A DNA stretch of 64,000 bases from Bacillota bacterium (GTDB lineage Bacteria > Bacillota > Sulfobacillia > Sulfobacillales > Sulfobacillaceae). The position numbers and the translations under genes were made by a program. Positions 1-64,000 of this stretch are shown here, in pieces; the first letter of the stretch is position 1; every line of letters starts with the position of its first letter. The stretch lies in assembly GCA_021820485.1 (NCBI GenBank), contig JAKADO010000006.1, positions 1,926 to 65,925 on the forward strand, read 5' to 3'. Under the pieces are notes generated by a model, which was given only the letters and a program-made list of their open reading frames with translations, had not been told where the DNA came from and ran no database searches.

Positions 1-115
1 CCAAGTCCACCGTTATCATGGAAGCTGCCATGAAGCCTCCTATCGTCCACGCCGCGATCCGACCAGCAGTTTTGGCTGGTGACCTCCGGTGGGCCCGTCG
101 TTCGGCTCTCGTCAC
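1..115 (-). CDS. Partial hypothetical protein running off the left window edge; N-terminal basic then hydrophobic segment (signal or anchor-like)
   Basis: AAGGAGG about 8 nt before GTG at 115; reads MTRAERRAHRRSPAKTAGRIAAWTIGGFMAASMITVDL with no stop before the edge; absent from the ORF track because truncated. Confidence 0.5.
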   Translation of the reverse strand, partial: MTRAERRAHRRSPAKTAGRIAAWTIGGFMAASMITVDL

Positions 116-350
116 GGATATGACCTCCTTCTTTCCGATTCCATGGCGAGAGTACCGCGGATTGGGAAAGTCTCCCATCGCCCATTTTGGGTGAATGCAA
201 GCACTCACCCGTCCACATCCGCAACCCTGCACCAAACCGGCCCACCAAGCCCCTCCCAGCCTTGGGAACTGCGCGCAGGGTGAACCCTCCGGTCCATTTC
301 TCACCCCAAGGGTTATGGGTGATTCCGCATAGGAGCCATGCAAAGAGGAG

Positions 351-377
351 AAAAGGCTCCCCTCGAGGGAAGCCTTT
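351..377 (-). terminator. Intrinsic terminator after the SDR gene
   Basis: Minus strand reads GGCTTCCC-TCGA-GGGGAGCC followed by TTTT, about 40 nt after the stop at 420. Confidence 0.6.
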
Positions 378-419
378 AGACGGATTGAGATTCAGTTTCC
401 CACCGGTTCGCTGGCCTTT

Positions 420-1193
420 TCACTCCTCATATATCATCTTCACGGTCATGCCGCCATCCACCATAAGGTTAGCTCCCGTAATAAACCCGGAACGCGGCGA
501 GGCTAGGAAGAGCGCCGCTTCGGCCACATCCTCCGGAGTACCTACCCGCCCCGCCGGATGCTGGCGATGGTCCCCTTCGGTCAGATGCACCGTCTTCTGG
601 CGGTCGCGCTTCTGATATTGAGACACTTCAATCCACCCGGGGCTGATGGCATTCACACGCACGCGGGGGCCCAAGGTGATGGCCAACGAATGGGTCAGGG
701 CGACAATGCCGCCTTTGCTTGCGGAATAAGGCTCCGTATTGGCCTCGGACATGAAGGCCCGTGTCGAGGCGATGTTGACAATCGCGCCACCCTCCGGGTT
801 TTTCGCCAACGCTTCGCTGCAATACTTCGCCATCATATAGGGGCCGCGCAAGTTGACGGCAATAACCCGATCCCACTCCGCCATGCTGCGGGTGGCGAGC
901 GTCCCCGATGGGCCGATGCCGGCATTGTTCACCAAGACATGAATTCCGCCCCACATGGCCAGCGTCTTTTCGATGCAACGCTGCACAGCGGACTCTTCGG
1001 CCACGTCGGTGGGAATGCTGTACGCCTGCAGTCCCTCTGTGGTAAGCGTTGCGACAAGCTCGTGAGCCGCCTCTTCATCCACATCGGCGATCGCAATCTT
1101 GCTGCCGCGACGGGCAAATGCGGTTGATATTGCCATGCCGATGCCTTGCGCGCCTCCCGTAACCAGGACCACCTTGTCCGTAAATTCTCCCAT
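420..1193 (-). CDS. Classical short-chain dehydrogenase/reductase (SDR)
   Basis: TGGAQGIG (TGxxxGxG), NNAG and YSASK (YxxxK) motifs; 257 aa. Confidence 0.92.
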   Translation of the reverse strand: MGEFTDKVVLVTGGAQGIGMAISTAFARRGSKIAIADVDEEAAHELVATLTTEGLQAYSIPTDVAEESAVQRCIEKTLAMWGGIHVLVNNAGIGPSGTLATRSMAEWDRVIAVNLRGPYMMAKYCSEALAKNPEGGAIVNIASTRAFMSEANTEPYSASKGGIVALTHSLAITLGPRVRVNAISPGWIEVSQYQKRDRQKTVHLTEGDHRQHPAGRVGTPEDVAEAALFLASPRSGFITGANLMVDGGMTVKMIYEE

Positions 1194-1269
1194 GCGCGCA
1201 CCATCCTATCGTACTGTGATATGGGGCTATTGTAGGGAGTTCCGGCGGCGGAAAGCAACTCATACAGAA

Positions 1270-1294
1270 CCACCCTCGGAGCGTCCGAGGGTGG
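1270..1294 (-). terminator. Hairpin, probable terminator after solute-binding protein 1
   Basis: CCACCCTCGGA-GCG-TCCGAGGGTGG, perfect 11-bp stem 12 nt after the stop, followed by TTCTGTAT on the minus strand. Confidence 0.55.
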
Positions 1295-1306
1295 CGCCGA
1301 CAATCG

Positions 1307-3043
1307 CTATTTGGAGGAAATCCACCAGTAGTTGAATTGCGGCATCCCAGTGGCCGCATTGTAGTACTGTTGCACATCGTGCACCGTAGGCAAGGCCACC
1401 ACCAAGGTCGCTGGGTTGTTGTTCCACAAGAACGGCAGTTGGCTAGACGTATAGTCGGCATACCGATAGAAAGTTTTGATGCTTTGCTGGTTTGTCGGAT
1501 ACGGTTGATGAGTCGCCTGAATCAGGGAATCCTCTTCCGCGTTGGAGTAGCCGTAACCGGAAGGCGCGTTGGTGGCAAAAAGCTGGCCGCCTGACGGATA
1601 CCAGCCCGGCCCGTCATAGAGCCAACCGGTGCCTGTGGCAATCTGCCAACTGTTCGGTGCCTTGCGGTTGCTGACAATGCCGATGAGCGTGCTGAACGGC
1701 TGGCCCTTCAGCGTCACCACAATGCCCTCCTTGGCCCAGTCGGTTTGCATCAACTCGGCCGCTGCGGTGGCCGCCGCACTCCCCGTAGCATAGAGCATTT
1801 GAAACTTAAGCTGCTGGCCATTCTTGGTCATCACCCCATTGACCTCATGCCAACCATGGCTTTCAAGGAGCTTCTTCGCCGCCTGGATGCTGTAGGGATA
1901 GGGATTCTTGAAGTTGGGATCCAGGAATTGAGTCTTGGGTGTGCTGGAAATTGGGCCATACTGCGCCGGGGCGTAGCCGTGATAGATATCCGTATTGATG
2001 GCCGGTTGGTCGATACCCATCTGCATGGCTTGCCGGATATAGAGCTTGTCAAAGATGGGGGCCGTGTTGCTGCCGGGATACATGTTAAGGTCGGTGTAAA
2101 ACATGCCAAAGGGATAGGCGGCAAAGATCTTGTCGCCGTTGGAGGTCAATTGTCCCTTGGCGCCATATTCGCTGAGGTCGAGGTATCCCACATCCACGGC
2201 ACCGGTCCGCAACCCGGCAAATTCCGATGAGTTGGACCCTTGGAAGGCAAACACAAAACGGTTGACGACCGATTTGTGTCCCGAATATTGGGGATTCGGC
2301 ACCAAGACCCACTCTTGGTTGGACACCGCCTTTTGGAGCTTGAACGGCCCGTCTACAACATTGTCGATGGCCGGGTTTGTCCCCTGGGAGCCAAGATATT
2401 TGACCTCGTTCATGATGTTCTTATGAATGTCCCACACGCTGGACGGCATGGGAACCAACTGGATCAGCCCGTTGTAGATGAACCACTGTTGGTTGGCCGG
2501 TTTGTCCAGCGTGAAAGTCAGTTCGTAGGGATTGTTCTGGACGACGCTCTGGATGCCATTCGGAATGTCTCCAGTGCCGGCCCCAACGAAGGGCCAAGGG
2601 GCTGGCGCGTTGGTGGCAGAGGCGGCCTTCACCACATTCCAGGTAAAGAGCACGTCCTTGGCGGTTACCGGCTGACCGTTGGACCAGTGCCACTTCTTGT
2701 TCAGATAGACATGATAGACGGTGCCCTGCTTGTTATACGTAATCTTCCGGGCAATCGACGACTTCCAGTCAATTTGATACTGGTTGTTGATCCAGATGAG
2801 GGGCTTATACAGCATGTTCAACAGCTGGGTGTTGTAGACGGAGTCGAACGCTGCGGTCGTCACCGGGAGATACCAGTTGATGTTGGTTTGAGGCGGAAGC
2901 GCAAAAATGATGGTGCCACCCTTTTGCACGCCTGTGGCTCCACTAGCGGGGGGATTCGTGGTGGCAGCGCCGCATCCGGCAGCGACCGTCGCAATCCCCA
3001 CCGTGAGTGCAACCGATGCCAGCACCGTCGCTCGTTTCGTCAT
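1307..3043 (-). CDS. Peptide/oligopeptide ABC transporter substrate-binding lipoprotein (family 5), orphan copy 1
   Basis: Lipobox VAAGC, Thr/Pro-rich linker, OppA/DppA-like motifs (WSNGQPVTAKDV, VDGPF, IRQAMQMGID); AAGGAGG RBS. Confidence 0.9.
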   Translation of the reverse strand: MTKRATVLASVALTVGIATVAAGCGAATTNPPASGATGVQKGGTIIFALPPQTNINWYLPVTTAAFDSVYNTQLLNMLYKPLIWINNQYQIDWKSSIARKITYNKQGTVYHVYLNKKWHWSNGQPVTAKDVLFTWNVVKAASATNAPAPWPFVGAGTGDIPNGIQSVVQNNPYELTFTLDKPANQQWFIYNGLIQLVPMPSSVWDIHKNIMNEVKYLGSQGTNPAIDNVVDGPFKLQKAVSNQEWVLVPNPQYSGHKSVVNRFVFAFQGSNSSEFAGLRTGAVDVGYLDLSEYGAKGQLTSNGDKIFAAYPFGMFYTDLNMYPGSNTAPIFDKLYIRQAMQMGIDQPAINTDIYHGYAPAQYGPISSTPKTQFLDPNFKNPYPYSIQAAKKLLESHGWHEVNGVMTKNGQQLKFQMLYATGSAAATAAAELMQTDWAKEGIVVTLKGQPFSTLIGIVSNRKAPNSWQIATGTGWLYDGPGWYPSGGQLFATNAPSGYGYSNAEEDSLIQATHQPYPTNQQSIKTFYRYADYTSSQLPFLWNNNPATLVVALPTVHDVQQYYNAATGMPQFNYWWISSK

Positions 3044-3455
3044 GTCGAACCTCCTTCCATGGGCTGTCTGAGATCCCTTCTAGCAAATCATCCCTAGATT
3101 CGCCGTTCTTCCATAAATTTCCTTCTAAGGGATGCTGTTTTGCTACAGTTTAGTTCAGGGAAAGGACGTCTGATACCACCGCATTCAGCCCCCACCAGAC
3201 GTTTCCCATGGTGCAGCGCGCCCACATCGCCATGCGACGTGGCGCGTTGGAGGGGTTTTGGACCGATCATTAATGGTGGCGTCCCTTCCCATGGAAGGGT
3301 GGAGAGCAGTGGAGGAGCAACCATTCACGGATTTTAAGGGAGAAGTGCTTTGGGGCCGGGGAACTGCCGTTTCCAGCGTCCCCCGACCCGCAAATATGTG
3401 AATCCGGTTTAGATATTCGACGAGGCCACCCAGGTTCTGGACGTTTCGGGCAAGT

Positions 3456-4475
3456 CTATGACTCGCCCATTAGGCCGTCACCACGGGCAGAAGCCGATGC
3501 AGACTGGGACGCACCCCGCAGCGGCACCTCGCCGGTTCTTCCAATCGGCATGACCTGCATCCCCAGATAGCTAAGCACGGTAAAGAGCAGCATGAGCGTG
3601 GCAATATGCAGCATGTAGGGGCCGGTGGTTAAGCGGCTCAAAGCCAAGTTCGCCCCAGAAGCCACCTGCCCCAGCACCACAATCAAAAACCATACGCCGC
3701 CGCGTGCCAAGTCTGGCCTTCGCCGCATCGCCCGCAAGTGGAAGAGCAGCCATACCGACAACACCACCAATCCCACCGCAAAGAGACGGTGAATGACGTC
3801 GAGACCGACCGCTCCCCCGAAGCCCGGGAAGAACTTCCCGTTGCACAGAGGCCAGGTGGTGCATGCCTCGCCCGCGCCGCGAAATGCCACGTAGGACCCC
3901 CAATAAATGGCCATGTATGTGTAAATCCATGTGCCCACGACGAGCGTTCGTGTGGCGGGCGACGCCTCGCGCCGCAAGGTCAATCCGGATGTGCGTCCAC
4001 GCATTGAGGCGCTTAACTGAAAAATGAACACGGCCAAGAGCGTGGTGCCAACCATGGCCAGCATCCCGAATCCCAAGTGCAGAGCCAACACGGTCGGCGG
4101 ATTGACGAAAACCACCGCCAAAGCGCCGAGTGCCGACTGCACCACGATGAAGCCAATGCCCAGCCAAGCCAGCACCTTGACCTCCACAAACTTTCGATAG
4201 AGCACCAATGCCCAGACACAGAAGACCACCGCTACCAAAGCGAAGCCGCCCACGAGCATGCGATGCGCGAATTCAATCACCACATGGGTATTGGAGAGGC
4301 TCGGAATCACAGCGCCGTTGCAGAGCGGCCAATCCCTGCCGCATCCCAATGCTGACCCCGTTTCCGTATCCAAGAACCCCACCAAGTTCACGATTAGCAT
4401 GCCAACGCTGGCCACCACCGCCAGCGCCTTCAAGATCCCTGATGGGAGCCTGATATCTTCCGTACGGGTACTCAT
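3456..4475 (-). CDS. ctaA: Heme A synthase (COX15/CtaA family)
   Basis: CGRDWPLCNG, EFAHR, HLGFG, CTTWPLCNG, IHRL and LHI motifs with about 8 TM segments; start moved to ATG 4475 on RBS spacing. Confidence 0.85.
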   Translation of the reverse strand: MSTRTEDIRLPSGILKALAVVASVGMLIVNLVGFLDTETGSALGCGRDWPLCNGAVIPSLSNTHVVIEFAHRMLVGGFALVAVVFCVWALVLYRKFVEVKVLAWLGIGFIVVQSALGALAVVFVNPPTVLALHLGFGMLAMVGTTLLAVFIFQLSASMRGRTSGLTLRREASPATRTLVVGTWIYTYMAIYWGSYVAFRGAGEACTTWPLCNGKFFPGFGGAVGLDVIHRLFAVGLVVLSVWLLFHLRAMRRRPDLARGGVWFLIVVLGQVASGANLALSRLTTGPYMLHIATLMLLFTVLSYLGMQVMPIGRTGEVPLRGASQSASASARGDGLMGES

Positions 4476-4543
4476 GCCTGCCATCCCTCTTTTCTTCCGG
4501 TCCCTCATCTTCCCGATCAAAGACAAACTCTAGCCGTGATCGT

Positions 4544-4574
4544 ATCATACCCGCGTTTCGACATCTATCGTCAA
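4544..4574 (-). promoter_or_regulatory. Possible sigma-A promoter for ctaA with a long spacer
   Basis: Minus strand TTGACG-19 nt-TATGAT. Confidence 0.3.
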
Positions 4575-4657
4575 GTGCGGTCCGATCAGGCTAGAGTTGT
4601 CTTTAAACTGGTGCCGCTTCCGCGTCAGCGGACGCGAGAAAGCGTTTTAAGCGGAAT

Positions 4658-5542
4658 CTAGGCTTCTGCTTCGGCCCGCCGGATAATAAATGCTTCCAGC
4701 GGGGGGAAGTAATGCCCGGGATCATCCCACATGGCAATGTGACTGCCATCCGGGCACACTACCGTTTCCGATCCAGGAATCCGTCGCCCCATCTCGATAA
4801 CGTCCGCAGGATCCATGGTGTCGTGCGCCCCGACCATGAGCAATGCCGGCACTTGAATGGATGCGAGATCGTCCCACCGGTCCCAGTCTTTGAAGGTTCC
4901 CGTGACCAAGAACTCGTTGGGCCCCTGCATGGTGCCGTACACATCCATATTGATGCGCGCGAGCGAGCGGGACACCGCCGCTGGCCATGCGTCCAGCCGG
5001 CACAGATGGCGGCGGTACAGGACATCCATGATTTCCAAGTAGCGGGGGTGGGTAAACTGTTCGGCTGCCTCGTACTCGGTCATTTCCTCCTGCATGGACA
5101 CCGGAAGCTCGGCGCGCAGTGCATTGAGATGCCGCACATAGGCCTGAATGCTTGCCACCATGTTGGAAATCACGACGCCCATCAGTTGTTCAGGATAATG
5201 AAGCGCATATTCAATCGCCAAGAGACCGCCCCAGGATTGCCCAAAGAGTATGAAACGCTCCAAGCCCAGCACCTGGCGCACCTCATTGACTTCGTCCCGG
5301 AACCGCTCGATCGTCCATAACCCCGCATCAGTCGGTTGATCCGAGTGATAGGATCCCAACTGGTCATAGAAGTAGAGCCGAACGCGATCCAGCGGCAAGT
5401 ATTCGGCCAAAGCCTCCATGTACTCGTGCGTCGCCCCCGGACCGCCATGGAGCAACAATACCGGAATGGCCCCTGTTCCCACTTGCCGTGTCCAGACGTG
5501 ATAGCCGTTCTTGAGGGTGATGATGCGTGTCTGTCCATCCAT
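4658..5542 (-). CDS. pip: Proline iminopeptidase-like alpha/beta hydrolase (S33)
   Basis: HGGPG, YDQLG, GQSWGG nucleophile elbow and GSH catalytic His; 42 bp downstream of solute-binding protein 2. Confidence 0.85.
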   Translation of the reverse strand: MDGQTRIITLKNGYHVWTRQVGTGAIPVLLLHGGPGATHEYMEALAEYLPLDRVRLYFYDQLGSYHSDQPTDAGLWTIERFRDEVNEVRQVLGLERFILFGQSWGGLLAIEYALHYPEQLMGVVISNMVASIQAYVRHLNALRAELPVSMQEEMTEYEAAEQFTHPRYLEIMDVLYRRHLCRLDAWPAAVSRSLARINMDVYGTMQGPNEFLVTGTFKDWDRWDDLASIQVPALLMVGAHDTMDPADVIEMGRRIPGSETVVCPDGSHIAMWDDPGHYFPPLEAFIIRRAEAEA

Positions 5543-5584
5543 CGCGTTCGACTCTCCTTATCTCGAATTCCATGAGACCATCCG

Positions 5585-7324
5585 CTATTGGCTGACGGTC
5601 CAGTAGTTGGCGTACAGGAAGTCGGTCACCGGGTTAAACGTGCTGACCGTCCCGTGCACACTCTTGGAGTGCACGTCGAACCCAATCATGCGGGCGTAGC
5701 CCATGGGGAACCACGGAACCCAGAGAACCGGCAGATGCTGTGCCATAAATTCCTGGTACGCATCCATGCGCGCTTGAATCTGGCTCTCCGTACCGGGCAT
5801 GTAGGTGTTTTGAATGAGCTGGTCCAGTGTCGCGTTGTTGTAGCCGCCCACATTTTCTCCTGCACCCGTCGCGAACAAGTTTCCGCCCGAGGGGTAGTAG
5901 TCCAGCTGATAGGTCCAGCCAGCGCCCCAATAGCCCATCTGCCACTTAGTGGCGTCCGACTGCGCGGTGGTCGCCAACACTTCATTGATGGGCATCTGCT
6001 GCAGTGTCACCTGAACGCCTTCTTGCGCCCAGTCGTTCTTAATCAATTCCACCATGTGCGTTTCGGTGGTGCTGCCGGCGGCGTAGATCATGGTAAAGGC
6101 CAGCTTCTGACCGTTCTTGGTCATGACCCCGTTTACGTCGGTCCAGCCGTGCGACTCCAGCAGCTTCTTCCCCGCCGCGGGATTAAACGGATACGGCGTC
6201 TTCTTCAACTTGGGGTCCGTGTAAATGGTCGGCGGTTGGCTCGGGATCGGTCCGTCCGTCGCAACGCCGGCGCCGTGGTACAGGGTGGAAATGATGCCTT
6301 GCTGGTCAATGCCCATCTCCAGCGCCTGCCGCACGTACAGATTGGAAAATACTTTCCCCATGCCGCCAGGAGCGTTCGGATTGACGTTGGGCACGATGTA
6401 GTTCATGCCGAAGAGATAGGTGGATGACAGCACGTCATTGGGCAAGTTGTGCCGCGCTTGATACATCGAGGGCGGAAGGTATCCCACACTCACCGTTCCA
6501 TTGCGGAGTCCGACAAATTCGTTGGCCGATGACGTCTCATACTGGAAAATCAACTTGCTGATGGAAGCCTTGTGCCCGCCGTAGTTCGGGTTTGGCACCA
6601 GTTCCCAGTAGTTGTTGGCCTGCCAGCTCTTGAACTGGAAGGGTCCGTCCACAACTTTATAGACTGGGTTGGAGGGCGAATTGGCCACCGATTGAATGAA
6701 GCGCAGCTCCTGGACAGGGTTGTTGGGATACTTGTCCCAACTCGCCTTGGGAATCGGGCTGATTTGGCTAAGCCCGTTGTGGATGAACCAGGTTGGGTTC
6801 ACCGGCTTGTCGACCGTGACCACGACCGTGTTGCTGCCCTGCGCGGTGACACTCTTCCAATCGCTGGGCACGCCGCCACTGCCGGCCGCCCCATAAGTCC
6901 ACGGCGCATTCGGTTGCGTCGCATCGCGAATCAGGTCCCAGGTAAAGACGACGTCTTGCGCCGTCACAGGCTTCCCGTTGGACCACCGGTACTTGGGATT
7001 CAACGTAATGGTATAGGTGGTGCCATTGTTGCTTACCGCAATGTTCTTGGCCAGCGAACGAGAGTAGTCCACCTGGCTCTCCTTGTTGAGATAGACCAAC
7101 GGCCGATACATCAGAAACTGGATTTGCGCGTTGATTTCAATGTACGCCGCGGCGCTGAAGACAGGCACAAACCAGTTCGGTGGACTGTCCGGCGCCAGCG
7201 CCACAACCACCGTTCCGCCCGTGGAACTTGTCCCAGTGGATGTCGTAGCGGGCGACGAGCCGCATCCTGCCAATGCTGCGGCGCTCACCCCCACCATCCC
7301 GAGCATAGCGAGACGCTTACCCAT
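5585..7324 (-). CDS. Peptide/oligopeptide ABC substrate-binding lipoprotein (family 5), orphan copy 2
   Basis: Lipobox ALAGC; WSNGKPVTAQDV, VDGPF and VRQALEMGID motifs; paralogous to 1307..3043. Confidence 0.9.
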   Translation of the reverse strand: MGKRLAMLGMVGVSAAALAGCGSSPATTSTGTSSTGGTVVVALAPDSPPNWFVPVFSAAAYIEINAQIQFLMYRPLVYLNKESQVDYSRSLAKNIAVSNNGTTYTITLNPKYRWSNGKPVTAQDVVFTWDLIRDATQPNAPWTYGAAGSGGVPSDWKSVTAQGSNTVVVTVDKPVNPTWFIHNGLSQISPIPKASWDKYPNNPVQELRFIQSVANSPSNPVYKVVDGPFQFKSWQANNYWELVPNPNYGGHKASISKLIFQYETSSANEFVGLRNGTVSVGYLPPSMYQARHNLPNDVLSSTYLFGMNYIVPNVNPNAPGGMGKVFSNLYVRQALEMGIDQQGIISTLYHGAGVATDGPIPSQPPTIYTDPKLKKTPYPFNPAAGKKLLESHGWTDVNGVMTKNGQKLAFTMIYAAGSTTETHMVELIKNDWAQEGVQVTLQQMPINEVLATTAQSDATKWQMGYWGAGWTYQLDYYPSGGNLFATGAGENVGGYNNATLDQLIQNTYMPGTESQIQARMDAYQEFMAQHLPVLWVPWFPMGYARMIGFDVHSKSVHGTVSTFNPVTDFLYANYWTVSQ

Positions 7325-7521
7325 TAACTAATCCCTCCTCGTGATAATTAGCAGATATTCGTGAAAAATACTAAAAGTCCTGCCGCGCTCATCGACAAAT
7401 TTCGATAAATTTCGCGTATGGGTTTGACATTTATATCCAGAGAGAGGGGAACCGGCGGCGGCGTTGGGCTCCAGCCGTCCATTCGTGATAGTATCTAAAG
7501 GACGCAAGGAGGTCGCAGACA

Positions 7522-7749
7522 TTGGCTGTTCTACAAGTTTCCAAGCGCTTTTTTGTGGGCATCGCCCTTCCGGGCATGGGACGGAGCATTGACCTCATCA
7601 ATCAACCGCCTGAGGAAATCCGGCGCATACACGAATCATACGCCGCCGGCGACCTGTCCGTAGAGTTTGTGGAGGAGCCCGGCCAGACATACCCGGTCGT
7701 GAAAATCTGGGTGAATCCCCACGGGGATCAAGTCACCCTCTTTATCTAA
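7522..7749 (+). CDS. Small hypothetical soluble protein (75 aa)
   Basis: AAGGAGG before the TTG start; GC3-biased codons; followed by hairpin AATCGCC-N6-GGCGATT. Confidence 0.65.
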   Translation: MAVLQVSKRFFVGIALPGMGRSIDLINQPPEEIRRIHESYAAGDLSVEFVEEPGQTYPVVKIWVNPHGDQVTLFI

Positions 7750-7880
7750 ATCGCCCCCGGCGGCGATTATCCCGCCGAGGTCAAGGAGCCACGGTTTATT
7801 GCGCCTTGGCTTTCGAGCGAACCAAAGATCGTGAAGAGATGCCCTGAACCCCTGCGCGAAGGCACAAAGCTCTTCAAGCA

Positions 7881-7906
7881 AGCGGCATGGCGGGCGCCAT
7901 GCCGCT
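7881..7906. terminator. GC-rich hairpin between convergent genes
   Basis: AGCGGCATGGCG-GG-CGCCATGCCGCT, perfect 12-bp inverted repeat. Confidence 0.5.
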
Positions 7907-7938
7907 GATATTGGTATCCTCCAACACGAGGCCCGAAA

Positions 7939-8919
7939 CTACCGGAACCCCAACACCGGATGGGGCACATACGGCTCCTCAAGCCGTTTGATTTCCTCGG
8001 GTGTCAGGCGCACCTCCAAGGCTGCCACTGCATCATCCATGTGCTCCAGTTTGGTCGCACCGATGATGGGCGCCGTGACGGGAGACTTCTGCAGGACCCA
8101 TGCCAAGGCGACGCGCGCCATGGGCAGGCCACGCTCCTCGGCCACCTCGGCCACCCGTCCAACCACCGCTCGGTCGGCCTCCTCCATGGCGTTGTAGAGT
8201 GTTTTGCCAAATTGGTCAAGCTCCGCCCGCGTGGTGGTTTGATTCCATGGCCGGGTCAACCGCCCACGCGCCAGCGGGCTCCAAGGAATCACCCCGACTC
8301 CCTGGGACTCACACAGCGGCAACATCTCACGCTCTTCCTCGCGGTACAGCAAGTTGAGGTAGTCCTGCATGGAGACAAATCGCGCCCACCCGTGCTTCTC
8401 CTGCAGCGCCAATGCCTGCATGAACTGCCAGGCATGCATGGATGACGCTCCGATGTAGCGCGCCTTGCCGGACTTCACCACATCGTTGAGCGCTTCCAGC
8501 GTCTCTTCAATTGGGGTCTCATAATCCCAACGATGTATTTGATAGAGGTCCACGTAATCGGTCCCGAGGCGGCTGAGACTCTGGTCAATCTCCGCTAAAA
8601 TCGCCTTCCGGGAGAGCCCTGCGCCGTTGGGCCCGGGCCGCATGCGGCCATGCACCTTGGTCGCGATGACGACCTCCTCCCGACGGGTGAAGTCACGAAG
8701 GGCGCGCCCCACGATTTCTTCGCTGGTGCCATCCGAATAGACATTCGCCGTATCGAAGAAGTTGATACCCATGTCGAGCGCCTTCTTGATGAACGGCCGA
8801 CTCTCCTCTTCATTCAGCACCCATTGGTGATTACCCCGTTCCGGCACCCCATAGCTCATGCACCCAAGACAAATGCGGGAAACCTCAAGACCGGTATGGC
8901 CCAAGCGTACGTATTCCAT
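7939..8919 (-). CDS. Aldo/keto reductase
   Basis: MEYVRLGHTGLEVSRICLG start; FFDTANVY, VIATK and DLYQIHRWD (catalytic D/Y/K/H); start moved to ATG 8919 on RBS. Confidence 0.92.
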   Translation of the reverse strand: MEYVRLGHTGLEVSRICLGCMSYGVPERGNHQWVLNEEESRPFIKKALDMGINFFDTANVYSDGTSEEIVGRALRDFTRREEVVIATKVHGRMRPGPNGAGLSRKAILAEIDQSLSRLGTDYVDLYQIHRWDYETPIEETLEALNDVVKSGKARYIGASSMHAWQFMQALALQEKHGWARFVSMQDYLNLLYREEEREMLPLCESQGVGVIPWSPLARGRLTRPWNQTTTRAELDQFGKTLYNAMEEADRAVVGRVAEVAEERGLPMARVALAWVLQKSPVTAPIIGATKLEHMDDAVAALEVRLTPEEIKRLEEPYVPHPVLGFR

Positions 8920-9228
8920 CCACTCACCCTTTCCTCTAGTCCGGATACATCCTTCCCATATTTTACAAGATCTCGGCGGCCTATGCGTTAACCCAGCCCT
9001 CCCTTCCAAGGGCGACGTTCCGCCCTGGTCCCAGAAAAGCACTTCGCGCCAATGCGAAATGCACCCTGGACGCTAGGTTGGTTGTTGCCCTTTCGGGGCC
9101 AGCGTCGCCGATGATTTTCCCATCATATGTCAGGAATGATTTTCCATAACCTCGAAGAGGCCGGTACTTCGAGACTGACAGGAGGAAGAAGGGGGGAAAT
9201 TACGATCACAGAAGGGATTAAGAAAATC

Positions 9229-9417
9229 ATGGCGGTTACAACGCGCCGACTCACGCTGTGGGTCCCGCTTGTGGCAGGCGTCATGGCATCCTTGGAAGGG
9301 CTGGAGGCGCAGTTCACCCGCCTGGGCGACATCACGCCAGCCAGCCTATCGCGGCTTCTCCTGTTGCTGTTGCACGCGAACGCGCTGAGAATCTTTGTTC
9401 ACAGGGTGATTGTATAG
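9229..9417 (+). CDS. Possible 62-aa small hydrophobic protein
   Basis: ATG at 9229 inside ORF 9127..9417, purine-rich upstream, GC3-rich codons; no recognisable family. Confidence 0.3.
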   Translation: MAVTTRRLTLWVPLVAGVMASLEGLEAQFTRLGDITPASLSRLLLLLLHANALRIFVHRVIV

Positions 9418-9739
9418 ACCGGGTCACACATCCACCCGCAGGCGGCTCGGTACCTCCTACGGGACGCACTGTACCTACTCAACCGATAGTTGAGATCGGC
9501 ACGAAATCGGGTTGGGGCCATCGAGACACGGGAGCCTCCACCCCAATGGGTTTGGACCACCGAGGGCTGCTGGCCGGTGCGCCCGCCCCGCAGAACCGGC
9601 GCAGAACCTCATTCCTGCCATCTAGAGTCCATGCTAGCGACGGCAAAATGTTCCGTCTGCGACCGGCCAGGGGCAAGGTGTGATAGGCTAGGGTGTGGGG
9701 TGAGGTTGGAAAATCGCCCCTGTGCGAATTGTAAAAAAC

Positions 9740-9748
9740 TGGTATAAT
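9740..9748 (+). promoter_or_regulatory. Extended -10 sigma-A promoter for the site-2 protease gene
   Basis: TGgTATAAT, followed by a GGAAGGAGG RBS and ATG 9772. Confidence 0.55.
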
Positions 9749-9771
9749 GCGTCGGGAAGGAGGGGTTGGAG

Positions 9772-10131
9772 ATGTTGCTCCCGTTGCTCATCGTCGCCGT
9801 TTCGATGGTCTTGGCCCACGAAACGGGCCACGTGCTGATTACCCGATTTCTTGGCGGCCGATGGCTGGGCATCGAATTTCGCGGCTACATGCTGGGAGTG
9901 CGCCTCTCTGTCAAATCCCTGTCCCTACGGCAGATTGCCTGGACGCTCATCGCCGGCCCCCTGGCCGAAGGGATTGTCGTGGCGATCGCGAACCTCATTT
10001 GGACCGCCGATACGCGCTGGTTCCTGCTTCTCTTAGGATTGCAATGGATGTTGAATGTGATTCCCTGGGGCCTCTTCCCCAACGATGGCACCCGCCTATG
10101 GCGCATCTGGCGCGATCGCGCCATCTCCTAA
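9772..10131 (+). CDS. Minimal site-2 protease (peptidase M50 family)
   Basis: HETGH (HExxH), AGP, and NVIP...NDG (NxxP..DG) motifs; hydrophobic; about 119 aa. Confidence 0.8.
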   Translation: MLLPLLIVAVSMVLAHETGHVLITRFLGGRWLGIEFRGYMLGVRLSVKSLSLRQIAWTLIAGPLAEGIVVAIANLIWTADTRWFLLLLGLQWMLNVIPWGLFPNDGTRLWRIWRDRAIS

Positions 10132-10134
10132 CCG

Positions 10135-10482
10135 CTAAGACCACGACAAACTCTCGCCCACGGGGAGTTCAGACTCCGGCACCGCAGTCGGCAATTCCAG
10201 AACGAATCGCGCTTTGGCGATTATGGGTCCAATCCTCCATGGCTTCAACAACGCCACGGATACTATCTGTCGTTGACTATCGAGATAGACCAACCGAATC
10301 GGATACCGCATGAAGAACCCGTGGACAGCGTTTGTCCGCGGGAACAGCATCCCGCACCCCTGAGGCAGTTCGCGTGTGCCCATGAGCCCCCGAAATCGAC
10401 GCCAGGGATTATCGGCCACCGTAATGCGATCTCCCAAGATTGCCCCACTATGGCTTTTGACGGTGATGTACAGCCTCCTCAC
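10135..10482 (-). CDS. DUF192-family protein
   Basis: RRFRGLMG, GMLF, VHGFFMRYPIRLVYLD and VLELP pattern recognised as DUF192; last gene of the tad run. Confidence 0.75.
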   Translation of the reverse strand: MRRLYITVKSHSGAILGDRITVADNPWRRFRGLMGTRELPQGCGMLFPRTNAVHGFFMRYPIRLVYLDSQRQIVSVALLKPWRIGPIIAKARFVLELPTAVPESELPVGESLSWS

Positions 10483-10489
10483 CCCATTT

Positions 10490-11416
10490 CTATAAATGAA
10501 ATAATTTCATCACCGAGATGACAGCCGGCCCCAGGATGATGACAAACATGGCCGGGAAAATAAACGACACCATTGGAAAGATGATTTTGATGGGAATGGA
10601 GGCCGCCTTCTCACGCGCCTTGGACGCACGATATTCCTTAATGTCCTTGGCTTGTATCTTCAAGGCGGCGCTGATGCTGCTGCCGGTGCGGTCGGACTGC
10701 GCCACCAGGGCAGCGAAGCGTTTCAAGGGTTGCGACTCGGTCCGTTTGGCAAGGGACGCCAAGGCCTCCGCACGCGGTATGCCCAATTGCATGTCGGCCA
10801 ACACGCGGTGGAACTCATCGCGCACGGGCCCATCCACATTGGCAACCACTTGGCGGAGCGCACCATCAAAAGCGAGCCCGGCCTCAACGCTCACGCTCAA
10901 CAGGTCAAACACTTCGGGAAGGCTTTTATCAATCTCCGCCAAACTCTGCTGAACTTTAGTGTTGAGATGAATGCCGGGGTAGACAAACACCAGGAGGGCA
11001 ACCACAATCGGGGCCAAGAGGCGCTCTTCACGGGTCACCCCCGGCAGGAGCCAGGCGCCTACTCCCACCACCAAGAGCGCCGCCACTGCTGAGGCGATCC
11101 GTGTCAAAAAATACACTTCGGCTGTCTGGCGAACCCCTGCCAGCCGCAGCTTCTGGTCCATGTCACGATGAAAGTTGGCTGGCGTAATGCGACGCGCCAG
11201 GTTGGTCCGAAAAGCGCTGAGCTTGGGAATTATCACGCGTTGAACATACGGAGCGGCCAACTCGTCCGTCGCATCCTCGCTATCCAGAGGCATGTAGCCA
11301 GAAAGTCGCATGCTCATCACCTGCTGCCATCGAGCCGTGCGTCGTTCCATCGCCCAACGCTGCAATCCCACGAGCGCAATCGCCACCAGTCCCGCGGAAA
11401 GATAAATGACCTCCAT
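10490..11416 (-). CDS. tadC: Tad pilus inner-membrane platform protein TadC (T2SS F domain)
   Basis: LPEVFDLLSVSVEAGLAFDGAL, EKAASIPIKIIFP; start moved to ATG 11416 after GGGAGG. Confidence 0.88.
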   Translation of the reverse strand: MEVIYLSAGLVAIALVGLQRWAMERRTARWQQVMSMRLSGYMPLDSEDATDELAAPYVQRVIIPKLSAFRTNLARRITPANFHRDMDQKLRLAGVRQTAEVYFLTRIASAVAALLVVGVGAWLLPGVTREERLLAPIVVALLVFVYPGIHLNTKVQQSLAEIDKSLPEVFDLLSVSVEAGLAFDGALRQVVANVDGPVRDEFHRVLADMQLGIPRAEALASLAKRTESQPLKRFAALVAQSDRTGSSISAALKIQAKDIKEYRASKAREKAASIPIKIIFPMVSFIFPAMFVIILGPAVISVMKLFHL

Positions 11417-11445
11417 CCATGTCCTCCCTTCGTTTCCCGCTAGTG

Positions 11446-12363
11446 TTACATTTCCGGCCCTTGCACGATGCGATGGATGGCAACCCCGCCAATGCTGACC
11501 GAGACCACCGCTCCTCCCAACATCGCCCACCCGGTATGCGTGTCCAGCAACTGCCCCATGTAGCCAGGATCCGTGAACCAAATCAAGAGACCCAGAGCGA
11601 AGGGTAGAAAGGTTAAAAGCCACCCGCTGTATCGGCCTTGGGCAGACAGCACGCGAATCTCCGCCTTAAGCCGTTGGCGCTCAACAATCGTGTGGGTAAT
11701 GTTTTCCAGAACGTCCGCCAAGCTTCCGCCCACTTCCCGCTGGATGGTAATGGCCATGATCGCCAGCCCGAGATCGCGCGAAGGGACTCGCTTGGCTAGT
11801 TCCTGCAATGTCTCAGTCGTGCCGAATCCCAGGGCCTCGCGCTTGAGGATGCGCCGCACCTCATCCCCCAACGGTCCTGAGATTTCCGCACTCACCATCG
11901 CCATGGCCTGAGACAGGGAGGATCCCGCACGAAGCGCGCTTGTCACGCCGCGCAGGAATTCGGGCAGCGCCTCTTCCGCGGTTCTGAGCCAACGCTGCTG
12001 CTTCATACGAAAATACACGGTAAGCCCCACCAAGCCCATCACGCCCAGGATGAGCCCCCCCACCAGTCCGCGCAGCACCACGCCAACCAAGAAGGGAATG
12101 AAAAAGCTGGCGATCCGAAAGAGAATATACTCGCTGACGCGAAGGCGCAAAGCGGCGGCGCCGGGCCCCATGCTCCAGCGTTCCTTCAGCGTCGGTTGCT
12201 GACTGGAGGAGCGGCCGCTCGGCTCCTTGTCCGCCACCCAGACGTCCCGGCCAATGGCTGCCATGCGCCGCTTGACGGTGTGTCCATTCCAGGCTTGGCG
12301 CAACGACAACGCCAACAACAGGAGAGCCACTGGCCACAAGACGGCGAGAACGGGTCCCAGCAT
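11446..12363 (-). CDS. tadB: Tad pilus platform protein TadB (T2SS F domain)
   Basis: SALRAGSSL, IQREVGGSLADVL, AQGRYSGW; start moved to ATG 12363. Confidence 0.88.
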   Translation of the reverse strand: MLGPVLAVLWPVALLLLALSLRQAWNGHTVKRRMAAIGRDVWVADKEPSGRSSSQQPTLKERWSMGPGAAALRLRVSEYILFRIASFFIPFLVGVVLRGLVGGLILGVMGLVGLTVYFRMKQQRWLRTAEEALPEFLRGVTSALRAGSSLSQAMAMVSAEISGPLGDEVRRILKREALGFGTTETLQELAKRVPSRDLGLAIMAITIQREVGGSLADVLENITHTIVERQRLKAEIRVLSAQGRYSGWLLTFLPFALGLLIWFTDPGYMGQLLDTHTGWAMLGGAVVSVSIGGVAIHRIVQGPEM

Positions 12364-12367
12364 CACG

Positions 12368-13726
12368 TTACCCTCCCGTGGCAAACAACGAGCCGGGCAA
12401 GTCAATTCCGTGCGCTTGCAGGCGTTCGGAATTTCGGGGCCGAATCCCATATCCCTGAAAACGGCCCGCTACATGCCCTTCACTATCGACGCCGGTTTGC
12501 TCAAAGCCAAACAAGTCTTGCGTGGTCACGGTGCCACTCTCCATGCCAACCACCTCGGTGATCCGCACGATGCGCCGCGACCCATCCAGGAGACGGGCCT
12601 GCTGCACAATAATGTCAATGGCGGAGGCAATCTGCGAGCGGATGGCGGCAAGCGGCAACTCAACCCCAGCCATCAGCACCATCGTCTCGATACGGCTGAG
12701 ACAATCGCGCGGGGTATTGGCGTGCACGGTGGTGAGGCTGCCTTCATGGCCAGTGTTCATGGCCTGCAGCATGTCAAGCGCCTCACCTCCGCGCACCTCA
12801 CCCACAATGATGCGATCCGGCCGCATACGGAGCGCATTGCGCACCAAGTCGCGCATGGGAATGCCGCCACGGCCCTCAATGTTGGGTGGCCGCGTCTCGA
12901 GGGTCACCTTGTGCTCCTGCTGCAGTTGCAATTCGGCGGCGTCCTCGATGGTGATGATGCGTTCGCTCGAGGGCACAAACGCCGACAACGCGTTCAGGGT
13001 CGTCGTCTTTCCGGAACCAGTGCCGCCCGACACGACAATATTGAGCTTGCCCTGCACCGCTGCCTCAAGAAATTCAGCCATCGGCCCGGACAGGGTGCCC
13101 ATCTGCACCAACTGTGACAAGACAAAGGGATCTTTGGAAAACTTCCGAATCGTGACCGCATCGCCATTGACGGACAAGGGGCGCAAAACCGCGTTGAGAC
13201 GGGAGCCGTCCGGCAGTCGGGCATCCACCATGGGACTCGACTCATCCACACGGCGGCCCGAATAAGCCAGCATCTTTTCCAAGATGGCTCGAAGGTGCCG
13301 TTCGTCTCGGAATGACGCCCCCGTTCGGATTAGTTGGCCTTTTCGCTCAACATAAATGCGATCGAACCCATTGATCATGATTTCGGATATATCCGCATCA
13401 TCCAGAAGCGGTTGAATCGGACCATAGCCGATAATCTCATCGACCAGACTCTGTGCCAGTGTGTCCTTTTCCATGGGAGACACGCTGCTCATGGAATCCA
13501 CGATGAGAAGTATGTGGTCCATCAACTCCTGACGGCGAAAGGTTTCCGGATTGGTGATTTCGGCCAAGAGGGCGTTTTGCACCGTGGTCTTCATTTCCAA
13601 AAACCGTTGGCTCAAATACTCCGGAGTGGGCGGAGGCGCGACGGACACCGGAACCGGCGCCGGCTTCGCGACCGGTGCCGGATCAGCCTTGATGCGCCCA
13701 CCATGCATGCGTTCCTTCAGAGACAA
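12368..13726 (-). CDS. cpaF: Tad pilus assembly ATPase CpaF/TadA
   Basis: Walker A GGTGSGKTT, ITIEDAAEL, ALRMRPDRIIVGEVRG, MNTGHEGS..TVHAN. Confidence 0.95.
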   Translation of the reverse strand: MSLKERMHGGRIKADPAPVAKPAPVPVSVAPPPTPEYLSQRFLEMKTTVQNALLAEITNPETFRRQELMDHILLIVDSMSSVSPMEKDTLAQSLVDEIIGYGPIQPLLDDADISEIMINGFDRIYVERKGQLIRTGASFRDERHLRAILEKMLAYSGRRVDESSPMVDARLPDGSRLNAVLRPLSVNGDAVTIRKFSKDPFVLSQLVQMGTLSGPMAEFLEAAVQGKLNIVVSGGTGSGKTTTLNALSAFVPSSERIITIEDAAELQLQQEHKVTLETRPPNIEGRGGIPMRDLVRNALRMRPDRIIVGEVRGGEALDMLQAMNTGHEGSLTTVHANTPRDCLSRIETMVLMAGVELPLAAIRSQIASAIDIIVQQARLLDGSRRIVRITEVVGMESGTVTTQDLFGFEQTGVDSEGHVAGRFQGYGIRPRNSERLQAHGIDLPGSLFATGG

Positions 13727-13747
13727 CTCCCCACCCCCTTCCTTTCT

Positions 13748-14902
13748 CTAGAGTCCCGCATGGAGCGAGCGACTGACCAACCAACGGCGCGTTCGGCGAC
13801 GAGAGCCCTCGCGCTCCGAGACGATGTCCCGGGCCAGTGCAATAAGGGCCTTGGCCAACGGGTTTTTCGGCTCCGCTAACACCAGCGGACGCCCCCGATT
13901 TGCGGCCCGCACCGGAGCACTTCCTCCACTAGGCAAGACATGGCGGATTTCGCGATGCAGCATCTGGGACACCTCGGGCAGATCCAGTCCCGTGTCGGAG
14001 TCAGCGCGATTCAGAACAACCGCCAGTTTCTCGTCATAGAACCGCGCGAGCACATCCAACGAGCGCCCGATGGTGCCCAACGTCACCCGTTCCGGCGCCG
14101 CCAACACCAAAATGCGAGACGATGCGTCCATCGCGGTCAAATTAAGGTCTGTGAGGCCGGTGGGCAAATCCAGCACCACATAGGCGTGCACGCTCTTTAT
14201 CAGGTTCAGCAAGGATTCCAAGGCTGGCGCGCTGACGTCGTCCGTTTCCTGGGGGTTCAGCGGCGCTGGAACAATCGTCAATCCGATGCCTTTCACAGCA
14301 TACAGCGATTGCAACGCCTTTTCGTCGGACATGCCATGAGCGAGCCCGTGCATCACATCCACGACGGTCGCCCCCGGCTTGTCCTGAATCATGGCGCCAA
14401 TGTCGCCCAAAGGGTCGCAATCCACCAGCGCGACGGGAAGGTCGGATTGCAATGCCAACGCCCAAGCCAGATTCAATGCGACCGTGGACTTTCCCACTCC
14501 GCCTTTGGCAGAGTAGACGCTTATAACCTGCGCCTCGGTCGGCATGGCTTGGGGAGTGCGCAAGCTCTGCAAGACATCGGGCAGTTCGGCGGCAAGTTGA
14601 ACCTCATCAACGATGTTGTGCGCCTCAAGCGCCAGCGCGCGACGAGCCGTGTCGGCATCCGCCAATCGGCCGACCAGGATTTTTTTGCAAGGAAGCTCAG
14701 AGATACTCGCGATCAGACTCGGATTCGCTGCCAAGAGGCTGTCATCCACAATCAGGACCTCTTCTTGGGAGCTATAACGAAAACTCAAGGCTTCGCGAAG
14801 ATTATTGGTTCGCAGTTCGATGGAAATGTCGGGATCCCCGGCCAAAACTGTCGAGGTCGCACCCATGATTCCGGGCATCGCCAACACATGTACGGTCAGC
14901 AT
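13748..14902 (-). CDS. cpaE: CpaE/TadZ pilus localisation ATPase (degenerate receiver + MinD-like)
   Basis: Deviant Walker A SAKGGVGKST, VALVDCD; N-terminal receiver-like region. Confidence 0.85.
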   Translation of the reverse strand: MLTVHVLAMPGIMGATSTVLAGDPDISIELRTNNLREALSFRYSSQEEVLIVDDSLLAANPSLIASISELPCKKILVGRLADADTARRALALEAHNIVDEVQLAAELPDVLQSLRTPQAMPTEAQVISVYSAKGGVGKSTVALNLAWALALQSDLPVALVDCDPLGDIGAMIQDKPGATVVDVMHGLAHGMSDEKALQSLYAVKGIGLTIVPAPLNPQETDDVSAPALESLLNLIKSVHAYVVLDLPTGLTDLNLTAMDASSRILVLAAPERVTLGTIGRSLDVLARFYDEKLAVVLNRADSDTGLDLPEVSQMLHREIRHVLPSGGSAPVRAANRGRPLVLAEPKNPLAKALIALARDIVSEREGSRRRTRRWLVSRSLHAGL

Positions 14903-14914
14903 TTATTCGACCTC

Positions 14915-15655
14915 CTAAGGAACCGGTTTTTGCCAATTGAGAGTGCCAAACGGAGTTGGCGGCACCGTGGTCGCGTTCGGAGCGTCCAAAACAGCCTCAA
15001 TCGGTCCCTTTTGCTGCGTAAACAGCAATCGCGCAATTTGCTGGGGCGGAAGCGCCAGAATAAGCGTCAAATTTTGCCCGGTTGTGGGCGTCGTGGCGGG
15101 AACGAAGCTGCCGTTCACGGCCAGCACTTTCACGTTGTTGAGAAAGTCCTCGGTGACCTGCTGGTTGTTTGCCTCTGTAATGGTGGTAAAGAGACTGACA
15201 TTATCGCCAGGTTCCACCAGTCCATCGACGACATCGGACGCATTGAGCGGCACATCCACCGCCATGTCGCCGGGCTGAATGCGGGAAGCCAGCACATTGG
15301 CCGACTTTGGCGAAAAAACCGCCGAATCCACAATCGGCACACCGGGTTGGATCGCTTCATTGCTCCATTGGCCAACCACTTGGCTGACCGAGGTCATCGC
15401 CCCGGGCGGAACATCAGCTGCCGGCAGGCGTTCGAGAGAGACCTCCGCGGCGGAAATCGTCCCATAGGCAGGAATCGCGGAGCGCGCCACCACCACGGTG
15501 GCTTCCGCCACCGGCGTTGAGGGTGAGGAGCTCGCTTGAAGGATTTGGTCAAGATAGCGGGTGGACAAATAGACCGCCGCGCCCAGCGCAATGAGGCTCA
15601 CAATGAGCCAACGGTTGACGCGAAAAAAAGAGCCCACGCGCTCCCTCATGACCAT
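14915..15655 (-). CDS. cpaB: Flp pilus assembly protein CpaB/RcpC (SAF domain)
   Basis: N-terminal TM, VVVARSAIPAYGTI SAF domain, VEPGDNV, NVKVLAV. Confidence 0.85.
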   Translation of the reverse strand: MVMRERVGSFFRVNRWLIVSLIALGAAVYLSTRYLDQILQASSSPSTPVAEATVVVARSAIPAYGTISAAEVSLERLPAADVPPGAMTSVSQVVGQWSNEAIQPGVPIVDSAVFSPKSANVLASRIQPGDMAVDVPLNASDVVDGLVEPGDNVSLFTTITEANNQQVTEDFLNNVKVLAVNGSFVPATTPTTGQNLTLILALPPQQIARLLFTQQKGPIEAVLDAPNATTVPPTPFGTLNWQKPVP

Positions 15656-15686
15656 CCGCCAATTCCTCCTACCTCACCGGGTACCG

Positions 15687-15717
15687 AGGCGCACGCCAAA
15701 ACTTCTCGCGTGCGCCT
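15687..15717 (-). terminator. Hairpin between flp and cpaB (terminator or stabiliser of pilin mRNA)
   Basis: AGGCGCACGC-N11-GCGTGCGCCT, perfect 10-bp stem 18 nt after the flp stop. Confidence 0.55.
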
Positions 15718-15735
15718 TCATCCGGATGTCTTCAT

Positions 15736-15924
15736 TTAGCCCCCCACAGCGTTCGCCACATTGTTGAGCGTGTTGGATACGTGGCCGCCCAATGTGGTCA
15801 ACACTACAATCACCACCACCGCAACCAGGGCTAGAATAAGTGCGTATTCGACGAGAGCTTGTCCTTCATTGTCGCGGTAGATCCGGCTCAAAAGCCGGCC
15901 TAACATCATCATTGGATTCATCAT
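15736..15924 (-). CDS. flp: Flp (type IVc) major pilin
   Basis: 62 aa; prepilin cleavage motif EG|QALVEY followed by a hydrophobic helix. Confidence 0.93.
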   Translation of the reverse strand: MMNPMMMLGRLLSRIYRDNEGQALVEYALILALVAVVVIVVLTTLGGHVSNTLNNVANAVGG

Positions 15925-16095
15925 TGTCCCCCCTTCTCAATCCTGTATTGGGGATCCGAATTCGAGCCCCCCCCAGGGTTTCCCTTTTTTTCGACCCGTG
16001 TTTTTTTGGATCCCGAAATTCTGACAGGGAAAAGCATCGGATCCTGGCGGGAACCGAACCGGATTGGGAAGTTCATGGGCGTCCCTGAAGACGTC

Positions 16096-17208
16096 CTAGA
16101 AGTTGGGGATCAGGCGATAGCTGAAGGTGGGGGAATAGCTGGAAGAGCCGCTGCCTACACCCTCTAACGAAGCCAGGGTTGTCGCTGCGTGGACATTGGT
16201 AATCTGAATGACGAATCCGGCGTTGGTGCCTTGTTCGCCGTTGCTGGCCAAAACCTTGGCGGTGACAAATCCCACCATTTGGACGCTTCCGGATCCGTTG
16301 TGGACACTGTCGCCCACCGGGAGGATGACAGTTTCTCCCACGGGCAGTGAGGAAAGGGTGTTCCACTCGGCCGATCCCGTCTGGCCTTGGACGCTGCTGC
16401 CGATATCGACATAGGTCCCTGCGGAGTTCAAGGCCAGAGCCCCATCATTGCCAGCACCGAAGAGATTGTGGTACGAGACCGCGATGGCCCCGGTGGGCGT
16501 GCCCGGCGGAAACGAGCAGTCCTCCTTGCCGCTGGAGTTGCCGCGGTATAGGTAATACGTCTGGCCGGGCGCAATATACTGCTCCCAGGTATTGCTGGGA
16601 ATCGGCAAGGACGCGCTGGGGTCATCGCCCGATGCGGGTATCGCCAGCGGCAAAAGCGCCGACGTTGGTACCCCATTCTGCAGGCCAACCATGGCGGTCG
16701 ACTGCGCCGTGACCGTGGACTTGGGCACTCCAAGCATCACCGCGAAATCCATTGGAGCCGTACCCTGCGCCACCGCTTGGACCACCACCATGCCTTGATA
16801 TGGGCTCCACTTCTGATATTGCGGCGAACTGGGGGAATACCCTGACAAATACTGTGTCGTCACGGGCTGGAACGTAAAAGTGGGGTTCTGGTCAAAGTTT
16901 GAACCACGCAAGGCAGACTTGATGTTGCTCTGGTAGACCGCATCACCGGCTGCGATGGCGTCCGCTGTGTCCAGCGTCGTAATGGACGGGGGTTGGGTGG
17001 GATTGGCGGCGACCTCCAGATTCAATTCATGGGTCAGCGTTTGCGCCGCGGCAAGGACCGCGGCCGATACGGCAGCGCTCGCCTGATTGCGCATGACATA
17101 CACCCGACCCACGTCGACGGTCAACGCCGCCGCCCCGACAATGAGCGCCGAGAAGAGGACGGTGATCGGCAAAGCTTGTCCCCTTCGGTCACCTACAGGC
17201 ACTCGCAC
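16096..17208 (-). CDS. tadG: TadG-like pseudopilin with a large extracellular domain
   Basis: RRG|QALPITVL...LTVDVGR...AAVLAAAQ Tad N-terminus; start moved to GTG 17208 after GGAAGGAGG. Confidence 0.75.
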   Translation of the reverse strand: MRVPVGDRRGQALPITVLFSALIVGAAALTVDVGRVYVMRNQASAAVSAAVLAAAQTLTHELNLEVAANPTQPPSITTLDTADAIAAGDAVYQSNIKSALRGSNFDQNPTFTFQPVTTQYLSGYSPSSPQYQKWSPYQGMVVVQAVAQGTAPMDFAVMLGVPKSTVTAQSTAMVGLQNGVPTSALLPLAIPASGDDPSASLPIPSNTWEQYIAPGQTYYLYRGNSSGKEDCSFPPGTPTGAIAVSYHNLFGAGNDGALALNSAGTYVDIGSSVQGQTGSAEWNTLSSLPVGETVILPVGDSVHNGSGSVQMVGFVTAKVLASNGEQGTNAGFVIQITNVHAATTLASLEGVGSGSSSYSPTFSYRLIPNF

Positions 17209-17299
17209 CGGACACCCCCTCCTTCCTGGCACCGCTTTACTGTATTGTGGATACTAAATTATCCAGAGAAAAATTGGAAATTTCAAGCCCCTTTTTCTT

Positions 17300-17827
17300 T
17301 CAGGATGTCGGTCCATAGTAAATGGCCGGCGACGAGGCAGTGGCTCCCGAGAATGAACTGTCGAGGGGATCCTCCTGCGCCATGGTGTATTGCTGTTGAA
17401 TCTCAATCGCTTGGGTTCCAAAAAACGGAATGAGGATGGGATAACGGTAGGCCACATCGACGATGACTGCTGGGGTGGAGCCTGCCGTCGTGGCGTAGCC
17501 CGCCCATACCAATCGATAATTGGTGGAGGCATAGGGGCTGGGAGGCGAATACGAATCGCTGGTGGTCGCCGATGCAGAGAGGCCAATTCCAGAAATCTGC
17601 TGGTCAATGGCCTGTCCCACTTGGGCCGCTGACTCACCAAGGCTCGCCGCTCTCACCCCGATCTTGGCGGCTTGCTCGACCGTGATGAATCCGTAAAACA
17701 GGAGCCCGAACTGCACGATGGCATAGAGGAACAGCAGCAAAAGCGGGGCCACCAAGGCAAACTCGACCATGGCTTGCCCGTCTTTGCCAAAAAGTCGCGA
17801 CCATCCTGTGCGCTGTGGATTCGACAT
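17300..17827 (-). CDS. tadE: TadE-like minor pilin
   Basis: KDG|QAMVEFALVAPLLLL...AAKIGVRAAS and C-terminal VDVAYRYPILIP. Confidence 0.85.
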   Translation of the reverse strand: MSNPQRTGWSRLFGKDGQAMVEFALVAPLLLLFLYAIVQFGLLFYGFITVEQAAKIGVRAASLGESAAQVGQAIDQQISGIGLSASATTSDSYSPPSPYASTNYRLVWAGYATTAGSTPAVIVDVAYRYPILIPFFGTQAIEIQQQYTMAQEDPLDSSFSGATASSPAIYYGPTS

Positions 17828-17928
17828 GGGCGTTCCCCATCCTCTATAGTGAACAGTACCGAAATTAATTGCACTCTACACGCTGGATGGCCGCCTTGTA
17901 AAGAAATTAGTACCATGGAGGGGATTCG

Positions 17929-19101
17929 ATGTTCTCCGTATATGTGGCCGCCGCCAATCCCTTGAGGGGCGAACTGGAGCGTTTCCTGAAAGATCATCCT
18001 GAAACGGCGCTGCCTCTGGGATCATCGGAAGACCTCCGCGAGGCTCTGAGCGACTGCGCCCGCGACGTGCCTGGCGTATTGGTTCTTGAGGACCGGCTGC
18101 TAGCGGCCGAACCTGACTTGCTTGAGGCGACCGCTGAAGCCTCCTATCCCGTGGTGCTGATTGCCAACCCAGGAGACTCCATGGCCACGCGGCGCGCCCT
18201 AGCCATTCGCGCCAAGGACTTCATCCCTCTGGAACGTTGGGCCGTCGAATTGCTGCCAACGCTGGACCGCGTGGCCCTGCCGCTCTACCGTAGGGACAAG
18301 AAACAGGGGCGTGTGATCACCGTGTTCTCTTCCAAAGGCGGGGTGGGAAAGACCACTCTGAGTGTGAATTTGGGAGTGTCCTTGGCGCAAAAGATCCATG
18401 AACCCGTCGTCATCGTAGACCTCGATCTAGCCTTTGGCGATGTATCGTCCATGATGGGTCTCTCGCCGGACCTCACCATTCATGACGTCGACGTTCAAAG
18501 CCTTAGCCAGGGCCTCGACCAAGCCCTCATCGAATGCGAGCCCAATGTCACCGTGCTGCCGGCACCCTTGACGCCGGACCAAGCGGAAGACATCGACAGC
18601 CGAATGCTCCTCAAGATTTTGCAGGCGTTGAAAGAAGACTATGCGTATGTCATCCTCGATCTGGCCCCCGGCTATGCCGAGGTGAACGTCAGCGCGCTGG
18701 ATCTGTCTGACCTGATACTGACCGTATGCACTCCCGATGTGGTGACATTGCGCACGGTTGGCCAAGCTTTGTCGCTCTTCCGCGATGAATTCCGCTATCC
18801 CCAGGACAAAGTGCGCGTCGTCCTCAACCGAACGGGGTCGCGCACCGGCATCGAGCGCGCGGACATTGCCGCCATTCTTAAGAGCCCAAACCTTTACGAG
18901 CTGCCCAGTGCCGGTCCCATGCCGGTCCGCGCCGCCAACGACGGCGTTCCCTTCGTCACGCGGGAACCGCGCGCGCCGCTCTCGATCGCTGTAGCGGCCA
19001 TTGCCGATGACATTTTGCGTGAGGAGGGAACCCGCGGCAACCGCAATGCCCGGCGTCCGTCCAAACGTGGGCTTCTGACGCGGTCCCGGCGAGGCAATTA
19101 G
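17929..19101 (+). CDS. Second CpaE/TadZ-like ATPase, divergently transcribed
   Basis: SSKGGVGKTT, VDLDLAFGD and VRAANDGVP; collinear with 13748..14902. Confidence 0.82.
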   Translation: MFSVYVAAANPLRGELERFLKDHPETALPLGSSEDLREALSDCARDVPGVLVLEDRLLAAEPDLLEATAEASYPVVLIANPGDSMATRRALAIRAKDFIPLERWAVELLPTLDRVALPLYRRDKKQGRVITVFSSKGGVGKTTLSVNLGVSLAQKIHEPVVIVDLDLAFGDVSSMMGLSPDLTIHDVDVQSLSQGLDQALIECEPNVTVLPAPLTPDQAEDIDSRMLLKILQALKEDYAYVILDLAPGYAEVNVSALDLSDLILTVCTPDVVTLRTVGQALSLFRDEFRYPQDKVRVVLNRTGSRTGIERADIAAILKSPNLYELPSAGPMPVRAANDGVPFVTREPRAPLSIAVAAIADDILREEGTRGNRNARRPSKRGLLTRSRRGN

Positions 19102-20618
19102 CTGCTCCGCGAGGCAGCAGGCGGCACAAACACCGCCCACCCGCCCTTCACCAACACTTTCCGCCAGTGATCTCGAGCCATAAACCAGGCAAGATTGTCA
19201 TCGATATGATGGTAGGGCCAGATGACCACGTCCACCTGATTGCGGTGGAAAATGGAGGCGACCTGGGCAGGATGGGCCGTGCCGATGACCAGTTTGACAT
19301 AGTCTTGGAAGCGGTGGTCGTTCGCCAGGAAGAAGTCCGCCCGGCCATCGATGAACACGCCGTGGACGTTTCGCGCTATGAGATACCCGCCCACTGCGTT
19401 GGGTTCAAACACGACCTGATGCGGGTGACGATGAAGCCACGAGACCACGGCCCCCGGCACCGGAGCCTGGTCAATTTCGCGGCCCTTGACTATCCCCACC
19501 CCGACGCCCGCGAGAAGCGCAGCCGAGAGACCGACTCCCAGCCCCCAGCGCAAGGGTCGGCACCCACGGTCGGTCGGGAGCCATGTTTGGTACCGCTCGC
19601 TCTGGCCCAGCCCGTAAGCCCACCAGAGGATAAACACCATCCCAAAGTATGTCACCATGCGAACTTCATCAAAAAACGCAAAGGTAATGCCTAAAAACCA
19701 GAGGTCCAGCACCCCAGGATAAGGAGCGCGGCTTCGGCTCCGCCAAATCCAGGACAGCACGACCAGGACGGGCCATACTGCAAATGCCGGATTCCGAAAG
19801 TTGATAGGCTGCCACTCTTGAATATAGTTGGTAATCTCCCGGTTATGATCGAGCCACCACGAATACGTGAGAACATGCCAGTGCTCTGGCGTAAACAGCA
19901 CGGAAATGGCCAGCGGCAGCAAGAGACCCCGGATCGCCTCAAGACGGGCCAGGTCCCAACGCCTGCGCCACAGGCTGAAGAGCGTCTCCAACAGAGACAG
20001 GACCACAATCATGAGAAAGCTCCCGTGGATGTTCGCCCAAACCAGCGTCAGGGGGGCCAAGGCCCAAAGCCATCTCGGGTTCTGCCGCCCTCGCCACAAG
20101 ATGCCGAGGAGCACGGGAAAGGCTACATACGAGAACAACTCGGCACGCAGCTTAACGGTAAATGGAAAGATGAAGCAGGCATACACCGCATACAAGCCCA
20201 TGGCCAGTTCCGGCGTCAACCGCGGTGCAACCGCCTTTTGAGCCCAGAAGAATGCTGCCATCATCAACACTTCAAACACAAACAAGATGAGAAGAAACAC
20301 CAGTGGGTTCTGGTGCGGATTGAGAATGTACAGCAGCAGTTCCCATCCCCACTCCAAATTCACCCATGGCCGTCCGGCCAAAGCCGCGCCGCTCCAACCG
20401 GCAGGATTTTTCATCAGAATGCGGTGATGCTGAAACATCCACTGCCCTGACTTCCACACCCACCAGACATCCCCGCGAACGCCGCCATGAATGAAGACAA
20501 GGAGCGGCACCGTCAGCGCCAGCGCGGCCAAGGCGACCACCGTGTAGAAACGAAACCGAGGGATCCAGAGCGATTTTAGACGGGCGGAAGCGGATGTTTC
20601 CTGTTCGAGAGAAAGCAT
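19098..20618 (-). CDS. Polytopic membrane protein, putative GT-C-fold glycosyltransferase
   Basis: About 10-12 TM segments; GDVWW..KSGQW, PWVNLEWGWE, WANIHGSF, IQEWQP and C-terminal VFIDGRADFF motifs; function inferred. Confidence 0.55.
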   Translation of the reverse strand: MLSLEQETSASARLKSLWIPRFRFYTVVALAALALTVPLLVFIHGGVRGDVWWVWKSGQWMFQHHRILMKNPAGWSGAALAGRPWVNLEWGWELLLYILNPHQNPLVFLLILFVFEVLMMAAFFWAQKAVAPRLTPELAMGLYAVYACFIFPFTVKLRAELFSYVAFPVLLGILWRGRQNPRWLWALAPLTLVWANIHGSFLMIVVLSLLETLFSLWRRRWDLARLEAIRGLLLPLAISVLFTPEHWHVLTYSWWLDHNREITNYIQEWQPINFRNPAFAVWPVLVVLSWIWRSRSRAPYPGVLDLWFLGITFAFFDEVRMVTYFGMVFILWWAYGLGQSERYQTWLPTDRGCRPLRWGLGVGLSAALLAGVGVGIVKGREIDQAPVPGAVVSWLHRHPHQVVFEPNAVGGYLIARNVHGVFIDGRADFFLANDHRFQDYVKLVIGTAHPAQVASIFHRNQVDVVIWPYHHIDDNLAWFMARDHWRKVLVKGGWAVFVPPAASRSS

Positions 20619-20711
20619 GGGGCAAGAACCTTTCCGTGAGGACTTTCCCTCATTGTATCGGCATTCCGGAAACGATTGAAATCTTTAGCCTCTCTTCGGG
20701 TCCGAAACCAC

Positions 20712-21554
20712 TCACGGAGCCTCCGGCGCAATCCCATCCGCCTCCGACAAAATCTGCCGAGCCCGTTCCACCAAGGGGCGGTCCACCATCTTTCCCTCCA
20801 CACGGGCGGCCCCAGCCCCCTGGATCGCTCCCAGCACAGCCTGAGCCCAGGCGACATCCTCCGCCGTGGGAGCGTATGCCGCGTGAACCGGGGCGATTTG
20901 CTTGGGATGAATCACCATTTTCCCCGCCATGCCCAGGGCTCGCCCGCGTTGCGCGGATGCCAAAAGAGCCTCGGCATCGTCAATGGCGGGATATACCGCA
21001 TCAATCGGCCCGCCCCAGTTCCAGCACCGGGAGGCCAGCGCAATGAAGCTCCGCGGCATAGTAAGCTCCGTTTCATCGGGCATTTCGCCCAATGCCACGT
21101 CATTGCGATAGTCGAGCGCCCCAAACGCCAGGCGGGATGGCCCCTCAAGCCTCCACGGGCGGGAAACATCCCATAGGTCCCCCAGGCCGGCTGCGGTCTC
21201 CACAATCAAGAGGAACCGACCTCGGATCCCCCATTGGCGCAAGCGCTCCACGGCCTGACGACTCGCTTTGGGGACCACCCAGCGCGCCTCCCCATCCGGG
21301 AACGCGCGGCTCAACCGCTGAACATCCTCCGCTCCCCAATCGGTATCCACCCCATTGACCCGGATCCATGGGATGCGCGGGAGCGGGCCCGACAACAATT
21401 GAGCCAGCGTGTCGCGCGCTGTGGTCTTGGCATCGTCAGGAACCGCATCCTCGAGATCCCAAATGACCTGATCGGCCCCGCTAGCCAGTGCCTTGAGACA
21501 CCGATCGGGCCGGTCTCCGGGTGCATAGAGCCAAGTGCGAACCGAATCAGGCAT
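20712..21554 (-). CDS. CitE/HpcH-family acyl-CoA lyase (citryl/citramalyl/malyl-CoA lyase-like)
   Basis: LYAPGDRP, DLEDAV, IVETAAG, GALDY, GKMVIHPKQ. Confidence 0.85.
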   Translation of the reverse strand: MPDSVRTWLYAPGDRPDRCLKALASGADQVIWDLEDAVPDDAKTTARDTLAQLLSGPLPRIPWIRVNGVDTDWGAEDVQRLSRAFPDGEARWVVPKASRQAVERLRQWGIRGRFLLIVETAAGLGDLWDVSRPWRLEGPSRLAFGALDYRNDVALGEMPDETELTMPRSFIALASRCWNWGGPIDAVYPAIDDAEALLASAQRGRALGMAGKMVIHPKQIAPVHAAYAPTAEDVAWAQAVLGAIQGAGAARVEGKMVDRPLVERARQILSEADGIAPEAP

Positions 21555-22056
21555 CGTTGGCGCCCTCCAACTGCGGCCGCGGAATGCTGGGCCCCTTCCC
21601 CCGCTTATACACCATAACGGTGCGGATGAAGGATATCACCACCTGGCCGTCCTGGTTGAACCCGATTGTCTTCACCTTCACGATGCCGACGTCCGGCCGC
21701 GAGCGGGACTCGCGCCGTTCCAAGACCTCGGATTGGGAATAGAGCGTGTCTCCTTCAAAAACCGGATGCGGTAGCGTCACGTCAGTCCATCCCAAATTGG
21801 CGAACACGTTTTGCGAGATGTCCGTGACGCTTTGCCCCGTGATGAGCGCCAGCGTAAACGTCGAGTCCACCAGCGGCTTTTTAAAGCTGGTTTGGCTGGC
21901 GTATGCGTGGTCGAAATGAATGGGCGCCGTGTTTTGCGTCAGCAGCGTAAACCAGATGTTGTCCGTGGTCGTAATGGTGCGCCCCAAAGGATGGCGATAC
22001 ACATCACCCTCTTCGAAGTCTTCAAAGAATCGGCCGTGCCAACCTTCGCGAATCAT
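21547..22056 (-). CDS. MaoC-family (R)-specific enoyl-CoA hydratase, RipB-like
   Basis: GRFFEDF..GD.Y.H..GRTIT.TDNIWFTLLT.N..PIHFD; 8-bp overlap with the citE start; start moved to ATG 22056. Confidence 0.85.
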   Translation of the reverse strand: MIREGWHGRFFEDFEEGDVYRHPLGRTITTTDNIWFTLLTQNTAPIHFDHAYASQTSFKKPLVDSTFTLALITGQSVTDISQNVFANLGWTDVTLPHPVFEGDTLYSQSEVLERRESRSRPDVGIVKVKTIGFNQDGQVVISFIRTVMVYKRGKGPSIPRPQLEGANDA

Positions 22057-22092
22057 GTCCTCACCCCTTCTTCCGCGTGACACGCGGCATCG

Positions 22093-23058
22093 TTACGGAA
22101 TCAGCAGAAGCTTGCCGATCGTTTCCCGAGATTCGAGGCGGCGCTGCGCCTCGGCGGCTTCGGCCAGCGCCCAGCGGCTGTCGATGGTCACTGCGAGATC
22201 CCGGCGCGCCAGCGCACCTAGGACAAAGGCGGCCCGTTCCAGAAACTCGACACGCGAGGCGGTATAGTGCCTGATGGATGGACGCACAATCGCATGCGAC
22301 CGCTGTCCGAGCGCCATCAGATCCACCGGGTCCATGACCCCCCCAGCCTGGCCGTAGCTGACCAAGGTGCCGCGGACGCGGAGAGCCCTCAAGTCCGCGG
22401 CAAACGTTGGCTTGCCCACCGCGTCGTAAATCACGTCCACGCCCTCGCCATTTGTTAACGCGTTCACCCGCACCGCGAAATCCTCTTTCGTATAGACGAT
22501 GGCAACATCCGCCCCAGCCTCCCGCACAATCTGAGCCTTCGCTTCGGTAGACGCTGTGCCATAGACCACGGCACCCAGCTTTTTCGCCATTCGCACCAAC
22601 ATCAAACCCACCCCGCCCGCGGCGGCATGAACGAGCACGCGGTCCCCCGCCCGAATCGAATAGACTCCATAGGCGAGCATGTGGGCTGTCATGCCTTGAA
22701 AAAGGCCCGCCGCAGCGGTCTCCGAATCCAAGTGAGGCGGAAGTTTCACCAGCTTGGTCTCGGGGACCGCCATATAATCGGCATAAGCCCCTTGAGGTCC
22801 TGCGACAGCGACGCGGTCGCCCGGCGCGGTCGAATTCACCTCCGAACCGACCCGCTGGACAACCCCGGCCGCCTCCTGTCCAGGAATGAACGGGAGGGGC
22901 ATCGCATAGATCCCAATGCGCTGGTATATGTCGATGAAGTTCACCCCGATGGCCTCCGTTTTGACCAGCACGTCATGGGGTCCGAGCGTCGGCACCGGCG
23001 TCTCCTCAAAGCGAAGCTGTTCAGCACCACCCAACCGATGCACCCACTGCGCCTTCAT
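22093..23058 (-). CDS. qor: NADPH:quinone oxidoreductase (MDR, zeta-crystallin-like)
   Basis: GVNFIDIY, PG.EAAG, HAAAGGVG, IGKLLL. Confidence 0.88.
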   Translation of the reverse strand: MKAQWVHRLGGAEQLRFEETPVPTLGPHDVLVKTEAIGVNFIDIYQRIGIYAMPLPFIPGQEAAGVVQRVGSEVNSTAPGDRVAVAGPQGAYADYMAVPETKLVKLPPHLDSETAAAGLFQGMTAHMLAYGVYSIRAGDRVLVHAAAGGVGLMLVRMAKKLGAVVYGTASTEAKAQIVREAGADVAIVYTKEDFAVRVNALTNGEGVDVIYDAVGKPTFAADLRALRVRGTLVSYGQAGGVMDPVDLMALGQRSHAIVRPSIRHYTASRVEFLERAAFVLGALARRDLAVTIDSRWALAEAAEAQRRLESRETIGKLLLIP

Positions 23059-23218
23059 ACTCCAACCCCCTTCTTCATCACCGGCCTCGCCACGGCAGGA
23101 ACACTTGGTGCCATTCTAGCACCTCGGATGGAAAAAGTGAGCGGAGCCCCGCCGTGCGGCCCCTCCCTCTCACAGAATCCTCCCCTGGCTGTAGACTAAA
23201 ATGGCATTTCAATCTCAG

Positions 23219-23316
23219 CCCTTATCAAGAGCGGTCGAGGGAAAGGCCCGATGATGCCGCACCAACCGGTCTAGCGATACGGTGCTAAGTCCGACCCCTG
23301 AGGGGGAAAGATAGGG
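23219..23316 (+). ncRNA. SAM-I (S-box) riboswitch
   Basis: P1 CCTTATC/GATAGGG; AAGAG; P2 GCGGT/GCCGC with kink-turn CGAG/GATGA; CAACC...GGTGCT P3; AAGTCC pseudoknot strand; P4 CCCC-TGA-GGGG; collinear with the SAM-I consensus. Confidence 0.9.
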
Positions 23317-23372
23317 ACAGCCGCCCACCCTGCGCGGATCTTGATAACGGCTCCTAAAAGGAGCGTTTATTC

Positions 23373-23735
23373 ATGCCAGCTTACAAGCCCCGCACGCAAC
23401 TCGTGCAATCCCTGATCCAAATTACCCCGTGGGACCGTCGCCATTACATTGAGGATCTCATGCGCCTCGAACAGCATCTCGAGTCCCCGCCTTCAAATTT
23501 CGCATCCGGATTGGCGCGCAAGAACCTCTCGCACGCGTATCCAGTTGAAACAGCCGCTCTCCAGAGGGAGCTTCACGGCAATCTTGTCCCGCTGCCTGTC
23601 CTTTACGCCCGTCTGGCTGCCCACCATCATGACCAGCAAGCCGCTGAAGCAGCCGAGCGTGAGCAGGAACGTGTCGAAGAAGCGCAGCGATATGCCCAAT
23701 GGATTGAAGGCGGCGGCCCGCCGCCTTTTCCTTGA
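23373..23735 (+). CDS. Hypothetical protein (120 aa) directly downstream of the SAM-I riboswitch
   Basis: AAAGGAG RBS, ATG, GC3-biased codons, helical charged C-terminus; no family recognised. Confidence 0.75.
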   Translation: MPAYKPRTQLVQSLIQITPWDRRHYIEDLMRLEQHLESPPSNFASGLARKNLSHAYPVETAALQRELHGNLVPLPVLYARLAAHHHDQQAAEAAEREQERVEEAQRYAQWIEGGGPPPFP

Positions 23736-23821
23736 TTTGTTCCCCTTGTCATTGCTAGGGTGTACCCTAAAAAGGGGGTACAAACGAAAGTGAAGAGGCA
23801 CCGCCCTAAGGAGGCATATCT

Positions 23822-24984
23822 ATGGAACCGGTGGTTGTCTCGGCGGTTCGCACCGCGATTGGCCGAGATGCGGCGCCTTTCGCGACACGCCCGCCCATGT
23901 GCTGGGAGCCGCGGTCATCCGGGAGGCGCAGGAGCGGGCGGGAATTGATCCCGCAACGCTAGACGACGTATACTTCGGCAACTGTTTCGCGGAAGATGGC
24001 AACCTCGCCCGCGTGGCGGCATTGGCCGCCGACTTGCCTTTCAGCGTACCGGGGATGACCGTTGATCGGCAGTGCGGTTCTGGCCTGACCGCGATCAACC
24101 TGGCTGCGCAGGCCATTCGGGCAGGGGAAGGCCGCGTGTATATTGTCGGCGGGGCAGAAAACTTGACGCAGCGTCCCTTCATGATGGCGCGCAGCAAGAA
24201 GGCCTATGACCGCAATCCGCCGCAGTTTCTTCGGCTGAGGCTGGCCCCTGAAGCCATTGGCGATCCCCCTATGGGAATCACCGCCGAAAATTTGGCGGAA
24301 CAATATGGAATCAGTCGCGAAGAACAGGACCATTACGCCTGGGAGAGCCAGCGCCGGATGGCGCATGCGATGGAGCGTGGATACTTTTCCGAACAAATTC
24401 TGCCGATGGCTGTCCTGCCTGGACAAGGCGGGGAAGGGATGTTTCGCACCGATGAACATCCGCGTCCCAACACCACGCTTGAGGGATTGGCTCGCTTGGC
24501 CCCGGTGTTTAAGGCAGCCGGAACTGTGACCGCGGGAAATAGCTCCGGCATCAATGACGGAGCTGCGGCATTGGTGATGATGGAGGAAACCGAGGCACAC
24601 CGACTGGGGCTGAGTCCTCTGGCGCGCATCCGCGCCTCGGCGGTCGTCGGAGTGGATCCGCAAGTCATGGGCATTGGTCCGGTTCCCGCGATTCGCAAAC
24701 TCTTGGCCAAAACTGGGCTTCGGCTCGAGGACATTGACATCATCGAGTTGAACGAAGCGTTCGCGGCCCAAGTCATCGCCTGCGATCGTGAACTGCGCTT
24801 TGACCGCAATCGGTTGAATCCCAACGGCGGCGCGATTGCACACGGCCACCCCATCGCCGCTACCGGTGCCATTTTAGCAACCAAGCTCCTCTACGAAATG
24901 AAGCGCCATGGCGCCAAGCGCGGCATTGTCGCTGCTTGCATTGGAGGCGGCCAAGGCATCGCCACCTTGTTTGAGCGAGACTAA
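23822..24984 (+). pseudogene. Acetyl-CoA C-acyltransferase (thiolase) with a single frameshift near codon 16-17 (pseudogene or sequence error)
   Basis: AAGGAGG-ATG 23822 gives MEPVVVSAVRTAIGRD, and a different frame continues GAFRDTPAHVLGAA; DRQCGSG, NEAFAAQ, GHPIAATG and CIGGGQG are intact; span 1163 nt is not a multiple of 3. Confidence 0.8.
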
Positions 24985-25008
24985 CAACTAAAGGCAGGAG
25001 AGGAAACT

Positions 25009-26160
25009 ATGGACTTTACCCTATCTCCCGAGATTCTACAAATGAAAGCCGCCGTGCGGGACTTCATCACCCACGAAGTGGAACCAGCCGCCCGACGGAT
25101 TGAGGAAGAGGATCAGGTGCCAGATTCGCTGATCGAAGCTTCGCGCGCGCTGGGGCTGTTCGGCATCAGCATACCGGAGGAGTACGGCGGATTGGGACTG
25201 TCAATGGTGGACAAGTGTGCCATCTTCGAGGAACTGGGACAGACCATCAATGGCTACACCACCATTTTAGGAGCCCATAACGGGATTGGCTCAGTGGGCA
25301 TTGTCACCTTCGGAAGCCCCGAACAGAAGTCTCGGTATTTGCCTCGGATGGCATCGGGGGAATGGGTGGGGGCCTTTGCCTTGACAGAGCCGGAGGCGGG
25401 CTCCAATGCCGCGGCCATTCGCACCACCGCAACGAAGAAGGGCACTCGGTACGTCCTCAATGGACAGAAAATTTATATCACCAATGCCCCCGAGGCGCAC
25501 GTCTTCACCGTGATGGCGGTGACGGACCCCTATCGGGGTGCCAAAGGGATTACCTCATTCATTGTGGAAAAGACCTTCCCCGGATTCCGCGTGGGGACTG
25601 TCGAGAAAAAGATGGGGCTGCACGGTTCGCACACGGCCCAACTCTATTTTGAAGATCTGGAGGTTCCCGAGGAAAACGTGCTGGGTCAAGAGGGCGAGGG
25701 ATATGTCAACGCGCTGAAGATTCTTGCCAATGGCCGAGCAGGGCTGGCAGCCCGCGCACTGGGCTCCTGTCAGTACCTGCTCGATCGGTCCACACGCTAC
25801 GCGCTGGAGCGCCAGCAGTTTGAGAAGCCGATTTTCGAGCAGCAAATCATCCAGCATTATCTAGCGGAGATGGCGACAGAAATCGAGACACTGCGGTGGA
25901 TGACCTACCGCGTGGCTTGGATGGCGGACCAAGGCGCCAACGTCATCAAAGAGGCGGCCATGCTTAAGCTCTACGGCTCGGAAGTGTACAATCGCGTAGC
26001 CGACAAGGCGGTGCAAATCCATGGCGGCATCGGCTATATCGCTGATTACCCCATCGAGCGCTTCTATCGCGATGCACGAATTACCCGCATTTATGAAGGC
26101 ACATCAGAGATACAGAAGAACATCATCGCCGCTCAATTGAAAAAGGAATATGCCGAATAA
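25009..26160 (+). CDS. Acyl-CoA dehydrogenase
   Basis: AFALTEPEAGSNA, NGQKIYIT, QIHGGIGY, IYEGTSEIQK. Confidence 0.93.
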   Translation: MDFTLSPEILQMKAAVRDFITHEVEPAARRIEEEDQVPDSLIEASRALGLFGISIPEEYGGLGLSMVDKCAIFEELGQTINGYTTILGAHNGIGSVGIVTFGSPEQKSRYLPRMASGEWVGAFALTEPEAGSNAAAIRTTATKKGTRYVLNGQKIYITNAPEAHVFTVMAVTDPYRGAKGITSFIVEKTFPGFRVGTVEKKMGLHGSHTAQLYFEDLEVPEENVLGQEGEGYVNALKILANGRAGLAARALGSCQYLLDRSTRYALERQQFEKPIFEQQIIQHYLAEMATEIETLRWMTYRVAWMADQGANVIKEAAMLKLYGSEVYNRVADKAVQIHGGIGYIADYPIERFYRDARITRIYEGTSEIQKNIIAAQLKKEYAE

Positions 26161-26199
26161 TCCGGTCTCAGGAAGGCTTTTACCGGTGCTCGCATTGAA

Positions 26200-26225
26200 A
26201 CAGGGAGCCCTGAACGGCTCCCTGT
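26200..26225. terminator. Hairpin between convergent acyl-CoA dehydrogenase and S9 peptidase genes
   Basis: ACAGGGAGCC-CTGAAC-GGCTCCCTGT, perfect 10-bp stem. Confidence 0.65.
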
Positions 26226-26245
26226 CGCGAACAATGGATTCGCCG

Positions 26246-28189
26246 CTACCTTTGGGGCCAATTGTGAATGGCGACGGGTTCGATACGCTCAGTGAGATCA
26301 ATTCCCATGATTTGCGCGTAGAAATACAGTTCCGCCTCTTGGGCGCGAATCACGTTCTCCGCCCGCACAAACCCATGCCCCTCTCCTTCGAACGGCAAGT
26401 AAGCAACCGGAATCCCTCGTTCCCTGAGAGACTCGACCATCAGTTCCGCCTGGTTTGGCAACACCACTTTGTCGTCCAATCCTTGGAAGAAAATGACGGG
26501 GCTCGTCAGCTTTTCGGCGTGAAATACCGGTGAACGCGCTTGATACGTGGATTCCGCCTCGGGCCATGGTCCAACCAGCTTGTCCATGTATCGCGATTCG
26601 AACTTGTGCGTTTCCCGTGCCAGTGCTCCGATGTCGCTGACACCAAAGTAACTGGCGCCGACGTGGAACACGTCCCGGAATGTCAGGCACGCCAACGTGG
26701 TGTAGCCGCCCGCGCTGCCCCCGCGAATCGCCAGCCGGTTGATGTCGACCCGTCCCTCCTCTGCTAGGTATAGAGCTACATTGGTGCAATCCTCGACGTC
26801 GAGAAGTCCCCAAGAATCGTACAGCCTGTTGCGATACTCGCGACCATATCCGGTGCTGCCGCCGTAGTTGACGTCGACCACGGCGAAGCCTCGCGTCGTC
26901 CAATATTGCATACCCAACCCATACAGGGCCTCGGTCTGACCCGTGGGTCCTCCGTGGCTAAATACCAAGAGTGGCGGTTTCTCACCCTCTGGCGCCGCAA
27001 AGCGGTGGTTTTTGGGCGGATAGAAAAACGCATGCGCTGTACGCCCTCGCTCCGTCGGAAACTCGATGGCCTCGGGAATCGAGATGTCCTCGACGTCCAG
27101 CAACGGGCGACTGCTGGCCTTGATGACCGTTGTCGATCCCGTGCCCGGGTCAAGAGACACCAGCGCCCACGGTTCGGTCGGGGACCCCGCGAAAAAGACC
27201 GCCCGGTACCGATTGGCGCAAATTTGTCCCATTACGGTGTAGGGTAAATCGATGGCCGCCAGCTGGCGCGTCTTGGGATTAATCAGGACCAAGTGGTCGT
27301 AGCCCTTATCCCCGTAGAAGGCGAGGATTTGCTCACCGTAAAAGGCGTAGTTCATGGTCCCAATCTGCCAGTTTGGCTGGCCGTACTCGACCGCTTGATC
27401 GGTTATCGCCTCCAAGCCGCCATCTGTCACCCGATAGAGGTTCCACCACCCAGTCCGATCCGAGACACAATAGAGGTCGCCTTCCGGCGACCACGCCGGC
27501 TGAATGACAGACTCCTCAGGTCCGCCCGCAACTTGGACCGCATTGACGACATCGCCCTCGGGTGTCACATCCGCCACCCAAAGTTCAGTGCCATCCCACG
27601 GCATATTGGGATGATTCCAGCAAATCCACGCCAAGCGTCGCCCGTCCTGGCTGAGCCGCGGATACAAGTAGAAATCGTATCCTTGGACCAAGACCTGCCC
27701 GGTGCCGCCCGCTTCGGGGTCGATGGCAACCAGCGCGTTCACCGCCTGAATATCGGACGTGGTGTGATCCTCGCGGATGGCAATCAGGCGATCGCGCTCG
27801 GAATCCCATATTGGATCGGCATACCGCATCTTGGCAGGGGCCGTAATGGGCTGAGGATCTTCTCCTGGGCGTTGGCGGTAGATCCGATGATCCCCATAAT
27901 TCGAAAAGAACAGCGTTTCCCCCACAATTGCGAGCGGCGAGCCGCCATATTCATGGACACGTGTCCGGACACTGTACGGGGCCGGAGTCACCTGCATCGG
28001 CTCCTTCTCCCCTTCGCGGAGCCGCATCACAGCAAACCGTCCGCCCTCTTGGGACCGGACCTCGATCCAATACAACGCATTGTCTTCAGTCAACCATGCG
28101 TCAACCATGCGCGTCGCCTGAGACGTCAACATCTCCGCGGAAATTGGCGATGTCCACGACCCGTAGGGTCTGACTTCCGTCGCCATCAT
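26246..28189 (-). CDS. S9-family dipeptidyl/acylaminoacyl peptidase
   Basis: PYGSWTSPI N-terminus, beta-propeller-like region, GGSAGG, GLDDKVV, EGHGF triad; start moved to ATG 28189. Confidence 0.9.
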   Translation of the reverse strand: MMATEVRPYGSWTSPISAEMLTSQATRMVDAWLTEDNALYWIEVRSQEGGRFAVMRLREGEKEPMQVTPAPYSVRTRVHEYGGSPLAIVGETLFFSNYGDHRIYRQRPGEDPQPITAPAKMRYADPIWDSERDRLIAIREDHTTSDIQAVNALVAIDPEAGGTGQVLVQGYDFYLYPRLSQDGRRLAWICWNHPNMPWDGTELWVADVTPEGDVVNAVQVAGGPEESVIQPAWSPEGDLYCVSDRTGWWNLYRVTDGGLEAITDQAVEYGQPNWQIGTMNYAFYGEQILAFYGDKGYDHLVLINPKTRQLAAIDLPYTVMGQICANRYRAVFFAGSPTEPWALVSLDPGTGSTTVIKASSRPLLDVEDISIPEAIEFPTERGRTAHAFFYPPKNHRFAAPEGEKPPLLVFSHGGPTGQTEALYGLGMQYWTTRGFAVVDVNYGGSTGYGREYRNRLYDSWGLLDVEDCTNVALYLAEEGRVDINRLAIRGGSAGGYTTLACLTFRDVFHVGASYFGVSDIGALARETHKFESRYMDKLVGPWPEAESTYQARSPVFHAEKLTSPVIFFQGLDDKVVLPNQAELMVESLRERGIPVAYLPFEGEGHGFVRAENVIRAQEAELYFYAQIMGIDLTERIEPVAIHNWPQR

Positions 28190-28321
28190 TATCCCCCTCT
28201 TTCCTGGTGCGTCTCGTACTTCGCGCCCGGCAGGAGGCATTCCTGCCGCAACACGCTGCCATGTCGAGCCAAGCGCAAAAGAAGCTGGCCCGTTAAGGGA
28301 CAGCCTCCTAAGGCTCGGACG

Positions 28322-29644
28322 TCAGCGCTCGCGGTCCGCGTAAGCCAGCGCATCTTTGAGAACGGCAAGCCCTCGCGCCAGTTCCTCATCCGAAATCACG
28401 AGCGGCATCAATGTGCGGATGACATTGGAGTCCATGCCGGCCCGCATCAGAATCAGCCCATGTTGATAGGCGTATTGCGCCACCAACGTGCCAATGCGCT
28501 GCGAGCCCCGTCGCGATGCTCGATCCTCGACCAGTTCCAACGCGCACATCGCGCCCAAACCCCGCACGTTCCCGACGATCTCGTAGTCCCGGGCGAAGCG
28601 TTCAAACGCCTCACGCACCACCGCACCGATCACCTGAGCTCTCACCAACAATTCGGGATGGCGCTCAAACGCATCCATCACCGCGAGGGCCGCCGCCAAC
28701 GCCAAGGGATTGCCGCCGTACGTTCCCCCCAGACCCCCGACCGGAGCGGCGTCCATAATGTCGGAACGGCCGACCACGGCCGCCAACGGCATGCCCGCCG
28801 CCAGCGACTTGGCCAAGGTCATGAGATCCGGGACGACCTGGGCGTGCTCCACAGCAAACAGCTTTCCGGTTCGGCCGAACCCCGACTGAATCTCGTCGGC
28901 GATGAGAAGAATGTCGTGTTCCTGCGTGATTTCCCGGAGTCTCGGAAGGAAGTCAGGCGGCGGAACCAAAAACCCACCCTCGCCGGCTACTGGCTCCACA
29001 ATGACCGCCGCGACCTGTTCTGCGGGAACTTCCGTCTCGAATAGGTGGTAGAGGCGCTCAGCCGCCATACGGCCGAAGTCTGGCCGATGTCCCAAGGGAT
29101 CGCGATAGGCATAGGGATATGGGATGTGATAGACTTCGGGCGCCATCGGCCCGAATCCTGCACGATAGGGCCTAGCCTTGCCGGTCAGGGTCATGGTCAA
29201 GAGCGTTCGGCCGTGGAACCCATGACTGAACGCCACAATGGACGAACGCCCGGTATAGGTGCGTGCAATCTTCACCGCATTCTCGACGGCCTCAGCTCCC
29301 GAGTTGATGAAGAACGCCTTTTTCGGCTCGTCGCCGGGAGTAATGGACACCAGCCGCTCCGCCGCCTCGACGTAGAGATCGTACGGCAAGACATTGATTG
29401 AGGTGTGGACAAATCGGTTAAGCTGCGCCTGGATCGCTTCCACAACGGCTTCGGGGCGATGCCCCAGGTTCTGTACCCCGATGCCTCCCGCAAAATCAAT
29501 GTATTCGTTGCCATCGACGTCCCACACGCGCGCTCCTTCGGCGCGGTCGACATACACTGGTGTCGCCGTGCTCAATCCGCGCGGGATGACCCGCTGATGC
29601 CGTTCTCCTAAAGCCTGAGATTTAGGCCCTGGAATCGCCGCCAT
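28322..29644 (-). CDS. gabT: 4-aminobutyrate/5-aminovalerate aminotransferase (class III PLP)
   Basis: DFAGGIGV, SGAEAVENAVK, DEIQSGFGRTG, AKSLAAG (PLP Lys). Confidence 0.88.
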   Translation of the reverse strand: MAAIPGPKSQALGERHQRVIPRGLSTATPVYVDRAEGARVWDVDGNEYIDFAGGIGVQNLGHRPEAVVEAIQAQLNRFVHTSINVLPYDLYVEAAERLVSITPGDEPKKAFFINSGAEAVENAVKIARTYTGRSSIVAFSHGFHGRTLLTMTLTGKARPYRAGFGPMAPEVYHIPYPYAYRDPLGHRPDFGRMAAERLYHLFETEVPAEQVAAVIVEPVAGEGGFLVPPPDFLPRLREITQEHDILLIADEIQSGFGRTGKLFAVEHAQVVPDLMTLAKSLAAGMPLAAVVGRSDIMDAAPVGGLGGTYGGNPLALAAALAVMDAFERHPELLVRAQVIGAVVREAFERFARDYEIVGNVRGLGAMCALELVEDRASRRGSQRIGTLVAQYAYQHGLILMRAGMDSNVIRTLMPLVISDEELARGLAVLKDALAYADRER

Positions 29645-29662
29645 ACTGAATCACTCCCCTAG

Positions 29663-30523
29663 TCATGTTTTCTGTCTGATTGAAGTCGACCGGGGATCTG
29701 GAACCCCCACTTGCCACGATACGATGTCGCCATCCGAATGCTGATCCGGCCCCTGTAGGTGAATACGGCGCTCATCGAGATATCGATAACGGCTCCGACT
29801 TTCGGCGATGAGGCCAAGATCGAGGGTAACCGTCACGGCTCCCTCGTCCTCGCCCAATGCCGCCATGATCTCCCCATAGGGATTGGCCGCCATGCTCTCG
29901 CCCACGTAGCGCTCGCGGCCAGCCACCCCCACCCGGTTAGCCATGACGACATACACCTGATTTTCCTGCGCCCGGGCCTGAATGGCCCTCCGATGAACAG
30001 GACCGTAGGGCGCCATATTGCCATTGGTCAGCAACAAGACATCCAGTCCCAAAGCAGCCGTAGCTCGCGCCGTTTCCGGAAACTCGACGTCATAACAGAT
30101 CAAGAGGCCAAACCGAGTGCCTCCCCAGTTGCGCGCACGCACCGCATCCCCGGCGGCGATCCGCCTCGCCTCATCCTGCCAACGGTGCATCTTGCGGTAC
30201 CACAATCGGAGCCCGTCAGGGCCGACCCACACCGAGGTGTTGTAGATGCGATCGCCATCGCGCTCCAGCAACCCGCCCACGATGGTGGTGTGGAACTCGG
30301 AGGCAATTTCAGAAAGCACCTTCACGGTTTCTCCGTCCAGTGGCTCGGCCATCGCTTGCGTTGCGTCTGGAGGATTAAATCCCGTCACAGAAGCTTCGGG
30401 GAAGAGAATGATGTCGCTCGATGCGCCGTAATCCCGGGCGACGCCCCGCATGCGGTGAAGATTGCGATCGGGCCGACCGTCTTCTACGACCATTTGAGCC
30501 AGGGTGATTGTGACCGCATCCAT
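29663..30523 (-). CDS. Carbon-nitrogen hydrolase (nitrilase superfamily amidase)
   Basis: Catalytic triad in FPEA, YRKMH and ICYDVEFPE; ARAQENQ. Confidence 0.88.
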   Translation of the reverse strand: MDAVTITLAQMVVEDGRPDRNLHRMRGVARDYGASSDIILFPEASVTGFNPPDATQAMAEPLDGETVKVLSEIASEFHTTIVGGLLERDGDRIYNTSVWVGPDGLRLWYRKMHRWQDEARRIAAGDAVRARNWGGTRFGLLICYDVEFPETARATAALGLDVLLLTNGNMAPYGPVHRRAIQARAQENQVYVVMANRVGVAGRERYVGESMAANPYGEIMAALGEDEGAVTVTLDLGLIAESRSRYRYLDERRIHLQGPDQHSDGDIVSWQVGVPDPRSTSIRQKT

Positions 30524-30544
30524 TCATACCCCTCCTCTCCGCGG

Positions 30545-31957
30545 CTATTCGTCTGCGACAATGCTGCCCACGCGCTGGGCCAGGTCAGGCACCTGGTGAC
30601 GCCGGATGATCGCATAAATCGCGCCCACGACCAGCCAGCCCAACACGATGGGTGGGAAGAGGTTGAACGGGGCGGGCTGATTGGGCTGCACCAGCCCCCA
30701 CAGCGGCAGGATGAGAAAGAGGCAGCCCAGCACAGGCACGATGAGGTGCTTCCAAATTGAGAAATCGCCGCGGTGGTGCCTCAGAAAGTACACCGGCACG
30801 GCAATGTTGAGCACCAAATACACCACAGCAATCGGGATGGTCCCTAAAGTTCCCAGCAAACCGGCCACCGTCAAGGGGCCCCCGTGCGATCCCCAAATCA
30901 GGGTCAGCACGAACGCCGCACCCAAGTACAGGAGGAGCGCGCCGGACGGCGTGGAGTGTTTAGTGACCCGGCCCAGTACCGTCGGCAACAGGCCCTCCCG
31001 GCCTGCACTGAAAATCATGCGGCTCTGGGCGTTGGTCGCGCCAATCAAGGACGCGAATGTTGAGGTAAGGCCCGCCAAGTAGACCAAGATGGAAACGGGT
31101 CCCAAAGCCCGGCTGGCGGCGGTCACGAACGGCACCGAAGCACCCGAAATGGCCGCGACATTGTTATGAAATGATACGGACGTTGTCCATGCCATCAACA
31201 GGTAGACCACCGTCACGAAGATGGTGGCGATGTAAATGGCGCGGGGGACCGCACGCCGGGCGTCGCGTGTCTCCTCCACCATCGCCCCCGGGTTCCCGAC
31301 GCCAATGAACATGAAGACGGCAAGCGGGAACGCCAATCCAATCCCTGAGAGGCCATTCTTCAAATGAGCGGGATTTAAGCTGGCGAAATTCAGATGACCT
31401 CCATTGGTGATGACAATGGCAATCATGCCGATTAAAATCAGCAGCATTTCAAATCCAAATGTCACGACCGCCCAGCGGGTGGAAATGCGAACCCCGCGGT
31501 ACACGAGCCACCCGACAAACAGCACAAACACCAAGCAAATCAGTTGCCAGGGGATGTTCACATGCAAAAACTGTTGGAACATGGAGGAGGTCCAGCCGCC
31601 GATGACGGCCATGACATACCCCACCGCCACAATATAGCCAAAGGCCAATGCCCAGGCCGTCATCACCCCCGGAATGGGTCCGAAGGTTTTGCCAATGTAG
31701 GAAATGTAGGACCCCGTGCTGGGCGTTACTTTCGTAAACTCCACCAAACTGTTGATCTTCAGCAGGACGGCGATGGCCGCAACCACGATGGCCAGGGGAC
31801 TGGCCACACCCGCGGCGGCGGCAATCGCAGCAAACGAAAAGAAAAAGCTCATTGCCGGCGCCGTGTTGGCAAGCGATGCGGCCAGCACATCGGATGTCCC
31901 CAGCGCATTCTTCATCAGTCGAGGCGGCTGTGCATGACTTGAACGTGTCTCTATCAT
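30545..31957 (-). CDS. APC-family amino acid/polyamine permease
   Basis: About 12 TM segments; GSYISYI, EETRDARRAVP, SRMIFSAGREG; start moved to ATG 31957 after GGAGG. Confidence 0.88.
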   Translation of the reverse strand: MIETRSSHAQPPRLMKNALGTSDVLAASLANTAPAMSFFFSFAAIAAAAGVASPLAIVVAAIAVLLKINSLVEFTKVTPSTGSYISYIGKTFGPIPGVMTAWALAFGYIVAVGYVMAVIGGWTSSMFQQFLHVNIPWQLICLVFVLFVGWLVYRGVRISTRWAVVTFGFEMLLILIGMIAIVITNGGHLNFASLNPAHLKNGLSGIGLAFPLAVFMFIGVGNPGAMVEETRDARRAVPRAIYIATIFVTVVYLLMAWTTSVSFHNNVAAISGASVPFVTAASRALGPVSILVYLAGLTSTFASLIGATNAQSRMIFSAGREGLLPTVLGRVTKHSTPSGALLLYLGAAFVLTLIWGSHGGPLTVAGLLGTLGTIPIAVVYLVLNIAVPVYFLRHHRGDFSIWKHLIVPVLGCLFLILPLWGLVQPNQPAPFNLFPPIVLGWLVVGAIYAIIRRHQVPDLAQRVGSIVADE

Positions 31958-32160
31958 CCTGAAGCCTCCATTTCTCTGTTTTCGAAGCGGCATAAGAATC
32001 AAAATTTCCTATGATGTCTGATTACTTAAAGCATCTCGATATTCGCCGCAGCACTGCGAAAATCCTTGAACGAGTTGCACAGACGATCTTCAGATGGTTG
32101 TGCATCATGCCCTATCAGATGACTCGACAGATCCCCGCATCGGACAAAGGGATATCTCGT

Positions 32161-33945
32161 ATGGCGTCGAATACTGTCAAAAAGGATGTTTACGGAGCAT
32201 TAATGGATACGCATTCCTTCACTTCTATGCTGCGGCGTGCCCATCTGCCCGTGATGGCAGCGCTGCAAGGAGTCCTTATCCTATGGATGGTGCACCATGG
32301 CTTTCGCACTTGGGGCGGCCATTATATCGGAATCGCGGGTGACTCCTCCATCTATCTCTGGTTCCTATCCTGGTGGGGATGGGCGCTTAGCCATGGCCAC
32401 AGTCTGGCGTATACCCGTTTGGTCACCTATCCATGGGGAAACAACGTCCTCTGGGATACCGGCGTACCGCTTGTCTTCGCCCCCTTAAGCTTGGCCATGC
32501 ACGCCCGGTTGATGTCGTTGAGCCTGGCGTACAATCTCGCCGATTTCGGCGGATGGTGGTTTAGCTCCATAGCAGCCTATTGGAGCTATTACCGCATCAC
32601 CCGCCGGCGCGTGGCGAGCGCGCTCGGGTCTTTCCTGCTCTTGTCATCCGCGTACTTCACCAACCAATCCCTCGGACACGTCGATCTGATGTGGGTCGGG
32701 TTCGCCTTCATCCTGTTTGCAGCAGTGTTCGACTATGTCCAGAGGGAACGCCCCGCGCACTGGCTCCTCTGGCGATTTGTGGCGCTTTCCTTATGCCTGT
32801 GGCTCACCAATGAAGAGTACTTCGTCACCACGCAGATGATGATCGCCTTTGGACTGTTATTTTGGATACGCTGGGCATTTCGGCGGGGCCAATGGAACGG
32901 AAAGCGTATTCTGGGGATACTCCGTGGATACGGCGCCAGTCTTGTCGCGACAGGCCTAGCCTTGGCCCCAGAGGTGTGGTGGCAGCTCCGTACGCCCGCA
33001 CAGCCCTTTCGCCCGTTTACGTATTTCAATCTCTATCAGGTCAACTTGGCCAATCTCTTCGTTCCTATCCACACTTGGTGGCACTATGGGCGCGGGGTCT
33101 TGCTAACCGGCAACACCATGGAGCAGGATGGATTTCTCGGGGTAATTTTCCTATCAGGGCTTGTCGTCTTTGGGATTGTCACGCGAAGGACCCGTCGTCT
33201 CGAACAGTCGGCTTTGACGGCCTGGATTGTGTGGTTTTTCATCCTGGCCATGGGGGATTTTCTGCTATGGACTGCCAAGGCCAACACGCACATCCCTTTG
33301 CCCGGAGTGCTCTTCGTCTTCATCCCCATCTTGCGCAGCATCGTGCTCGGGCGATTTATGTGGGGCGTCTTTTGGGGATTAGGTCTCTTAGCCAGCTTAT
33401 ACTTTCGCCAACTCGCATCCCGCAGGCTGAAGGCTCTCTTTGTCTTCTGGATCGGAGCCGTGTTGGCCAGTTGGTGGCCCGGCCCCTACCCCGTCTCCCG
33501 AACCGAGCCCAACACCTGGATTTCCGCGGCCGTCAGAGGCCGCGAGATTTCACCGGGAGAAGTCCTGCTGGAGTTTCCCTTCGACATTGCCTTCAATCCG
33601 AAAAACAACGTGCTTGAGACCCAAATTGCCAACCATTTCACCTATCGTCTAGCGGAAGGGTATCTCACCACCAACGATGCCAACATGGCTCATTTTGACG
33701 CTTTGATCACCTATTGGGTAGCCATCCAGGACTACGGTCCCCACGCGGCCGCGACACGATATTACCAAAGCCAACTGAAGAGCCCCGGGGCGGCGTTTCG
33801 CCACTTTCTCCGAACGACCCACCCCGGCCTGGTTGTCCTGACCTCTATGCCCCATGAAGCGGCCATGAAAGCTTGGCTCGACTCCCAACTCGGACCGCCC
33901 AGCGGGGAGCAATCAAAGACGTTTTGGTGGAGTCTAAAACGCTGA
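32161..33945 (+). CDS. Polytopic membrane protein, putative GT-C-fold glycosyltransferase/flippase-associated
   Basis: GDSSIYLWFLSWW, YPWGNNVLWDT, about 12 TM segments and a soluble C-terminal domain; start uncertain (32011, 32161 or 32203). Confidence 0.55.
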   Translation: MASNTVKKDVYGALMDTHSFTSMLRRAHLPVMAALQGVLILWMVHHGFRTWGGHYIGIAGDSSIYLWFLSWWGWALSHGHSLAYTRLVTYPWGNNVLWDTGVPLVFAPLSLAMHARLMSLSLAYNLADFGGWWFSSIAAYWSYYRITRRRVASALGSFLLLSSAYFTNQSLGHVDLMWVGFAFILFAAVFDYVQRERPAHWLLWRFVALSLCLWLTNEEYFVTTQMMIAFGLLFWIRWAFRRGQWNGKRILGILRGYGASLVATGLALAPEVWWQLRTPAQPFRPFTYFNLYQVNLANLFVPIHTWWHYGRGVLLTGNTMEQDGFLGVIFLSGLVVFGIVTRRTRRLEQSALTAWIVWFFILAMGDFLLWTAKANTHIPLPGVLFVFIPILRSIVLGRFMWGVFWGLGLLASLYFRQLASRRLKALFVFWIGAVLASWWPGPYPVSRTEPNTWISAAVRGREISPGEVLLEFPFDIAFNPKNNVLETQIANHFTYRLAEGYLTTNDANMAHFDALITYWVAIQDYGPHAAATRYYQSQLKSPGAAFRHFLRTTHPGLVVLTSMPHEAAMKAWLDSQLGPPSGEQSKTFWWSLKR

Positions 33946-34418
33946 AGTTCCGACACAAAGTCGCGCCCCAGGGCGTTTGATCGCTAGAAGAGATATGCGA
34001 TAAGGCAAGAAGCCAAGCCCGGTCTTGTAACGGATGCCAAGGGCGAGCCACGCAACTCGCATTAATTGCCCTGGCGTCGTGGTTGTTAGGGTTGCGTATT
34101 GGCGCATCTCAGATTCTCGATCCTGTCCCTCGATTATGGACGCTCCCACGCTGCTGCCCTCCGGTTCACCCGGACGTCGCTCGAATGCGAAGCGACGGCG
34201 CCATAAGAGTCTTCAGGTCTCGGACAGCTTTCAGGTCGGCCCCGGGCGCCGACCTGCGGCGGAACTAAGGTCCCTGATGCCGACAAACCGTGGGAGAATG
34301 AATCAGCAGCCGGGCGCTTGCCGCTTGGTGCCCCGCCCGAAATTTCTGTACGATGGTTTTGAGAACCCAATGTATTGCTTCTAATCCCAGCAACGCCGTT
34401 ATGAAAGAGGGTTTAGTC

Positions 34419-35264
34419 ATGCAGTTTTATGATGAGACAATCGGCTCCGGGAGTCCCGTGGTGTTTTTTCCCGGCGCTGGATGGGTGGGCCGTGCAGGAT
34501 TGAACATCGGCGAGGCCCTTAAAAGCAACTACCAATTTTTCATGGTCGATCTTCCCGGCTATGGGCGGAGCGAGGGGATTGCGCCACCCGTTTCAGAGCA
34601 GACCATCGCGGACTGGGTTGCGTCCTACTTGGACTCCCGCAACCTTTCGCGGGTGCATGTGGTCGGGCACTCTCTGGGCGGTTATGTTGCGCTGGTTTTT
34701 GCTTATCATTACCCATCCCGGGTATCCTCACTGACATTGTTGGATATGGGCCACGAACGGCTGCCACGCTTGCAGAGCCAGCCGGGGGCGTTTGGCTACG
34801 TGGTCCCCGTCATATCCGCATTGGAACACATGGTGGGCATCCAACGCCTGGCTCAATGGCTAGGCCGCCTCGACGATCCCCAAGATCACGTCGACACACT
34901 GGAGCAACGCATGAAGGCCTGTCGGCAGAAGGGCTGGTACACCTTCGAGAACGACGACTACCTCCGAGAAGCGTTATGTGATGAACCGGTATTAGCGACT
35001 GAGGGGCTCGCGCTCCTCCTCGCGCTGTATCGGGCTCACACGCCCCGACTCTTGGCCCGAGTTTCGATACCCACACTGCTGGTCTATAGCACCAAACCGT
35101 CACGGCCCTCAAGGGTGCAACGCAAGACGGAACAATCGGTGCGCTGGGTCATGCGTCGCAATCCGCATATAAAAACGATTGGGGTCCATGGTGGCCATTA
35201 CGTCCATTGGGTCGATGCATCTGTGGCAGGATCTGTGGCCAACCATATCCATTCGGCTTCATGA
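34419..35264 (+). CDS. Alpha/beta hydrolase
   Basis: PVVFFPG, VDLPGYGRS, GHSLGG, GGHYVH; start moved to ATG 34419. Confidence 0.85.
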   Translation: MQFYDETIGSGSPVVFFPGAGWVGRAGLNIGEALKSNYQFFMVDLPGYGRSEGIAPPVSEQTIADWVASYLDSRNLSRVHVVGHSLGGYVALVFAYHYPSRVSSLTLLDMGHERLPRLQSQPGAFGYVVPVISALEHMVGIQRLAQWLGRLDDPQDHVDTLEQRMKACRQKGWYTFENDDYLREALCDEPVLATEGLALLLALYRAHTPRLLARVSIPTLLVYSTKPSRPSRVQRKTEQSVRWVMRRNPHIKTIGVHGGHYVHWVDASVAGSVANHIHSAS

Positions 35265-35365
35265 GGCGCACCCTCGCCCCCGCTGGCCTCCCTCGATTCT
35301 TCTCCTGGTTGCGCCCGAAACAAAGAAGGGGGATCCCCCCTGCATCGCTCCCACGATGGAAGGAG

Positions 35366-35815
35366 CTAGTTCCTACCCCAGTCTGTGATTTCTATCCCGA
35401 AGTTATTGCCAACCAGCATGACTCGCCCGTGTCCAACCTGAAGTCCATTGATTTTCACGGCGACTGGCTGCTGCCAGTCGTGATTGAGGACAAACTGCGT
35501 GCCAATTCCCCAGTTCAAGAGCGCTTTCACGGGAACGCTTTTGCCCCCCAAACTGACTTGCATGGTAACGGGAAGATGCATCGTGCGCTTGAGCCGAGGA
35601 TCCTCTGCCAAAGCCTGACGATGCTGCTCAGGTGTGGACGCGGAGCGTTCCGCCTCCGCCGATTGCTCGACCGATCCGGCAGTCTCCATCGTCTCGCCCG
35701 ACGTCTGCTCCACCGGCAACGCTTCGTTTCCCGGGCTGTCCAGCGCGTCGTTTGACAATGCCGCCAGCAACGCGTCAATCTCTTCCTGGGACAACGGGCG
35801 ATTGGCGTCCGCCAT
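35366..35815 (-). CDS. FliN/FliM-C (SpoA) domain protein carrying an N-terminal CheY-binding peptide
   Basis: LSQEEIDALL at the N-terminus, acidic linker, then LPVTMQVSLG...VKINGLQVGHGRVMLVGNNFGIEIT. Confidence 0.8.
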   Translation of the reverse strand: MADANRPLSQEEIDALLAALSNDALDSPGNEALPVEQTSGETMETAGSVEQSAEAERSASTPEQHRQALAEDPRLKRTMHLPVTMQVSLGGKSVPVKALLNWGIGTQFVLNHDWQQPVAVKINGLQVGHGRVMLVGNNFGIEITDWGRN

Positions 35816-35869
35816 TTTACTTCACCCCCTGGTCCATTGGCCCAAGCCTTGGATTCATTGTAAAGTATC

Positions 35870-36682
35870 TCACGGACCCGTGTACACTTTGGTGGCCAAC
35901 GCGGGGCGCGCTTCCCGATTTTTCCGGAAGATGGAGGGCGACGCGACCTCGAACCCCATCTCAACGTACTCCAAAAAGGTCTCGGTGGCTCCCAAAAAGA
36001 GCAATCCTCCCACACGAAGCGCGCTGTTCAACTTGCGCAGAACCTCGGCGCGCACGTCACCCTTGAAATAGATAATGAGGTTGCGGCAGATGACCACGTC
36101 AAAGGCCCCGGGAGGAGCATCTGCCACCAAATCATGACGCTGGTAGGTAATCCGCCCGCCTCCCAGAGGCGCCAACACCCACTGGTTCCCTTGGGGGCGA
36201 AGGTACTTGCGATACAATTCGGGGATCCGCTCGTAGTCCGCCTGCGAATACACCCCTTGCCGCGCGGTCTCCAACACAACCTCATCGCTGTCGGTGGCCA
36301 CGATCTCGTACCGGCGGCCCATTTCCTCCAACAGCAAGGCCGCAGAGACCGGTTCTGCCCCCCATGAGCATCCGGCTGACCAGATCCTAAAATCGCGCGT
36401 GGGAATGTCCCGAATGACGTCGCGGAAGCGCGTCCAATAGGGCCGATCGCGAAAAAACTCCGTTACGTGGATGGTGAGGTAGGTATGAAAGCGCCGATAG
36501 AGAAGCGAATCGCGGCGAATCGCCGCGAGGAACTCTTCCACAGTCGAATAGCCTTCACGGGTAATAAAGCTGTTCAACCGGCGTTCCAGTTGCGGACGCT
36601 TGTAGGCTCCAACATTAAAGCCAAGGCGCTCCAACGTCTCGACAATGGACCGCCAATTCGGTTCGTCATACGGCGCGTTCAT
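35870..36682 (-). CDS. cheR: Chemotaxis methyltransferase CheR
   Basis: YKRPQLERR, TIHVTEFFRD, IWSAGCS.G.EP, ICRNLIIYF; start at 36682 overlaps the cheB stop (ATGA). Confidence 0.92.
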   Translation of the reverse strand: MNAPYDEPNWRSIVETLERLGFNVGAYKRPQLERRLNSFITREGYSTVEEFLAAIRRDSLLYRRFHTYLTIHVTEFFRDRPYWTRFRDVIRDIPTRDFRIWSAGCSWGAEPVSAALLLEEMGRRYEIVATDSDEVVLETARQGVYSQADYERIPELYRKYLRPQGNQWVLAPLGGGRITYQRHDLVADAPPGAFDVVICRNLIIYFKGDVRAEVLRKLNSALRVGGLLFLGATETFLEYVEMGFEVASPSIFRKNREARPALATKVYTGP

Positions 36683-37713
36683 CGCATCACCCCTTGCACC
36701 CATGCCGCAATCTCGGCCAGCGGCCAGACCGCATCCGCCGCACCAACCCCAGCCGCCGCTCCGGGCATTCCCCAAACCAGAGCGCTGTCCGGCGACTCCA
36801 CCACCACTGTGGCTCCCTGCTGGTGGGCCTTGAGCGACCCCTCCGCTCCATCTTCGCCCATGCCGGTCAAAATCAGCACACCGAGGTTGCCGCCAAAGAC
36901 CTTGACCGCATCCAACAATGTCACGTCCACTGAAGGAATAACGCCATGGCGGCGCTCGCCCGCCTCACACCAGCAACTGGAAGCCGAAACCCGGAGGTGC
37001 TTGCCTCCGGCCGCCACCACGATGGGCGCTCCACTTAGCGCAACAGGCGTCCCATCCGGCGGCGCCTCAACAACCGGACTGCCGAGCAAGTCTCCTAGGC
37101 GCTCCGCAAAGGAACGCGTAAAACCCCCCGGCATGTGCTGGACGATTAAGATGGGAATCTGCGGCGTGCCCTCTAGGGTCTCAAACAAATAAGAGAGCGC
37201 CTTGGGCCCTCCCGTGGATGCTCCGATGACGAGCGCTCGAAGTCCGCGTGACCGAAGGTCAGGCGCAGTGCGTGACGCAGGCGCCAGCTTCGGCCGCGAT
37301 GGGACGCGGGGATGAAACCGGGCCATCAATTGGTCTACCATGTCGTCGAGGGTCCGGTCCACGTCTGGCTTGGCCAGAAAGTCGTCGGCGCCCGCATCAA
37401 TGGCGCCCCAAGTGGCACGCACGCCCTGCTCCGTATGTGCCGACATCATGAAGATGGTGCCTGTCCACGTCTTTCGCAGTTCCCGGACAGCCGCCATCCC
37501 GCCCATGCCCGGCATGATGACGTCCATCATCACCAAATCCGGATTAATCAGCGGAACTTGACTCAAAGCCTCCTCGCCCGAGGCCAAGCTCGCTACCACG
37601 CGCCAGCCCCGGGCCGTAAGCCGGGTGCGCAGCTGATAGCGAAAAAACGTCGAGTCATCCACAATGGCGACGCGGACGTGTTCGCCGTCTCGACTGTCTC
37701 TCAAGTTGTCCAT
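36679..37713 (-). CDS. cheB: Chemotaxis response regulator methylesterase CheB
   Basis: Receiver (IVDDS, MDVIMP) plus GASTGGP, VQHMP and TGMGEDG catalytic S/H/D. Confidence 0.92.
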   Translation of the reverse strand: MDNLRDSRDGEHVRVAIVDDSTFFRYQLRTRLTARGWRVVASLASGEEALSQVPLINPDLVMMDVIMPGMGGMAAVRELRKTWTGTIFMMSAHTEQGVRATWGAIDAGADDFLAKPDVDRTLDDMVDQLMARFHPRVPSRPKLAPASRTAPDLRSRGLRALVIGASTGGPKALSYLFETLEGTPQIPILIVQHMPGGFTRSFAERLGDLLGSPVVEAPPDGTPVALSGAPIVVAAGGKHLRVSASSCWCEAGERRHGVIPSVDVTLLDAVKVFGGNLGVLILTGMGEDGAEGSLKAHQQGATVVVESPDSALVWGMPGAAAGVGAADAVWPLAEIAAWVQGVMR

Positions 37714-37734
37714 TTTGCCCTCTTCCCGTAACTA

Positions 37735-38286
37735 TCAGCGCGTAAAGGACGGCACCACAACTATCTCGGCGGACACCGCCTCATCAGTGACTCGAAACAT
37801 GGCTTCCGTCATCAGCACTGTCGTTCCTGGGGAAATTTCCTGAGTGAGCTCCTCTGCCGTCGTAACCAACAACCGAGGCGTGGTAGGCTCCCATACCGCG
37901 TGAAATATGTCGGAAAACACATTCAGGAAGGCTGTCCCGACGACGTTTCCGACCTCCGCCATGGCGGACTCGCCCATGCTGTCGAGAGGCAATTCCACCG
38001 GTTCTCCAATCAGCGCGGAAGCCAGCCGTTGACTGTCCTCATCAGAAAACACCAGCAAAATATGTGCTTGAAAAAGTCCCACAGCTTGCAAATGAACCGC
38101 ATACAGCGGATTGGTAAAGATGCGCTTCAGCCGTTCCGCCATGGTGCTCCAACTGACCACGGTCACGTCGCTTTCCGTGACGGCAAAATCCAACCCGCTA
38201 AATTGCTTAAGAGCAAGTCCCGCTTTCGATAAAGCGGGTACTGACGCCTTTTGCCAAATAGCCAAGATCTCCTGAGCTTCCAACAT
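37735..38286 (-). CDS. cheC: CheC/CheX-family CheY-P phosphatase
   Basis: One intact S-x3-E-x2-N-x22-P motif (SAMAEVGN...P); the N-terminal site is degenerate. Confidence 0.75.
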   Translation of the reverse strand: MLEAQEILAIWQKASVPALSKAGLALKQFSGLDFAVTESDVTVVSWSTMAERLKRIFTNPLYAVHLQAVGLFQAHILLVFSDEDSQRLASALIGEPVELPLDSMGESAMAEVGNVVGTAFLNVFSDIFHAVWEPTTPRLLVTTAEELTQEISPGTTVLMTEAMFRVTDEAVSAEIVVVPSFTR

Positions 38287-38303
38287 AGTCCTCCTCTACA
38301 TTT

Positions 38304-39323
38304 TCATGGCCTAGGCAGGTCGCGGCGGTTGTAGAATCCAGTGATGACACGCACATGCTGATCGGGCGCCTTGAGATGAAACTCGAAGCCTGCATATTTG
38401 CCATTCAACACACGAATCATGGGACGACCGGGCCAGTCATGGGGATTGTCCAGCACCACTCCCGCTTCACCGTTGCCCAGCTGCACCACGGTCCCGACCG
38501 GGTAGGGGGCCACCGTGCGTTGCAGAATTTGAATTAAATCGATGGGAAAGTCGAGTCCTGCGCCGCCAACCACCCATTCCAGCGCTTCATTGATGGGAAG
38601 GGCAGGCTCGTCGGTGCGGAACAGCAATGCATTCAAGAGCTCCGCCAACCCCAGGACACGGGCACCCGCATAGATTTTGTCGCCTTTCAGCGGGGGCGTG
38701 CCCGAACCGTCCCAGCGCGCATGATGCTGCGCCAATGTCGCCCGCGCAGTGGCCGGAATGGAAGAGAGCGGTCTTATCCGTTCCGCCAGCTCCGCCATGC
38801 GCTCATCGGACGGCATGGCGACTTGTCCGTCCCCGATCCCCAGTTCCAACCCCAGGAGAACCGCGGCCAAGGCATAATCTTCCACCCACTTGGGGTCGAT
38901 GGATTGGGTGAGCTTGACTGTGAGGCCCATCGTGTTGAGCCAAGACACCAAAGCCGGATTGCCGCCGCGATAGAGCGGAATCCATTCGAACGGACGCCGG
39001 GCCGTGATCGGAAACCGTTCAATGATGTCGCGGGCGATGCGCCGCGCTGCGATCAGTCCGTCGCCCTTGAGCGCATCCAGGCCCGCTTCTGCCCATTGCT
39101 CGAGAGGACGAATCATATCGTCGGGCATCCACCAGTTGGGGGACACCCCTTCCCACCCGGGCCAATCCACGGGGATGACATCCAGCCCATTCTCCCGCAT
39201 GCGTCCAATGCTCTCTTCAGTCAACAGATCTCCGCGACTCGCCAAAATGGCCCCTTGACGTCCACGCACAACGTCCGCTGCCGTGTCCCCTGGACGACAC
39301 TCCGCCACCGCCATCAACCGCAT
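38304..39323 (-). CDS. Degenerate HD-GYP domain protein
   Basis: Firmicute HD-GYP scaffold (N-terminal RPGD..A..V.GR.G.IL, HHARWDGSGTP, ARVLGLAELLNAL, PYPVGT.V.L..GE.GVV) with no HD dyad. Confidence 0.75.
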   Translation of the reverse strand: MRLMAVAECRPGDTAADVVRGRQGAILASRGDLLTEESIGRMRENGLDVIPVDWPGWEGVSPNWWMPDDMIRPLEQWAEAGLDALKGDGLIAARRIARDIIERFPITARRPFEWIPLYRGGNPALVSWLNTMGLTVKLTQSIDPKWVEDYALAAVLLGLELGIGDGQVAMPSDERMAELAERIRPLSSIPATARATLAQHHARWDGSGTPPLKGDKIYAGARVLGLAELLNALLFRTDEPALPINEALEWVVGGAGLDFPIDLIQILQRTVAPYPVGTVVQLGNGEAGVVLDNPHDWPGRPMIRVLNGKYAGFEFHLKAPDQHVRVITGFYNRRDLPRP

Positions 39324-39374
39324 GTGCAGTCCTCCCTTGAGCTGTGTTCTTTCCTCGCGAAGGCGCTGTAGAAA

Positions 39375-39731
39375 TTACGCGGAAACCCACTTGCTCAGGG
39401 CCTGCATGACGCGCTCAGGCTCATAGGGTTTGACCACAAAATCCTTGGCTCCCGCCTTGATGGCTGACACAATCATGGCCTGTTGGCCCAATGCCGACAC
39501 CATGATGACGCGGGCTTTCGGGTCGCTCTGGCAGATCGCCTGCGTAGCGGCCACGCCGTCCATCTCCGGCATGGTGATATCCATCAAGACGGCCGACGGA
39601 TGGTGTTCGGCATAAAGCGATACGGCTTCCTGCCCATTGGCCGCCTCCACAACTTCATACCCTTCCTGCTCCAAGAGTTTTTTCAATCGCATGCGCATAA
39701 AGGCTGCGTCGTCGGCTATGAGAATCTTCAC
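39375..39731 (-). CDS. cheY: Chemotaxis response regulator CheY
   Basis: ILIADDAAFMR, MDITMPEMDG, VSALGQ, FVVKP. Confidence 0.93.
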   Translation of the reverse strand: MKILIADDAAFMRMRLKKLLEQEGYEVVEAANGQEAVSLYAEHHPSAVLMDITMPEMDGVAATQAICQSDPKARVIMVSALGQQAMIVSAIKAGAKDFVVKPYEPERVMQALSKWVSA

Positions 39732-39746
39732 CGGTTGTTCCCCTCT

Positions 39747-42461
39747 CTAGTTCTTCACGCTTAATGCTTCCGCCCTCAGGAGACCGAGCACGGTCTCCGC
39801 CAGAACCGCGGGCTCAAACTTGGTGACAATGGCGTCCGCGTCAACCTGCGCGGCACGATCGGCGTGCCAATGTCCTGACAGAGAGGTGTGCAAGAGCACG
39901 GGAACGGCCTTGCTGCGCTCATCCGTCTTCAAACGCGCCGTCAGCGTGTAACCGTCGAGACGCGGCATCTCCACGTCCACCACAAACAACCGCGGCAGGG
40001 GTTCCCCTGCTTGTATGGCTGACCACAACTCTTCCCCGTCGGTGAAGCTCCGAAGCCGAATGCCCATTGGCTGCAACGCCTTTTCCACCTGCAGGCGGGC
40101 TACGCGGGAGTCGTCCGCAATCCACACGGAGACGTCCTCCGCAACCGCGGCGAAGGTTTGATTTTCGTCCAAAAAGTCTGGGGGCGCCACGGACGCCAGC
40201 AAGTTTTCAAAGTCAATCAACTGGATGGGCCCTAACTCCGGATGGTCAATCAGCCCCGTAAAGCGCGACGCATTGCCGGCTTCCAGCACGGCCGGCAATG
40301 CCTCGACCTGGTCCCACCCCACGCGAATCATGCGATCCACCTGGTCGACCGGGAAGGCCTGCACGGTTCGATTGAATTCGGTAACCAGCAAAAACGCGGG
40401 GGGCTCATCACCCTCTTGAATGCCCAAAGCCCGGTGCAAGTTGACCACGGGAATTGTCTGACCGCGAATGTGCAAGAATCCGTCGAGCCAATCGTGCTGT
40501 CCTGGCACCCGAGTGATGACAGCCCGCGGCAATGCCTCGCGCGTCTTGTACACATTGATGCCGTACCGTTGGCCGTCGCTGAGTTGAAAGACCAGGAGCT
40601 CCATCTGGTTCGATCCTGCCCTGAGCACATGGTCATCCTCAGCCCGCTCAACCTCGCCGACACTTACCGGCACCAACCGCCGCGCATCCACCATGAGGGC
40701 AAGCCTCCCATCGCCCAGCAAGGACACGCCGCTCAGCCATGGTGTCAGGCCGGTCAATCCTGCCACCGGCTTAATGACCACTTCCTGTTGTCCCCGCACG
40801 CCGTCCACCGCCAAGGCCGCTTGGGTGCGGCCATCCTTGACGCGCACGATGTAGCGGTCTTCATGCACTGCGGCAGAATCCAGCAATTCGGCCAGCGAAT
40901 AGACTGGCATGGGCGCATCGCGATCCGGCACCGCTTGGCGCCCCAGAACACTGCTCAGACCTGACTGAGCAATGTCTTCGATGCGCTCCACGGCGGCGAT
41001 GGGGAACCCGACAGTCCACGGACCAGCTTCTACGATGAGCGCCGTCATAATTGCCATTGTCATGGGCAACTCAATCCGGAATGTCGTGCCCTCACCTGGT
41101 TGGCTCTCAACGGCAATGGACCCATGAATCTCCTCGAGGAACGCATGCACGACATCCAGCCCGACGCCACGTCCCGAGATGTCGGTGATCTTTTCTGCCG
41201 TAGAAACCCCCGGGCGAAACAGCAACTCTGCCAGTTGGTCTTCGGAAGCGCGAGCCGCCTCGTCCGCGCTCATCCAACCTTGGCGGATCGCCTTGTCTCG
41301 CAGCTTTTGCCAATCGATGCCCGCTCCATCGTCGGCAATCTGCAAATGGACATGCCCTTGAGCGGCATACGCCGTGAGGCGGATCGTGCCGGTTTCAGGC
41401 TTTCCCTGAGCTCTCCGCCTTTCAAGGCTTTCAATACCATGGTCACAGGAATTGCGCAGGAGATGCAGCAAGGGTTCGTGCAAACGATCCATTACGACTC
41501 GATCGAGCTCCGTCTCCCCGCCCACCGTCTGAAGTTGAATTTTCTTGCCCAGTTTTTGGGCAATGTCGTGCACCGCCCGCGGATACTGCCGAAACAGGGT
41601 GTCAAGCGGCAGCATCCGCGCCCGAAGCGTCAAGTCTTGCAAGTCGAGCGCCCGCCTCCGCAAATGGTCGAGCACGCCCCGGGTCACCGGATCCATATTG
41701 TTGCTCCATTGATGTTCCAACTGGCCGTGGTCCAGCAGCAACTCGCCCAGCCCTTCGAGGATGGCCTCCAAGGTATCAGCGCTGATGCGAATGGTGGCAT
41801 CTCGACGCTCCACCTGCGGCGCTTGGCGCCGCGCCTCGCCCTCCGCTTTCTCCGGCTGCGGAGCCGAGGGCTCGCTGGCCACCATGGGCTTGGCCGCCAC
41901 CAGATCGTCGATGGACGCCAAGGCCTCCTGAATGGCGGAGTCAGTCGCGCTCTGCGCAGGAATAAGCAGATAGCTAACTTGTCCATTCCAGTCGGACAAC
42001 GCATCAGCCGGCGGATCACTCTCGGTCCCAGGCGCCAAGGCACTGATTGCGGTGAAGGCTTGAAACGCGCGAACTCCCGGCATGAGGCTTGCGGGATCCC
42101 AATTGAGCTCCCATTTAACGGCCTGACGCGGTTTTTCGGCTTCCCCCCGGCCGCCCCCCAGCTCCTCGCGCAGGGCGTCCACGGTTTGCAAACACAGTTG
42201 CTGAAGCTCGGGCGTCCACTCCCATTCGGGCCGGCCCCGTCGATCCATGGCGTCCTCAAGCCGGTGGGCCCGTTCCACCCACTCGGTCAGCCCCAGCATC
42301 CCGCCGGACCCCTTTAGCGTATGGGCGGCCCGAAACATGGCGTCCATGGGTGGTGGGGATTGCAGGGCCCCTTCCTCCAATGCGCCCAAAAGCTCGACGG
42401 CCTCTTCCACGAAGAGCGCACGCTCTTCGTCCGAATCCCATTTGACATCACTAAACCGCAT
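39747..42461 (-). CDS. cheA: CheA histidine kinase fused at its C-terminus to a complete CheV (CheW + receiver)
   Basis: P1 RAAHTLKG, P2 MPGVRAFQ, P4 LLRNSCDHGIE/DDGAG/SGRGVGLD, P5; then NQMELLVFQL..QRYGINV, IADDS, VDVEMP, HTSLSG, VTKF; 904 aa with no stop. Confidence 0.9.
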   Translation of the reverse strand: MRFSDVKWDSDEERALFVEEAVELLGALEEGALQSPPPMDAMFRAAHTLKGSGGMLGLTEWVERAHRLEDAMDRRGRPEWEWTPELQQLCLQTVDALREELGGGRGEAEKPRQAVKWELNWDPASLMPGVRAFQAFTAISALAPGTESDPPADALSDWNGQVSYLLIPAQSATDSAIQEALASIDDLVAAKPMVASEPSAPQPEKAEGEARRQAPQVERRDATIRISADTLEAILEGLGELLLDHGQLEHQWSNNMDPVTRGVLDHLRRRALDLQDLTLRARMLPLDTLFRQYPRAVHDIAQKLGKKIQLQTVGGETELDRVVMDRLHEPLLHLLRNSCDHGIESLERRRAQGKPETGTIRLTAYAAQGHVHLQIADDGAGIDWQKLRDKAIRQGWMSADEAARASEDQLAELLFRPGVSTAEKITDISGRGVGLDVVHAFLEEIHGSIAVESQPGEGTTFRIELPMTMAIMTALIVEAGPWTVGFPIAAVERIEDIAQSGLSSVLGRQAVPDRDAPMPVYSLAELLDSAAVHEDRYIVRVKDGRTQAALAVDGVRGQQEVVIKPVAGLTGLTPWLSGVSLLGDGRLALMVDARRLVPVSVGEVERAEDDHVLRAGSNQMELLVFQLSDGQRYGINVYKTREALPRAVITRVPGQHDWLDGFLHIRGQTIPVVNLHRALGIQEGDEPPAFLLVTEFNRTVQAFPVDQVDRMIRVGWDQVEALPAVLEAGNASRFTGLIDHPELGPIQLIDFENLLASVAPPDFLDENQTFAAVAEDVSVWIADDSRVARLQVEKALQPMGIRLRSFTDGEELWSAIQAGEPLPRLFVVDVEMPRLDGYTLTARLKTDERSKAVPVLLHTSLSGHWHADRAAQVDADAIVTKFEPAVLAETVLGLLRAEALSVKN

Positions 42462-42479
42462 AAGACCTCCCCACCCCGG

Positions 42480-42923
42480 TTAGAGGTGCGCCGCGCTGGC
42501 GATGCTTTCCTGAAGCCGATCTGGCAGTTCTTCAGACCAAGCCCACAACCACTCGTCTCCCATGCGAAACGCCCGGGTTATCCAGGAAACCGCCTCGGGC
42601 GGAACCAAATCCCGCCATGTGTCGTCCGGCAACGGTGCTCCTGGAGCCCAGAGGCTTTCCACTTGGTCGACAGCGATTAACGATGTTCCTCGATGGCCTC
42701 CCCACCTGAGCGCCATCTTGACGGGTGCCGACTCCAGACCCAGGTGAGGCCGCAGCGTCAGTACCGTCAAGGGCTGCCCACGAACCACCGCAACGCCTGC
42801 TATCAGGGGTGGGGTCTTTGGAATGCCCGTCACGCTCGGATCCGCCAAAATTTCCGTAACCGCCGACACCGGGGCGCCAAAAAGATAGGTGCCGATGCGC
42901 ACGGTCAGCAATTGTTCCTCCAT
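42480..42923 (-). CDS. cheW: Chemotaxis coupling protein CheW
   Basis: FGAPVSAVTEI, VTGIPKTP, GVAVVRGQPLTV. Confidence 0.8.
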   Translation of the reverse strand: MEEQLLTVRIGTYLFGAPVSAVTEILADPSVTGIPKTPPLIAGVAVVRGQPLTVLTLRPHLGLESAPVKMALRWGGHRGTSLIAVDQVESLWAPGAPLPDDTWRDLVPPEAVSWITRAFRMGDEWLWAWSEELPDRLQESIASAAHL

Positions 42924-43177
42924 AGTCCGTCCCCCTCAGCCTCGCGAGACTCCCCGTTGGATGATTTTTCTATTCGCTACAAAGTGACAGAGTCCTTTTT
43001 CCCCTGTCGACTTTTGTCAAAATCGGGCTCCAAAACCTGCGCAACGCCGCGTCCTTGGAACTGTAATTTAGGGCAGCCAAAAAGAGGACTTCCACGAACC
43101 CTGTCGAATCCGTCGAAGATCGACAAAATTTGCTAACGATCGCTCTTTTACATTTTGGGATTGAAAGAAGGTCTCGA

Positions 43178-45169
43178 ATGAAACTGACCGGAAAGGCTTC
43201 ATTGATAGCCGGGGTCTTGATTGCGGTCACTCTGGCGCAAAGCGCCCTCACCATAAGCCGCGACAACAATGCAGTCCACGAAACGCAAATCCTGAGCACG
43301 CGGTACGACAAGTTCAAGAACGCCGTTCAGGGAATGGAATCCTCCTTTTACGCCTATGACGACCAGATGAATATGTATGCGTTGGTGGCGACGGAGGGTC
43401 ACAGCAACGCGCTCGCGAACACCACCTATCAGCAAGCCGTTCGGTTTCGCCAACAATTGGGGCAGGAACTGTCGCAAGCGCAACAGCTGTCCTTTTCCGC
43501 TCAGAGCCAGCAACTCTTGAGCCAGTTGTCTCAAGAAGTCACGGCCTACAATCAGGACGCCCAAATTGTTCGCCAAGATCTCGTCAACCAGCGTGTATCG
43601 CAAGCGGATTACGAGCAAACCCTCGGCAACATTGCCCCATCCAACGCCATCATGCCGTTGCTGCAGAAACTCTCGTCCCTCGCCACCAATGCCATGCATA
43701 AAAGCCTTAGCACCATCGTCCGCGACCAGGAAGCCAGCATCACGTGGGCTTGGATTGCTGCGATCGTCATGTTGGCGATGCTGGTGTTGATGCTCTTTGC
43801 CATTCAGCGCTACGCAGTTCGACCGCTGGTCACGCTGAAGAAAGTGGCCGAAGATTTGGCGGGAGGCGATGTCGAGTCTCCTCTGGAATACGAGAGCCAA
43901 GATGAACTGGGCGAACTCGCGGATGCGTTCCGCCGCATGAAATCCTATCTCAGTGAAGCAGGCCACGTGGCGGAAGCCATCGGCAACGGCAATTTGCAGG
44001 TGGCACCGCAGCCGAAGGGAGCCAATGATGCGTTGGGGAAAGCCTTCGTTGCCATGCATGATGGGTTGCGCCGCGTCGTCGAAGCCCTCCAGGTCGCCGA
44101 CCGGGAAGTGCAGGCCAGCGTGGATGAGTTGACGCGGGTCGCCTCCCAAACGACCGAGGCCACACGGCAAATCTCGACCGCTGTGAACCAAACCGCTCAA
44201 GCCACCGGCGAATCCTCGCAAGGCTTGCAGCAAATTGCGTCTTCCATGCAGCAACTGAAAACCGCTGTCCAACAGGTCGCCAACGGAACTGAGTTGCAGG
44301 CCGAGCAGGCCCAAAAAGGGGAAAGCGCGCTGACCGAAATGAAATCGGCTCAGGCCTCGGTGCAAAAAGTGGCTCAACGAATGGAGAAACTCGCGCAGGA
44401 GTCACGCCATGCCGCCCAAGACGGCCGGCGTCAGGTCGAGGATACCTTGTCGGCCATGGCCCGCATCGCTGAGGTCACGCGCAGCACCGCGGACGCCATC
44501 AGCCTTTTGGGGCAGCATTCGGAGCGGATTGGCGCCATTGCCGGCACCATTTCCGAAATCGCATCGCAGACAAATCTGTTGGCTTTGAATGCCAATATCG
44601 AAGCGGCCCGTGCCGGCGAGCATGGCCGAGGCTTCGCGGTCGTGGCGGATGAAGTCCGAAAGCTGGCTGAGCAGTCCTCCCAGGAGGCAACCAATGTCAG
44701 TGAGCTCATCGAAACGATCCAAGCCACCGTGCAGAAGTCGGTGTTGGGCATGGAGCGGGGTCAGCAGGAGGTCGCGGACGGACAAACCTTAGGGGAAGAG
44801 ACCCGAACAGCCCTGAAGGAAATGGATGACGCGGTCTCAGAGGTAGCGGAAGAGATCCATGTGTTGTCGGAGACCATCCGTGCCCTTGAAGAGCAAAGTG
44901 CTGGGGTGGATCAAGGAATTCGGGAAATTGCCAAAATCGCACAGGACAACTCCGCCGCCGCGCATCAAATGGCCGCCTCCTCGGCCGACGTCACGGACAC
45001 CGTCGAAGGGCTGGCCGCCATTTCGGAAGAAACGGCCGCCGCGACCGAAGAAGTCGCCACCACCAGCGAGCATGTCGCCGAATCCTCGGAGGTGCTCACC
45101 GAGAAAGCCCGCGTGTTGGCTGAAGTCGCGACCCGGTTGGATAGCCTCATATCACGCTACACACTTTAG
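43178..45169 (+). CDS. Transmembrane methyl-accepting chemotaxis protein
   Basis: TM1, helical extracellular domain, TM2, HAMP ([11 protein letters not shown]), tip [34 protein letters not shown]; start moved to 43178. Confidence 0.93.
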
Positions 45170-45177
45170 AGGATCAC

Positions 45178-45206
45178 GAGGAGCAACTTCGCGAGGGTTG
45201 CTCCTC
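45178..45206 (+). terminator. Hairpin after MCP1
   Basis: GAGGAGCAAC-N9-GTTGCTCCTC, perfect 10-bp stem 8 nt after the stop. Confidence 0.6.
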
Positions 45207-45366
45207 AAACATTTTCGGGATACAACCAATTTGGTGTTATTTCAGTCTATAAAGAGGCATCTCGGCCGTGGTGCTTTATCATAAAATTGCAAATCGCCCA
45301 CCATGTGTCGACATCTGATTGCTGAGGGTGCCTCGGATTGCTATTTCAGCGAAAGGATGGGCAGCA

Positions 45367-46911
45367 ATGCCCGTAAAGCCAATGATAAACGACACGCACT
45401 TGGATACCCGCACTCTGAAGAATTTGGAAGACGTGCTTCAACTGGTCGCAACCCACGCAGCCACCAATCAACGGGACAGCGGGGTAATAGACGCGACCTT
45501 GTCACGCTTGACAGAAATGGCTCAGCAGAGTTCCGAGACAGTGACCCAAGCCAAAGTTGGCATTCAAGAGATGGCTGAGCGGCTCACCACCTTGAGCGCC
45601 CATGTTGAAGAAGTGAGCGCGGAAACCCACGAGGTCGAGCATGTCGTCTCCGCCGCCTACCAATTGTCAGAAGGAACTCGGGAGGCGCTGGCGCGAATCG
45701 AGGATGCGATGACCGAGCTCGAAACGCAAGTCAAGAAAATCCTCAAAGTCAGCTCAGTCATCGAAAACATTGCCCAAACCACCAATATCCTCTCGCTGAA
45801 CGCGTCCATTGAGGCCGCGCGAGCAGGAGAACACGGCCGGGGATTTTCGGTAGTCGCCTTGGAAGTGCGCAAGCTGGCCGATCAAACCCGCGAACAAGCG
45901 CAAAACATCACCACCGACCTTCGGGCTGTCACAGAGCAATTGGATCACACCCGGGGCGTCACCGACACCATCCGGCAGTCATTTGATGGGCTCTCCCAAG
46001 CCGTGCGTCAGGCGCACGACTCCTTTCAAGCCATTGAACAAGTAATGGAGGATGCCGCCGACAAGGTCTCCGAAACAGCGCAACTCGGACAGACTCAAGA
46101 GGTTCATATGGCTCACGTCTCCGAGGCGTTTGACGCCTTGTCCCATGACTTGTCGGGAGCGTCTCACCAACTCTCCACCCTGACCGCTGCCGTGAAAGAA
46201 ACCGCCCTATCGACCGAGAGCGGTTTCGGGGAGTTGGCTCGGCATGACTATGATGGCGTCGTGCCGGTCGCGCTTAGACGGAGTCGCGAGGCCGCCGACG
46301 AGGTTGGCTCCATATTGCAAAACGCTGTTCAGTCAGGCCGTGTGCCTCTCAAGGCATTTCTCGCGTGTGGTGAGTACGCTCCCTATGCCGCCCACGAATT
46401 AGGCCAGCTTGAGCCGTTCTTCCGGGTCCCTCAGACTGTTCGCGACAAGGGATTGGAGCCGATGAAGTATCATGTGCCCTATGACTACGCAGTGGAACAT
46501 GACTTAAACCGACTGATGCAGCGGTATATCTCCCAAGATGGGCGCTCGTGGGTGCTGTTCAGCATTGTTGACCTAAACGGATACGTCGTCGCCTGCGCCG
46601 ATATTGACCGGCCGGATCTCACGGGCGACGCCGCCATGGACGATCGAAACCGCTTCAAACGGCTTTTGCCCCACCCCTCCTGGGTGCGGGGCAGCCGAGT
46701 TGGCTTGCCCGAGTCGGTGCATTGGCTGCCCAACAACGTGAAGCGGGACGAATTCCTGCGACGAGCCGGCGCACTGAAGAAGCCCGCCCAACCCGTGCAA
46801 CCGTTGATTCAAACGTACATCCGCAACAATGTGGTGGTCATGACACTCCTCTCGTCCCCACTGTATATCGGCGATGACTTGTTCGGGGCGGTCATGGTAG
46901 CTTGGAGCTGA
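45367..46911 (+). CDS. Soluble chemoreceptor with an N-terminal signalling domain and a C-terminal putative sensor domain
   Basis: No TM segment seen; tip [17 protein letters not shown] in the first half; C-terminal KYHVPYD, VDLNGY, NRFKR, IQTYIR and SPLYIG motifs. Confidence 0.85.
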
Positions 46912-47031
46912 GGCTGCATAAGCCCACAGCATTGGCTGCTGCATCTGGACCATTTGGCCGTACGCGAGTGCCCACGAACTGGCTCGGTGAGTCGGCCGGA
47001 CGGCAAGTCCCACCGGAAAGGAATTGATCAA

Positions 47032-47670
47032 ATGGCGGTTCAGCAATCCTTGGTGACAATCGAATCACGGTGGGGAAAGCCCGCGACGCATGTGATGCAC
47101 AGCCATCCACACGCCTCACGCCTGGTGGTTATTTTTCCTGGAAGCAATTACCCGGTGGATGCGCCGTTGCTGCGCTTCGCCAGAATCGCCGCGCTGGAGC
47201 AGGGATTTGATGCTCTCAGTTTGGAGTATGGCTTTCAGACCAACCGATCGGACATTCAGTCAGAAGACATTTCGACCATATCCGAGGAGGCCAACCGGGC
47301 CATCGATGCCGTGTCCCAGAGCTATGAAACCCTAATCTTCATTAGCAAGAGCCTGGGAACAGTGGTCGCCGGCCGGGTTCAGCAGCAACGACCGGTGGGT
47401 GCCGAAATCCATCATCATATCTTCCTCACTCCCCTGCCTGCAACGGTGGAGTCCATGCGGAACACCCCCCATGCCATGGTGATCGTGGGCACCCGTGATC
47501 CATTGTTTGATGCGGAACAAATAGCCCGGGTGTCGCAATTGAGCCATATCGAGCTTCGTACCATCCAAGGGGCCAACCATGCCTTGGAGGTGGATGGCTA
47601 TCGCGCGTCCCTGAACGCCTTAGGGGACGCGACTGATTGGTGCGCGCAGTTCCTGCAGGACATCCGCTGA
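47032..47670 (+). CDS. Alpha/beta hydrolase fold protein
   Basis: IFPGSNY, ISKSLGT, VGTRDP, GANHAL; start moved to 47032. Confidence 0.75.
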   Translation: MAVQQSLVTIESRWGKPATHVMHSHPHASRLVVIFPGSNYPVDAPLLRFARIAALEQGFDALSLEYGFQTNRSDIQSEDISTISEEANRAIDAVSQSYETLIFISKSLGTVVAGRVQQQRPVGAEIHHHIFLTPLPATVESMRNTPHAMVIVGTRDPLFDAEQIARVSQLSHIELRTIQGANHALEVDGYRASLNALGDATDWCAQFLQDIR

Positions 47671-47696
47671 TTCTGCCTGAGTTCTCGCCCCCAAAA

Positions 47697-47730
47697 GTGA
47701 GCCCACACCGCTCGAGCGCTATGGGCTCAC
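47697..47730. terminator. Hairpin after the hydrolase gene
   Basis: GTGAGCCCA-N16-TGGGCTCAC with an internal CGCTCGAGCG palindrome. Confidence 0.5.
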
Positions 47731-47793
47731 GGGGAACGACTCGGGACCATCTAGCCTGAAATCGCGCCATGATGGAGCGATGGTTCAAGCGCC

Positions 47794-48061
47794 GGCGGTG
47801 TCCCAAACGCCGCGAAGGCCACATTAATGGCGGGGGTTCACGAATTCTGAAGCCGGGACTGGCTTCCCACAGGGAAAAGCAGGTAACGACATCGCCCTCT
47901 TGGCCCGAATATTTGCGACGGCTGATATGTACGCACGCGAAACCGCGGTGGAGGGCCGCCGCCATCGAGAGGCGATCCGGGCCATCCATGCGCAGTCGGA
48001 GAAGGCGCTAGACCCCAATTATGTGGATGCACTGCTTGAACTCTTCCAACGTTCTAATTGA
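47794..48061 (+). pseudogene. Decayed HD-GYP phosphodiesterase C-terminal fragment
   Basis: One frame gives GGVPNAAKATLMAGVHEF*, and the next frame gives EAGTGFPQGKAGNDIALLARIFATADMYA...EAIRAIHAQSEKALDPNYVDALLELF*; no N-terminus; not in the ORF track. Confidence 0.7.
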
Positions 48062-48086
48062 TCTCCCCAAGACATGTTCGGTCCTG

Positions 48087-49139
48087 TTACGTGCGATATC
48101 GCTTATTTTCGTAGAGGCGAGCATCCGCCACTCGATAGCAGGTGTCCCAGTTGTCTCCGTCGACGCCCCATGTCGCCCCGCCGACACTGATGGTGTACGG
48201 AGACTGGCGCCTTACCGCATCCTGCAATCGGTCCATGACTTCGGACGCATCCGCCGTATCGACGCGCAGCACCAACGCAAACTCGTCGCCGCCCCAACGT
48301 GCCACCACATCATCAGTCCGCACCGAGCGCGCCAGGATCTCTCCAATCTCGCGCAAAGCGGCATCCCCGGCGGGATGCCCTTTGGTATCATTGAGCAGCT
48401 TCAACTGGTCCAAATCGGCGATCCCCACCACGAGGAATTGTTGCGAATGGGCCGCGTCACGCACCATGTCCAGCCAGCGATTCTCCAACCCCCGTCGATT
48501 GGGAAGGCCCGTCAAGAGGTCCTGCTGGCTAGCTTCCTCGGCTAAGTGGTGCGCTAAAATCCATTCCAGCGCAACCGACACTTGCGCGGCCGCAGCATCC
48601 AAAATGGCTGACCGCGTGGCAAAAGACGCCGTAGGGGGAGCATCTTCGGTGTGTGCGACAACAATGGCGCCGTTAAGGCGCTCCCGTGACACAAGAGGCC
48701 ACACCCCCAACGTCGAAATCCCCAACGGGCGCCATTGTGATTGAAGATGGGCATCAACCTCCGCAATGGGAATCCAGCCTTCCAGCCACGGCACGTCCAC
48801 TTCCATGGTGGGAACAACGGAATCCACAAGCCCTTGAACTTGGTCCACGACGTTAGCAAATGCGCCCCAGGGCACGTAGATCCGCGGGCGGGACACCGTC
48901 AAGCCTCGCGAAAACGCGCGTTTTCGGTAGATAAAGAAACCCGCATTGACCTGGGCCCATGTCTGCAGTGACTGTGCCGCGCGATGAAACAAATCCAATC
49001 CTCGCCGTGCTCGGGCCCATTCCCGCGTGTCGTGGAAAAACCCACGCAGAACCGTCCCATCTACCAACATGGGGGAGGAAACGCCACCCCCCATCGATCC
49101 GCCAGATTGAGTCCCGTTACTGACCTCATTCCGTTCCAC
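48087..49139 (-). CDS. Diguanylate cyclase (GAF-like N-terminus + GGDEF)
   Basis: DLLTGLPNRR, DLDQLKLLND..GH..GD, RTDDVVARWGGDEF (intact RxxD I-site and A-site); start moved to GTG 49139. Confidence 0.9.
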   Translation of the reverse strand: MERNEVSNGTQSGGSMGGGVSSPMLVDGTVLRGFFHDTREWARARRGLDLFHRAAQSLQTWAQVNAGFFIYRKRAFSRGLTVSRPRIYVPWGAFANVVDQVQGLVDSVVPTMEVDVPWLEGWIPIAEVDAHLQSQWRPLGISTLGVWPLVSRERLNGAIVVAHTEDAPPTASFATRSAILDAAAAQVSVALEWILAHHLAEEASQQDLLTGLPNRRGLENRWLDMVRDAAHSQQFLVVGIADLDQLKLLNDTKGHPAGDAALREIGEILARSVRTDDVVARWGGDEFALVLRVDTADASEVMDRLQDAVRRQSPYTISVGGATWGVDGDNWDTCYRVADARLYENKRYRT

Positions 49140-49410
49140 GGACAGCACCCCCTCTCACCACAATCCAACCCATAGTTACCGGCAGCAAAAGACAGCCGAT
49201 GTCAGTAAGGCCAAATGCGGGGCCGCTCTATCGTCACTTATGAGGATACCACCAGTCGCTGGCACCACCACGCTTTTGGATAGGTTTGAGCCTATTCCCC
49301 GGGTCCGCCCGCTCGGATCCCTGCCGATTTCAGCCCATGGACCGGCGGCAGCGCCACATGTGGGACCGGAATCCTGCTTGCAATGTGGGAGCATCTGCGG
49401 GACGATACTA

Positions 49411-49428
49411 ACTATCATTGCTGATAGT
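49411..49428. promoter_or_regulatory. Palindromic operator candidate in the divergent GGDEF/small membrane gene region
   Basis: ACTATCA-TTGC-TGATAGT, perfect dyad. Confidence 0.35.
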
Positions 49429-49446
49429 AGCTGGGAGGAATTCTGG

Positions 49447-49701
49447 GTGCACAACACCATAACAATGGGCTTTCATAGCGCAATCCTCATCCTCGCCCTA
49501 ATCGTGTACCTAGTGCGGGCGCGAGCCTTGTGGCGGTCGCGCGGGTGGTTTCCTCGTGGACTCTACCTTCTCGGTGGAATCCTTTTGGCCGCGTACACAG
49601 TGCACGTGCAGTCCCTTCTTTTTGCTTTGGGGGCCAGCGCCATATTACTCTCCCGACTGGTTCCAGCGCACGGATGGCGCAAGCAAGCAGGCGAAACGTG
49701 A
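49447..49701 (+). CDS. Small membrane protein (84 aa, about 3 TM)
   Basis: GGGAGG 8 nt before GTG 49447; three hydrophobic segments. Confidence 0.6.
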   Translation: MHNTITMGFHSAILILALIVYLVRARALWRSRGWFPRGLYLLGGILLAAYTVHVQSLLFALGASAILLSRLVPAHGWRKQAGET

Positions 49702-49816
49702 ACGCTTTAGCTGCCCCGGGTGGGCATAGCAACTCTTCCGTCCCCAAATTGTTCTCAGGCGTAAAAGGGATCCGCGGCGTGGGCCACTCCCGCCATGCCC
49801 TTATCCAACGATGCGG

Positions 49817-50932
49817 CTAAACGCGAGTCCACCCTAGAAAATCGGGAACCGGTGAGCGCTGAAGTCCCATCAAGTCCTCTGACATCGACAGCAACGCGTC
49901 ACGATTGGTCCGGTAGAGCACATAGTGTCCGACGGTAATCCGCTCTACCAGTCCTGTGGAATGCAACAAGTTGAGGTGGCGCGATATCGTACTGGGACTC
50001 AGTCGCAACGCGTGGGCCACAGACCCGGTCGTCCCCATTGCCCCAAACAAGTGCCGGACAATCAAAAGGCGCGTGGGTTCACTCAAAATCTGCAACAGCG
50101 GCGCCAGACGATCGGGAGCTGGCACGGGCGCCGCCCACCGACGCACCGAATCGACCTGATACGTGACGGTCACTTCGTTGTCCCGTCCGTCCACCCACAG
50201 ATGCGGCCAGCAAAACACACTGGGTACCAGCACGACTCGTCCGGCCGGTGCGACGGTTAGCTCGTTTCGCCAAGGCACCAACACCTGCAGAGATTGACCA
50301 TCTTTTCCCAGCAAAAACCTGGGCGATACGTCGCGCCACCAGGTCCCCATATCCTCCGCGCCAAGGCGCGATCGTCTGGATTCAACGTCGCGCGTCAGGT
50401 CGCCCTCAATGTGATTCCACACGGTTTCGAATTCCTGTTCCCACAGTTTCTTCATGAGGTCACCTGCGTGATCACGGAGCGCCTCAAGATCATAGCTTCG
50501 ATTGGACCACCATGCTGTTTTCGTCATATAAGCCATGGCTTCCCACTCAGAATTTCTAGCCATGTTCTGATCGTAATGGGTGGTCCAACGCTCATAAATT
50601 CGCTGATATCCGGCCTGAAGCTGGTCGTTCGTGAGACTCATGTAGGACTCCCACTCATGAAGAAATGTAGTCGGCGCATCGTTGGAGGGAGTTGCCGGCG
50701 CGATTGCCGACAGCCATCCCTGGGCAAACGGCGGGAGTTCAAGGAGCGCATCCATAAAGGTCGTGCCTAGGCGTTCCCGGGTCTCCATGGCCCACCGCAG
50801 AAAAATGCCATGGTCACTGGGACGCGACAAAACGTGCAAGGCCCAACTCATCTCTCGCAGCGGCGAATGGTAAAATCTCATGCAAGGTCTTTTTTGAGCC
50901 CGTGCCATTGAACGGGCGAAGTTGATAACCAC
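49817..50932 (-). CDS. ArsR-family winged-helix regulator with an N-terminal DUF5937-like domain
   Basis: RFYHSPLREM..ALHVL N-terminus, LVLVPS-type VVLVPSVFCWP, C-terminal SEPTRL...LSPSTISRHLNLL..TGLV. Confidence 0.8.
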   Translation of the reverse strand: MVINFARSMARAQKRPCMRFYHSPLREMSWALHVLSRPSDHGIFLRWAMETRERLGTTFMDALLELPPFAQGWLSAIAPATPSNDAPTTFLHEWESYMSLTNDQLQAGYQRIYERWTTHYDQNMARNSEWEAMAYMTKTAWWSNRSYDLEALRDHAGDLMKKLWEQEFETVWNHIEGDLTRDVESRRSRLGAEDMGTWWRDVSPRFLLGKDGQSLQVLVPWRNELTVAPAGRVVLVPSVFCWPHLWVDGRDNEVTVTYQVDSVRRWAAPVPAPDRLAPLLQILSEPTRLLIVRHLFGAMGTTGSVAHALRLSPSTISRHLNLLHSTGLVERITVGHYVLYRTNRDALLSMSEDLMGLQRSPVPDFLGWTRV

Positions 50933-51073
50933 GGCCGACTATCCTTTGTCTCAGTTTTCTATTCCGATTAGTGTACCAACATTCCACCTCCGTAGTCCGC
51001 AATTTAGCGCCTAATAGCTCCCAACCGCTCGAAGGCGCCGCAGTCCCCTCCGTCGCCCCAGGGCATAGGCATG

Positions 51074-52270
51074 CTATGCCCGATAGGATTCTTCCTGGCT
51101 CGGCTCGAGCTCCGATCCCGGACGCAACCATTGCCAGATATAGACCACCCCCCCAGCCAGGACCAAAGTCAAGGCGAGACCCGTTTCCCCGGGGTCATGC
51201 GCGGCCACTCCCACCAAGGGGTATGATGCGGCACTCATCGCGTCCCCTGTGCTTCGCAAGAGACCGGTAGCTCGACCGACGTCTTGCGCACCGCTCTGCC
51301 GTTGAATGGCAGCGGTCCAAATAATGCTGTAGAGGTTGACCATGGTTCCCACCAAAACAAGTGCCGCCATCAGCAGCCATGAATTGGAGGCAACCGCGGT
51401 GCCTGCCACGGCTAGAATTCCTATTCCGTATAGGGCTATAAGCGCGGTCTTGCGCTGGGCCAGTTGAGGATACCGATACATGCCCCACTGTCCTACCAAA
51501 TTGCCGAATACCAGGGCCGCATTCTCAATTCCCAACGCGCTCGCACCTCTGCCGTATCGAAGAAGTTCCAGCGGCAGAGCCGCATTGGACAGCACGGACG
51601 GCAATTGGGATAACCCACCAAACACGCTGATAGCGCCAATGCCCGCGGTCATGACGAAGCGCCGCGGAAGCGGCGAGGTCCGTACTGGATTTGGTGCGTT
51701 GTGCACCACTAGCGCAGTCACCACCGCCAAGGTCAGCGCCAACAGCACTGCGATCCAGAACGGGACACGGTAACCAACACCGGCAACAAGCCAACCGCCG
51801 ACTACGCCGCCCCCTATGCCTCCCAATGCGACAGCAATATTGAACGTGGCAAGGCGCTGCACGCGGCGCGTCGGCGAGACTCGCTGGCCCACCAGCGACA
51901 AAATCGAGGTCCAATAAATACCTGCCGACATCCCCTGAAGCAACCGCAGGAACACCATCACCCATGGTCCGAGCAGCAAGCTATATCCCGAAGCCACCAC
52001 AGCCAACAACCCAAAGGACAAGAGGAGTCCGCCTTTGGCCCCCCGGCGGTCGAAGACAGTTCCAGCTAGGAATCCACTCCCTGCTCGACCTAAAGCCCAC
52101 GCGGAATACGCCGCGCCCAGCACAAACGGGGTCGCATCCATTTGCATGATCGCCAGCGGCGTGTCGACCCCCATCATGACGGCGATGAATGCCTGCCCCA
52201 TGCCGATCGCAAGAACACCGGCCATCTTAAATGACGCATCTGGTCGTGGGACGCGCGGCCTGTCAATCAT
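51074..52270 (-). CDS. MFS transporter
   Basis: About 12 TM segments; motif A GTVFDRRGAK, RLLQGMSAG. Confidence 0.85.
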   Translation of the reverse strand: MIDRPRVPRPDASFKMAGVLAIGMGQAFIAVMMGVDTPLAIMQMDATPFVLGAAYSAWALGRAGSGFLAGTVFDRRGAKGGLLLSFGLLAVVASGYSLLLGPWVMVFLRLLQGMSAGIYWTSILSLVGQRVSPTRRVQRLATFNIAVALGGIGGGVVGGWLVAGVGYRVPFWIAVLLALTLAVVTALVVHNAPNPVRTSPLPRRFVMTAGIGAISVFGGLSQLPSVLSNAALPLELLRYGRGASALGIENAALVFGNLVGQWGMYRYPQLAQRKTALIALYGIGILAVAGTAVASNSWLLMAALVLVGTMVNLYSIIWTAAIQRQSGAQDVGRATGLLRSTGDAMSAASYPLVGVAAHDPGETGLALTLVLAGGVVYIWQWLRPGSELEPSQEESYRA

Positions 52271-52427
52271 CTACTCGGACCACAGGCGGCACAACTAACA
52301 TTGCCACGCCGTATCCCGTGGCTCCCAGCCCGCTCTCCTGGCCGTCAAAAGCAAGCCCCGCGATATCAATATGGGCCCAAGGCGACTGACCCGCGAAATG
52401 CCCTGTCGCAACGACCCAATCACTCAT
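52263..52427 (-). pseudogene. Remnant of an M17 leucyl aminopeptidase (PepA-like), 54 aa
   Basis: GGAGG-ATG start MSDWVVATG joined to HFAGQSPWAHIDIAG...GATGYGVAMLV, the M17 C-terminal signature; stop overlaps the MFS start. Confidence 0.75.
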
Positions 52428-52452
52428 CCGCACCGCCTCCACTTGCATGACG

Positions 52453-53163
52453 TTAGGAAATCGCGTCACCCGTGCACACGGCAATCGCTCGCTTAGCCAA
52501 AATGTCGGTGGCATCAATCACGCGGATTTCATGCGCTAGCGACGCTGACACGGTCTGGAAGGCCACCGGCGTTTCGGTGCACGCCAAAACAATCCCATCA
52601 GCCTCAGTTGCCCAATTTTCGGACATCACGTCCAAAAGGCGTTCTCCCCAAGCCGGTTGATTCCCGGTTGACTTCACTCCCTGAATGATGGCCATGATTT
52701 CTTTTTGAGATGTCGGATCTGGATAGATGGCTTCCACTCCCCTCTTTCGAAAGGCAGTATCATAGAGTCCGTACTGGCGTGTGGGCGAGGTAGCAACAAT
52801 GGCAACTCGCCGATAGGAGTGCCGGACAATGTCATCTGCCACCAGCTCAATCAGGTTGAGAACTGGAACGGAAACGTGTGCCGCAATGTTGTCGTAGTAT
52901 GCGTGCGTCGTCGTAGAAGGAATGACAATGACCTCCGCGCCCGCAGCAACGAGTCGCGACGCCGTGCTTGTGAGGGCGCCCAGAGGGGACGGACCACGCC
53001 CCTCAAGGTGCGCAAGACGGCTAGGAATGCGTGACTCCGAAATCAATACCACCGATAGATGTTCCGAATCATCATCAGCCGGAGTTAACTCGATTAGCCG
53101 ACGATAGAAATGGGCCCCTGCCAACGGCCCTAAGCCGGCCAGGATCCCTAACGTTTTGCTCAC
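52453..53163 (-). CDS. Aspartate/glutamate racemase family protein, first catalytic Cys replaced by Ser
   Basis: LGILAGLGP, IPSR, VIPSTTTH (Ser83 where PCNTAH is typical), LACTETP (Cys195). Confidence 0.82.
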   Translation of the reverse strand: MSKTLGILAGLGPLAGAHFYRRLIELTPADDDSEHLSVVLISESRIPSRLAHLEGRGPSPLGALTSTASRLVAAGAEVIVIPSTTTHAYYDNIAAHVSVPVLNLIELVADDIVRHSYRRVAIVATSPTRQYGLYDTAFRKRGVEAIYPDPTSQKEIMAIIQGVKSTGNQPAWGERLLDVMSENWATEADGIVLACTETPVAFQTVSASLAHEIRVIDATDILAKRAIAVCTGDAIS

Positions 53164-53211
53164 GCTGACACCTCCGATGCATTAGTCATGATCGCCCCGA
53201 TCGCGCTCGTC

Positions 53212-54162
53212 TTATCGATATTGGATCCGGGGATCCACCACGGCATATAAAAGGTCGGCCAATAAGTTGCCCAGAATGGTGAGGACTCCAACCATAATGA
53301 CAATCGCCAAGACAATCGGATAATCGCGCTGCTGGGCCGCATTCCAGAACAGCAGACCCATTCCGGGATAGTTGAATATAATCTCGATAATCAACGCGCC
53401 ACTGAACAATCCGGGCAACGACATTCCCACCAGCGTGATTAGCGGGAGCAGGGAGTTCTTGAGCGCATGGCGCACCAAGACGCCCCGTTCGTTCAAGCCC
53501 TTGGCCCGCGCTGTGCGAATGTAGTCTTGAACCAGGGTTTCGGCCATGGTGGAACGCATATACCGCGCCCATCCCGCCACAGAGCCGATGACCAGCACGC
53601 TGACCGGCAGCACCATGTGATTCACATACGATCCGAATGTGGGGCCGAGAAGCGGATTGTACAGCCCTCCGGTGGGAAACCACCTGACGTCAGTCGCGAA
53701 AATCGAGATTAATAGGACCCCTAACCAAAATGTGGGCATCGCATACAGAAAATAGAGGATGCCGGTGAGAATAAAATCCACCGGGCGATCGCGGTGAACG
53801 GCCTGGTAGATTCCGACAACAATGGCGATGACGTGAGAAATGGCGATCGCCGTGACCACTAGAATGAGGGTGCGTGGCAAATTCACAGCGATCAGGCTAG
53901 CCACACTTTGGTGGTACGAATAGGCGTAGCCTAAGTTGCCCTCCAACAGGTGGCCCAGCCAAATGCCATACTGAATCCAGAGCGGCTTGTTCAACCCCAA
54001 CGATTGATTGATTTGAGCGATGAGCGCGGGAGTGGCCTTGTCGCCCAACATCACGACCGCCGGACCTCCGGGAACCACATGGATCAAGAAAAAGCTCAAT
54101 ACGGACAGCAGCAGAAGGGTCGGAACGGCCTGCAGCATCCGAGCCAGCGAATACCTAATCAT
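53212..54162 (-). CDS. dppB: Peptide ABC transporter permease, DppB/OppB-like
   Basis: PGGPA, LGLNKPLWIQY, AMPTFWLG, QDYIRTARAKGL, RDYPIVL. Confidence 0.9.
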   Translation of the reverse strand: MIRYSLARMLQAVPTLLLLSVLSFFLIHVVPGGPAVVMLGDKATPALIAQINQSLGLNKPLWIQYGIWLGHLLEGNLGYAYSYHQSVASLIAVNLPRTLILVVTAIAISHVIAIVVGIYQAVHRDRPVDFILTGILYFLYAMPTFWLGVLLISIFATDVRWFPTGGLYNPLLGPTFGSYVNHMVLPVSVLVIGSVAGWARYMRSTMAETLVQDYIRTARAKGLNERGVLVRHALKNSLLPLITLVGMSLPGLFSGALIIEIIFNYPGMGLLFWNAAQQRDYPIVLAIVIMVGVLTILGNLLADLLYAVVDPRIQYR

Positions 54163-55076
54163 GTCCTAGGCCCCCCTCGAAAAGCAGAATCCAAGCGCGT
54201 GTCGAGAGCAGCGCGAAACGCATCGCCTAGAAAACTTATCGAGAGGATTGTCCACAAGACGGCCAACCCGGGGGGGTACACCAGCCACCAGGCGTGCTGG
54301 GGCACGTACGTCATGGCGTCCGACAACATGGCACCCCAATTGGGAACCGGCGGAGGGAGTCCCATGCCGACGAAGCTCAAGCTAGCGATGACCAAAACCG
54401 CGTCCGCCACCATGAACGTGGTGGCAACGATCACCGTACCGTAAATATTGGGAAGGAGATGCTTAATGGCGATGTGTCCCATGCGGGCCCCCACCGCTCG
54501 GGCGGCTTCCACAAAGAGGCGTTCCTTCAGGGAAAGAACCTCCGCCCGCACTAACCGGCTGACGCCATGCCATGAGGTGAGCGCGATCAACAAGATGAGC
54601 AGACCGGGGGTGGGGGTGACAAAGGAATCCAGAAAGATCAGCAAAAACAGCCCCGGGATGGAACGCAACAAATCCACCACACGCATCATCAAAGCGTCCA
54701 CCCATCCGCCGACAAAACCCGCTACGACACCATACGCGATGCCAATCACCATCGACGAAAGAGCCGCTGCCACCCCCACCTCCAACGATGTTTGCCCGCC
54801 GAGCATCAAACGCGCCAACATGTTGCGTCCTAGATTGTTCGTGCCGAGGGGAAAGTGCGTGGACGGCGGTTTCAAGATCATGGTCAGATGCATCGCATAG
54901 GGGCTCGCCCGGTAGACGAGCGGGCCAATGAAGGCAAAGCCCAACAATACGGCTATGCCAACCAGGCCCATCCACGCCAACGGGTGATGCCAAAAGATGC
55001 GCCTAAATCGAGACTTCGGTTCTGCACCAATCCCCTGCGCATCAAGCTCAATCCGGGTGCTGTCTGACTGTACCAT
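54159..55076 (-). CDS. dppC: Peptide ABC transporter permease, DppC/OppC-like
   Basis: FPLGTNNLGRN, FVEAARAVGA, HLLPN, LSFVGMG.PPP.PNWG; ATGA overlap with dppB. Confidence 0.9.
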   Translation of the reverse strand: MVQSDSTRIELDAQGIGAEPKSRFRRIFWHHPLAWMGLVGIAVLLGFAFIGPLVYRASPYAMHLTMILKPPSTHFPLGTNNLGRNMLARLMLGGQTSLEVGVAAALSSMVIGIAYGVVAGFVGGWVDALMMRVVDLLRSIPGLFLLIFLDSFVTPTPGLLILLIALTSWHGVSRLVRAEVLSLKERLFVEAARAVGARMGHIAIKHLLPNIYGTVIVATTFMVADAVLVIASLSFVGMGLPPPVPNWGAMLSDAMTYVPQHAWWLVYPPGLAVLWTILSISFLGDAFRAALDTRLDSAFRGGPRT

Positions 55077-55109
55077 CTCTCTGCCCCCTGTTTTGTGCTG
55101 GCCCGGTTG

Positions 55110-56852
55110 TTACTTTCCAATCCACCAGTATTGCGGAGAAATGGCATCGGTAAAGGTGTTTTGCGACGACTTCACACCATGAACGTTGGACTGCACCTCA
55201 CCGAGACCTTCCGGGACCGGCATCCACAGGTTCGGCAATTGACGGGCGGCGAAGAGCTGGTACTGGTTCAACGCCGCCTGTGCGGCCGTGGTGGATGGCT
55301 GCGGTGTGTGGGTGGCGGCGATGAGGGTGTCCATCGTCGGGTTGGCGTAGCCGTAGAAGTTATATCCGCCGTTCGTTGCATACATCCCGCCTCCGCTCGG
55401 ATAGCTGCCGCCATAGCTCCAACCAAGTCCGGTTTGAATCTCCCACTTCGTCGGCTGATGATGATATTGCAGCATGGTTGCAAAAGGCACTGGGCTAAGC
55501 GAAACCTTTATCCCCTCTTTGGCCCAGTCTTGTTGCAAAATTTGCACCATGGCCAATGTCGTGCTGCTGCCCGAGTCATACTGCATTGTGAACGACAACT
55601 GCTGGCCCTGACTATTTGTCATAACGCCGTTCACCAAGTGCCAGCCATTCTTCTCCAGCAGTTTAACGCCCGCTTTAATGTTGAAGGGATATAGAGGCTT
55701 CTCCAGTTGAGGCGCGAGGAAAGTCTTGGGATGCAAAGGAACCGGACCGGTTCCTGGCACACCCATGCCATTATAGAGCGCGTTGATGATCGCCTGTTGG
55801 TCGATGCCCATTTGCATCGCTTGGCGAACCGGCAACTGTTTCAAGATGCTGCCGACGGTGGGACTCTTAAAGTTCAAGATGGTGCGGTCAATACTGTAGC
55901 TATACGAGGTGTTGAGTTTGTCGTTGGTCAATTGGCTGCGCACGTTGTACTCAGACAGCGGCAAGTAACCGACCTGCACCGTACCACTCTTTAAACCGTT
56001 CACTTCTGAGGTCTCCGAGGTCTCATAAGCGAGCACGAACTTATTGATGTACGGCTTGTGTCCGTCGTAACTCGAATTGGGCAGGAATGTCCACGACACG
56101 TTTTGAGTGGCCTGCGTGAGACGAAACGGCCCATCAACAACTTTGAAGAAGTTGACGTTGTTCCCGTTGCTGGCCAAATAGCTGAGTTCTTGATTCACGT
56201 TGTTCGGGTATTTGTTCCACGCCTGCTCCGGCAATGGCATGAAGTCGCCCAAGCCATTGTATTCGAACCACACCTGATTGACCGGGCCCGTCAAGGTAAT
56301 CTGAAACTCGTGGGAATTGATGACCTGAAATTGCTTTATCATCTGCGGCACACCGCCGGAACCCGCACCTGCATAGGGCCACGGCGCCGGCGCCGTGGGC
56401 GCACTGGCAGCCTTGATCAAATTCCACGTAAACTGGACATCCTGCGCTGTGACAGGCGTACCATTAGACCAATGCCATTTCGGATTCATCTTGACCGTAT
56501 AGACTGTGCCCGATTTGTTCCACGTGATCGAACTGGCAATGCTGCGGGAAAAGTCAACCGTTCCGTTTGGCGCCACGTGAAAGAGCCCTTTATACATCAA
56601 GCTGGCAGCCCACGCGTCATATAAACTGTTGTAGGCAACGGGCCGCAATGGAAGATACCAATTGATGGCCACCAACGGCCCGAGAGCCTGAATAATGGTC
56701 CCGCCATGAACAGGTTTTGTTGACGCGGTCTTCGCGGTGGCACTGGGGGTTGGAGTAGAGGTTGAGCCACAACCGGCAGCGATTAAGGGTATGAGGCCTG
56801 CCGCGGCGCCCAAAGCCAAGACGCGCGAACGTGAATGACGAAGTTTCGACAT
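55110..56852 (-). CDS. Peptide ABC substrate-binding lipoprotein (family 5), copy 3
   Basis: Lipobox IAAGC; WSNGTPVTAQDV, VDGPF, VRQAMQMGID. Confidence 0.9.
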   Translation of the reverse strand: MSKLRHSRSRVLALGAAAGLIPLIAAGCGSTSTPTPSATAKTASTKPVHGGTIIQALGPLVAINWYLPLRPVAYNSLYDAWAASLMYKGLFHVAPNGTVDFSRSIASSITWNKSGTVYTVKMNPKWHWSNGTPVTAQDVQFTWNLIKAASAPTAPAPWPYAGAGSGGVPQMIKQFQVINSHEFQITLTGPVNQVWFEYNGLGDFMPLPEQAWNKYPNNVNQELSYLASNGNNVNFFKVVDGPFRLTQATQNVSWTFLPNSSYDGHKPYINKFVLAYETSETSEVNGLKSGTVQVGYLPLSEYNVRSQLTNDKLNTSYSYSIDRTILNFKSPTVGSILKQLPVRQAMQMGIDQQAIINALYNGMGVPGTGPVPLHPKTFLAPQLEKPLYPFNIKAGVKLLEKNGWHLVNGVMTNSQGQQLSFTMQYDSGSSTTLAMVQILQQDWAKEGIKVSLSPVPFATMLQYHHQPTKWEIQTGLGWSYGGSYPSGGGMYATNGGYNFYGYANPTMDTLIAATHTPQPSTTAAQAALNQYQLFAARQLPNLWMPVPEGLGEVQSNVHGVKSSQNTFTDAISPQYWWIGK

Positions 56853-56921
56853 GATAATTCCTCCTAGAGTAAACGCATAGAGACATGGCTTAGAATAGGG
56901 AAGGGGCGGTCGCCCGCGGTG

Positions 56922-58262
56922 TTACTTCCTCACGTTGACGCTGACGCCATCAATCAAGAGTGGCACCAATTTACCGGGTGCCGCTTGCATCATCCCCTGA
57001 GGAACCCAGCGGCTGTCACTGCCCACGGCCCTAAGCTGGTGTGACAAGACGTCGAACGCATTGAGGCTCACGACCGCATTCTTGACGCGGCCGACAATCG
57101 CCCCGTCCTCCGCGTAATACAAATCACTGGCGTTGCCAGAGATGTCTCCGCGAAGCGGGTTGGTCGGCCGGCCACCAATCCATCCCTGCAGGATGAGGAC
57201 CCGCGGAAAGCTATTGATAAGGTCGGCCAGGGATAGCGAACCAGGGGCGATCACTAAGTTCGACGGAAGAGATGTCGGCAGGGCATTCAAAGCGGGCCGA
57301 TAACCCATACCCGGAGGCTCAACGGCCAAGCGTCCGGCGGTCTCTCGGTCCAGAACGAAATTCCTCAGGACACCTTGCTCAATTAACGGACGAACCGCTG
57401 TCGGAGTTCCTTCGTCATCGAAAGGTCCCGTGCGCGGCCCGTCGGGTGTCATCGGATCCGACCAGAGCGTGAGCAACGGTGACAAGACCGCTTGATCCTT
57501 ACGGTCCTCCCACGGCGAGTTGCCGGCCATCAATGCGGGTCCGGAAAGCCGTGCCAGAACGGATGTAAAAAGGCTCATGACGATTGGGGCGAGCAGTATC
57601 ACCGGATAGCTTCCGCTCTCGACAGTCAGAATCTTTTCGCCCCATTGAAATCGTTCGGCAAGGGACTTGCCCAGTTCAGCGATGTCCGGCATGGCATCGG
57701 CACGCAACCGCGTTTCATTAAGCCCGTGAAAGTCCGTGCCAGATACGCGGCGACCCCCCGCCGTAATCTCCCAGTACCCCTGTTCCCACGATGCCGAACC
57801 CCCACGGGAGTTGGATAACGCTTTTCGCGTTGCGTGGTAGGCCACGCTGACGGATGGCCGAAAGTCATCAGCGAAGCTCGCCAGACGCTCATAGAGCGTT
57901 TGAGCACCCTCCGTCATATGACGAAGATAACCCGGTTGCCAAGTCGGCCCATGCGTGAAGGACCTCACCGTGTTCAGGTCGGGCTCGTCGAGGCGGGTGT
58001 CCGGCCCGTTCCGTGCAGCCTCATACGCCATACGCTTCAATTCATCCCATCCCTGCGTGCGCGATGTCGAAAACCCTAGCTGCCCTTGGTGCACAATCCG
58101 CAACGCGCGGACTTCCTCCGAACCATGCTGCACCATGGGGGATTGTCCACCTTTGACTTCGACCGACCATACCTCCCGGTGGAGCAAAGCCGCGTCCCCA
58201 ATGTCTTCTCGAGTCCATTTCACCTCGTCGTCGCCGGAGGTCCGTTCCGCAAATGCCTTCAT
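56922..58262 (-). CDS. pmbA: PmbA/TldE family protein
   Basis: GSYPVILLAP, PFDDEGTPT, LIEQGVL, PSNLVIAPG; ATGA overlap with tldD; no HExxxH. Confidence 0.8.
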   Translation of the reverse strand: MKAFAERTSGDDEVKWTREDIGDAALLHREVWSVEVKGGQSPMVQHGSEEVRALRIVHQGQLGFSTSRTQGWDELKRMAYEAARNGPDTRLDEPDLNTVRSFTHGPTWQPGYLRHMTEGAQTLYERLASFADDFRPSVSVAYHATRKALSNSRGGSASWEQGYWEITAGGRRVSGTDFHGLNETRLRADAMPDIAELGKSLAERFQWGEKILTVESGSYPVILLAPIVMSLFTSVLARLSGPALMAGNSPWEDRKDQAVLSPLLTLWSDPMTPDGPRTGPFDDEGTPTAVRPLIEQGVLRNFVLDRETAGRLAVEPPGMGYRPALNALPTSLPSNLVIAPGSLSLADLINSFPRVLILQGWIGGRPTNPLRGDISGNASDLYYAEDGAIVGRVKNAVVSLNAFDVLSHQLRAVGSDSRWVPQGMMQAAPGKLVPLLIDGVSVNVRK

Positions 58263-59665
58263 GCGCCCCGCCCTCCCACTAGACAGCGTTCAATCCGCAA
58301 GGACGGCGCATGATGACTGACAGGCAAGGGCATTTGACCCGCCTTGCCACAGCCCCCGCCGCCTTCATAGCGGACAAAATCATTGCCAACCGCCGTAATA
58401 GCGGCCAACGTGCTAAATACGTTGCCCGTCAATACCGCATTGCGTAGCGGAGTCGTGACCACACCATCTTCGATGAGATAGGCTTCGGCGGCCAAAAACG
58501 TGAATAGTTCACCATTGGTTTGTCCTCCATGGGTGCCCTTGGCGAAAATTCCTCGCTTGATGCCCCGAAACAAGTCTTCGAACGGGGTGTCTCCGGGCGC
58601 AATGACGGTATTGCGCATGCGTACGATGGGGGGAAACCGATAATGCAGAGCGCGGGCATTGCCAGTCGGCTTTTCACCGAGGCGCGCGGCCGTTTCACGC
58701 GAATGCAGGCGGCCCACCAGAACGCCGTCCTTGATAAGGTCGATATCCGCAGCCTCCACACCTTCATCATCGACCGGAAGATATCCACGGCTGCCAACAT
58801 CTCGCCCAGTATCATAGATGTGCAACCCCTTGGGTCCGAAATTCCGTCCAATATACATTTCCGCCAAGAGACCCGCGTCACCGACTTGGCCATCGGCCTC
58901 ACTGAGGTGGCCGAACGCTTCATGTGCAAACACACCGGCCAAATGCGGATCAACCACCACGGGGTATTCGCCACCCACGACCTCTGGCGCGTTCAAAAGC
59001 TCTACAGCCGTCAATGCCGCACTTCGCACCTCTTCCTCCAACCCCCGCACTGCCCCGAAATCGTTGGACGATCCGAACGACACACCGCGCTGGGCAACTC
59101 CCGTACGGTCGCGCGCTACGACAAGAATGGTGCCCCCCAAGTCGAGTTTTTCCTGCTCAATTGCAGTCCCGCGATTATTCACAAACCACAGGTGACGGTA
59201 CCGATCGAAATATCGAGCATTGACCGATCGCACCTGGGGATGCGCGGCGCGCGCGATGTCCGCGTAGTGCAATAACACCTCCACTTTTCCCTCTAAGGGG
59301 ATCGCCATGGGATCTTCGCGCATGTCCAAACGCTGCACGAGTCGAACCGGTTGAACCTCGTCTCTCTTGATTGCCTGGCCAAAATCCAACTGCCACTTGG
59401 CCAACTGAATAGCGTCATCGACATGGCGCTGGATGTTATCCCAGCCGTCGAAATGCACAAATCCAGCGACGCCGTTCACAAATGCCCGAACATTTCCCCC
59501 AATGTCCACCACGTGCGTCTGGGATGTCACCCGTTCGTTCAAGGTGTTAATCTGAGTGGATTCATTAAACTCGAGCCGGATTTCGATTTCGTCGGCTTCG
59601 GCCCTCATGGCTACTGCGGACAGCGCCGATAGAATGCTCTCATCGACCGGATATTGTGCCGACAT
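58259..59665 (-). CDS. tldD: TldD family metalloprotease
   Basis: FAHEAFGHLSEAD zinc motif, VDDEGV, RMRNT, and CGKAGQ..PVS C-terminal Cys ligand. Confidence 0.9.
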   Translation of the reverse strand: MSAQYPVDESILSALSAVAMRAEADEIEIRLEFNESTQINTLNERVTSQTHVVDIGGNVRAFVNGVAGFVHFDGWDNIQRHVDDAIQLAKWQLDFGQAIKRDEVQPVRLVQRLDMREDPMAIPLEGKVEVLLHYADIARAAHPQVRSVNARYFDRYRHLWFVNNRGTAIEQEKLDLGGTILVVARDRTGVAQRGVSFGSSNDFGAVRGLEEEVRSAALTAVELLNAPEVVGGEYPVVVDPHLAGVFAHEAFGHLSEADGQVGDAGLLAEMYIGRNFGPKGLHIYDTGRDVGSRGYLPVDDEGVEAADIDLIKDGVLVGRLHSRETAARLGEKPTGNARALHYRFPPIVRMRNTVIAPGDTPFEDLFRGIKRGIFAKGTHGGQTNGELFTFLAAEAYLIEDGVVTTPLRNAVLTGNVFSTLAAITAVGNDFVRYEGGGGCGKAGQMPLPVSHHAPSLRIERCLVGGRGA

Positions 59666-60009
59666 CTCCCCAACTCCTTATTCCCAGGAAAGCTTCCACT
59701 TTGTTGCTTTAGCAGGATGTGTTGCGAATTTTCTACGCATATCGATTCATATCCTGCCGGAAAATTCGCAGTTGCTTTTTTAACGAATCGTGGCGAAAAA
59801 AGAAGGAGTTGGTCCTGTGAGCAGGGCACGGTGCGAGGGGCCCAAACCGGATGGGGGAGGGGCACGAAGTTCTATAACACGAACCGGTGGGAAGCCCATT
59901 TCAGGGACAACCCACCGCCTATGGCATCTCTTAAGGCTTCGGCCTACGCCGTACTAGTGAATGCGCTCGCGCGATTCCACCGGGCAGGTTGTCCTGAGCC
60001 TCGTGAAGG

Positions 60010-60561
60010 CTAGTGCTGCATGCTCGGGCTTCCCCGTTTGGGATCGGACTGCATGACATTGCGGATTTTCCCCGCCGTCATGCCCATCATGCGCAGTCCA
60101 GCCTGAACATCCTTATCCATCATAAGCCGCATCAGACCACCAAGCCCTCCCAGTCCCGCCGTGTCGGAATGTGTGACATCGCTCAGTTCCCGGGACAGTG
60201 CCTTTAGGGTAGTCGGAACATTGCTTTGCTGGGCTTTATGGATTGTTGCCAGTGCGACCGAATTGACGTTTTCTGGAGTCAAGATCGACGCCAGCATGTC
60301 GACGAGCGCGCGGATTTGCGCCAGTACTCCCTTCTCATGCCATTCCGTCAGCAATTGGAGCGCTTCGCGCACCGCGCCCAGCATGTTGGACGGGGCCAGG
60401 GTCATTAACGAAACCACATAATCGACCGAAACAGCGCCCATGGGTCCGTTCATTGCATCATCGATGACCGATACAATATCTCCTAGTCGGGCCAGGCCAC
60501 GCCATTGCTCGTTCGTCAGCGGAATGGACGACCCTTGTTCCACCATATACGTACTGCTCAT
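60010..60561 (-). CDS. DUF1641-like protein
   Basis: C-terminal GLGGLMRLMMDKDVQAGLRMM amphipathic motif; ATGA overlap with sqr; start moved to 60561. Confidence 0.65.
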   Translation of the reverse strand: MSSTYMVEQGSSIPLTNEQWRGLARLGDIVSVIDDAMNGPMGAVSVDYVVSLMTLAPSNMLGAVREALQLLTEWHEKGVLAQIRALVDMLASILTPENVNSVALATIHKAQQSNVPTTLKALSRELSDVTHSDTAGLGGLGGLMRLMMDKDVQAGLRMMGMTAGKIRNVMQSDPKRGSPSMQH

Positions 60562-61835
60562 ACGCCTACTTCCTTTCCCAGCATTTCGGCAAAGAAGTCC
60601 GCGGCGGGAAGTCCCCACGGCGGCACCTTGCCTTTGGTACGGAAGAACATGTCCTTGTACTGCAATTTCAACAAGAAGGGGATATGCCCCATCCGGAAAA
60701 CTTCTCGATCCCCGCCGTACCACGTGTTGGAACTGATGTAAAAGGCTTCGTTGTGCCCCATGTCTCCGATGCAGTCGACGATGGGATGCATGCGCTCCTC
60801 CCCGGGGGCAATGTGCATGAGCCCAATGTCTTGACAGATTTGTCGAGCCGCCACTTCAGCTCCCATATGAGCCAAAATGCCGAGTTTTGGCACTGTGACA
60901 GCGGCCGCATCACCGCATGCGAAGACATTCGAAAAGCGAGGATTGCGCATGGTCATGTCGGTTTCTACGAATCCCACGTCATCCGAAATCGGCAGGTCCT
61001 TAAGAAACTGATGGGGCACCCAGTCCGGAAATATGATCTTCAACTCGGCTTCAATGTCGGGGCCCTGCTCGAACTCGATCCCGTCCCGGGTTATGCGGCG
61101 AATGTCGTAAGTCTTGTTGACATAGTGATAGCCCATCTTTCCCGCCAGCCCCAACAGCGTTTTCACGATGCCCATGCCGGCATCCTCGGCAATCCATTCG
61201 GCCGGGGTGAAAATGGAGACTTTGGAGGGGCCGCCAAAGTTATGCGCTTCCAGCCAACGTCCAATACTAAGCGACACCTCCACAGGCGGTCCTTCGCACG
61301 CAGCTTCCGCCATCGGCACATATTCACGCGACTTGCTGCCTTGGTGGAATCGTACCGAACCTACCGCGACGGGCCCGCCCTTGTATTCAGAATAGAGATA
61401 CCGCCGCAATTGATTGCCGTAATACGTATCGCTGACGGTATGGCCAAACTCGGCGAAGCCTTCAATTTGGTCATACGCCAGACGTGCGCCAACCGCGATG
61501 ACGACATAGTCATAATGCAGTTTGGCGGTTGCGCTTCCCAAACGCTCGGTAGGCAAAAACTCAATCGTTTGCGATTCCACGTCAATCGATTGCACATCGC
61601 CTTGAATAAATTGCAAGTGATCCTCTTTCATTGCGGGTTCCAGAGGCATGTGCATCGTGTATAAGGGGTCGCGGTCTTCGAAGACTTCAATGCCAATGTT
61701 GGGTATGAATAGCAGATACGGCTTTCGATCGATGACAGTAATGTCCACGGCATCTTGGCCATATTCACGGATCTTTTGCGCAGCACCCAATCCAGCAAAA
61801 TTCGAACCAAGCACCACAATGTGGGGTTTTGCCAA
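60558..61835 (-). CDS. sqr: Sulfide:quinone oxidoreductase-like flavoprotein
   Basis: VLGSNFAG FAD-binding start, YDYVVIAVG, two conserved Cys contexts ACEGPP and CIGDMG, ACGDAA..VPKLG. Confidence 0.75.
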   Translation of the reverse strand: MAKPHIVVLGSNFAGLGAAQKIREYGQDAVDITVIDRKPYLLFIPNIGIEVFEDRDPLYTMHMPLEPAMKEDHLQFIQGDVQSIDVESQTIEFLPTERLGSATAKLHYDYVVIAVGARLAYDQIEGFAEFGHTVSDTYYGNQLRRYLYSEYKGGPVAVGSVRFHQGSKSREYVPMAEAACEGPPVEVSLSIGRWLEAHNFGGPSKVSIFTPAEWIAEDAGMGIVKTLLGLAGKMGYHYVNKTYDIRRITRDGIEFEQGPDIEAELKIIFPDWVPHQFLKDLPISDDVGFVETDMTMRNPRFSNVFACGDAAAVTVPKLGILAHMGAEVAARQICQDIGLMHIAPGEERMHPIVDCIGDMGHNEAFYISSNTWYGGDREVFRMGHIPFLLKLQYKDMFFRTKGKVPPWGLPAADFFAEMLGKEVGV

Positions 61836-61858
61836 ATTCCCTCACCTCCACGGTTCGT

Positions 61859-61882
61859 ATGCCCCACAGGTACTAGGGGTAG
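61859..61882. promoter_or_regulatory. CsoR/CstR-family operator candidate upstream of sqr
   Basis: Minus strand reads CTACCCCTAGTACCTGTGGGGCAT, a TAC + C-tract / G-tract dyad pattern. Confidence 0.3.
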
Positions 61883-62036
61883 TCTGGTATTCCCTGGGAA
61901 GGAACCCGCCCTCGAAATTTAGAGGCTAGAGCAAGAGGGGGAGCCAGAAGACGCGGCATAAATTGTTTCAACCAGCACATCTTGATAGACTGGATCCTAA
62001 GTTGTTTGGCAGTTCGTACAAAAAAGGAGGGATACC

Positions 62037-62660
62037 ATGAATTGGACGGTTTATGTTCGGGAGAAGATGCGCGTGCTGTTTTCGTTGGACACCTGGTTGC
62101 CCACCGAACTACCCGACTATGCGGCGGGTCTTCTGTATACCTTAGGCTCGCTGACGGCCTCGAGCTTCGTGATTCTCGTGCTATCCGGGATTATCATGGC
62201 GGCCAATGGCCCCCAATGGTGGACCATCTCATCCGTGGGATTTTACCTGCGCGGAATCCATTTTTGGTCGGTTCAGGCCTTTTTCTTTTTCATGATCCTA
62301 CATCTTTTACGGGTCTTCTTTTCGGGCGCATGGCGCGGCGGTCGGGAACGGACCTGGATGCTTGGAACCCTCGCCCTGTTGGTCGCCATTCCGACCGCGT
62401 TTACCGGCTATCTCATGCGGGGCGACTTTTACTCGCAATGGAACGCCGTGCAATCGAAAGACGGCCTGAACGCGCTCGGATTCGCCTGGTTCAATCCCTT
62501 AAACGCCGGCCAAATGTATGGCTTGCATGTGGTGGTCATGCCGGTGATTTTAGGAGCGATTATTGCCGTCCACATTGCCTTCATCCGCATCAAGGGCGTG
62601 GTTCCCCCCTATCCGAGTCATGAAGAACTGCAAGAAACCCTGCATGAGGAGGTGCACTAA
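62037..62660 (+). CDS. Cytochrome b N-terminal subunit (b6/QcrB-like, split type)
   Basis: Four TM helices; heme His pairs RGIHFWS...ILHLLR (14 apart) and GLHVV...AVHIA (15 apart, b6 spacing); TGYL..D..SQW. Confidence 0.85.
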   Translation: MNWTVYVREKMRVLFSLDTWLPTELPDYAAGLLYTLGSLTASSFVILVLSGIIMAANGPQWWTISSVGFYLRGIHFWSVQAFFFFMILHLLRVFFSGAWRGGRERTWMLGTLALLVAIPTAFTGYLMRGDFYSQWNAVQSKDGLNALGFAWFNPLNAGQMYGLHVVVMPVILGAIIAVHIAFIRIKGVVPPYPSHEELQETLHEEVH

Positions 62661-63626
62661 TTGCGGCATTACCACCCGCGCATCGATGTCACGCACCGCT
62701 ACCGCTATGTCCCGGCCGATTTCGTGAAGCACCTCTTGAGTACAACGCTCGTGGTCGCGGCACTCACGGCCCTGCTCTCCGGCCTATTTCACGAACCCGT
62801 GCGACCCGCCCTCAAAATTGATGCCTATGCGACCCAGCACCCGAAGGGTTTCTTGACCGTGGCCCTCGGCGATTTGAACGGTACCGGAGCGATCGCGAAT
62901 TACGGCCCGCCCTACAACCATGGAACGGGGTCAGTTCAAGACATCATTCAACAGTGGGTGGGCGTCATTCACCCCGTGTACCCGAAACAAGCTTTTGTGT
63001 TAGAGCCGTTGGCCTATGCCGCACATCTGGACCCCACCCTGACCCCCGCGCTGAACCAGTTCACGCATGCCTCCCCGGCCCAGCAGGCGCTCTGGGAACG
63101 GGCCTTCGGGACCGCGCTGGATCATGCACGGGTCCAAGGTTCCCATGTGCTGTTGCCTGGGGGCGCGTATGGGCCGGTCGGCACGATGATGCAAGGGCTT
63201 TTGCATCTCGGACAAAGCGGGTTGATGACGGGTGCCCTTGACCGAAGTCCTGCAGACTACCAATTTGACAATCAGAACGCCTTATTGTTCTTGCAGGGAC
63301 ACCCCTTGCACAGCGCCGCCAAAAAACTCGAGTTGGAGGGCAATCAGTGGGGGATCATTCACGAAGAGCGCGCACCCTATCCAGGCCCTTGGTGGATGAC
63401 CATTGTCACAGCCATCTACCAATTGCCCTTTATCGCCAATGCCAGCGCCGCGGACGCGTTGGCGCTGGGAGCCGGCATGGTGGTTTTTCTCGTCTTGATG
63501 TTCGCGCCCTGGATCCCCGGAATTAACCGGCTGCCGCGGCTATTGGGCGTTCACCGGCTGATTTGGCGCAATTATTACGCCACGCACCAGGCGGACTCGT
63601 CCGATGGTCCATCTGTTCCGTCATGA
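62661..63626 (+). CDS. Cytochrome b C-terminal/subunit IV-like membrane protein with a large extracytoplasmic insertion
   Basis: Starts immediately after the cyt b stop; TM, about 200-aa soluble region, YPGPWW motif, TM, LMFAPWIP; no CxxCH. Confidence 0.55.
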   Translation: MRHYHPRIDVTHRYRYVPADFVKHLLSTTLVVAALTALLSGLFHEPVRPALKIDAYATQHPKGFLTVALGDLNGTGAIANYGPPYNHGTGSVQDIIQQWVGVIHPVYPKQAFVLEPLAYAAHLDPTLTPALNQFTHASPAQQALWERAFGTALDHARVQGSHVLLPGGAYGPVGTMMQGLLHLGQSGLMTGALDRSPADYQFDNQNALLFLQGHPLHSAAKKLELEGNQWGIIHEERAPYPGPWWMTIVTAIYQLPFIANASAADALALGAGMVVFLVLMFAPWIPGINRLPRLLGVHRLIWRNYYATHQADSSDGPSVPS

Positions 63627-63808
63627 AACGCCGTATCGGGATTTTACGGTTCGTATTAGGGTCAGTAGTGGGGGTCTTCGGCTTTGGACTGTTGGGCGTC
63701 TCTGTCATTCCCATTCACTGGCGGCCGCTAATCCTCGGGCTTGTCTTGTTGGGGTTGGGGCTCCTCCTCGCTGTAGGCACCGTGAGCGTCCGCGGACCAC
63801 AACGATAG
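63623..63808 (+). CDS. Small two-TM membrane protein (61 aa)
   Basis: ATGA overlap with the upstream gene; basic N-terminus then two hydrophobic helices. Confidence 0.65.
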   Translation: MKRRIGILRFVLGSVVGVFGFGLLGVSVIPIHWRPLILGLVLLGLGLLLAVGTVSVRGPQR

Positions 63809-64000
63809 CGGAGACGATCCATTCTCCGAATACCACTCTGGGGTACGACATGGCAGTGATCGCGACCGAATTTCTATGAAAGGCGTCGCGATCCCGCCTG
63901 CGCAAGGCTGGATCAGGTAGAACTCGATCGAGCCTCACCTTGACATCGCGAAATGTTCCTTCCCTCATCAAAATTGATCGGTCCGTCACCGTCGATGATG

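What the first reader, a model, noticed from the sequence alone, without database searches (positions are those of the whole stretch)
23219..23735. SAM-I riboswitch controlling a 120-aa orphan gene with no known sulfur or methionine function
Seen: a full SAM-I aptamer ends 56 nt before the start of a well-formed ORF (RBS, GC3 bias), and the next gene appears to have its own promoter region. Established: SAM-I riboswitches almost always precede methionine, cysteine or SAM synthesis, transport or salvage genes. Inference: this protein may be an unrecognised SAM/Met-pathway component (regulator, adaptor or small enzyme), or it may have captured a switch from a lost met gene.
Basis: partly seen in the sequence, partly recalled or inferred. 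Interest (0 to 1): 0.75.

Follow-up and report, generated by a model that had tools for sequence, protein, structure and literature searches.

The report
SAM riboswitch guarding unknown small protein
A genuine SAM-sensing RNA switch sits in front of a 120-residue helical protein that is not an orphan: it belongs to a small, unannotated family of Bacillota-type proteins that nearly always carry the same switch, so it is very probably made when SAM or methionine runs short, though its job is unknown.

Summary
The SAM-I aptamer is real (window 23219-23317, RF00162, 69.8 bits against a gathering score of 44.4). It ends 55 nt before the ATG of a 120-aa ORF.

The ORF is not an orphan. An exhaustive HMMER scan finds 58 clusters of ~110-140-aa relatives with conserved motifs, and AlphaFold gives pLDDT 93.6. 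None is annotated in Pfam, NCBIfam, PHROGs or PADLOC, and no fold match exists.

11 of 14 distinct family members with readable upstream DNA (9 of 11 lineages below 50% identity) have a full SAM-I aptamer upstream on the same strand. Gene neighbourhoods are unrelated and expression platforms differ (terminators in Clostridia-type loci, Shine-Dalgarno sequestration in the window's group). The "captured relic" reading is rejected.

In the window the switch most likely acts on translation. A hairpin buries the SD, and a conserved 12-bp alternative helix competes with it at nearly equal energy. A strong terminator closes the unit, so it holds a single gene.

The "GC3 bias" claim fails. The window copy also carries a P3 mismatch and a 33-nt deletion at the ORF end. 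The protein's function stays unknown.

The parts
23197..23202 (+). Candidate -10 box (TAAAAT) of the leader promoter, 16 nt before the aptamer. There is no good -35.
   Evidence: Read from the sequence. The consensus scan did not report it, so this is weak. In relative L022 a TTGGCA-17-GATAAT promoter-like site lies about 25 nt before the aptamer.
23219..23317 (+). SAM-I (S-box) aptamer: P1 23220-23226/23310-23316, plus P2, P3 and P4.
   Evidence: RF00162, 69.8 bits against gathering score 44.4, E = 3.1e-14, full model. Pair list. Eleven family aptamers show compensatory changes in 11 of 24 pairs.
23262..23262 (+). Window-specific C (G elsewhere) that turns the P3 pair 23262-23285 into a C.C mismatch, next to the conserved C-A-A of the P3 5' strand.
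   Evidence: Strain alignment. RNA-derived contig with G. All ten other family aptamers have G-C. Score is 78.1 bits with G against 69.8 with C.
23218..23230 (+). 5' arm of the alternative ('ON') helix: the P1 5' strand plus J1/2 (G-CC-c-UUAUCAAGA).
   Evidence: MFE fold. Constrained folds. Duplex energy -14.9 kcal/mol. The same element occurs in L027 and L022.
23321..23337 (+). Small linker hairpin between the aptamer and the switching element. It is not conserved in relatives.
   Evidence: Folds.
23339..23351 (+). 3' arm of the alternative helix (UCUUGAUAA-c-GGC). It overlaps the 5' arm of the SD sequestor. Conserved as CUCUUGAUAG-c-GGC in L027 and UCUUGGUAA-a-GGC in L022, while the surrounding linker is unrelated.
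23343..23371 (+). SD-sequestor hairpin ('OFF'). Core GCUCCU/AGGAGC at 23350-23364, extended by GAUAA/UUAUU, and ending 1 nt before the ATG. The simple scan also flags it as terminator-like (tail GUUUAUUC).
   Evidence: (-11.7 kcal/mol locally).
23357..23363 (+). Shine-Dalgarno sequence AAAGGAG, 9 nt before the ATG, inside the 3' arm of the sequestor.
   Evidence: Sequence. Pairing state in the ON and OFF folds.
23373..23735 (+). Gene for a 120-aa all-helical protein of an unannotated family. Motifs: TxFVxDRLxETxW, RxYIxDLxxLE, YPVE, a long charged helix, and a C-terminal W-x3-GG.
   Evidence: family alignment; AlphaFold pLDDT 93.6.
23706..23738 (+). Intrinsic-terminator-like hairpin (stem 23706-23728, 10 bp, 7 G-C) plus a T-rich tail. 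It overlaps the last codons and the stop codon (TGA 23733-23735).
   Evidence: In strains L010-L012 the same hairpin lies 13 nt after an independent TAA stop.
23706..23716 (+). Junction of a 33-nt deletion (relative to L010, L011 and L012) between imperfect direct repeats AAGCCGGCGG / AAGGCGGCGG. It replaced the family-typical end ...WIEAGGLP* by ...WIEGGGPPPFP*, which is read through the terminator stem.
   Evidence: Family consensus end W-x3-GG-x-P.

Best explanation
This is a working single-gene S-box unit: promoter, SAM-I aptamer, expression platform, a 120-aa gene, terminator.

**The switch.** When SAM is plentiful it binds the aptamer and locks helix P1. The segment 23339-23355 is then free to pair with the Shine-Dalgarno region, forming a hairpin (23343-23371) that reaches to within 1 nt of the ATG, so ribosomes cannot start. 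When SAM is scarce, P1 opens and a stronger 12-bp helix forms between the P1 5' strand plus J1/2 (23218-23230) and 23339-23351. That helix takes two of the six core pairs and the whole outer stem of the sequestor, leaving only a 4-bp remnant over the SD, and the protein is made.

**The protein.** It is a real, conserved, cytoplasmic all-helical protein: a four-helix N-terminal domain, one long charged helix, and an invariant W-x3-GG tail. It has kept its SAM switch through deep divergence, through relocation in the genome, and through a change of platform type.

**What is shown and what is inferred.** Shown: the aptamer, the family, the conserved association, the two near-isoenergetic folds, and the terminator. 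Inferred: SAM binding itself, translation rather than termination as the controlled step, and which strand is the anti-sequestor. Inferred with low confidence (about 0.3): the protein is a non-enzymatic binding or regulatory factor that adjusts a SAM- or methionine-dependent process during SAM shortage.
For: - **Aptamer:** (69.8 bits, full model; P1-P4 pairs).
- **Family:** (58 clusters, best relatives E = 1e-20 and 7e-14; invariant L29, E66, W110; near-invariant I26, E33, G114, G115; pLDDT 93.6).
- **Association:** SAM-I lies upstream of P0005, P0055, P0061, P0063 and P0066, the L027 protein, the L028, L032 and L033 proteins and P0011. Pairwise identities are mostly 25-45%. Neighbourhoods are unrelated. 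The aptamers are diverged and show compensatory pairs.
- **Platforms:** terminators with U-runs in L014, L019, L025, L028, L032 and L034. SD hairpins without U-runs in L027 and L022.
- **Two-state energies, ON/OFF:** window -54.1/-54.6, G-variant -57.4/-54.7, L027 -59.1/-59.3, L022 -60.5/-54.0 kcal/mol.
- **Duplex energies:** alternative helix -13.3 to -14.9 against P1 -4.1 to -8.2. The 9-10-nt complement is conserved in three leaders whose linkers are otherwise unrelated.
- **Terminator:**
- **Weak transcript evidence:** an RNA-run contig spans 23224-23522, and others lie inside the ORF.
Against: - No experiment: SAM binding and regulation are inferred from homology to RF00162.
- The window copy has a C.C mismatch in P3 next to the ligand pocket, which may weaken this particular allele.
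- In the predicted ON fold the SD is still in a 4-bp remnant hairpin.
- A canonical competitor also exists: the P1 3' region paired with the anti-SD, at -8.1 to -9.3 kcal/mol against -8.7 to -10.6 for anti-SD with SD. The identity of the anti-sequestor is therefore not settled. Only one-sided changes (A-U to G.U) support the 5'-strand helix, because its 5' arm is frozen by the aptamer.
- The hairpin is followed by GUUUAUUC, so some termination cannot be excluded.
- Three family members (two lineages) have no riboswitch.
- The RNA runs are only guessed to be RNA. Depth is as low as over the neighbouring genes, and DNA carry-over is possible.
- Nothing points to a specific biochemical function.
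Confidence: 0.7

Rival explanations
1. In the window the switch acts by premature transcription termination, as in classical Bacillus S-box leaders. The GCUCCU/AGGAGC hairpin followed by GUUUAUUC is the terminator, and SD masking is incidental.
For: The consensus scan lists 23350-23364 plus GTTTATTCAT as terminator-like. The Clostridia-type relatives of the same gene clearly use terminators (13-bp stem plus U6).
Against: The core stem has only 6 bp, and the U-run is interrupted and can itself pair with GAUAA. The equivalent hairpins in L027 and L022 are followed by AGAAUAAG and ACCUCC, with no U-run. The SD lies inside the hairpin and the ATG follows 1 nt after the extended stem.
Confidence: 0.22
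2. Translation is controlled, but through the canonical strand. At low SAM the P1 3' strand and the bases after it (AGGGAcAGCCG, 23313-23323) pair with the anti-SD (CGGCUCCU, 23348-23355) and free the SD. The long 5'-strand helix is then a by-product.
For: Such duplexes exist in all three short leaders (-9.3, -8.1 and -8.9 kcal/mol), close to anti-SD with SD (-10.6, -8.7 and -9.9). This is the arrangement described for P1-regulated riboswitches in general (PMC5049679).
Against: With the 5' strand held single-stranded, the predicted fold still keeps the sequestor in all three leaders. The pairing is interrupted by a bulge or mismatch in each. The 5'-strand helix is 4-6 kcal/mol stronger, and its 3' arm is the best-conserved platform element.
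Confidence: 0.3
3. Accidental relic: the switch was captured from a lost met gene and has no functional tie to this ORF.
For: No Met, Cys or SAM gene lies nearby. The window allele shows decay-like changes: the P3 mismatch and the ORF tail fused to the terminator.
Against: The same association holds in 9 of 11 lineages below 50% identity, in unrelated neighbourhoods and with different platform types. Other strains have the intact P3 pair.
Confidence: 0.03
4. The real regulatory target is the downstream thiolase / acyl-CoA dehydrogenase operon, reached by read-through. The small ORF is a passenger.
For: Same strand; the thiolase start is 87 nt after the ORF; no consensus promoter was found in the spacer.
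Against: A 10-bp G-C-rich terminator hairpin with a T-rich tail lies between them and is kept in both strain forms. No relative has a thiolase or ACAD downstream.
Confidence: 0.06
5. The ORF is not translated. The riboswitch-led RNA works as a non-coding or trans-acting RNA, like Listeria SreA.
For: GC3 is not elevated. There is no annotated family.
Against: Protein-level conservation spans very divergent DNA. The AlphaFold model has pLDDT 93.6. A good SD is present at the right spacing, and the conserved C-terminal W-x3-GG is kept in both strain forms.
Confidence: 0.02

Closest known systems
Classical S-box (SAM-I) leaders of Bacillus subtilis met genes (yitJ, metI, metE, metK ...); Rfam RF00162
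   Same: Same aptamer class, matched over the full model. Same logic: SAM stabilises P1 and turns the downstream gene off. Relatives of this gene in Clostridia-type loci even use the same terminator/antiterminator design.
   Different: The regulated gene belongs to no known Met, Cys or SAM synthesis, transport or salvage family. In the window's lineage the platform is an SD-sequestering hairpin without a proper U-run. The strongest competitor helix uses the P1 5' strand plus J1/2 rather than the 3' strand, which is the usual shared segment (PMC5049679).
Translational SAM riboswitches that mask the Shine-Dalgarno sequence (SAM-II, SAM-III/SMK box, SAM-V, SAM/SAH). Comparison from established knowledge and the abstracts listed.
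   Same: SAM-dependent occlusion of the ribosome-binding site as the output.
   Different: In those classes the SD is part of, or directly abuts, a small pseudoknot or three-way aptamer. Here a four-way-junction SAM-I aptamer is coupled to a separate sequestor hairpin through a strand-exchange element.
Riboswitch classes tied to a gene of unknown function, e.g. the azaaromatic (yjdF) riboswitch (PMC5473149)
   Same: A conserved riboswitch-gene pairing in which the protein gives no functional clue.
   Different: There the ligand was the unknown. Here the ligand class is known (SAM), so the riboswitch supplies the clue about the protein.

Membership tests
SAM-I riboswitch (Rfam RF00162) | Covariance-model score above the curated gathering threshold over the full model | tested here: met
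   69.8 bits against 44.4, model 1-108, E = 3.1e-14. The G allele of the same species scores 78.1 bits.
SAM-I riboswitch (Rfam RF00162) | Four-way junction with helices P1-P4 | tested here: met
   P1 has 7 bp, P2 8 bp in two segments, P3 is present but short with mismatches (including the window-specific C.C at 23262-23285), and P4 has 5 bp. Covariation across 11 family aptamers.
SAM-I riboswitch (Rfam RF00162) | Conserved junction and pocket nucleotides (UAUCAAGAG in P1/J1-2, GCAACC in the P3 5' strand, GGUGC in the P3 3' strand, AGAUA in the P1 3' strand) | tested here: met
   All are present in the alignment to the consensus, except G to C at 23262 (ACCAACC instead of gGCAACC). Which of these bases contact SAM is recalled from the published crystal structures and was not tested here.
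SAM-I riboswitch (Rfam RF00162) | Binds SAM and discriminates against SAH | not testable with these tools
   Needs in-line probing, ITC or equilibrium dialysis.
SAM-I riboswitch (Rfam RF00162) | Expression platform with a structure mutually exclusive with P1, upstream of a same-strand gene | tested here: met
   Two exclusive folds lie within 0-6.5 kcal/mol in the window, the G allele, L027 and L022. The gene starts 56 nt after the aptamer.
Terminator-type S-box attenuator (B. subtilis type) | G-C-rich hairpin followed by an uninterrupted U-run soon after the aptamer | tested here: inconclusive
   The window has a 6-bp core stem and then GUUUAUUC. L027 and L022 have no U-run. This feature is clearly met in relatives L014, L019, L025, L028 and L032.
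S-box regulon of methionine / cysteine / SAM metabolism genes | Product belongs to a known Met, Cys or SAM synthesis, transport or salvage family | tested here: not met
   No Pfam, NCBIfam, PHROGs or PADLOC family for the protein or for 52 relatives. No PDB sequence or fold match.
S-box regulon of methionine / cysteine / SAM metabolism genes | The riboswitch-gene association is conserved across distant genomes (the comparative-genomics criterion for regulon membership) | tested here: met
   11 of 14 distinct members, and 9 of 11 lineages below 50% identity.
Orphan (taxonomically restricted) gene | No detectable homologs outside the species | tested here: not met
   58 representative clusters at E <= 1e-3. 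Relatives occur in biogas, fermentation and other metagenomes and in a Bacillota MAG.

The most novel reading that the evidence does not exclude
The family is the first non-metabolic output of the S-box regulon. It would be a small helical binding protein, made only when SAM falls, that restrains or re-targets a SAM-consuming machine, for example a methyltransferase or restriction-modification activity, or MetK itself. It would not make, import or salvage methionine. A sharper version: it is a 'low-SAM alarm' protein of mobile or accessory origin. This fits its patchy distribution, its travel as a self-contained cassette, and neighbours such as Mrr, AbiEii, DndB, a transposase and an integrase in some loci.
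Probability: 0.25. Interest if true: 0.75.

Novelty: new variant of a known kind. Interest (0 to 1): 0.58.

Why it matters
SAM-I riboswitches are among the best-understood gene switches, and their targets are used to annotate methionine and SAM metabolism. Here a standard SAM-I switch is tied, by conservation rather than by a single case, to a protein family that no database describes and that matches no solved structure and no predicted viral structure.

This gives the family a testable physiological context: it is induced by SAM shortage. It also points to a missing piece of SAM or methionine physiology in Bacillota-type anaerobes and acid-mine organisms.

The same gene is governed by terminator-type and SD-sequestering platforms in different lineages. 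In the window's lineage the platform may use the P1 5' strand as the exchanged strand. That makes it a compact natural system for comparing how one aptamer is wired to different outputs.

Tried and rejected
- **Word-indexed homolog search** with the single protein found only self. This was superseded by the exhaustive search.
- **Family libraries.** Pfam, NCBIfam, PHROGs and PADLOC on the protein and on 52 relatives gave only scattered chance hits at E > 0.003.
- **Fold searches.** Foldseek of the full model against PDB and BFVD, and of the N-terminal domain alone against PDB, gave a best E of 0.5-2 with TM-scores normalised to the query below 0.45, so nothing usable. The PDB profile search gave nothing.
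- **DNA-mimic or anti-restriction idea.** The family pI ranges from 4.65 to 11.0 with a median of 7.0, so there is no consistent acidity. Rejected as a general property.
- **Phage origin.** No relatives in 2.9 million viral contigs with two profiles.
- **Second S-box after the gene in L014 and L025** ('CTTATCAAG'). Reading the sequence shows no aptamer, only the promoter region of the Fur-family gene (also no Rfam hit).
- **The search for related loci** with the broad alignments failed because they were too diverse. Narrower alignments gave one genome locus and eight metagenome loci.
- **dN/dS among strains.** Only two substitutions in the ORF (one synonymous, one R65G), which is too few.
- **Unconstrained MFE z-score of the whole leader.** Not different from shuffles (z = 0.02). 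This is uninformative for a GC-rich riboswitch and was not used.
- **Literature.** No description of this family or of this pairing in the papers searched.

Full report
**1. The observation**

Rfam's covariance models find one RNA family in the 64-kb window. It is a full-length SAM-I (S-box) aptamer at 23219-23317 on the + strand: 69.8 bits against a gathering score of 44.4, E = 3.1e-14. Mapping the consensus structure onto the sequence gives a 7-bp P1 (23220-23226 with 23310-23316) plus P2, P3 and P4.

The ORF 23373-23735 (+, 120 aa, ATG) starts 56 nt after the aptamer end. It has an AAAGGAG Shine-Dalgarno sequence 9 nt upstream. The coordinates and the core observation are therefore right.

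Two side claims are not:
- GC3 of the ORF is 0.59. That equals the window average and is lower than all neighbours (0.67-0.74).
- No consensus promoter was found for the next gene.

**2. The ORF is a real gene and not an orphan**

The fast word-indexed search found only the protein itself and two strain variants. The exhaustive phmmer scan of 1.84 billion representatives found 58 clusters at E <= 1e-3. Almost all are 110-147 aa and align end to end. The best are P0004 (43% identity, E = 1e-20) and P0005 (39%, E = 7e-14).

The alignment of 52 members shows:
- T-x-F-V-x-D-R-L-x-E-T-x-W and R-x-Y-I-x-D-L-x-x-L-E
- Y-P-V-E
- an invariant Glu (E66)
- a long charged segment
- an invariant Trp followed by G-G near the C-terminus

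AlphaFold2 with this alignment gives a very confident all-helical model (pLDDT 93.6, pTM 0.73). It has helices 9-17, 20-37, 43-55 and 57-67, and one long helix 74-112.

**3. Do homologs also sit behind S-boxes? Yes**

I fetched genomic loci for every family member I could reach and scanned them with Rfam.

| Family member | Locus | SAM-I score (bits) |
|---|---|---|
| P0063 | L014, L018, L034 | 83.2 |
| P0066 | L019 | 85.0 |
| P0061 | L025 | 83.8 |
| P0005 | L022, L023 | 81.1 |
| P0055 | L024 (about 400 nt before the gene) | 61.2 |
| 118-aa relative in a Bacillota MAG | L027 | 78.1 |
| three metagenome relatives | L028, L032, L033 | 82.0, 85.5, 57.9 |
| P0011 | L036 | 81.4 |

All of these aptamers match the full model and lie upstream of the gene on the same strand. 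L013 (P0004) is cut by the contig end but carries the 3' part of the L027-type aptamer and platform.

No aptamer was found, even at E <= 0.1, upstream of P0047 (L026), the L035 protein or P0010 (L037). The last two are 69% identical to each other.

Counting the window, 11 of 14 distinct proteins carry the switch. By lineage, that is 9 of 11 lineages that share less than 50% identity.

The loci were chosen by availability, not by riboswitch content. Gene neighbourhoods are unrelated:
- Window: Zn-dependent dehydrogenase, MaoC and HpcH genes on one side, thiolase and acyl-CoA dehydrogenase on the other.
- Clostridia-type loci: FapA upstream; a Fur-family gene, peroxiredoxin and desulfoferrodoxin downstream.
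- L022: a BNR-repeat protein.
- L027: Mrr, VIT1, SPFH and ClpP.
- L024: AbiEii, a transposase and DndB.

The aptamers themselves are diverged. P3 and P4 differ in length, and 11 of 24 consensus pairs show compensatory changes.

From established knowledge, B. subtilis has about a dozen S-box units among roughly 4,200 genes. The chance that an arbitrary gene family shows this pattern is negligible. The cases are related by descent, so the argument rests on retention under selection, not on independent events.

**4. How the switch is wired**

The family uses at least two platform types.

*Terminator type.* L014, L019, L025 and L034 have a 13-bp G-C-rich hairpin plus U6 about 20 nt after the aptamer. 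L028 and L032 have an 11-bp hairpin plus a U-run just before the SD. This is the classical terminator design.

*SD-sequestor type.* In the window and its two closest relatives (L027, L022) the platform is short (55-69 nt). It contains a hairpin GGCUCC-loop-GGAGC that buries the SD. L027 and L022 have no U-run after it, and the window has only GUUUAUUC.

Directly 5' of that hairpin, and overlapping it, all three carry a segment complementary to the P1 5' strand plus J1/2:
- UCUUGAUAA-c-GGC in the window
- CUCUUGAUAG-c-GGC in L027
- UCUUGGUAA-a-GGC in L022

The rest of the linker is unrelated among the three.

In the window this gives a 12-bp helix: G23218-C23351, C23219-G23350, C23220-G23349, a C.C mismatch, then U23222...A23230 with A23347...U23339. 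It appears in the unconstrained MFE.

It cannot coexist with P1, nor with the sequestor, whose pairs G23350-C23364 and C23351-G23363 and outer stem GAUAA/UUAUU it removes.

| Leader | ON fold (alternative helix), kcal/mol | OFF fold (P1 + sequestor), kcal/mol |
|---|---|---|
| window | -54.1 | -54.6 |
| G allele (L010) | -57.4 | -54.7 |
| L027 | -59.1 | -59.3 |
| L022 | -60.5 | -54.0 |

The two states are nearly isoenergetic without ligand, which is what a ligand-tipped switch needs.

Duplex energies:
- alternative helix: -13.3 to -14.9 kcal/mol
- P1: -4.1 to -8.2 kcal/mol
- canonical competitor (P1 3' region with the anti-SD): -8.1 to -9.3 kcal/mol
- anti-SD with SD: -8.7 to -10.6 kcal/mol

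The canonical competitor is the arrangement described as general for P1-regulated switches (PMC5049679). I therefore commit to SAM-dependent SD sequestration as the output, with confidence about 0.65. I consider the 5'-strand helix the more likely anti-sequestor, with confidence about 0.45 against 0.30 for the canonical strand.

**5. End of the unit and strain variation**

A 10-bp hairpin with 7 G-C pairs (23706-23728), followed by TTTTCCTTGATTT, overlaps the last codons and the stop.

Strains L010, L011 and L012 of the same species have 33 more bases. There the ORF ends ...WIEAGGLP-TAA, which matches the family's consensus end, and the same hairpin follows 13 nt later.

The window form arose by deletion between the imperfect repeats AAGCCGGCGG and AAGGCGGCGG. 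It now reads ...WIEGGGPPPFP through the terminator stem and keeps W-x3-GG.

The terminator, and the absence of any conserved downstream gene in relatives, make this a single-gene unit.

The window allele also has C instead of G at 23262. This breaks a P3 pair that is G-C in four other assemblies, in an RNA-derived contig and in all ten other family aptamers, and it costs 8 bits. It may be a slightly weakened allele or an assembly error.

The species occurs in mine-drainage and mine-tailings metagenomes. Contigs from runs guessed to be RNA cover 23224-23522 (aptamer into ORF) and parts of the ORF. Depth is low and similar to the neighbouring genes, so this is only weak evidence of expression.

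**6. What the protein might do**

- No family library recognises any of 52 members.
- The PDB profile search gives nothing.
- Foldseek gives nothing for the full model against PDB and BFVD, or for the N-terminal domain alone (pLDDT 83.6) against PDB.
- There is no signal peptide or hydrophobic segment in the sequence.
- Family pI ranges from 4.65 to 11.0, so charge is not conserved.
- No relatives turned up in viral contigs.

One member (P0006) is a natural tandem duplication of the whole domain, which hints at a dimer.

A small helical protein with a few invariant acidic and aromatic residues, a conserved C-terminal W-x3-GG and a variable charged helix looks more like a binding or adaptor protein than an enzyme. 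That is inference, and I give it about 0.3. What is firm is the physiological context: the protein is made when SAM is low.

**7. Comparison and novelty**

The RNA is an ordinary member of RF00162. Three things are not ordinary:
- its conserved pairing with an undescribed protein family that fails the usual S-box regulon criterion of belonging to a known Met, Cys or SAM function
- the use of both terminator and SD-sequestering platforms for the same gene family
- a platform in the window's lineage whose strongest competitor helix uses the P1 5' strand plus J1/2

I found no description of this family or pairing in the literature available here. That search was limited, so absence of a report is not proof.

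I rate it a new variant of a known kind, of moderate to good interest. It turns an unannotated family into a testable SAM-starvation gene.

**8. Caveats**

- Everything on ligand binding and regulation is inferred from sequence, structure prediction and comparative data.
- Thermodynamic folds ignore co-transcriptional kinetics, the tertiary structure of the aptamer and the binding energy of SAM.

Noticed in passing
window 23822-24984 (thiolase); frameshift between 23869 and 23870: The thiolase gene downstream lacks one G (GATGCGG instead of GATGGCGG) relative to strains L007 and L008, where it is an intact 387-aa gene starting at the ATG equivalent to 23822. In the window, L001 and L010 the N-terminal 26 codons are out of frame, and gene callers start at GTG 23899 (361 aa). 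This is either a real polymorphism or pseudogenisation, or a recurrent assembly error.
   Followed up: partly
window 23761-23782: A 7-bp hairpin (UGUACCC-UAAAAAGG-GGGUACA) sits in the spacer between the ORF's terminator and the thiolase RBS. It is conserved in all strains. A weak promoter-like TTGTCA-16-TAAAAA overlaps it. Its role is unknown.
   Followed up: no
L014 4685-5137, L025 2544-2996, L036 1076-1573: A Fur-family (PerR-like) gene follows the family gene at 325-365 nt in three loci whose family proteins are only about 41-44% identical (P0063 and P0061 against P0011). In L014 and L025 it heads a peroxiredoxin-desulfoferrodoxin cluster. In L027 a VIT-family iron transporter lies just upstream. 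This could be lineage synteny or a hint of a redox or iron link.
   Followed up: partly
P0006 (278 aa), P0023 (250 aa), P0056 (256 aa): P0006 is a tandem duplication of the whole domain in one polypeptide. P0023 has the domain fused after a helix-turn-helix-like segment plus a truncated metallophosphoesterase-like N-terminus. P0056 has a low-complexity tail that is probably a mis-call.
   Followed up: no
L026 (P0047), L037/L038 (P0010), L035: The family members without a riboswitch form two lineages. Two of them, L026 and L037, sit among unannotated small genes; L037 is next to a phage-integrase-like gene (a weak Pfam match) and L026 is near a ThiF/E1-like gene. This suggests a mobile or accessory context for the switch-less copies.
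   Followed up: partly
L024 3493-4001: In this locus the SAM-I aptamer and a terminator-like hairpin are followed by about 350 nt of AT-rich sequence before the gene. The neighbourhood holds AbiEii, a Mutator-type transposase and DndB. The riboswitch-gene link is less certain here.
   Followed up: no
window 20712-23058 (- strand) and 23822-26160 (+ strand): The unit is inserted between two divergent acyl-CoA-type clusters. On one side are an HpcH/citrate-lyase-beta-like gene, a MaoC/mesaconyl-CoA hydratase-like gene and a Zn-dependent quinone-oxidoreductase-like dehydrogenase. On the other are the thiolase and the acyl-CoA dehydrogenase. None is related to sulfur metabolism.
   Followed up: partly

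Follow-up and report, generated by a model that had tools for sequence, protein, structure and literature searches.

The chemotaxis operon and its cheA::cheV gene

The window, a stretch of 64,000 nucleotides of Sulfobacillaceae DNA, carries a chemotaxis operon in which cheA and cheV are joined in a single open frame (Table 1). The frame begins with an ATG at 42461 that has a GGAGG Shine-Dalgarno (SD) sequence 4 nt ahead of it, and it ends with a TAG at 39749-39747; the next gene, cheY, starts with a GTG at 39731. The product has the order Hpt, P2, putative dimerisation helices, HATPase_c, P5, second CheW-like domain and receiver. A first-pass annotation of this DNA had proposed that CheA and CheV are fused in one polypeptide whose phospho-acceptor is intact, and this is borne out. 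The motifs that it listed lie at residues 618-627 (NQMELLVFQL), 631-637 (QRYGINV), 827-833 (VDVEMP), 858-863 (HTSLSG) and 879-882 (VTKF).

The operon is syntenic in relatives. In a whole-genome count of CheW domains, the cheW directly upstream was the only free CheW-domain gene; the C-terminal half of its product is diverged, with the Pfam CheW match covering model positions 1-65 only, and the same is observed in relatives. No CheZ or CheD was found, and the only candidate phosphatase is the weak CheC-like gene. The divergent methyl-accepting chemotaxis protein (MCP) gene at 43130..45169 has a 64% identical orthologue that adjoins a type B cheA::cheV. The presence of fliG in the genome and of a FliN-like gene in the operon suggests that the system serves flagellar chemotaxis. 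The nearest non-fused full-length CheAs are from Bacillota (Thermaerobacter, Paenibacillus and Bacillus). These neighbours, the CheC-like gene and the lack of CheD bear indirectly on a possible membership of the F1 chemosensory class (B. subtilis type).

Table 1. Genes and protein features at the cheA::cheV locus (positions within the window)
Feature	Position	Strand	Remarks
Small FliN-like (FliMN_C) protein	35366..35815	-	Operon end; Pfam FliMN_C 3.3e-15
cheR	35870..36775	-	Pfam CheR + CheR_N
cheB	36679..37713	-	Pfam CheB_methylest + Response_reg
CheC/CheX-like phosphatase candidate	37735..38286	-	183 aa; NCBIfam CheC_Thtogales 3.6e-8, below cut-off; syntenic in relatives
HD-domain (HD-GYP-like) protein	38304..39323	-	339 aa; Pfam HD_5 8.6e-7; syntenic in relatives
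cheY	39375..39731	-	118 aa; Pfam 1.4e-32; NCBIfam CheY_Halo 4e-35
cheA::cheV	39747..42461	-	One ORF, 904 aa, open throughout
CheV-type receiver	39750..40130	-	Residues 778-904; Pfam Response_reg 3.2e-14
CheV-type CheW-like domain	40173..40628	-	Residues 612-763; own HMM envelope, CheW-domain tree, signature residues
In-frame GTG (V612)	40626..40628	-	Internal start proposed in the first-pass annotation
Flexible tether, P5 to CheV module	40629..40670	-	Residues 598-611, ~14 residues
P5, first CheW-like domain	40671..41054	-	Residues 470-597; own HMM envelope
P4 kinase (HATPase_c)	41058..41594	-	Residues ~290-468; Pfam 1.5e-17; N, G1, F and G2 boxes
Putative P3 dimerisation helices	41616..41780	-	Residues ~228-282; AF2 helices 228-251 and 258-282
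P2 (CheY/CheB-docking)	41886..42122	-	Residues ~114-192; Pfam 23.2 bits, cut-off 23
P1 (Hpt)	42159..42431	-	Residues ~11-101; Pfam Hpt 7.6e-15
cheW	42480..42923	-	147 aa, directly upstream of cheA::cheV
Divergent MCP (HAMP + MCPsignal)	43130..45169	+	679 aa
Second MCP	45319..46911	+	530 aa

Domains of the fused protein

Run on the 904-aa protein, Pfam reported Hpt (residues 15-99), P2 (121-188), HATPase_c (326-468), two CheW matches, with the best stretch at residues 622-757, and Response_reg (779-882). The NCBIfam CheA models matched residues 127-596 (1e-87 to 6e-113, under the equivalog cut-offs). The catalytic residues are all intact and are invariant across 39 orthologues of 38%-86% identity: the phospho-accepting H47 of P1 and, in the receiver, the acidic pair D783/D784, the phospho-acceptor D829 (codon 39975-39977), T859 and K881. 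The codon of H47 occupies 42321-42323, within FRAAHTLKGSGG, and T48, K50 and G51 of the same HTLKG motif are likewise invariant, as are H333, N337, D340, H341, G342, D377, D378, G381 and G430-G434 in P4. The P2 match, close to its cut-off in this protein, reaches 41 bits in P0039, an orthologue of type B, and the AlphaFold2 (AF2) model has an alpha/beta fold at this position with a pLDDT of ~90. For the query itself, Pfam gave no H-kinase_dim match; the domain is listed for several orthologues and is weak in P0039.

The tether that follows P5 varies in sequence among 12 orthologues (residues 599-611), and pLDDT drops below 50 for residues 601-611. Beyond it, the second CheW-like domain opens with a conserved CheV N-terminal motif, VLRAGSNQMELLVF, and contains YGINVYK. 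In the AF2 model of the full protein, the domains are confident and their arrangement relative to one another is undefined (pTM 0.43).

The C-terminal module belongs to the CheV family

The 293 residues from 612 to 904 can be aligned over their whole length with free CheVs of ~300 aa, at 32%-42% identity, 94%-99% coverage and with scores of up to 196 bits; module residues 4-285 of 293 correspond to CheV residues ~15-300. In an exhaustive search with the module, the 150 top-scoring representatives were almost all free CheVs of ~300 aa, and the only CheA-length proteins among them came from the protein's own clade. Among long proteins, members of this clade scored at least 306 bits, whereas other hybrid CheAs reached at most 65 bits. 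Free CheV, with the Bacillus subtilis protein as prototype and further examples in Salmonella, Campylobacter and Helicobacter, corresponds to the module in both of its domains. The difference is that the module is tethered by ~14 residues to the C terminus of P5; instead of standing alone as a protein of ~300 aa, it shares one frame with CheA, both in this genome and in 24 relatives.

A careful maximum-likelihood tree of the CheW + REC module separated 84 free-standing CheV-type proteins and the Sulfobacillus clade from the F5 CheAs and hybrid CheAs with a support of 100/99, so that the C-terminal part falls inside the CheV family. The CheV references in this tree were the best matches to the query, and the position of the clade inside CheV may be biased as a result; the separation of the clade from the modules of F5 and hybrid CheAs is unaffected by this choice. 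In a tree of CheW domains, the second CheW-like domain likewise lay among CheVs, while P5 grouped with the P5 domains of Bacillota CheAs (support 98) and the F5 P5 domains formed a separate clade (98).

Two of the motifs listed in the first-pass annotation are of CheV type. N636 of YGINV is discriminating, being N in 98% of 79 free CheVs and P in the tails of F5 and hybrid CheAs; H858 of HTSLSG is H in 72% of CheVs but L or V in the other groups, and the serine at position 860 is found in 98% of CheVs. In contrast, D-x-EMP and K881 are common to all receivers compared and are not specific to CheV. Taken as a whole, these sequence comparisons indicate that the second CheW-like domain and the receiver descend from a free-standing CheV, and neither from a duplicated P5 nor from the 'Class 5' tail of F5 CheAs. 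A sequence search of the PDB returned CheW and receiver structures and no solved CheV.

Distribution and origin of the fusion

The fusion frame is uninterrupted in ~44 protein clusters from NCBI, JGI, ENA and Logan, closed genomes of 2.6-3.6 Mb among them. Within the order, 24 related genomes gave 27 matches to the module, all of them in frames of 660-1119 aa, and no free CheV (~300-aa frame) was found in any of 61 relatives. All 28 CheV matches in a sample of 400 genomes from the phylum were free-standing, in frames of 290-351 aa. The source genome is a 164-contig draft, but an artefact of assembly or sequencing, by which the loss of a stop or an indel merged a separate cheA and cheV in a metagenome-type assembly, is practically excluded by the same open frame in so many clusters, closed genomes included, and by the lack of a separate cheV in any relative. 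Exactly three CheW domains were counted in the genome of the window and in six of six relatives (four complete or nearly so), each genome having a single CheA::CheV together with a single free CheW and lacking any free CheV.

The type A and type B fusions form one clade, with a support of 98/97 in the careful tree and of 92.9 and 97 in quick trees. Independent origins of the two types were considered, as they are unjoined in a tree of the CheW domain only, and were rejected on the full-module trees, which join them. The phylogeny and distribution together indicate that the fusion arose once, in the ancestor of the order, and has been retained in every chemotactic relative examined. A downstream cheV, as a trace of fusion by loss of a stop codon, was looked for in the che operons of the nearest non-fused relatives, P0044 and P0045, and was not found; their gene order is MCP-CheW-CheA-CheB-CheX-CheY-...-CheD-FliN-CheR.

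A proteobacterial source of the module was also considered. The best pairwise matches are gammaproteobacterial CheVs, with 37%-42% identity versus 25%-35% for Bacillota CheVs, while the careful tree places the clade weakly (54/83) beside a group that contains the Bacillota CheVs.

Proposed function of the tethered CheV

The reading that we favor, with a probability of roughly 0.75, is that of a CheA (P1-P5) carrying a tethered true CheV of single origin, which would act as a coupling domain with a receiver for phospho-feedback or for use as a sink. By analogy, the tethered CheW-like domain would serve as a coupling domain at 1:1 stoichiometry beside its own kinase, most likely by occupying a CheW position adjacent to P5 in the lattice of receptors and kinases. 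Phosphate from H47 of P1 would pass to D829 on the same chain or on the partner chain of the dimer, in competition with CheY and CheB. The phosphorylated receiver might then feed back on the coupling between receptor and kinase, giving fast adaptation, and would also drain phosphate. The precedent for this step is Bacillus subtilis CheV, in which phosphorylation of the receiver acts back on the coupling of receptor and kinase during adaptation. The role of CheV in general is still debated, with adaptor for particular receptors, adaptation and sink all under discussion (PMC4742279; PMC12691637). As the free CheW of type A is half diverged, coupling may be divided between it and the tethered CheV in more than one way. 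It is also possible, though on balance improbable, that coupling within the core unit falls chiefly to the fused CheV, in the CheW position by the P5 of the kinase that phosphorylates it, and that the free CheW is left with CheW-only rings or some different role.

A receiver that works solely as a phosphate sink, as in Helicobacter pylori CheAY, with the CheW-like domain just an anchor in the array and no feedback on coupling, is a rather unlikely alternative. A sink is the usual role given in reviews to receivers fused to CheA (PMC10782961); an extra one would be useful in a system with no CheZ or CheD found and a weak CheC-like gene only, and the high local concentration would favor fast transfer to D829. 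For this purpose, however, a bare receiver would suffice, whereas an entire CheV unit, with CheV-specific residues in both domains, has been kept over the whole range of orthologue identities. Furthermore, the hybrid CheAs that have sink-type receivers belong to a different receiver lineage in the tree.

The in-frame GTG is an unlikely start codon

The first-pass annotation had further suggested that free CheV might be made from the in-frame GTG at 40628. Such an arrangement would give two products, full-length CheA::CheV and free CheV, comparable to the short form of CheA in E. coli. The GTG does exist, with a GAGG 8 nt upstream, and it stands exactly where the CheV homology begins; its conservation is poor, however. 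Among 12 orthologues, only 4 have GTG as codon 612; the others have GTA, GTC, ATA, ATC or ATT, with GTA in the closest one (84% identical in the module), and the GAGG is missing from most of the 12. A comparable SD-like 4-mer precedes 11 of the 94 in-frame ATG, GTG or TTG codons of the frame, a background rate at which the GTG/GAGG pair is no more than chance would provide. The GTG was rejected as a start on these two grounds, and production of a separate CheV from it appears unlikely from the nucleotide comparison. M620 (ATG) is conserved in every one of the 12 type A orthologues, a point in favor of two products, but it has no SD sequence in 10 of the 12, and a start there would remove ~20 N-terminal residues of CheV. 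The two-product arrangement is therefore considered very unlikely.

Comparison with other CheAs that carry additional domains

The domain order is not new. The first-pass annotation took it as established that a hybrid CheA normally has nothing more than a bare receiver, which is overstated: CheAs with P5-CheW-REC have been catalogued, and two CheW domains occur in ~8% of CheAs, nearly all of class F5, with some F1 members (PMC10782961). A CheA with P5-CheW-REC has been named 'CheA.V', and the second CheW of F5, 'Class 5', is said to be something other than an analogue of CheV (bioRxiv 10.1101/2022.05.07.491035). The first-pass annotation would have counted an architecture standard in a class already defined as a refutation; this applies to the order of domains but not to descent, as the module is not 'Class 5'.

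The F5 CheA.V proteins (CheA1 of Azospirillum brasilense and Rhodospirillum centenum, CheA of Azorhizobium caulinodans) have the identical Pfam order, Hpt-...-HATPase_c-CheW-CheW-REC, and like CheA::CheV they are the sole or main kinase of the che operon. The CheA of Azospirillum thermophilum, for example, has 920 aa with Hpt, H-kinase_dim, HATPase_c, two CheW domains and REC. This shared order, and the published view that two-CheW CheAs are duplications of the CheW-like domain (PMC10782961), could suggest that CheA::CheV is an ordinary dual-CheW CheA of the F5 type, but sequence and phylogeny make this highly improbable. A tblastn comparison of P5-CheW-REC with the Azospirillum protein gave only 23% identity (E 2e-6), and in the CheW tree the corresponding second domains from four F5 reference proteins fall on the side of the P5 domains, on a very long branch of their own. 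The second CheW and receiver of F5 are thus of another lineage than the Sulfobacillus module, in keeping with the split of the CheW + REC tree. The kinase core also differs: that of CheA::CheV is of Bacillota type, its P5 apart from those of F5, and it includes P2.

Extra CheW domains are also found in CheAs of class F1, such as the P5-CheW-REC-CheW protein of Thermomicrobium roseum (Berry et al., 2023). These proteins and the CheA::CheW fusions P0094 and P0113 resemble CheA::CheV in having a coupling domain after the P5 of a CheA of Bacillota/Chloroflexota type. However, P0094 and P0113 lack a receiver, the additional domain in each clusters with CheW, and the middle module of T. roseum lies apart from CheV, on a long branch with F5. 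The hybrid CheAs with a C-terminal receiver of their own (Helicobacter pylori CheAY, Myxococcus FrzE, Pseudomonas ChpA) share that feature with CheA::CheV; there, the bare receiver comes right after P5, scores at most 65 bits against the module and falls outside CheV in the tree. A literature search returned no relevant paper on a CheA fused to CheV and none that describes this Sulfobacillus protein, and Sulfobacillus is not mentioned in those supplements of Berry et al. that the search covered.

Implications

The CheA-CheV fusion is a modest variant of known systems and not a new kind of system. What is new, in a modest way, is that the second CheW-REC module is a true CheV, which arose independently; the two-CheW architecture of CheA would accordingly have had an independent second origin. 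In published surveys, CheW-REC tails of CheA are regarded as distinct from CheV; those of 'Class 5' have been given the highest priority for future study in one of them. CheV is placed in ~60% of sequenced genomes by one paper (PMC4742279), and both its role and its position in the array are unsettled; in this clade, a genuine CheV is joined to CheA and is the sole CheV of the whole order. The fusion sets stoichiometry and geometry, with one CheV per CheA protomer and a reach defined by the ~14-residue tether from P5, and offers a handy single-chain construct for phosphotransfer assays, cryo-EM or cryo-ET. Should CheV indeed be fixed at the CheW position, the protein would contradict the published generalisation that a CheW-REC internal to CheA never acts as CheV, and it would be a natural construct for structural work on CheV.

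Architecture and Genomic Context of CheA::CheV

The cheA::cheV gene runs without interruption from an ATG, with GGAGG 4 nt upstream, to a TAG stop, and the GTG start of cheY lies 15 nt further on. The first-pass annotation had described a CheA continuing in a single frame into CheV-like domains. This observation is confirmed by the open frame, by the Pfam domains (see the table) and by the motifs it had quoted, all of which are found where it had placed them. Residues 127-596 are matched by NCBIfam CheA models (1e-87 to 6e-113). The phosphorylation sites (H47, D783, D784, D829, T859, and K881) and the kinase boxes are invariant in 39 orthologues. Database names for these proteins are CheA, CheW, or hybrid kinase.

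Coordinates of the features discussed
Feature	Position	Strand	Remark
cheA::cheV	window 39747-42461	-	904 codons
Hpt	residues 15-99		Pfam
P2	residues 121-188		Pfam, weak: 23.2 bits versus cut-off 23
HATPase_c	residues 326-468		Pfam
CheW-like, two stretches	better one residues 622-757		Pfam
Receiver	residues 779-882		Pfam
cheW	window 42923-42480	-	first gene of che operon, adjoins cheA::cheV
HD-domain protein	window 38304-39323	-	Pfam HD_5, weak
CheC-like protein	window 37735-38286	-	183 aa
Receiver fragment	G000:C36:66037-66204 = L036:2177-2338	+	53 codons, just outside window
Thermomicrobium roseum CheA	L008:2756-5800		1015 aa, plasmid NC_011961

In an AlphaFold2 model built with a 39-row alignment, each domain is confidently folded (mean pLDDT 82.6), with pLDDT <50 at residues 196-225 (P2-P3 linker) and 601-611 (tether) and a pTM of 0.43. 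The predicted structure is one of beads on a string, with no fixed docking. A search of the PDB by sequence found no recognisable CheV.

The genome is a draft of 3.24 Mb in 164 contigs, 92% complete. The che operon lies on the minus strand in the order cheW, cheA::cheV, cheY, HD-domain, CheC-like, cheB, cheR, and a small FliN-like gene, with two divergent MCP genes upstream. CheW-like domains in the whole genome number three, two in CheA::CheV and one in the upstream cheW; neither a second CheA nor a free CheV was found in the whole draft. It contains fliG and has no CheD. The HD-domain and CheC-like genes are kept in the che operons of both lineages of CheA::CheV in Sulfobacillales, as cheY-HD-cheC in type A, to which the present protein belongs, versus HD-cheC-cheY in type B. 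A receiver fragment (MRTFPDGQALWEAVEAGNALPRLFILDVEMPRMGGYTL...) lying some 75 nt short of the contig end is 61% identical to the CheA::CheV receiver; it directly follows an EAL-like fragment and has a stop within it. It represents either the remains of a pseudogene or a contig end made chimeric by a co-assembled relative.

Identity of the C-Terminal Module

With the C-terminal module (residues 612-904, CheW-like domain plus receiver) as query, the matches are free-standing CheVs of ~300-315 aa, 35%-42% identical over 94%-99% of its length, with E values down to 3e-52. An exhaustive HMMER search of 1.84 billion representatives gave 147 matches at E <= 1e-30. Apart from three proteins of the CheA::CheV clade and a few multi-domain ones, the best 150 matches are ~300-aa proteins that align from their own residue ~15 to their own end. 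None is a CheA of type F5, whose second CheW domain ('Class 5') has been published as not a CheV analogue. Among the long proteins scored, which were the 8000 candidates sharing most words with the query, the module reaches at least 306 bits in its own clade versus at most 65 bits in other hybrid CheAs.

In a CheW-domain tree, the first CheW-like domain of CheA::CheV joins P5 of Bacillota CheAs, nearest to the non-fused CheAs P0044 and P0045, and the second lies among CheV domains; F5 second domains are on the P5 side, at the end of a very long branch. A careful ML tree built from complete CheW+REC modules splits CheVs and the Sulfobacillales clade from F5 and hybrid CheAs (ultrafast bootstrap 100, SH-aLRT 99). 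The CheV side comprises 73 free CheVs, 6 longer CheV-type proteins, 5 Bacillota CheVs, and the CheA::CheV clade, a phylogeny that bears out the CheV assignment of the first-pass annotation. Column statistics point the same way: 98% of CheVs share N636 of YGINV, where F5 and hybrid tails have P; in HTSLSG, 72% of CheVs share H858, a position held by L or V elsewhere, and 98% share S860. Together, the homology searches, trees, and column statistics show that the module is a genuine CheV. A duplicated P5 and an F5 'Class 5' domain are both ruled out by the same evidence.

P0332 (483 aa) and similar proteins of 479-543 aa among the HMMER matches are CheV-type with an extra C-terminal Hpt (CheW-REC-Hpt); the module tree places them with the Bacillota CheV group.

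Conservation and Origin of the Fusion

The nearest proteins in a protein database search come from Sulfobacillus and Bacillota MAGs, with identities of 72% (S. acidophilus MAG), 65% (S. thermotolerans), 64% (S. harzensis), and ~40% (S. thermosulfidooxidans, type B). The full architecture is common to about 44 protein clusters from NCBI, JGI, ENA, and Logan (~900 aa, 38%-86% identity). A search of 61 related genomes gave 27 strong module matches in 24 genomes, which span three families of this order; all matches lie within open frames of 660-1119 aa and none in a ~300-aa frame of a free CheV. In all six relatives checked, closed genomes among them, there are exactly three CheW domains in the same arrangement, and the che operon is syntenic in relatives. 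CheA::CheV is accepted as real because the architecture is conserved across relatives; conservation across clusters and genomes excludes an assembly artefact for the clade, and one is very unlikely for the present genome. Of 400 genomes sampled evenly across the phylum, 28 had CheV matches, which were free-standing in every case (frames of 290-351 aa), so within this sample the fused form is restricted to Sulfobacillales.

Modules of type A are 55%-84% identical to that of the present protein and those of type B 29%-36%. Both types form one clade in the module ML tree (98/97), and their P5 domains likewise join in the CheW-domain tree (96). These groupings fit one fusion event in the ancestor of the order. 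No cheV adjoins cheA in the operons of P0044 and P0045, the nearest non-fused loci, and thus there is no visible trace of the fusion route; the sister relation bearing on a Bacillota-type CheV donor has a support of only 54/83 in the ML tree.

The che operons of the nearest non-fused CheAs (JGI metagenome contigs L022 and L024) begin with protoglobin-MCP genes, and one also has a protoglobin-GGDEF-EAL gene, which suggests oxygen- or gas-sensing chemotaxis in this sister lineage.

Proposed Function

In B. subtilis, phosphorylation of CheV is reported to modulate coupling and lead to fast adaptation. The function proposed here is drawn purely by analogy. Fusion would fix CheV and the CheA protomer at 1:1 and keep the coupling domain within reach of P5 on a ~14-residue tether, where it may occupy a CheW-type site adjacent to P5 in the receptor lattice. 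P1~H47 would phosphorylate D829, in cis or across the dimer, and this could modulate coupling for fast adaptation while also draining phosphate. The main rival, a module acting purely as a phosphate sink, is judged unlikely.

The free CheW matches the Pfam CheW model (138 positions) only over positions 1-65, as it does in three type A relatives (1-64 or 1-65, ~45 bits), and type B relatives have a canonical free CheW (1-123, 88 bits). The C-terminal subdomain of the type A protein seems to have diverged after the fusion, and this half-match hints, speculatively, that in type A the tethered CheV may account for a large part of the coupling. A BLASTP alignment with the CheW from a sister operon lacking the fusion covers the first 65 residues only.

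A separate CheV product from an internal start, as envisaged in the first-pass annotation, is very improbable. The GTG at 40628 (codon 612) and the GAGG 8 nt upstream do exist, but codon 612 is GTG in only 4 of 12 orthologues, the remainder having GTA (as in the closest relative), GTC, ATA, ATC, or ATT, and the GAGG is kept in few. An equally good SD-like 4-mer precedes 11 of the 94 in-frame start-type codons in the ORF. In the orthologue alignment, tether residues 599-611 are variable and the motif (V/I)L(R/K)AGSNQMELLVF at the CheV N-terminus is conserved.

Comparison with Known Dual-CheW CheAs

Two CheW domains occur in ~8% of CheAs, nearly all of class F5, with 'some' F1 and one F10, and have been read as independent duplications (Berry et al., 2023, PMC10782961). 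The architecture has been named CheA.V, its second domain being 'Class 5' (Vass et al., bioRxiv 10.1101/2022.05.07.491035). Dual-CheW reference CheAs were taken from plasmid and chromid records of Azospirillum thermophilum, A. brasilense Sp7, Rhodovastum, Microvirga, and Thermomicrobium roseum. The A. thermophilum CheA has a Pfam order identical to that of CheA::CheV, but the Azospirillum protein is only 23% identical over P5-CheW-REC (E 2e-6). An F1 affinity of the CheA::CheV system is indirect. Literature searches found no relevant paper using 'CheA-CheV' or 'fused to CheA' and, on Sulfobacillus chemotaxis, none naming this protein.

Two metagenomic proteins, P0094 (840 aa) and P0113 (856 aa), are CheA::CheW fusions (Hpt-P2-P3-HATPase_c-CheW-CheW, no receiver) whose extra domain groups with free CheW and not with CheV or P5, a third, separate way of adding a coupling domain to CheA. 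The T. roseum CheA has the order P5-CheW-REC-CheW; all three extra pieces lie on very long branches, and its middle CheW-REC shows a weak grouping with F5 modules rather than with CheV.

The domain order of CheA::CheV is not new, being already catalogued as CheA.V. As judged from sequence, CheA::CheV is a real, conserved fusion of independent origin, and its CheW-receiver pair, as CheV by descent, is an exception to the published generalisation that CheW-REC tails of CheA are not CheV analogues.

Follow-up and report, generated by a model that had tools for sequence, protein, structure and literature searches.

A Rieske-free cytochrome b module lying, apparently by chance, beside an sqr-DUF1641 gene pair in Sulfobacillus

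A cytochrome b operon that carries neither a Rieske nor a cytochrome c gene, and that stands back to back with a gene for a sulfide:quinone oxidoreductase (SQR)-like protein, raises two questions: what kind of complex it encodes, and whether this complex is devoted to the electrons of its neighbour. The locus was found in a 64,000-nucleotide stretch of contig JAKADO010000006.1, which was analysed as a whole and is called the window below. The contig belongs to a Sulfobacillus metagenome-assembled genome recovered from mine-drainage and mine-tailings metagenomes, thus the host is an acidophile, as had been supposed. The original prediction was that the operon is a dedicated module for sulfide-derived electrons. 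The gene coordinates confirmed the divergent arrangement over 201 bp, and the following features could be distinguished.

60010-60561, minus strand: DUF1641-family gene, 183 aa, matching PF07849; its ATG overlaps the sqr stop codon (ATGA)
60558-61835, minus strand: sqr, 425 aa, full-length match to PDB 3H8I/3H8L
61836-62036: spacer between the divergent operons, 201 bp
61836-61898, minus strand: upstream region travelling with the sqr-DUF1641 cassette, from blastn homology to locus L089
61963-61991, plus strand: promoter-like element of the cytochrome b module, from alignment with four relatives
62037-62660, plus strand: cytochrome b gene, 207 aa, four transmembrane (TM) helices, with a GGAGGG ribosome-binding site
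62661-63626, plus strand: gene of a 321-aa companion protein, with a TTG start directly after the cytochrome b stop codon
63623-63808, plus strand: gene of a 61-aa peptide, in ATGA overlap with the companion stop codon

The start/stop contacts and the positions of the ribosome-binding sites bore out that the plus-strand run consists of three translationally coupled genes, the GAGGAGG site of the companion gene being located within the 3' end of the cytochrome b gene. Both operons are covered by metatranscriptome contigs, the source runs of which are only presumed to be RNA, and contigs assembled from such presumed-RNA runs bridge the cytochrome b/companion and the companion/peptide junctions. 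An 81-aa open reading frame starting at 63563 is a longer reading of the peptide gene; homologues and gene callers prefer the 61-aa start.

The lack of Rieske and cytochrome c genes in the operon was corroborated by a motif scan of the window. The Rieske motif (CxHxGC...CxxH) was absent from every real ORF of the window, and the haem c motif CxxCH was absent from the operon and likewise from every real window ORF. No Rieske gene is present just beyond the window either: on contigs extending past its end, no gene is called for about 690 bp after the operon, whereupon tRNA-Lys, tRNA-Met and tRNA-Met genes lie convergent on the opposite strand. This non-canonical cytochrome b module belongs to a large and widespread family, which is without Rieske in the loci surveyed. 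It comprises 335 genome loci in Sulfobacillus (Sulfobacillia), Alicyclobacillus and Ktedonobacteria, often with three or more copies per genome, and the companion family counts at least 919 protein clusters at 50% identity. Synteny was surveyed in 80 non-redundant loci of the family, where it was limited to the three-gene module, while the flanks were not syntenic. The Rieske motif was found in 0/80 of these loci, cytochrome c genes were absent across the family as well, and PF00355 was not detected among the called neighbour genes.

The first gene is predicted to encode a b6-type dihaem cytochrome b in which the haem-ci cysteine is replaced by threonine. The protein matches PF13631 (68.1 bits, cut-off 27; 1e-18) and PF00033 (48 bits, cut-off 27.2; 2e-12), and the solved b6 chains with an E value of about 2e-11. 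Its H75, H89, H164 and H179 correspond in the alignment to the b6 haem ligands, with one pair in each of helices B and D; in helix D the 14 residues between the two histidines match the b6-type spacing. All four are invariant in 75-76 of the 76 family members used for the analysis of residue conservation. The replacement of the haem-ci cysteine had been noticed before, and alignment to b6 chains substantiated it: the YCIGG/YCLGG box of b6 reads YTLGS in the window protein. The Cys35 position is occupied by Met, Thr, Ser, Leu or Phe in the family, mostly by Met, and by Cys in 0/76 homologues.

The companion had been termed subunit IV-like, and this could be upheld as far as gene order, fusion and topology are concerned, but not in profile searches, in fold searches or in respect of the PEWY motif. 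It adjoins cytochrome b in practically every one of the 80 loci. The two proteins are fused in three of these (L076, L078, L079), and a single-chain cytochrome b-companion form, collinear with the window pair, occurs in more than 120 Ktedonobacteria clusters; the N domain of cytochrome b is the sole recurrent fusion partner of the companion family. A TM helix at the N-terminus of the protein precedes an extracytoplasmic domain of about 220 aa, after which come a second TM helix and a basic tail; the protein also carries the motif YPGPWWMTxxTxxYQxP. No Pfam, NCBIfam or PDB match was obtained for the companion, and PF00032 was matched at E values up to 10 neither by the companion nor by the natural fusions or a version with the ectodomain removed. 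Comparison with four verified PetD sequences by hhalign gave a probability of 0.7%, with only the helix-E region aligned. The AlphaFold models were poor (pLDDT 58-63), and Foldseek searches with them returned nothing for the companion part. The place of PEWY is taken by PGPWWM in Sulfobacillus and by PGAAWL or PGQAWL in Ktedonobacteria; the Trp alone is conserved across the family in this region, with no acidic residue and no Tyr. Conserved Cys, His or Met residues were looked for in the ectodomain in family alignments and none were found. Thus it is by position, fusion and topology only that the companion occupies the subunit IV place. The third gene encodes a two-TM hairpin peptide, as anticipated. 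A small TM-hairpin homologue, with one or two predicted TM segments, follows directly on the 3' side in approximately 60 of the 80 loci, the hairpin peptides having the motif LRxxxGSxxGxxGFG, and the 61-aa peptide is probably the third subunit.

We propose, with a confidence that does not exceed an even chance, that the locus consists of two independent back-to-back units and that the plus-strand operon encodes a self-contained, Rieske-free cytochrome b complex. This complex would have three subunits and eight TM helices in all. The four-helix b6-type cytochrome b would lack haem ci and carry two b haems with bis-His ligation; the two-helix companion would sit at the subunit IV position, its large cofactor-less ectodomain taking the place of the PEWY/ef loop and of the surface on which Rieske docks; and the two-helix peptide would complete the assembly. 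The complex may exchange electrons with the menaquinone pool at an N-side site, which the two haems would link to a remodelled site on the P side, with the ectodomain as its cap; electrons could flow in either direction, and the complex would thus act as a conduit and not as a bifurcating Q-cycle enzyme. We infer the interaction with quinone only from membership in the cytochrome b family and from the occasional SQR-like, CydAB and MenG-like neighbours. Since a transmembrane dihaem wire with a quinone site at either end would gain no energy if it had no external partner, a P-side donor, acceptor or partner protein would be needed; the gene context points to none. On the whole, the most likely role of the module is to conduct electrons across the membrane as a stand-alone, quinone-linked unit. 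More tentatively, it may represent a class of stand-alone cytochrome b complex not yet characterised, in which the fold is split over three genes or made up of a fused chain plus the peptide, and in which the cofactor-less ectodomain of about 220 aa replaces both the PEWY loop and the surface for Rieske docking. If this were true, the P-side site would be non-bifurcating and the complex would transfer electrons across the membrane in a new, quinone-linked way.

A different role, which we consider unlikely but worth keeping in mind, is that of the subunit through which electrons enter a peripheral or integral partner encoded elsewhere and which anchors it in the membrane. The partner could be a terminal oxidase, in the way that SoxC serves SoxABCD, or an extracytoplasmic reductase/dehydrogenase, with the ectodomain as docking platform. 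The Rieske-less cytochrome b homologues SoxC and ExtP have such roles and both are weak NCBIfam matches of the window protein, the ectodomain is without cofactor ligands, as a docking or capping domain would be, and the module is followed by cydAB, together with the gene of an SQR/NDH-2-type flavoprotein, in L032 and L036. However, no partner gene is conserved beside the module in the 80 loci, where the largest neighbour cluster, an AMP-ligase, is present in 17, and the scores for ExtP (NF040969, 71.7 bits vs cut-off 290) and SoxC (NF041076, 35.6 bits vs cut-off 740) remained far under the family cut-offs.

It is improbable that the operon belongs to a true Rieske/cytochrome b complex, the Rieske protein and the high-potential acceptor of which are encoded elsewhere in the genome. 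Some cytochrome b subfamilies do have unlinked Rieske genes (Dibrova et al. 2017, PMC5600118), and the cytochrome b core of the module retains, besides all haem ligands, parts of the cd-loop sequence. On the other side, most Sulfobacillus genomes, including the complete one of S. thermotolerans Kr1, are without a bc complex in published genome analyses (PMC4378227, PMC6803676). The absence of the Rieske motif from all 80 loci, the presence of at least three module copies per genome and the loss of the acidic residue and the Tyr of PEWY (P-W-W-M or A-A-W-L) also argue against an unlinked Rieske partner, as does the ectodomain, which, judging from topology, would fill the ef-loop position, the docking place of the Rieske head.

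We see little probability, too, in a stress-protective electron sink or source like the E. coli cytochrome b561 (CybB, superoxide:quinone oxidoreductase), or in a complex that uses quinol to reduce extracellular Fe(III) or oxidants: the indications are all contextual, CybB belongs to an unrelated four-helix family, and no conserved charged or metal-binding patch has been demonstrated in the module. Such a function would suit metal-rich acid waters and a stand-alone module without a partner. The Ktedonobacteria copies have HSP20, Usp, Dps-like ferritin and sigma factor genes as neighbours, and several Sulfobacillus copies are flanked by MenG-Usp fusions and two-component regulators. Moreover, the petB/petC pair of S. 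acidophilus TPY, which is listed without petA and whose members are only candidates for the family, was 13- to 32-fold up on Fe(II) compared with sulfur (PMC5114278).

As for the neighbouring operon, its flavoprotein appears to be a sulfide:quinone oxidoreductase-like enzyme of the Acidianus ambivalens SQR type. It is 38% identical to the Acidianus SQR, and residues 6-403 match 3H8I (E 4e-53). Its CEGP and VDCIGD segments align with Cys178 and Cys350 of the archaeal enzyme, so both redox Cys are kept, and Ser is found at the position of the FAD-linking Cys129. Orthologues of 55-77% identity are present in Sulfobacillus and Acidithiobacillus, where several sources name them SQR, and that of A. 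ferriphilus adjoins a sulfur oxygenase reductase gene. The DUF1641 protein (PF07849, 24.1 bits vs the Pfam cut-off of 21) has the C-terminal motif GGLxGLxxxxKDxxVQxGL in common with the partners of the SQR orthologues in L089, L091 and L092; the pairing recurs in L089/L090, L091 and L092, and the protein, whose gene is translationally coupled to sqr, is a conserved partner of SQRs of this type. The cassette would deliver sulfide electrons to the menaquinone pool.

A dedicated quinol oxidase for these electrons, with both operons co-regulated from the shared spacer, was what the short distance between the divergent genes had suggested. The spacer contains the palindrome CCTCGAAATTTAGAGG, SQR/NDH-2-type flavoprotein genes occur at most 10 kb from paralogous modules in 6 other loci, and in L032 and L036 such a gene accompanies cydAB. 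The synteny survey of sqr with the cytochrome b pair, however, revealed that the linkage is not conserved from either side. No sqr was found near the module in its closest relatives (84-88% identity; L007, L008, L027, L040). A 93%-identical sqr-DUF1641 cassette follows cydDC-cydBA and not a cytochrome b module, and no such module stands beside the SQR orthologues of S. thermosulfidooxidans and Acidithiobacillus ferriphilus. The 201-bp spacer itself marks the point where two independently conserved cassettes meet. The blastn homology (79%) to the cyd-linked cassette L089 spans 60011-61898 and ends 63 bp upstream of sqr, while the homology of the cytochrome b cassette begins about 85 nt upstream of cytochrome b and includes its own conserved promoter. 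This promoter-like element (TTGTTT, 17 nt, extended -10 TGaTAGACT), not listed by a generic promoter scan, is shared with four sqr-less relatives. SQR/NDH-2-type flavoproteins were present in 7/80 loci against roughly 3-4 expected by a rough estimate, an enrichment that is at most weak, about two-fold at most, with inconsistent strand and distance, and in soil Ktedonobacteria members of the family are found among stress genes, with no sqr. Since sqr and the module are unlinked in relatives, the sulfide-dedicated reading is unsupported and very improbable. The adjacency is specific to the lineage, a side-by-side placement of two quinone-pool cassettes and not a conserved functional linkage, which corrects the original claim; sqr lies next to the module apparently by chance, not by design.

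Most Sulfobacillus are reported to be without a bc complex, yet several copies of the cytochrome b module are kept, and its role bears on how bioleaching bacteria link the quinone pool to the chemistry of iron, sulfur and oxygen. A stand-alone class of complex, if real, could matter for the respiratory wiring of bc-less acidophiles. Since the family is abundant in soil Ktedonobacteria as well, its function is of general interest, and the module offers an evolutionary case of a cytochrome b in which the Rieske-dependent Q cycle was lost or had never existed.

Among known systems, the Acidianus ambivalens SQR (3H8L/3H8I) resembles the window SQR over its full length and in both redox-active Cys, but it has the covalent FAD-linking Cys where the bacterial protein has Ser, and in the bacterial locus a DUF1641 gene follows sqr. 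With the b6f and Firmicute bc complexes (PetB/PetD, QcrB/QcrC) the module shares the split order with a four-helix cytochrome b first, the four haem His with b6-type spacing and the conserved Gly of the CxGG box. It differs from them in having no haem-ci Cys, no PEWY and no PF00032 match in the second gene, in the inserted ectodomain of about 220 aa and two companion helices instead of three, in the additional two-TM peptide, and in the lack of a Rieske or cytochrome c/f partner. SoxC (Sulfolobus SoxABCD) and ExtP (Geobacter ext operon) likewise belong to the cytochrome b family, work without Rieske and give the best or near-best NCBIfam models, although the window protein falls far under their cut-offs. 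They are encoded beside redox partners (oxidase subunits and multihaem cytochromes, respectively), whereas such genes are absent at the window module.

The short split cytochromes b of Rubrobacter and Conexibacter, subfamily D, have TLGS in place of the CxGG box (Dibrova et al. 2017, PMC5600118), as in the YTLGS of the window protein, but they are described as parts of cytochrome bc complexes. Since the Cys position is mostly Met in the module family, the shared TLGS may be coincidental. Closest are the Rieske-less petB homologues of Sulfobacillus (Justice et al. 2014, BMC Genomics, PMC4378227; Panyushkina et al. 2019, PMC6803676), which represent the same kind of gene in the same genus. They were reported as di-haem proteins whose operons include neither a cytochrome c nor an iron-sulfur protein gene, and were explicitly termed non-canonical and of unknown function. 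These accounts do not include the companion or the two-TM peptide as conserved subunits, the Ktedonobacteria fusion, the family size or the relation to sqr. The gene type was thus already known in Sulfobacillus (Justice et al. 2014, PMC4378227), while the subunit set, the fusion and the size of the family are new here.

The end of the window is occupied by two units arranged back to back, the features of which are the following:

60010-60561, minus strand, DUF1641 gene (183 aa; Pfam DUF1641)
60558-61835, minus strand, flavoprotein gene (sqr, 425 aa), its stop codon overlapping (ATGA) the start of the 183-aa gene
201 bp, spacer between the two units
61963-61991, promoter-like element, TTGTTT + 17 nt + TGaTAGACT, conserved in the upstream alignment
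62037-62660, plus strand, cytochrome b gene (207 aa) with a GGAGGG ribosome-binding site
62661-63626, plus strand, companion gene (321 aa), starting with TTG directly after the cytochrome b stop codon; a GAGGAGG site lies within the end of the cytochrome b gene
63623-63808, plus strand, peptide gene (61 aa), in ATGA overlap with the companion

The gene coordinates and overlaps bear out the divergent layout originally described, with its 201-bp spacer and three coupled plus-strand genes. By hydropathy, four membrane helices were assigned to the cytochrome b, two to the companion and two to the peptide. The exact 321-aa companion is also present on mine-drainage and mine-tailings assembly contigs and in the MAG GCA_027449265.1, and its nearest named relative is found in Sulfobacillus harzensis (86% identity).

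The 207-aa protein falls in the cytochrome b N-terminal families of Pfam, and its best matches among solved structures are cytochrome b6 chains (E ~2e-11). In the alignment to these chains all four haem His residues correspond, the helix D spacing is b6-type, and the haem-ci box YC(I/L)GG is changed to YTLGS, which confirms the replacement of the haem-ci Cys originally described. Throughout the family the four His are invariant, and the haem-ci position is taken by Met, Thr, Ser, Leu or Phe, never by Cys. In one close relative (MAG HSP1.bin10, L007:9352-10001) the cytochrome b gene is broken into two overlapping ORFs, either by a frameshift or by an assembly error.

The original description of the genes stands in its layout, in the haem-ci replacement and in the lack of Rieske and CxxCH motifs; our reservation concerns the label "subunit IV-like" for the companion. 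In favour of a subunit IV identity we counted the position of the gene directly 3' of cytochrome b, as in the case of subunit IV, the resemblance of companion-cytochrome b fusions to long cytochromes b, the topology (basic N-terminus, helix, outside domain, hydrophobic stretch, second helix and basic tail) and the conserved YPGxxWxxxxTxxYQxP at the place of PEWYxxxxYxxLRxxP. The Glu and Tyr of the Qo motif are absent from the companion. PF00032 did not match the companion even at E 10, natural fusions and a version with the ectodomain removed included; the Pfam and NCBIfam searches gave no significant match, the family profile matched none of the PDB sequences, and in hhalign comparisons with PetD sequences, the identity of which with PDB chains was verified, the probability was 0.7%, which is not significant. 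In natural fusions the PF13631 match runs past helix D into the first helix of the companion, which was considered as helix-E homology and rejected, since the same extension and score were obtained in a concatenation control with the helix reversed or swapped for the peptide, that is, the extension is non-specific. The AlphaFold2 models were poor and unusable for the companion (pLDDT 63, and 58 for the natural fusion); Foldseek searches with them yielded weak b6 matches in the N-terminal part only and no match for the ectodomain. We treat the companion as the counterpart of subunit IV by position and topology, not by demonstrated homology. A redox cofactor is unlikely in its outside domain, since no Cys, His or Met is conserved there. 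Five proteins of the companion family (P0004, P0016, P0050, P0059 and P0074) are named "cytochrome B6" by NCBI; they have neither haem ligands nor a cytochrome b Pfam match, and the name is a propagated misnomer.

Relatives of the 321-aa companion are encoded at 335 loci in a scan of one genome per species, 79 of which were studied together with the window's own locus (80 loci). Cytochrome b lies directly upstream of the companion in essentially all of them. In Chloroflexota and Ktedonobacterales the two form a single ORF of 503-547 aa, collinear with the window pair (45% identity for the cytochrome b and 39% for the companion part), and with a fusion as query more than 120 clusters of fused proteins were recovered, each sharing 70% identity or more with the query. 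The profile search of 1.8 billion representatives yielded 919 companion clusters at E <=1e-3, among the longer representatives of which the cytochrome b N-terminal domain was the only recurrent extra domain; a single patatin fusion was set aside as a probably chimeric call. Several paralogues per genome are frequent; S. thermotolerans Kr1, for example, has three loci, and the AMDSBA4 MAG has at least four. In about 60 of the 80 loci the companion is followed by a small gene for a TM hairpin (conserved motif LRxxxGSxxGxxGFG, with 1-2 TM segments predicted), usually overlapping the companion stop codon. Ktedonobacteria have a conserved gene for a one-helix peptide of 67-73 aa, which overlaps the start of the fused gene (L086:7783-8004, L078:4057-4260) and has no sequence relation to the downstream peptide of Sulfobacillus.

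The real ORFs of the window contain neither a Rieske (CxHxGC...CxxH) nor a CxxCH motif, no Rieske motif was found in any of the 80 loci, and haem-c motifs are sporadic near the module. Nor is a Rieske gene co-transcribed past the window end in the contigs extending beyond it, and the originally described lack of Rieske and cytochrome c genes in the operon holds for both the window and the extended contigs. The peptide gene is followed by ~690 bp without a called gene, then, on the opposite strand, by one tRNA-Lys and two tRNA-Met genes, and after these by sporulation and flagellar genes. The gene-free part (window 63809-64000 and L001:11149-11837, L001 being a contig of the same population) contains apparent gene remnants, and a receiver-domain-like stretch, LDVEMPRMGGYTLTRRLR, could be read by eye at about L001:11567-11620. 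The tRNA genes (Lys-CTT, Met, Met; L001:11838-12083, a position given as ~2.1 kb beyond window base 63808) are convergent with the cytochrome b operon. In two further contigs of this population, L003 and L004, the 99.9% identity stops from base 11883, inside tRNA-Lys, and a tyrosine integrase gene comes next; this looks like a strain-variable element inserted at the 3' end of tRNA-Lys.

In the complex, a b6-type cytochrome b of four helices, which has ligands for two b haems but lacks haem ci, is accompanied by an obligatory companion, the outside domain of which is large, and frequently by a third small subunit. Electron exchange with menaquinone would take place in the N-side pocket of its cytochrome b fold, and the two haems may connect this pocket, in either direction of electron flow, to a remodelled P-side site beneath the ectodomain. 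With no Rieske centre there would be no electron bifurcation, which presumably sets the complex apart from Q-cycle enzymes. A wire that had only quinone sites, on both of its sides, would be futile, so that a small-molecule substrate on the P side or an unlinked partner would be needed. Another reading, the module as an anchor for an unlinked partner, we regard as possible but rather unlikely; neighbour clustering over the 80 loci revealed no conserved partner gene, redox or other, the commonest clusters being AMP-ligase (17 loci), short-chain dehydrogenase, response regulators and kinases. A Rieske protein supplied in trans to the b6-type cytochrome is improbable: the Qo residues are missing from the companion and Rieske motifs from the 80 family loci. 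We give the same small chance to a stress- or Fe(III)-directed sink. The Pfam-annotated context of the module comprises HSP20, Usp, response regulators and a Dps-like ferritin in a Ktedonobacteria genome, and a kdp two-component system in Alicyclobacillus ferrooxydans. At L078, a locus with the fused gene, a VIT1/CCC1-like membrane protein was seen by eye among the neighbours.

The flavoprotein matches the sulfide:quinone oxidoreductase (SQR) of Acidianus ambivalens (PDB 3H8I/3H8L) over its full length (E 4e-53); both redox-active Cys residues of that enzyme are kept, whereas its covalent FAD-linking Cys is replaced by Ser. Orthologues of 55-77% identity, named SQR by several sources, occur in Sulfobacillus, Acidithiobacillus, Acidiferrobacter and Thiomonas, and at the level of sequence the assignment as sqr is well supported. 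The pairing with DUF1641 is conserved in another Sulfobacillus MAG (SQR 93% identical), in S. thermosulfidooxidans, where the DUF1641 partner is in two pieces, and in Acidithiobacillus ferriphilus, where the order is sulfur oxygenase reductase, a sulfide-producing enzyme, sqr orthologue and a longer DUF1641-family protein (285 aa; L092:3907-7223). In that other MAG, from the same sample series, sqr-DUF1641 directly follows cydDC-cydB-cydA, the cytochrome bd oxidase genes (L089:2325-6832 and L090); SQR is paired there with a quinol oxidase. A metagenome scan with the SQR protein gave no confirmed locus.

The module had been proposed to be dedicated to quinol oxidation for sulfide-derived electrons. 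In tblastx comparisons with its closest relatives (L007, L008, L027 and L040; 84-88% identity) the homology is limited to the three genes of the module and a short stretch upstream of them; the flanking DNA is different, and sqr is nearby in none of the four. About 85 nt before the cytochrome b ATG are conserved, including the promoter-like element, which indicates that the module travels with its own promoter. On the other side, the window sqr-DUF1641 and the cyd-linked cassette share 79% DNA identity over 60011-61898, ending 63 bp upstream of sqr. Given these limits of homology, the 201-bp spacer is the junction of two separately conserved cassettes. A palindrome, CCTCGAAATTTAGAGG (61910-61925), lies in the part of the spacer outside both; it is possibly an operator, or a chance match.

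Of the 80 loci (1.23 Mb), 7 contain SQR/NDH-2-type flavoprotein genes, 2 contain cydAB and 5 have strong MenG/UbiE-Usp fusion genes. Sulfobacillus has roughly nine such flavoprotein genes per genome (74 proteins over the compared genomes; PMC4378227), from which 3-4 matches per 1.23 Mb would be expected by chance as a rough estimate, and the enrichment over this figure is weak. Such a pattern is in keeping with a loose "quinone-pool neighbourhood" rather than with a dedicated pairing. In one paralogous module clade the flanks contain a methyltransferase of the UbiE/MenG type to which a universal stress protein domain is fused, as follows:

L032:7027-8187, UbiE/MenG-Usp fusion gene
L036:7024-8202, UbiE/MenG-Usp fusion gene
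L060:6819-7955, UbiE/MenG-Usp fusion gene
L052:1696-2877, UbiE/MenG-Usp fusion gene
L056:1703-2821, UbiE/MenG-Usp fusion gene

At L032 and L036 the flanks also contain cydAB, a Pyr_redox_2 flavoprotein and a LonC-like protease; the methyltransferase flanks hint at a quinone-modification or stress context. A module dedicated to sqr, for which their adjacency in the window speaks, is the least probable of the readings, as the synteny survey of the 80 loci did not find the link kept in relatives, the sqr cassette lies near cyd genes elsewhere and the flavoprotein enrichment is weak; the specific sqr claim is largely not supported.

Mine-tailings and coded-organism contigs, from runs labelled or guessed as metatranscriptomes, cover parts of both operons and span the cytochrome b/companion, companion/peptide and sqr/DUF1641 junctions; these data are non-quantitative and consistent with transcription and co-transcription of both operons. 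Rfam gave no match in the sqr/module region, its sole match in the window being a SAM (S-box) riboswitch at 23219-23317 (plus strand, 69.8 bits). The "PET I" pair petB-1/petC-1 of S. acidophilus TPY, for which no petA is listed, is 13- to 32-fold higher when Fe(II) is compared with sulfur (PMC5114278); its membership of the module family is a lead only.

We favour, at about an even chance, a stand-alone, Rieske-independent module with incidental sqr adjacency. The Sulfobacillus genomes except AMDSBA4 were reported to have a petB homologue of the di-haem type in operons that contain neither cytochrome c nor iron-sulfur protein genes, which are described as different from canonical bc complexes and as possibly having another function (Justice et al. 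2014, PMC4378227), and the complete S. thermotolerans Kr1 genome has no bc1 complex, only a cytochrome b subunit (Panyushkina et al. 2019, PMC6803676). Our survey and these genome comparisons agree, thus the cytochrome b without Rieske protein is a real oddity, yet one in the literature since 2014, and the window module is a new member of a type of gene reported from Sulfobacillus before. To this are added here the three-subunit definition, the Ktedonobacteria fusion, the family's size and distribution, the family-wide loss of the haem-ci and PEWY features, and evidence that speaks against a functional link to sqr.
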